Source of the DNA: Promethearchaeia archaeon
Lineage (GTDB): Archaea > Asgardarchaeota > Lokiarchaeia > Sigyniarchaeales > SOKP01
DNA: 12,261 nt
Direction: 5' to 3'
NCBI GenBank assembly: GCA_029856125.1
Contig: JAHQWJ010000001.1
Location: forward strand, 1-12,261
Within the stretch, counting starts at the first letter, position 1. The number at the start of each line of letters is the position of its first letter. The notes beneath the pieces are model-generated. The model saw nothing but the letters and a program-made list of their open reading frames with translations, ran no database searches and was not told the DNA's origin. A program made the position numbers and the translations under genes. Positions 1 to 12,261 of this stretch are shown one piece after another.

Positions 1-1255
1 CTCTTTTTTTGATAATCTGAGAAATTGAATTCCCCTGCATGACATCCTCAATAAAGCTCTTAGCTATTTTAGATGTGATTTTCCCTTCTCTTATGTATTT
101 GATTAAGTCCCCTATGTGTTTGGGAGTCAGTTTGGTTTGATCGATTGTTAAATTATTCTCGTTTAGCCAACCAGATATATTGTTCATTAACCAATTACAG
201 AATTGTTTGTATTCTTTAGATCCAAAAGTAGGATCGGCGTTTGCTCCAGCTTCATAAAAATCCGCAATGCGTTTATCTAAAACTAAATTTTCTGCATCAA
301 ATTCCGATAACATGTATTCTCTTCGAAGCCTTAGTGCTCTTTCTGTTGGCATTTCTGGCAAATAACTTTTAACTTGCTCAATAAAAGCATTATCAACCTC
401 GATTGGGACCAAGTCTTGTTCAGGAAAATAACGGTAATCTTCTTCGAATTCTTTTGACCGTAATGATTGGGTGATCCTCATTTTATCGTCCCAATGTCTT
501 GTTTCTTGAATTAACACTTTTCCCCTTTTTATTGCGTTTTTTTGCCTTATGATCTCATGTCTTAGTGCTCTCTCAACTTCTTTGAAACTGTTGATGTTTT
601 TTACTTCACTACGTTTGTTTCCTTTTAAAGAAATATTAGCATCAACTCTAACTGAGCCCTCTAGCTCGATGTTAGAAATCCCTGTATATTGAATAATAGA
701 TTTCAGTTGTTTTAGAAATTCTCTTGCTTCTTCAGGTGAACTAATAACTGGTTCAGTAACGATTTCAATAAGGCAAACTCCAGAGCGATTGTAATCTACT
801 AAAGTATACGGTGACGATGCGATGCTTCCCTTATGAACTAATCGCGCAGGATCCTCTTCAAGATGAATTCTGTTTAATATAATATCTTTTTTATGATTAT
901 TTAACCTAATCGTAATTTTGCCTCCATCTGCAAAAGCCTTACCTCCCGCTTTATTGTATTGGCTAATTTGAAACCCCTTTGGTAAATCTGGATAATGGTA
1001 ATTTTTACGAAAAAACCAAAATTGACGATTGATATTACATTTTAAAGCTAAAGCTAACCTAGTAGCAAAATTGATGGTTTTCTCATTTATTACTGGAAGG
1101 GATCCAGGTAACCCTAAACAAATAGGGCATACAAAAGTGTTTGGTCCTGCATTACGATAATCATTGCTACAACTACAAAAGAGCTTTGTTTTTAGATTAG
1201 TCAATTGAATGTGGACTTCTAGTCCAATAATCACTTTTTTGTCTTGGTCACTCAG
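1..1255 (-). CDS. gatB: Asp-tRNA(Asn)/Glu-tRNA(Gln) amidotransferase subunit B, 3' end beyond the window
   Basis: Absent from the ORF track. My translation of segments of the minus strand gives GatB motifs VIIGLEVHIQL, KTKLFCSC, RKNYHYPDLPKGFQISQY, RIHLEEDP, VDYNRSGVCLIEIVTEP, EGSVRVDANISL, EVKNINSF, QETRHWD and RSKEFEEDYRYFPEQDL. It directly follows gatA. Start uncertain: CTG at 1255 has an SD; GTG at 1234 or 1270 are alternatives. Confidence 0.96.
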   Translation of the reverse strand, partial: MSDQDKKVIIGLEVHIQLTNLKTKLFCSCSNDYRNAGPNTFVCPICLGLPGSLPVINEKTINFATRLALALKCNINRQFWFFRKNYHYPDLPKGFQISQYNKAGGKAFADGGKITIRLNNHKKDIILNRIHLEEDPARLVHKGSIASSPYTLVDYNRSGVCLIEIVTEPVISSPEEAREFLKQLKSIIQYTGISNIELEGSVRVDANISLKGNKRSEVKNINSFKEVERALRHEIIRQKNAIKRGKVLIQETRHWDDKMRITQSLRSKEFEEDYRYFPEQDLVPIEVDNAFIEQVKSYLPEMPTERALRLRREYMLSEFDAENLVLDKRIADFYEAGANADPTFGSKEYKQFCNWLMNNISGWLNENNLTIDQTKLTPKHIGDLIKYIREGKITSKIAKSFIEDVMQGNSISQIIKKR

Positions 1256-1256
1256 A

Positions 1257-2744
1257 TTACTTACCTCCACTTGCCAATTGGGGCGTTTTTCGAAAAATTC
1301 CTAGCTCTTGTTCAAGCTGATATCCAATATTGAGAATTCCTTTTTCATCAAAATAATCTCCAATAATCTGAAAACCTATGGGTAAATTATTGCTATCAAA
1401 ACCACACGGAATTGAAAGTGCAGGGATTCCCGCTAAATTAACAGAACAAGTTAAAATATCTTGAGTATACATTTCCAAGGGATCTTCAATTAATGATCCA
1501 ACCTTAAACGCTGTAGAAGGCATTGTTGGGCAGACGAGCGAATCACATTTCTTAAATGCTTCAACAAAATCTCTTCTAATTAGGGATCTAACTTTCAAGG
1601 CTTTAATATAAAACATATCATAATATCCTGCCGATAGTGCAAATGTTCCTAAATAAATCCTTCTTCTTACTTCAGGTCCAAAATTTTCTCCTCGTGTTCT
1701 ACTAAACGCACTATAAACATCGCCCGAAAGAGCGTCTTTGACTTTACCATACCTTAATCCATCATATCTAGCTAAATTTGAGCTTGCTTCGCACATGCAC
1801 AATAAATAATATGTAGCAATTGTGTATTCTAAATGAGGAATTGAAACCTCAACAGTAGTTATTCCTAAACTCTCCAATTTCTCGATTGATTGATTTATCG
1901 ACTTCTTCACTTCTTTATTAATCGCTTCTCCGAAAAATTCTTTTGGGATTCCAAGTACTTTTTTTTCAATCGGTTTTTTTAATTCTTCCGTATATTTATC
2001 AACTTTAATATCTACTGATGTCGAATCGAGGGGGTCTTTACCTGATATGATCTCAAGGATTAATGCTGAATCGTAAACACATTTCGTAATTGGACCAATT
2101 TGATCTAATGAATTTGCAAATGCGACTAATCCATAACGCGATACTCTACCATAAGTTGGTTTTAACCCTACAACTCCACAAAAGGCTGCGGGGCATCTAA
2201 TACTCCCCCCCGTATCGCTCCCTAAAGCAAAAATAGCTTGACCTGAGGCAACAGCGGCAGCAGATCCACCACTCGATCCTCCAGGAACCCTTGTTAAATC
2301 CCAAGGATTATAAGTAGGTCCATAACAACTATTTTCTGTGGATCCTCCCATTGCAAACTCATCCATATTTGTATTGCCAATATGGATTGCCCCTTCTTTT
2401 ATTAGGCGATCGATAACGAATGCATTGTAAGGAGGACGATATCCCTCCAATATTTTTGATCCACAAGTCGTTGGAAACCCCTTTACGCAGATTAAATCTT
2501 TATTAGCTAAGGGTAATCCATAAAGCTTTCCTATTTTTTTTCCCTTCTTTAAATTATCATCATATGTTTTTGCTTTTTGTAAACTCTTTTCTTTATCGAG
2601 ATTAACAAATGAGTGTAGTTGAGACTCAACTTCATCTATTCTCTTATAGCATGATTCAAGAATATCTTGTATTTTAATGTCTCTGTCTTTAATCTTTTCG
2701 ATTAATTCATATCCCATGTATTCATAGAGCTTCATTGACACCAA
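1257..2744 (-). CDS. gatA: Asp-tRNA(Asn)/Glu-tRNA(Gln) amidotransferase subunit A
   Basis: Amidase signature PGGSSGGSAAAVA...LGSDTGGSIRCPAAFCGVVGLKPTYGRVSRYGL, plus GatA-specific EASSNLARYDG and FGPEVRRRIYLGTFALSAGYYD. Adjacent to gatB. Start is TTG 2744 or ATG 2735. Confidence 0.97.
   Translation of the reverse strand: MVSMKLYEYMGYELIEKIKDRDIKIQDILESCYKRIDEVESQLHSFVNLDKEKSLQKAKTYDDNLKKGKKIGKLYGLPLANKDLICVKGFPTTCGSKILEGYRPPYNAFVIDRLIKEGAIHIGNTNMDEFAMGGSTENSCYGPTYNPWDLTRVPGGSSGGSAAAVASGQAIFALGSDTGGSIRCPAAFCGVVGLKPTYGRVSRYGLVAFANSLDQIGPITKCVYDSALILEIISGKDPLDSTSVDIKVDKYTEELKKPIEKKVLGIPKEFFGEAINKEVKKSINQSIEKLESLGITTVEVSIPHLEYTIATYYLLCMCEASSNLARYDGLRYGKVKDALSGDVYSAFSRTRGENFGPEVRRRIYLGTFALSAGYYDMFYIKALKVRSLIRRDFVEAFKKCDSLVCPTMPSTAFKVGSLIEDPLEMYTQDILTCSVNLAGIPALSIPCGFDSNNLPIGFQIIGDYFDEKGILNIGYQLEQELGIFRKTPQLASGGK
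1263..1268 (-). promoter_or_regulatory. Shine-Dalgarno-like GGAGGT for gatB, inside the last codons of gatA
   Basis: The minus strand reads GGAGGT-AAGTAAT-CTG-AGT-GAC, a 7-nt spacer to an in-frame CTG. Confidence 0.6.
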
Positions 2745-2931
2745 ATCACTAAAAGAGAATCAATAAGGAACAGTTAATCCTTATTTCTTAAACTTATAAA
2801 TTCAAGTACACTAAAAACTTTACTCATTTTTCATTCAATTCATTTTACTATTTCCTACCTTAAAGTTTAAATCCATAATATTCTATTTTCTATATTGATT
2901 TAGCAAAATAAAATCTCAAATTAAATTTGAA

Positions 2932-2936
2932 GGTGA
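2932..2936 (+). promoter_or_regulatory. Shine-Dalgarno-like GGTGA upstream of the extended hydrolase frame
   Basis: AAGGTGAT-CTAA-ATA, a 5-nt spacer from GGTGA to the in-frame ATA at 2942. Confidence 0.5.
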
Positions 2937-2941
2937 TCTAA

Positions 2942-3826
2942 ATAACAATAATAAATAATGAAGGTAAATTTAGTGATAATTATTATCTTATAGATGGAAT
3001 GACAATGGGAATGCCTAAATTTCTTTCAATTTACGTTATTGAAAACAACGGTATGCGACTAATGATTGATGTTGGAGAAACATTAAAAGCTCGTAAAGTT
3101 ATAAAAAAACTCAAAGATTTTGGGCTTTATCCTATTCATAAAATCGTATTAACTCACTCTCATTGGGATCATGCTCAGGGTATCTCAAAATTATATAATT
3201 CAATGAAAGATTTGGATGTAGAGGTTTTAGCTTCTGAAAATGCGGTAGAAAATTTAAAACATCCGGAAAAAATGATTAAGGGGTTTGAGGGATTTGATGA
3301 GGTATATCCTTTCGAAGGAGAGATTACTCCATTAAAAGAAGGTGACATAATCGATATAAATGGGTTAGAACTAGAAGTTCTAAATTTTTTTGGACATACA
3401 ATGGATTCTATTGGTTTATTTGATAAGATAAATAAAAATATATTCGCTGGAGATGCAGCAATAAACAGGTTAGACCAAGATGCCTTTTTTGTTCCTCTAA
3501 TGCCACCTGATTTTCATGAACAAGAACTTCTTAAAACATTTAATAAATTACGAGATACGAGAAGCGAACTGAACTCAATCTCATTATCACATTTTGGAGT
3601 ATGGAAAGATAAACACTTTGAACAAATATTAGATGAAATGGAAGTTTTATACTTTAAAGTTAAGGATTCCTTAATTGAATGGTATCATGAAAACCCATCA
3701 ATTGACTTTATAACAAATAAATATTGCAGAACCTTAATCCCAAATTCAAAATTTTGGAACGAGTCTTTTTTTACAGTTGTCATTGAAATGATGATAAACG
3801 GTTTAAAAATAAGTGGATTTTTATAG
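2942..3826 (+). CDS. Metallo-beta-lactamase-fold metallo-hydrolase, substrate unknown
   Basis: Motifs IDVG, THSHWDH (HxHxDH), GHT, AGDA and SH. The first ATG is at 2999, but the frame is open from 2942 and adds ITIINNEGKFSDNYYLIDG, which looks like the normal first strands of the fold. Confidence 0.9.
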   Translation: MTIINNEGKFSDNYYLIDGMTMGMPKFLSIYVIENNGMRLMIDVGETLKARKVIKKLKDFGLYPIHKIVLTHSHWDHAQGISKLYNSMKDLDVEVLASENAVENLKHPEKMIKGFEGFDEVYPFEGEITPLKEGDIIDINGLELEVLNFFGHTMDSIGLFDKINKNIFAGDAAINRLDQDAFFVPLMPPDFHEQELLKTFNKLRDTRSELNSISLSHFGVWKDKHFEQILDEMEVLYFKVKDSLIEWYHENPSIDFITNKYCRTLIPNSKFWNESFFTVVIEMMINGLKISGFL

Positions 3827-3850
3827 AGAAATCAATATCGCATTAATCAA

Positions 3851-3866
3851 TTATTTTTTTTCTTTT
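3851..3866 (+). terminator. Possible archaeal oligo-T terminator between the convergent hydrolase and asnS
   Basis: TTATTTTTTTTCTTTT about 25 nt after the hydrolase stop. Weak evidence because the window is AT-rich. Confidence 0.35.
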
Positions 3867-3904
3867 ACACAGTGATCTCTGTCATATGATTTATAATTAT
3901 AAGA

Positions 3905-5206
3905 TTAAGGAGATTTTCGTAACATAGTCCGGGGAAATGGGATAGAATCTTTAATATTATCCAAACCGCATATCCATTGGACGACACGTTCCACTCCTAA
4001 ACCATAACCTGAGTGAGGGACGCTACCATAACGTCTCAATGCAAAATACCAACTATAATTCTCAGGGTCTTCGCCATCAGCTTCCAATCTTCTTTTCATG
4101 TCTTCAACTAATAAACTTCTTTCCGAGCCCCCTATAATTTCACAATAGCCTTCTGGAGCTAACATGTCGAAACACAACGCTTCTTTGGGATTTTCCTCGC
4201 TTGGTGGTTTATAAAACCCCATTATCTCTGTTGGATAATGCGTTACGACTACAGGGACTTTGAAGTGTTCAGCTATTTTTTCTTCTTCTTTTGTTCTTAA
4301 ATCTTTACCCCATGGAACATTCATTTGATATTCATTGTTAAGGATTTCTAATGCTTCAGCATACTTGATAGTAGGATATTCAGCTTTCGCGTAGTGTTCG
4401 AGTAATTTAATGTCCCTTTCTAATATTTCAAGTTCCTTTTTGTTGTCCTTCAGAACTTCTTGGACAATAAATCTAATTTCATCTTTAGCAACTTTAACAG
4501 CCCCATCGAGCGTCATCCACGCAGCTTCCATTTCTGCCATCCAGAATTCCGCTAAATGTCTTGAAGTTTTTGACTTCTCCGCTCGAAATGTAGGTCCCAT
4601 ATTATATATTTTTCCCAGCGAGAAGATACCAGCCTCAGCATACAACTGCCATGTTTGACTAAGATACATTATATCATCAAAATATTTAACTTCAAATAAC
4701 GTAGCACCGCCTTCAGATTGGCTAGGTTGGAAAATAGGCGCATCAAATTCGTAGTAACCACGACCTCTAAAAAAACTATGGATCGCTCCGACTACTGTGT
4801 GGCGTATTTTTAAAATTGCGTTCAATTTTCTTGACCTTATCCACAGATGTCTATTGTCATATAAAAGTTCAGGAGATTGGTGTTCAGTAATTGGGAACGG
4901 ATCGGCAATTTGGATAATTTCCAACTCCGACACAGAAACCTCAAACCCCGTGGGTGCTCTTACATCTTCCTTTAACTCGCCAGAAATCTTGACTGAAGAT
5001 TCAATTGTCAGCTTTTCCGCTTTTTCAAATATCTCTGGACTTTTACTTTTGGGAATGACACATTGAATTATTTCAGATTCATCTCTCAACACGATGAAAA
5101 CAAATTTGTTTGAGGCTCTTTGTCGGTATATCCATCCCCTTAAATTAACCTTACCAGATCCTTTTTTCAAAGCTTCTTCAATTGTTATATATTCTGATTC
5201 CTTCAT
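3905..5206 (-). CDS. asnS: Asparagine--tRNA ligase (class IIb)
   Basis: N-terminal OB fold (LRGWI...FIVLRD...IQCV), YLSQTWQLY, motif 2 FRAEKSKTSRHLAEFWMAEME, EIIGGSER, and motif 3 RRYGSVPHSGYGLGVER. EFWMxExE, EIIGGS and YGSVPHSG distinguish AsnRS from archaeal AspRS. Confidence 0.95.
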   Translation of the reverse strand: MKESEYITIEEALKKGSGKVNLRGWIYRQRASNKFVFIVLRDESEIIQCVIPKSKSPEIFEKAEKLTIESSVKISGELKEDVRAPTGFEVSVSELEIIQIADPFPITEHQSPELLYDNRHLWIRSRKLNAILKIRHTVVGAIHSFFRGRGYYEFDAPIFQPSQSEGGATLFEVKYFDDIMYLSQTWQLYAEAGIFSLGKIYNMGPTFRAEKSKTSRHLAEFWMAEMEAAWMTLDGAVKVAKDEIRFIVQEVLKDNKKELEILERDIKLLEHYAKAEYPTIKYAEALEILNNEYQMNVPWGKDLRTKEEEKIAEHFKVPVVVTHYPTEIMGFYKPPSEENPKEALCFDMLAPEGYCEIIGGSERSLLVEDMKRRLEADGEDPENYSWYFALRRYGSVPHSGYGLGVERVVQWICGLDNIKDSIPFPRTMLRKSP

Positions 5207-5306
5207 TTTTATAAAAGAAATGTCTTTTTTAAAGATTTAATTATGAAACTAGCTTATCAAAATTAATCATCAAATTTTAATTTTTCAGAGACATTTAGAA
5301 ATTCAA

Positions 5307-5855
5307 TTATATAATAAATACTGCTGCTGCTAAAACAGAAGCCCACTCATCTTTATTTCTAACGGTAGCATATTCTGTTATATTTTTAGTTTCAACAATT
5401 TTCCCTCCCATTTTAAAGACTTCGCGTTTTTCATCGTAATTAGCGTTGGGATCAAATAGAAAACCCAAAGTTGTAGCTAACATCTCTACTGCTAAATCTT
5501 CGGCGTAGTCCCCTGTTTTTTCTGGTTTTTCCCCAAATGTATGATGTTCACTTAAATATCCATATTGATCTTTATCAGCAGGCATTGCAACACCTATTGA
5601 TGCGCAAACGCCGCGCTCTAATTCTTTAGACTCTGCTCTAGACATAACAATATATAGAATCTGTCCTGGAAGGAGTTGTTCTAAACCATCTTTCTTACTT
5701 ATTTCAACACAATGGGGGGGTAAGATCGAAGAAACATTTACTAAATTAAACTTTTCAATTCCCGCATTTCTAAGCGCTTGCTCAAAAGCTCCTAACTTAG
5801 ATTTATGATAACCTATTCCTTTTACAAAAAAGACTTTCTTAGGAACAAATGACAT
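5307..5855 (-). CDS. pdaD: Pyruvoyl-dependent arginine decarboxylase
   Basis: VPKKVFFVKGIG, AFEQALRNAGIEKFNLVNVSSILPP (Ser-Ser self-cleavage site), YGYLSEHH, AEDLAVEMLATTLG and terminal AAAVF; 182 aa. Confidence 0.95.
   Translation of the reverse strand: MSFVPKKVFFVKGIGYHKSKLGAFEQALRNAGIEKFNLVNVSSILPPHCVEISKKDGLEQLLPGQILYIVMSRAESKELERGVCASIGVAMPADKDQYGYLSEHHTFGEKPEKTGDYAEDLAVEMLATTLGFLFDPNANYDEKREVFKMGGKIVETKNITEYATVRNKDEWASVLAAAVFII
5772..5846. repeat. Direct repeat copy 1 (5' coding region of pdaD)
   Basis: Hand alignment to 11557-11630 gives 69 of 75 positions identical (5 mismatches, one 1-nt gap), including a perfect 36-bp core, 5796-5831 = 11581-11616. Confidence 0.95.
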
Positions 5856-5960
5856 GATTTTAATTAGGTTCTTATAGCTTTAAGTTTTATCTTTTGAAAC
5901 TTCCTTCATTTTCGATTATAAGAGAATAGTAGATAATAAAAAAAAAATTGTATAGATGTA

Positions 5961-5969
5961 TTTAATAAA
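5961..5969 (+). promoter_or_regulatory. Candidate TATA box for dhs if translation starts at ATG 5992 on a nearly leaderless mRNA
   Basis: TTTAATAAA lies 23-31 nt upstream of ATG 5992, and no SD is visible. The AT-rich context makes this weak. Confidence 0.3.
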
Positions 5970-5991
5970 TCTAGAATGTTTAATTTTAATT

Positions 5992-6981
5992 ATGAATAAA
6001 ACACATAAAGAAGATTACTTAAATCAAAAAATAACTCCGTTTAATGTTAATGAAGTGAAAAATGTAGACGACCTTTTAAGAGCTCTTAAATATTGTGGAT
6101 TTCAAGGAAGAAACTTAGGGAAAGCTTTAGATATTCTTTATAAAATGGTTAATAATGCTGACATTTTAACTGTATTAACTTTAAGTGGTGCTATGATTCC
6201 CGCAGGTATGGGAGATTTAATTTACACATTAATGGACCATAAATTAATTGATGTTTTAATTACTACAGGAGCAACTATCATACATGATTTAGTAGATGCA
6301 TTAACTGATGTAGGACATTATATAGGAAGTGCTACCATAGATGATAATGAATTGTTTAAATTGAGAATTAATAGAATATATGATACTTTACTACCTGAAG
6401 AAAATTATAAGATAGTTGAAGACGTTTTATCAGAGATAATTCATGAAATATTTGAATTTAAAGAAGTTAACATTTTACCTTCAGATCTTTTAACTAAAGT
6501 TGGTGAAAAATTAAATAAAAGAAGTCTTTTAGCTGTGGCTGCTAAAAACAACATTCCTATTTTTGTCCCTGCATTTTCTGATTCTGAATTTGCATTAAAC
6601 TTAATCAAATATTCTATAAAAGAAGATTATAAGTTCAATTTTGATATTCTTGGAGACGTATTAAAATTTGCTGATATTATAAAAAAATCCAGAGAATCTG
6701 GTACATTAATAATTGGAGGGGGTGTTCCTAGAAATTGGGCTCAGCAAATCTTTCCCTTACTTGATAAAATTGAAAAAGTTGAGAGGATGGGGTACAATTA
6801 TTCAGTTAGAATACATACTGCTACTGAATATGATGGGGGTCTTTCAGGGTGTACAATTTCTGAATCAAAAAGTTGGGGAAAATATTCTTTAGAATCAAAA
6901 TATATAAGTGTATGGTGTGATGCAACCATAGCATTACCAATTTTAATTACTGGATTATTACAGAGATTGAAAATCATCTAA
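5992..6981 (+). CDS. dys: Deoxyhypusine synthase family protein
   Basis: GFQGRNLG, LSGAMIPAGM, ITTGATIIHD, INRIYD, PIFVPAFSDSE, IIGGGVPRNW, DGGLSGCT..ESKSWGK (active-site Lys) and CDATIALP. The ORF track starts at 5956; the second Met (5992) is the more likely start. Confidence 0.93.
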   Translation: MNKTHKEDYLNQKITPFNVNEVKNVDDLLRALKYCGFQGRNLGKALDILYKMVNNADILTVLTLSGAMIPAGMGDLIYTLMDHKLIDVLITTGATIIHDLVDALTDVGHYIGSATIDDNELFKLRINRIYDTLLPEENYKIVEDVLSEIIHEIFEFKEVNILPSDLLTKVGEKLNKRSLLAVAAKNNIPIFVPAFSDSEFALNLIKYSIKEDYKFNFDILGDVLKFADIIKKSRESGTLIIGGGVPRNWAQQIFPLLDKIEKVERMGYNYSVRIHTATEYDGGLSGCTISESKSWGKYSLESKYISVWCDATIALPILITGLLQRLKII

Positions 6982-7054
6982 TCTTATATCTTTAGAAATC
7001 TTTCAATTTCATTTAAGTTCAAACTGTGAAATTCTGTTTCAAATAGGAGTTATC

Positions 7055-8518
7055 TCATCCAATTACATGATAATGTAAGGAAGAATGATGCCAATATCTT
7101 GGAGATATAATATACGCTAAAGGTCTTTTTCTCACATATTTTTCTAAATCTTTTTCTAAGAAAGTATATGCTAAAAGATGGACAATTGGGATTATTAGTT
7201 GTGTCCATTCATCATATTGGCTTTGTGAGAAGCTATTTTCAATTCTGATGATTTTTGGATTCATTGCTAATATAAGAGCATATTCAATTAATTCAGGTAT
7301 AAACTTTGCACTCTGAGCTCTTAAGATGTTCATTTCTGCTCTTAATAGAATCATCCAAGTTTCCTTAACATCCCATGGAAATAAAGCTGAAACCGATGCA
7401 AAGAATTTTGAACCTTCAGGAATATCGCGCAACAAATCATTAAAATAGTTTAATTTTGATAGATCTCCTATAAAGGGTATAACAAATGAAGCATATACAA
7501 CTTCTTCATTACTTAAAGAACCTATCGGTTGATCCTTAAAGATTTTAATTAGATTTTTTATGTAATCATCACCCAACGCTTTACTTCCATTATGAAGAGA
7601 CCAGTTCGAGAATAATCTTCCGATTATTGAAATGGCTTTTATAATCTTTTGCTTTAGACCATATTCATATAAAGATTCTCTTATCTCATTGGCGGGATTA
7701 TCTTTTCGATATTCATATTGCATATTTCTTTCAATTTTTAGGATATCTCTATTTGTGTCAGGTTTGCTTAATTGAGGATTTCTCATAAAATTAATAGAAA
7801 GTGTCATCATTCTCTTCTCTGCTTGTGTGTAGGTATATTCTCTTTTTGATATCGAATTAAATGCATTCTCTAATTTATTTAGATTAGAATTTAACAGAAA
7901 AACGGCCCAAATTGGAGAAAATACGCCAGTTTTCATTATATCGCCTACTCTATCAATTAAGGAGGAAAACTCTTCATCTAGTTGTTCGATAAGATTATTC
8001 AAATCGTTTAAATTCCTTGATAGAAACCTATCTCGAGCTTCAATCTCATCAATCATATTATCCCCTATAGGCGTTAAGATTACATTTTTTCCATTGACTT
8101 TTACAGCCTGATTAATAGACTGCTTTTGATCATTTAATTTTAAAATTTGATCCTTAATAATACTGACTTGAGTATCCATCTTTTTTATCTCATTCTTCAA
8201 TTTAGAAATTTGAGACTTCAACTTCTTTCCTTTTCCAATTTGTAAATAACTAACTAACTTACTACCTAAAGAGGCATGTTCATATTCTCTTTCTATGGAT
8301 AATAACTCCTTATTCAGTCCATGAATCTCGCCATTTAGTCTATCATAATTCATTTTAAGGGTATTTATCTCACCTTCCATTGGTAGAACGGTACTTTCCT
8401 TTCCATATTCGCTGATAAATGAGAACTTCAATAAATCTGAAATCTCATCAGAAGAACAAGGAATATCTATCCTTTTTTTAATCGATGTTAATATTTCTAA
8501 GGCTCTTTTACAATCCAT
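7055..8518 (-). CDS. Hypothetical protein, 487 aa: N-terminal coiled-coil hairpin apparently inserted in a winged-helix-like domain, helical C-terminal region, His/aromatic tail
   Basis: Long ORF with GGTGA 6 nt before the ATG, 1 nt from the upstream stop. Heptad pattern at aa ~48-81 and ~97-137, VILTPIG at 146-152, ends YWHHSSLHYHVIG. Confidence 0.85.
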   Translation of the reverse strand: MDCKRALEILTSIKKRIDIPCSSDEISDLLKFSFISEYGKESTVLPMEGEINTLKMNYDRLNGEIHGLNKELLSIEREYEHASLGSKLVSYLQIGKGKKLKSQISKLKNEIKKMDTQVSIIKDQILKLNDQKQSINQAVKVNGKNVILTPIGDNMIDEIEARDRFLSRNLNDLNNLIEQLDEEFSSLIDRVGDIMKTGVFSPIWAVFLLNSNLNKLENAFNSISKREYTYTQAEKRMMTLSINFMRNPQLSKPDTNRDILKIERNMQYEYRKDNPANEIRESLYEYGLKQKIIKAISIIGRLFSNWSLHNGSKALGDDYIKNLIKIFKDQPIGSLSNEEVVYASFVIPFIGDLSKLNYFNDLLRDIPEGSKFFASVSALFPWDVKETWMILLRAEMNILRAQSAKFIPELIEYALILAMNPKIIRIENSFSQSQYDEWTQLIIPIVHLLAYTFLEKDLEKYVRKRPLAYIISPRYWHHSSLHYHVIG

Positions 8519-8519
8519 T

Positions 8520-9695
8520 TTAATTCACCATTTCAAGTAATGGAATTTCTACTGAGGGAATTTCAGTTCCCCCTAATACAATTAATAAATCTTTATTTTG
8601 ATTTTTTGAATATGCGAAACTGTCTCGATTTATAGCAAGTTGGATGAGAAGTGCTAATTCTTCTCTCTGTCTATTCCAAGACATTTGTGAACCATTTAAT
8701 TGGTGACGATATGAATCTATTTTAACTAGGGCAAAAAGAAATTCAAAAACTAATTTTTCCCACTCCTTAGTTTGAGTTTCTGCGAATTTATCTTGAGGTA
8801 CAGCTTTCCATATCAATCCTTCTAAGTCAGCAAAGTGAATTGTACCATCAGGAGCTACCACACAATCTTTATCTAGCCATACATCTTGATATATGATTCC
8901 TGTTATAATGTCTCCTTCTTTTTTTGCTGACCTCGAAAATAAAGACAATAACGCTATCCCGCTTTTGATAAAGTTGATTTCAAATTTTTCAATAAGTTTT
9001 TCGGTATCTAAATTAAATAACGAAAAGAAAGAACTAGGATTAGCAACTAGACGAGAAGATTCAAAATACAATCGTATATTCGAAGGCATTAGTCTAATTT
9101 CCTGATAAAAATGATCTTTATAAGTGTTAAACCAAAAAAACTTACGAGCCACTTCTTCAATTTCAGGAGGTAATTTTACGACTCCTATCACAGGGCAAAT
9201 GTGAGCACCATTGATGGAATCTATTTTTGCTAACTTAGAGAAAGCTAGCTCATCAAAAGCATTGATAAAACCTTGACAACCATATGGGCTTTCTCCCATC
9301 CATGATTCGCCCATAATAAAACCTGTACCTGTTGTTAATTTATCTACAAGATGAAGGTACGTAGAATCGCGACAAGCATTTCGTATATGAAGAGGCGATA
9401 ATAATTTTCCTTCGTACATATCTTCATATGCTCCACAACCTTTAATTGCTAAAAAGAAATTTTTACCGTTTAAATTGACTGAAAATTCTGGAAATATTGC
9501 GTTGCGATTTTCATCTTTTATCGCATTTATTTTCGGTTCTTTGATATTATGTAATTCCGCCGTAGCAGGACCTATGTATCCTTTTATCCATTTCTTATGG
9601 GATTTGAATTGCGGATTTATTGCTGAAATTTCTGCATTTACAGAATATAATACTATATCTATTGAATCATGAAGAAATTGTTCGAAAGTATTCAA
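8520..9695 (-). CDS. Hypothetical protein, 391 aa, divergent protein-kinase-like / SelO-like fold (inferred)
   Basis: The TTG start overlaps the upstream TGA (TTGA) and has AAGGTGA 7 nt upstream. Motif order DENRNAI, LAIKGCG (K85), DELAFS (E149), RLMPSNIRL, YQDVWLDKDCVV, HFADLEG (D290). The CDS is secure; the fold call is moderate. Confidence 0.75.
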   Translation of the reverse strand: MNTFEQFLHDSIDIVLYSVNAEISAINPQFKSHKKWIKGYIGPATAELHNIKEPKINAIKDENRNAIFPEFSVNLNGKNFFLAIKGCGAYEDMYEGKLLSPLHIRNACRDSTYLHLVDKLTTGTGFIMGESWMGESPYGCQGFINAFDELAFSKLAKIDSINGAHICPVIGVVKLPPEIEEVARKFFWFNTYKDHFYQEIRLMPSNIRLYFESSRLVANPSSFFSLFNLDTEKLIEKFEINFIKSGIALLSLFSRSAKKEGDIITGIIYQDVWLDKDCVVAPDGTIHFADLEGLIWKAVPQDKFAETQTKEWEKLVFEFLFALVKIDSYRHQLNGSQMSWNRQREELALLIQLAINRDSFAYSKNQNKDLLIVLGGTEIPSVEIPLLEMVN

Positions 9696-11368
9696 AAGCG
9701 TCTCACCTTTACTTTAGGCATTTTAGTTCCAAATAGAGTAACCGTTCCCAATTTTGGGGCATCAAAATCATCATAAATATTCTTTGCGGGACTATTCCAT
9801 TCAGCAATTTCTGTTATAGCAGAATTACATCCTAATTCTTTCAAAATTGATAATCGAGCATTTACTAATGCTCTACCAATTCCTTTATTTCTGAAAGCAG
9901 GATGAACATACAGGCCATATAACCATCCAGTTTCTTTTCCTGGAGTAGAAAATCCAACGCCTAATAGTACTCGGTCTAAATATATTTCTGGTTTTCTATA
10001 TTTTCTTTTGATGATTTCTTTTAAGATATCTTTAACCCATTCTTCTTCGGGAGAAGCTGTTGCGATAACAATAATATCACTCTTCGCCGCTTCAATAACC
10101 CATTTTGCATCCCTTTTTTTTGTAGTACCGCTATCTTCATTAGCAATTAATCTCATGATTGCCTCTAAATCTTGAGCTCTTGCAGGCTCAATTAGATTAG
10201 CATCATAATGAACTTCCATTCCCTGTAAGTATTCGATCTTAAATACGTCATATTTCTCGATAGTTTTAAAACCAAAGAGTTTAGAAAGTTCCGCATGGGC
10301 ATATTTTACTTTAGTATATAATATTAAGTCTTCAGAATATTTTCCAAAAAATGTTCCAACCTTTCCATTCGGTTCAATAAATCCAATACCTTTAAGGTTT
10401 TCTTGATTATGAGCAGAAACGATTGTTTTTCCTTGAATTTTTGCTCTGGAAAGATATGCAAGGATCATTTCTGAATAAGGAGAATCAACCGAAAATTCTA
10501 ATCCTCCAAGCATTTTTCTCTCTACGACCACTTCTTGCTTTTTACCTTGCGCTCTTATAACTCTTGGTCTCCATCTATAATGTTCATAGACTACATAAAA
10601 AATTATAGCAAAAAATAATAATGGACTCCAATAGGCCAGGAGATACATCCAAATGCAAAATGGGCGTAAATAACTTGAAGATGTTATAAATACATATGAA
10701 TTCAATACAAATTCTGAATAATAACCACTACTATAACCAATATCTTCTTCGTGTAATACCTCTCCAATTAAATACCCTTCAGGAGTAAAATATTCATCAA
10801 TTGTGTAAGTGGCTTCAAATTGTCCATATACATCATTTCTTGAATATTGCCCCGCAGACGTTAATCGTTTTCCTGTAAATGGCATGAGATGTCCTAACCA
10901 AATCATACCATCACCAACAAATTCATAAGTCTCACCTAACATGGAATAAGTGTTGGTTTGAATTCCCCCAGGTATATGAAACCAGACGTTTAGTCCGGTA
11001 GCATTATACTCTTGATCACCAAAAGAAAGATATTGTCCATCTAATAATGAATAAGTAAAAGTATAGTAATCAGTTCCCCCGTAATCCTCTTCGAGATATC
11101 CTTCAAGCCAACTCTGAAATGTCCAAGTAATTGCGCATGAAACACTGGCGGTTGATCCACTATAATCAACTTTATAATTTCCATTTGCCCTAAAGTTCTC
11201 CGTATAACCTAGATACCATCCTCCAGTTCCAGTAATGTCCCAATTGTAAACATAATCAAATTCTAAGTCATGATCTGAAAATTTTATACCAAGATACGGA
11301 ATTCCAAATAATTGAATAATAACTGAAGTTATCAGCATTAATATAAATAATATCGATCTTTTTTTCAT
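9692..11368 (-). CDS. Membrane-anchored GNAT-family N-acetyltransferase with a predicted extracellular N-terminal domain
   Basis: MKKR plus a hydrophobic segment (aa ~5-28), a Tyr/Gly/Thr/acid-rich domain (30-235), a second hydrophobic segment (~239-261) followed by RWRPR, and a C-terminal acetyl-CoA motif A LYVHPAFRNKGIGRAL with WNSPAKNIY. Confidence 0.88.
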   Translation of the reverse strand: MKKRSILFILMLITSVIIQLFGIPYLGIKFSDHDLEFDYVYNWDITGTGGWYLGYTENFRANGNYKVDYSGSTASVSCAITWTFQSWLEGYLEEDYGGTDYYTFTYSLLDGQYLSFGDQEYNATGLNVWFHIPGGIQTNTYSMLGETYEFVGDGMIWLGHLMPFTGKRLTSAGQYSRNDVYGQFEATYTIDEYFTPEGYLIGEVLHEEDIGYSSGYYSEFVLNSYVFITSSSYLRPFCIWMYLLAYWSPLLFFAIIFYVVYEHYRWRPRVIRAQGKKQEVVVERKMLGGLEFSVDSPYSEMILAYLSRAKIQGKTIVSAHNQENLKGIGFIEPNGKVGTFFGKYSEDLILYTKVKYAHAELSKLFGFKTIEKYDVFKIEYLQGMEVHYDANLIEPARAQDLEAIMRLIANEDSGTTKKRDAKWVIEAAKSDIIVIATASPEEEWVKDILKEIIKRKYRKPEIYLDRVLLGVGFSTPGKETGWLYGLYVHPAFRNKGIGRALVNARLSILKELGCNSAITEIAEWNSPAKNIYDDFDAPKLGTVTLFGTKMPKVKVRRF

Positions 11369-11556
11369 CGGATATAATCAACTCTAAAGGATTTAATGGG
11401 ATGATTACTATATATATTAGATTGAATTTCAAACATTAATATTATGATCGATCTAACAATACTCCCATATAAATTTTGTTTAGATTAACTCAATGTAATC
11501 AAAACTTTTAAATAGGTTATTTCAAATTGATATGGCATTTTAGATTTATAGAAAAA

Positions 11557-11639
11557 AAGCGCTTTCTCAAAGGTTCCTAGCTTAGATTTATGATAACCTA
11601 TTCCTTTTACAAAAAAACTTTCTTAGGGACGAGAGATGT
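11557..11639 (-). pseudogene. Decayed 5' fragment of pdaD (direct repeat copy 2)
   Basis: The minus strand reads T-S-L-V-P-K-K-V/frameshift/F-F-V-K-G-I-G-Y-H-K-S-K-L-G-T-F-E-K-A-L versus PdaD MSFVPKKVFFVKGIGYHKSKLGAFEQAL. ATG is replaced by ACA, codon 8 has a 1-nt deletion, and homology stops after codon 28. Confidence 0.9.
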
Positions 11640-11698
11640 AGTTTAAGATAAAATCTTCTTTATTTCCTTCTTTATTTTAAGATAAATACTATTTACTA

Positions 11699-12261
11699 TT
11701 ATTTTTCCAATCTTTGTAGGTATTTAGAAAATATATTCATGTAAAGGCATTTTTCAGCTTCCATTTCTGGAGTTGATACGGGGTTTTCTGTAAACTCAAC
11801 ATTACTTTCTCTGATAATTACGACAGGAGTTCTTTGATCTGCTTCACTCAATAGAAATTGTGCAGCGCTAGCTAAATCATCAGCTATAGCTCTCTTTGTA
11901 ATTTCCATCGGACGATTGAATAAATCAGGATGTCCTATTAAATCTTCGATTGGTTCAAATCCTGCTGTTGCAATAGCAATTCCTATTGTACCCTTTCTTA
12001 AAGGCTGAACTCTTGAGTCAGCAATAATTAAACCAATATCATTTAGGTTGTATTTATTCTTTAGACTATCGCGATATTCCCAAACTACTTTCGTTAAGTT
12101 GCTTGGTAGTAATACAACCTTGTTGGGTCCAGCGTTAGATTGATCTATTCCCGCATTAGCGATTAAGAAATCATTGACTTTCGCCAATATAACGTGCGTC
12201 ATTCCACCTAAAATCATTGATGCCTCCCTTAATATTAGTTCTACATATCTTTCGTCCATGT
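11699..12261 (-). CDS. cofE: Coenzyme F420-0:L-glutamate ligase family protein, 5' end beyond the window
   Basis: ANAGIDQSN, IIADSRVQPLRKGTIGIAI, DLIGHPDLFNRPMEIT, IADDLASAA and EADQRTPVVIIR are CofE motifs. The N-terminal third is missing, so the Met at 12259 is probably internal. Confidence 0.9.
   Translation of the reverse strand, partial: MDERYVELILREASMILGGMTHVILAKVNDFLIANAGIDQSNAGPNKVVLLPSNLTKVVWEYRDSLKNKYNLNDIGLIIADSRVQPLRKGTIGIAIATAGFEPIEDLIGHPDLFNRPMEITKRAIADDLASAAQFLLSEADQRTPVVIIRESNVEFTENPVSTPEMEAEKCLYMNIFSKYLQRLEK

Follow-up and report, generated by a model that had tools for sequence, protein, structure and literature searches.

A receptor-like acetyltransferase, a kinase-fold enzyme of the SelO/NIS branch and a protein with an invariant terminal glycine form a conserved archaeal and bacterial gene module with a possible role in C-terminal protein conjugation

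A Lokiarchaeia (Promethearchaeota) archaeon carries three adjacent genes, here called A, B and C, which belong to a conserved functional unit whose parts stay together across distant lineages. They encode a receptor-like protein with an acetyltransferase domain of the GNAT type, an unnamed kinase-fold enzyme and a partner protein that always ends in glycine. The reading preferred here, to which a probability of roughly 45 % is given, is that of a signal-gated protein-conjugation module: B would adenylate the carboxylate of the terminal glycine of C, C would then be joined to an acceptor, and the receptor-GNAT would control the process. The sequence-only reading of this DNA had stated that no described system of this composition is known; literature searches on the module likewise found no paper.

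All three open reading frames are located on the minus strand of the window, the stretch of 12,261 nucleotides that was analysed: A (558 aa) at 9692–11368, B (391 aa, TTG start) at 8520–9695 and C (487 aa) at 7055–8518. The TTG start of B (9695–9693) overlaps the TGA of A (9694–9692) in a 4-nt TTGA, and the TAA of B ends at 8520, followed by a gap of one base (8519) and the ATG of C, which begins at 8518. Both internal genes are preceded by Shine-Dalgarno (SD)-like sites on the same strand. AGGTGA at 9703–9708, inside gene A, comprises a GGTGA (9707–9703) 7 nt upstream of the TTG of B, and a second GGTGA at 8525–8529, inside gene B, is spaced 6 nt from the ATG of C. By chance a 10-base window would contain GGTGA with a probability of about 0.005, and the motif is present in only 2.8 % of the long ORFs of this genome. 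Frames, overlap, gap and SD-like sites are thus as they had been described from the sequence. In most loci of the host's family both junctions have SD-like sites, and the genes overlap by 4 nt or lie a few bases apart; in Harpocratesius-type loci the genes are spaced apart and SD-like junction sites are missing, so the coupling is a lineage trait. In one study, on related strains, contigs from RNA libraries extend over A, B and C and span both junctions, a weak indication in view of possible DNA carry-over.

Protein C consists of a small core of helices and strands, a helical hairpin of 90 residues inserted into it (aa 47–137), a helical domain and a tail (aa 469–487; 7058–7114, minus strand) which is disordered (pLDDT <50) yet conserved, and which contains H482-x-H484 and the terminal G487. 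The last residue is glycine in 109/109 complete copies, representing 26 clusters at 50 % identity (10 at 30 %), and in 119 of the 120 members of a separate set of homologues, compared with a genome background of 2.5 %. The His-x-His is found in 108/109 copies and its distance to the terminus varies from 3 to 16 residues, yet the last residue remains constant; the penultimate position is occupied by 11 different kinds of residue. An SD or overlap artefact was considered as the origin of the glycine and rejected, because all four Gly codons are in use and C is the last gene in the fused-form operon. C had been proposed to be a scaffold or substrate-like protein. The invariant glycine after His-x-His makes a substrate activated at its C-terminus likely, as opposed to a mere scaffold, and this disordered but conserved tail is one of the reasons for the conjugation reading. 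Fold searches with C gave matches to the hairpin only, and the Atlas gave back C's own family. In the comparison with ESCRT-III/PspA again only the hairpin aligned (Z ~9–10), tied with unrelated coiled coils.

B was assigned to the SelO/MchC/NIS branch on the basis of its predicted structure (pLDDT 94.9) and conservation. The best fold match is SelO (6eac; Z 15.3, rmsd 3.9, 258 aligned residues; Foldseek E 6e-4), which bears out the SelO/kinase-like fold suggested before. Ranks 2–5 are held by NIS synthetases, so that the five best matches are all AMP-transfer enzymes, while conventional kinases score clearly lower (Z ~9). The fold likeness to NIS adenylating synthetases lies at Z 11–12.4 (SbnC 12.4, AcsD 11.9). 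Invariant residues of B are R64, K85, E130, R201, R208, D271, D275, K276, D277, D290 and E292, of which K85, R201, R208, D277 and D290 correspond to the ATP/Mg ligands of SelO. The catalytic and Mg-binding loops (aa 271–293; 8817–8885, minus strand) were placed by sequence register. In this register, which includes a 4-residue insertion, K276-D277 take the place of D252-N253 in the NTDN loop of SelO, and the position of the catalytic base D252 is a lysine in 49/49 aligned B homologues. The preceding D275 is invariant in module members, not in stand-alone relatives, and could act as catalytic base instead of the K276 position. At the sequence level B remains isolated: the SelO profile (PF02696) matched 0/49 members at E up to 1, neither Pfam nor PDB sequence searches linked B to the IucA/IucC profile, and Pfam, NCBIfam and PDB searches with B and C returned coiled-coil noise only.

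Phosphorylation or SelO-type side-chain AMPylation, which had been suggested before, is not supported as the most likely chemistry: the nearest folds transfer AMP, and the register places a lysine at the SelO base position. The same two observations, with four NIS synthetases among the five best folds, argue for the activation of a carboxylate by B. AcsD of the NIS family adenylates a carboxylate (PMC3323832), most MchC/MceJ proteins have a serine at the SelO base position (PMC3281104 Fig. S4), and SidJ is an example of a kinase fold that can generate an acyl-adenylate on a protein substrate (10.1101/2021.04.13.439722). A rather doubtful alternative is a relay of two modifications: acetylation by the receptor-GNAT and, by B, AMPylation or phosphorylation of side chains, for example His, Tyr or Ser of the C tail, with the terminal glycine serving only for docking. 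The top rank of SelO, the matching ATP/Mg ligands, the nearly invariant His-x-His and the intact acetyl-CoA motif in 26/26 aligned A proteins are in line with such a relay; the lysine placed at the base position by register, the low rank of conventional kinases and the constancy of the last residue despite the variable distance from His-x-His are not.

In siderophore pathways a GNAT-type acyltransferase is usually paired with an NIS synthetase. Alternatively, B could be an NIS-like ligase for a small carboxylate and an amine, with the GNAT acylating the amine and C as a metal-binding scaffold (Cys3 and His-x-His). This usual pairing, the fold ranks of the NIS synthetases, the presence of Cys3 in 53/60 C proteins and the polyamine genes which adjoin the module in this window and in loci L095 and L151 point in this direction. 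However, B has only 391 aa compared to 548–595 aa of the matched NIS synthetases, the alignments begin at residues 131–183 of the latter, and transporter, monooxygenase and polyamine genes are not among the regular module members in the loci compared. A small-molecule pathway would also leave the invariant glycine of C unexplained and is considered quite unlikely. A link to polyamines as a core trait of the module was dismissed, as the flanking genes change between loci.

Gene A (9692–11368, minus strand) encodes a signal anchor, an ectodomain, one transmembrane helix and a cytoplasmic GNAT unit. In support of the receptor-like topology, two hydrophobic stretches begin near residues 5 and 237–243, namely an N-terminal signal/anchor (aa 5–23; 11300–11356, minus strand; Kyte-Doolittle peak 2.51) and a predicted transmembrane helix (~aa 239–261; 10586–10654, minus strand). 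The ectodomain (aa 28–232; 10673–11287, minus strand) is rich in aromatic residues, Gly and Thr and matches no Pfam family; the nearest named Atlas cluster is DUF3108-like (score 0.77), which is a lead only. In the GNAT unit (aa 270–558; 9695–10561, minus strand) the acyl-CoA motif A is intact (R493, G496, G498) and E520 and N525 are invariant. Residues 470–532 match PF00583 (E 1.4e-11; 45.1 bits, cut-off 20.7), in agreement with the acetyltransferase proposed earlier. Among the 26 aligned A proteins R493 and G498 are invariant, and the GNAT partner belongs to PF00583 in all 26 with no match to the HlyC family (PF02794). The ectodomain is homologous to a stand-alone membrane protein, D (local search, E 4e-14 to 1e-7), and the GNAT unit to a separate convergent GNAT gene, E. 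By this sequence comparison A is a natural fusion of two components that are separate neighbouring genes in many other archaea. The module therefore counts four parts and not the three first assumed.

The genes are co-located in 33/151 sampled genomes of the class Lokiarchaeia, in 12/301 genomes around a Thermoplasmata-type locus, and likewise in Bathyarchaeia and on myxobacterial-type contigs. The complete genome of Ca. Harpocratesius repetitus carries a copy. The adjacency across distant lineages which the sequence-only reading had proposed to check was thus found. The four parts are kept together over at least four gene orders while the flanks differ, a further argument for the conjugation reading. 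The module was not found in the other Asgard classes searched. For B, an untrimmed FastTree tree groups the split form in a single clade (support 0.99) and leaves the fused forms unresolved (0.53), so no order of fusion and split events is claimed. A role in defence or as a toxin had been mentioned before. In an anti-virus system of this kind the receptor would respond to a virus or to damage of the envelope and set C or B loose, and conjugation chemistry would be compatible with it. Conjugation via a C-terminal Gly serves defence in CBASS (PMC10097602), and the patchy presence even inside one genus (18/39), the spread across domains, the variable position and an AbiE pair near one copy would fit. 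On the other hand, PADLOC gave only a weak coiled-coil match, the plasmid and viral collections searched contained no copy, the neighbours are mostly housekeeping genes, one downstream gene block recurs in 14 Loki loci, and this genome has a single copy. Such a role is thus unsupported and improbable.

In the proposed conjugation mechanism B would bind ATP in the flipped SelO/NIS manner and adenylate the carboxylate of C's last Gly. Discharge of this acyl-adenylate would tether C covalently to an acceptor, which may be an amine on a protein, the head group of a lipid, or a small molecule (amine or sugar). The membrane ectodomain of A would sense an outside cue, and the attached or neighbouring acyl-CoA-type GNAT may act as a switch by acetylating B or C; alternatively, it may aid the acyl transfer as MceI does with MceJ. 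MceIJ/MchCD are similar in that a SelO-fold enzyme, its base lost (in B by register only), is paired with an acyltransferase, and in that a ribosomal product, which has a Gly/Ser-rich tail, is modified at its C-terminal carboxylate (PMC3281104; PMC7472721; PMC7680869). According to reviews, MceIJ with the acyltransferase partner link a siderophore to this carboxylate. Unlike these systems, the module has a receptor-fused GNAT of the acyl-CoA type instead of a HlyC-type enzyme and a putative substrate of 440–600 aa ending in Gly; apart from an Atlas feature score of 0.94, no sequence match links B to MchC, and a small microcin precursor, an exporter and enterobactin-tailoring (siderophore) genes do not recur in the loci read. 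As in SelO/YdiU (PF02696), a Lys, two Arg and the residues that bind Mg are conserved in B, but by register the catalytic loop of B is rewired, its module members always occur with dedicated partners, and the alphaC Glu (E149) is present in only 17/49. The NIS synthetases (IucA/IucC: AcsD, SbnC, AsbB) share the fold branch (Z 9.7–12.4), an acyltransferase partner and, on the conjugation reading, carboxylate adenylation. However, they are three-domain enzymes of ~580 aa with 9–13 % identity to B, of which only the core aligns, starting 130–180 residues in, and the module has no siderophore gene context.

Cap2-conjugated cGAS of CBASS, comparable to Atg8/ubiquitin-type conjugation, is like C a large protein of non-ubiquitin fold whose last Gly is conserved while the residue before it varies (PMC10097602). 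The candidate activator of the module differs in having a kinase fold, and a membrane receptor-GNAT is present; ThiF-type E1, E2, JAB and CD-NTase domains are absent from the module proteins (E1, E2 and JAB were looked for in A, B, C and D). In a more specific version, which is unlikely, conjugation would proceed free of E1 and E2: the kinase-fold enzyme would activate the last Gly of C, a large protein with a hairpin, and triggering of the ectodomain would let the receptor-fused GNAT hand C on, perhaps in the form of a CoA thioester, to a lipid or protein of the membrane. If this were true, an Atg8-/ubiquitin-like outcome would be reached by unrelated enzymes common to Asgard, other archaea and myxobacteria.

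Several observations count against the conjugation reading: the register of K276 derives from sequence spacing across the insertion, the alphaC Glu varies, the GNAT is of the classical acyl-CoA type, neither an acceptor nor a deconjugating protease is encoded within the module, and distant B relatives on three short contigs occur without C, so that the wider B family has other substrates. The terminal Gly could also be a mere binding or degradation signal. If the conjugation reading is right, C-terminal protein conjugation that relies on a kinase fold in place of a ThiF-type E1 would be wired directly to a transmembrane sensor, the chemistry known from pseudokinases (SelO, SidJ, MceJ, NIS) would be widened, and Asgard archaea would possess an additional receptor class of the ectodomain-TM-GNAT type. 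Even under the alternatives a cross-domain signalling module made of three unnamed families would remain. B and C are soluble and the key residue is G487 of C, which makes the module directly testable.

The sequence-only reading had described three co-oriented genes, and these were confirmed as minus-strand ORFs: A (9692-11368, 558 aa; ectodomain, transmembrane segment and cytoplasmic GNAT), B (8520-9695, 391 aa) and C (7055-8518, 487 aa). The TTGA overlap at 9692-9695, the single-base gap at 8519 and the GGTGA Shine-Dalgarno (SD)-like sites at both internal junctions also proved correct. An SD-like site is rare in the host genome, preceding only 2.8% of long ORFs; at both junctions such sites recur across the host's family and are absent in another family, whose module genes are spaced apart. 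A, B and C are each single-copy in the host genome, and the nearest relatives are Promethearchaeota/Lokiarchaeia.

Loss of co-location in other genomes had been named as grounds for abandoning the module, and its genes stay together across distant lineages: in 33 genomes of the class, in 12 of the phylum around a Thermoplasmata-type locus and on bacterial contigs. B is present in 33 of 151 class genomes (six genera, three families), with C directly downstream in all 33 (one C detected by profile only). A adjoins B on the upstream side in every case except one, whose contig begins within B; one class locus is divided between two contigs. Of the further Asgard classes that were searched, none yielded the module. 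Among 301 genomes in the phylum to which a Thermoplasmata-type locus belongs, 12 carry B, followed by C in 12/12. Bathyarchaeia and Thaumarchaeota are named as the source of some module proteins and some B relatives are labelled Deltaproteobacteria. The same A-B-C occurs on two 69%-GC contigs with bacterial surroundings, one of them with a MYXO-CTERM protein, a sigma-54 activator and a lytic transglycosylase nearby. Flanks vary freely between loci, and the orders seen are A-B-C, A-C-B, B facing A-C, and B-C-D (D, a stand-alone membrane protein) with a convergent GNAT gene (E). B lacks adjacent partners in 2 of 80 metagenome loci; none adjoin it at L099:3179-4387 and L134:2-1084.

The ectodomain of A is homologous to D and its cytoplasmic part to E; where A has the GNAT, a zinc ribbon and a Pro-rich linker are found in D. 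A is a fusion and the module hence four-part, and the union in one protein suggests that receptor and GNAT act together. The acyl-CoA motif of A is intact in 26/26 aligned copies.

B is without a family match. Its model is confident (pLDDT 94.9) and matches SelO best (Z 15.3), followed by four NIS synthetases (Z 12.4-9.7), while ordinary kinases rank lower (Z about 9). Judged from the order and spacing of the motifs, K85, R201, R208, D277 and D290 would correspond to the ATP and Mg ligands of SelO, and K276, in the sequence register, to its catalytic base D252. A carboxylate nucleophile requires no catalytic base. Side-chain AMPylation or phosphorylation plus acetylation, as proposed earlier, is favoured by the SelO match and disfavoured by the lysine that the register places at the base position, and is rather unlikely. 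The Lys-Asp pair is retained in most distant B relatives that lose D275. Three relatives that sit amid archaeal genes of housekeeping type, such as those for ribosomal proteins and a proteasome/exosome cluster, at L065:201-1406, L066:2102-3373 and L166:185-1312, keep Lys-Asp, have lost W273/D275 and show no partner on these short contigs; they are a separate unnamed SelO-like subfamily.

Loki C and C of other lineages form one family (hhalign 97.5%, E 8e-12). In the C model a helical hairpin is inserted into a small core, and the rest is a helical domain plus a disordered tail; fold searches with this model gave no informative match. The tail is the most conserved part: the last residue is Gly in 109/109 complete copies (genome background 2.5%), preceded in 108 of them by His-x-His, 3 to 16 residues from the end, while the penultimate residue is of 11 types. 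All four Gly codons are used and Gly is invariant also where no gene follows, so selection acts at the protein level. Cys3 (8510-8512), retained in 53/60 diverse C proteins, could be a metal ligand together with His-x-His, or an acyl acceptor. B as a small-molecule ligase with C as metal scaffold through Cys3 and His-x-His, a reading that the NIS matches favour but that leaves the invariant Gly unexplained, is improbable. A few assemblies have a frameshift or stops within C (L093, L129, G011:C59, G090:C250), and in L032 ACG replaces its ATG start.

The simplest reading covering all facts, with a probability of about 0.45, is that B would adenylate the terminal Gly carboxylate of C, the activated C being transferred onto an acceptor and the receptor-GNAT gating or assisting this transfer. 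Carboxylates are adenylated by AcsD (PMC3323832) and SidJ (10.1101/2021.04.13.439722). In most MchC/MceJ proteins, a SelO subfamily, Ser stands at the base position (PMC3281104), and with an acyltransferase partner they ligate the C-terminal carboxylate of a protein (PMC3281104, PMC7472721, PMC7680869). B may act by analogy to MceJ or the NIS core; tested for membership, it fell outside the SelO, MceIJ, NIS and E1/E2 systems alike. Cap2-conjugated cGAS has, like C, a conserved last Gly and a variable penultimate residue (PMC10097602). A defence role, compatible with such conjugation of C, is the least probable alternative considered. A literature search found no paper on the module.

An AbiEi/AbiEii pair lies three genes from the module at L040:12562-14255. 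In the window, a divergent gene pair (5307-6981) encodes a pyruvoyl arginine decarboxylase and a deoxyhypusine-synthase-like product; a gene of the latter type recurs immediately upstream of A in L095, a distant locus, and in L151 the gene after C is an AdoMet decarboxylase. Beyond these three loci polyamine-type neighbours are not conserved. The CofE-like gamma-glutamyl ligase gene (11699-12259) is probably truncated by the contig end, since its Pfam match begins at model position 70 and relatives have 265-292 aa. Closely spaced gatB, gatA and asparaginyl-tRNA synthetase genes, with a metallo-beta-lactamase-fold gene between (2-5206), are ordinary housekeeping context. In L032 (6518-10369) and 13 other Loki loci, C is followed by the same convergent four-gene block, which by eye looks like formylmethanofuran dehydrogenase subunits and probably marks the ancestral module site in the family.
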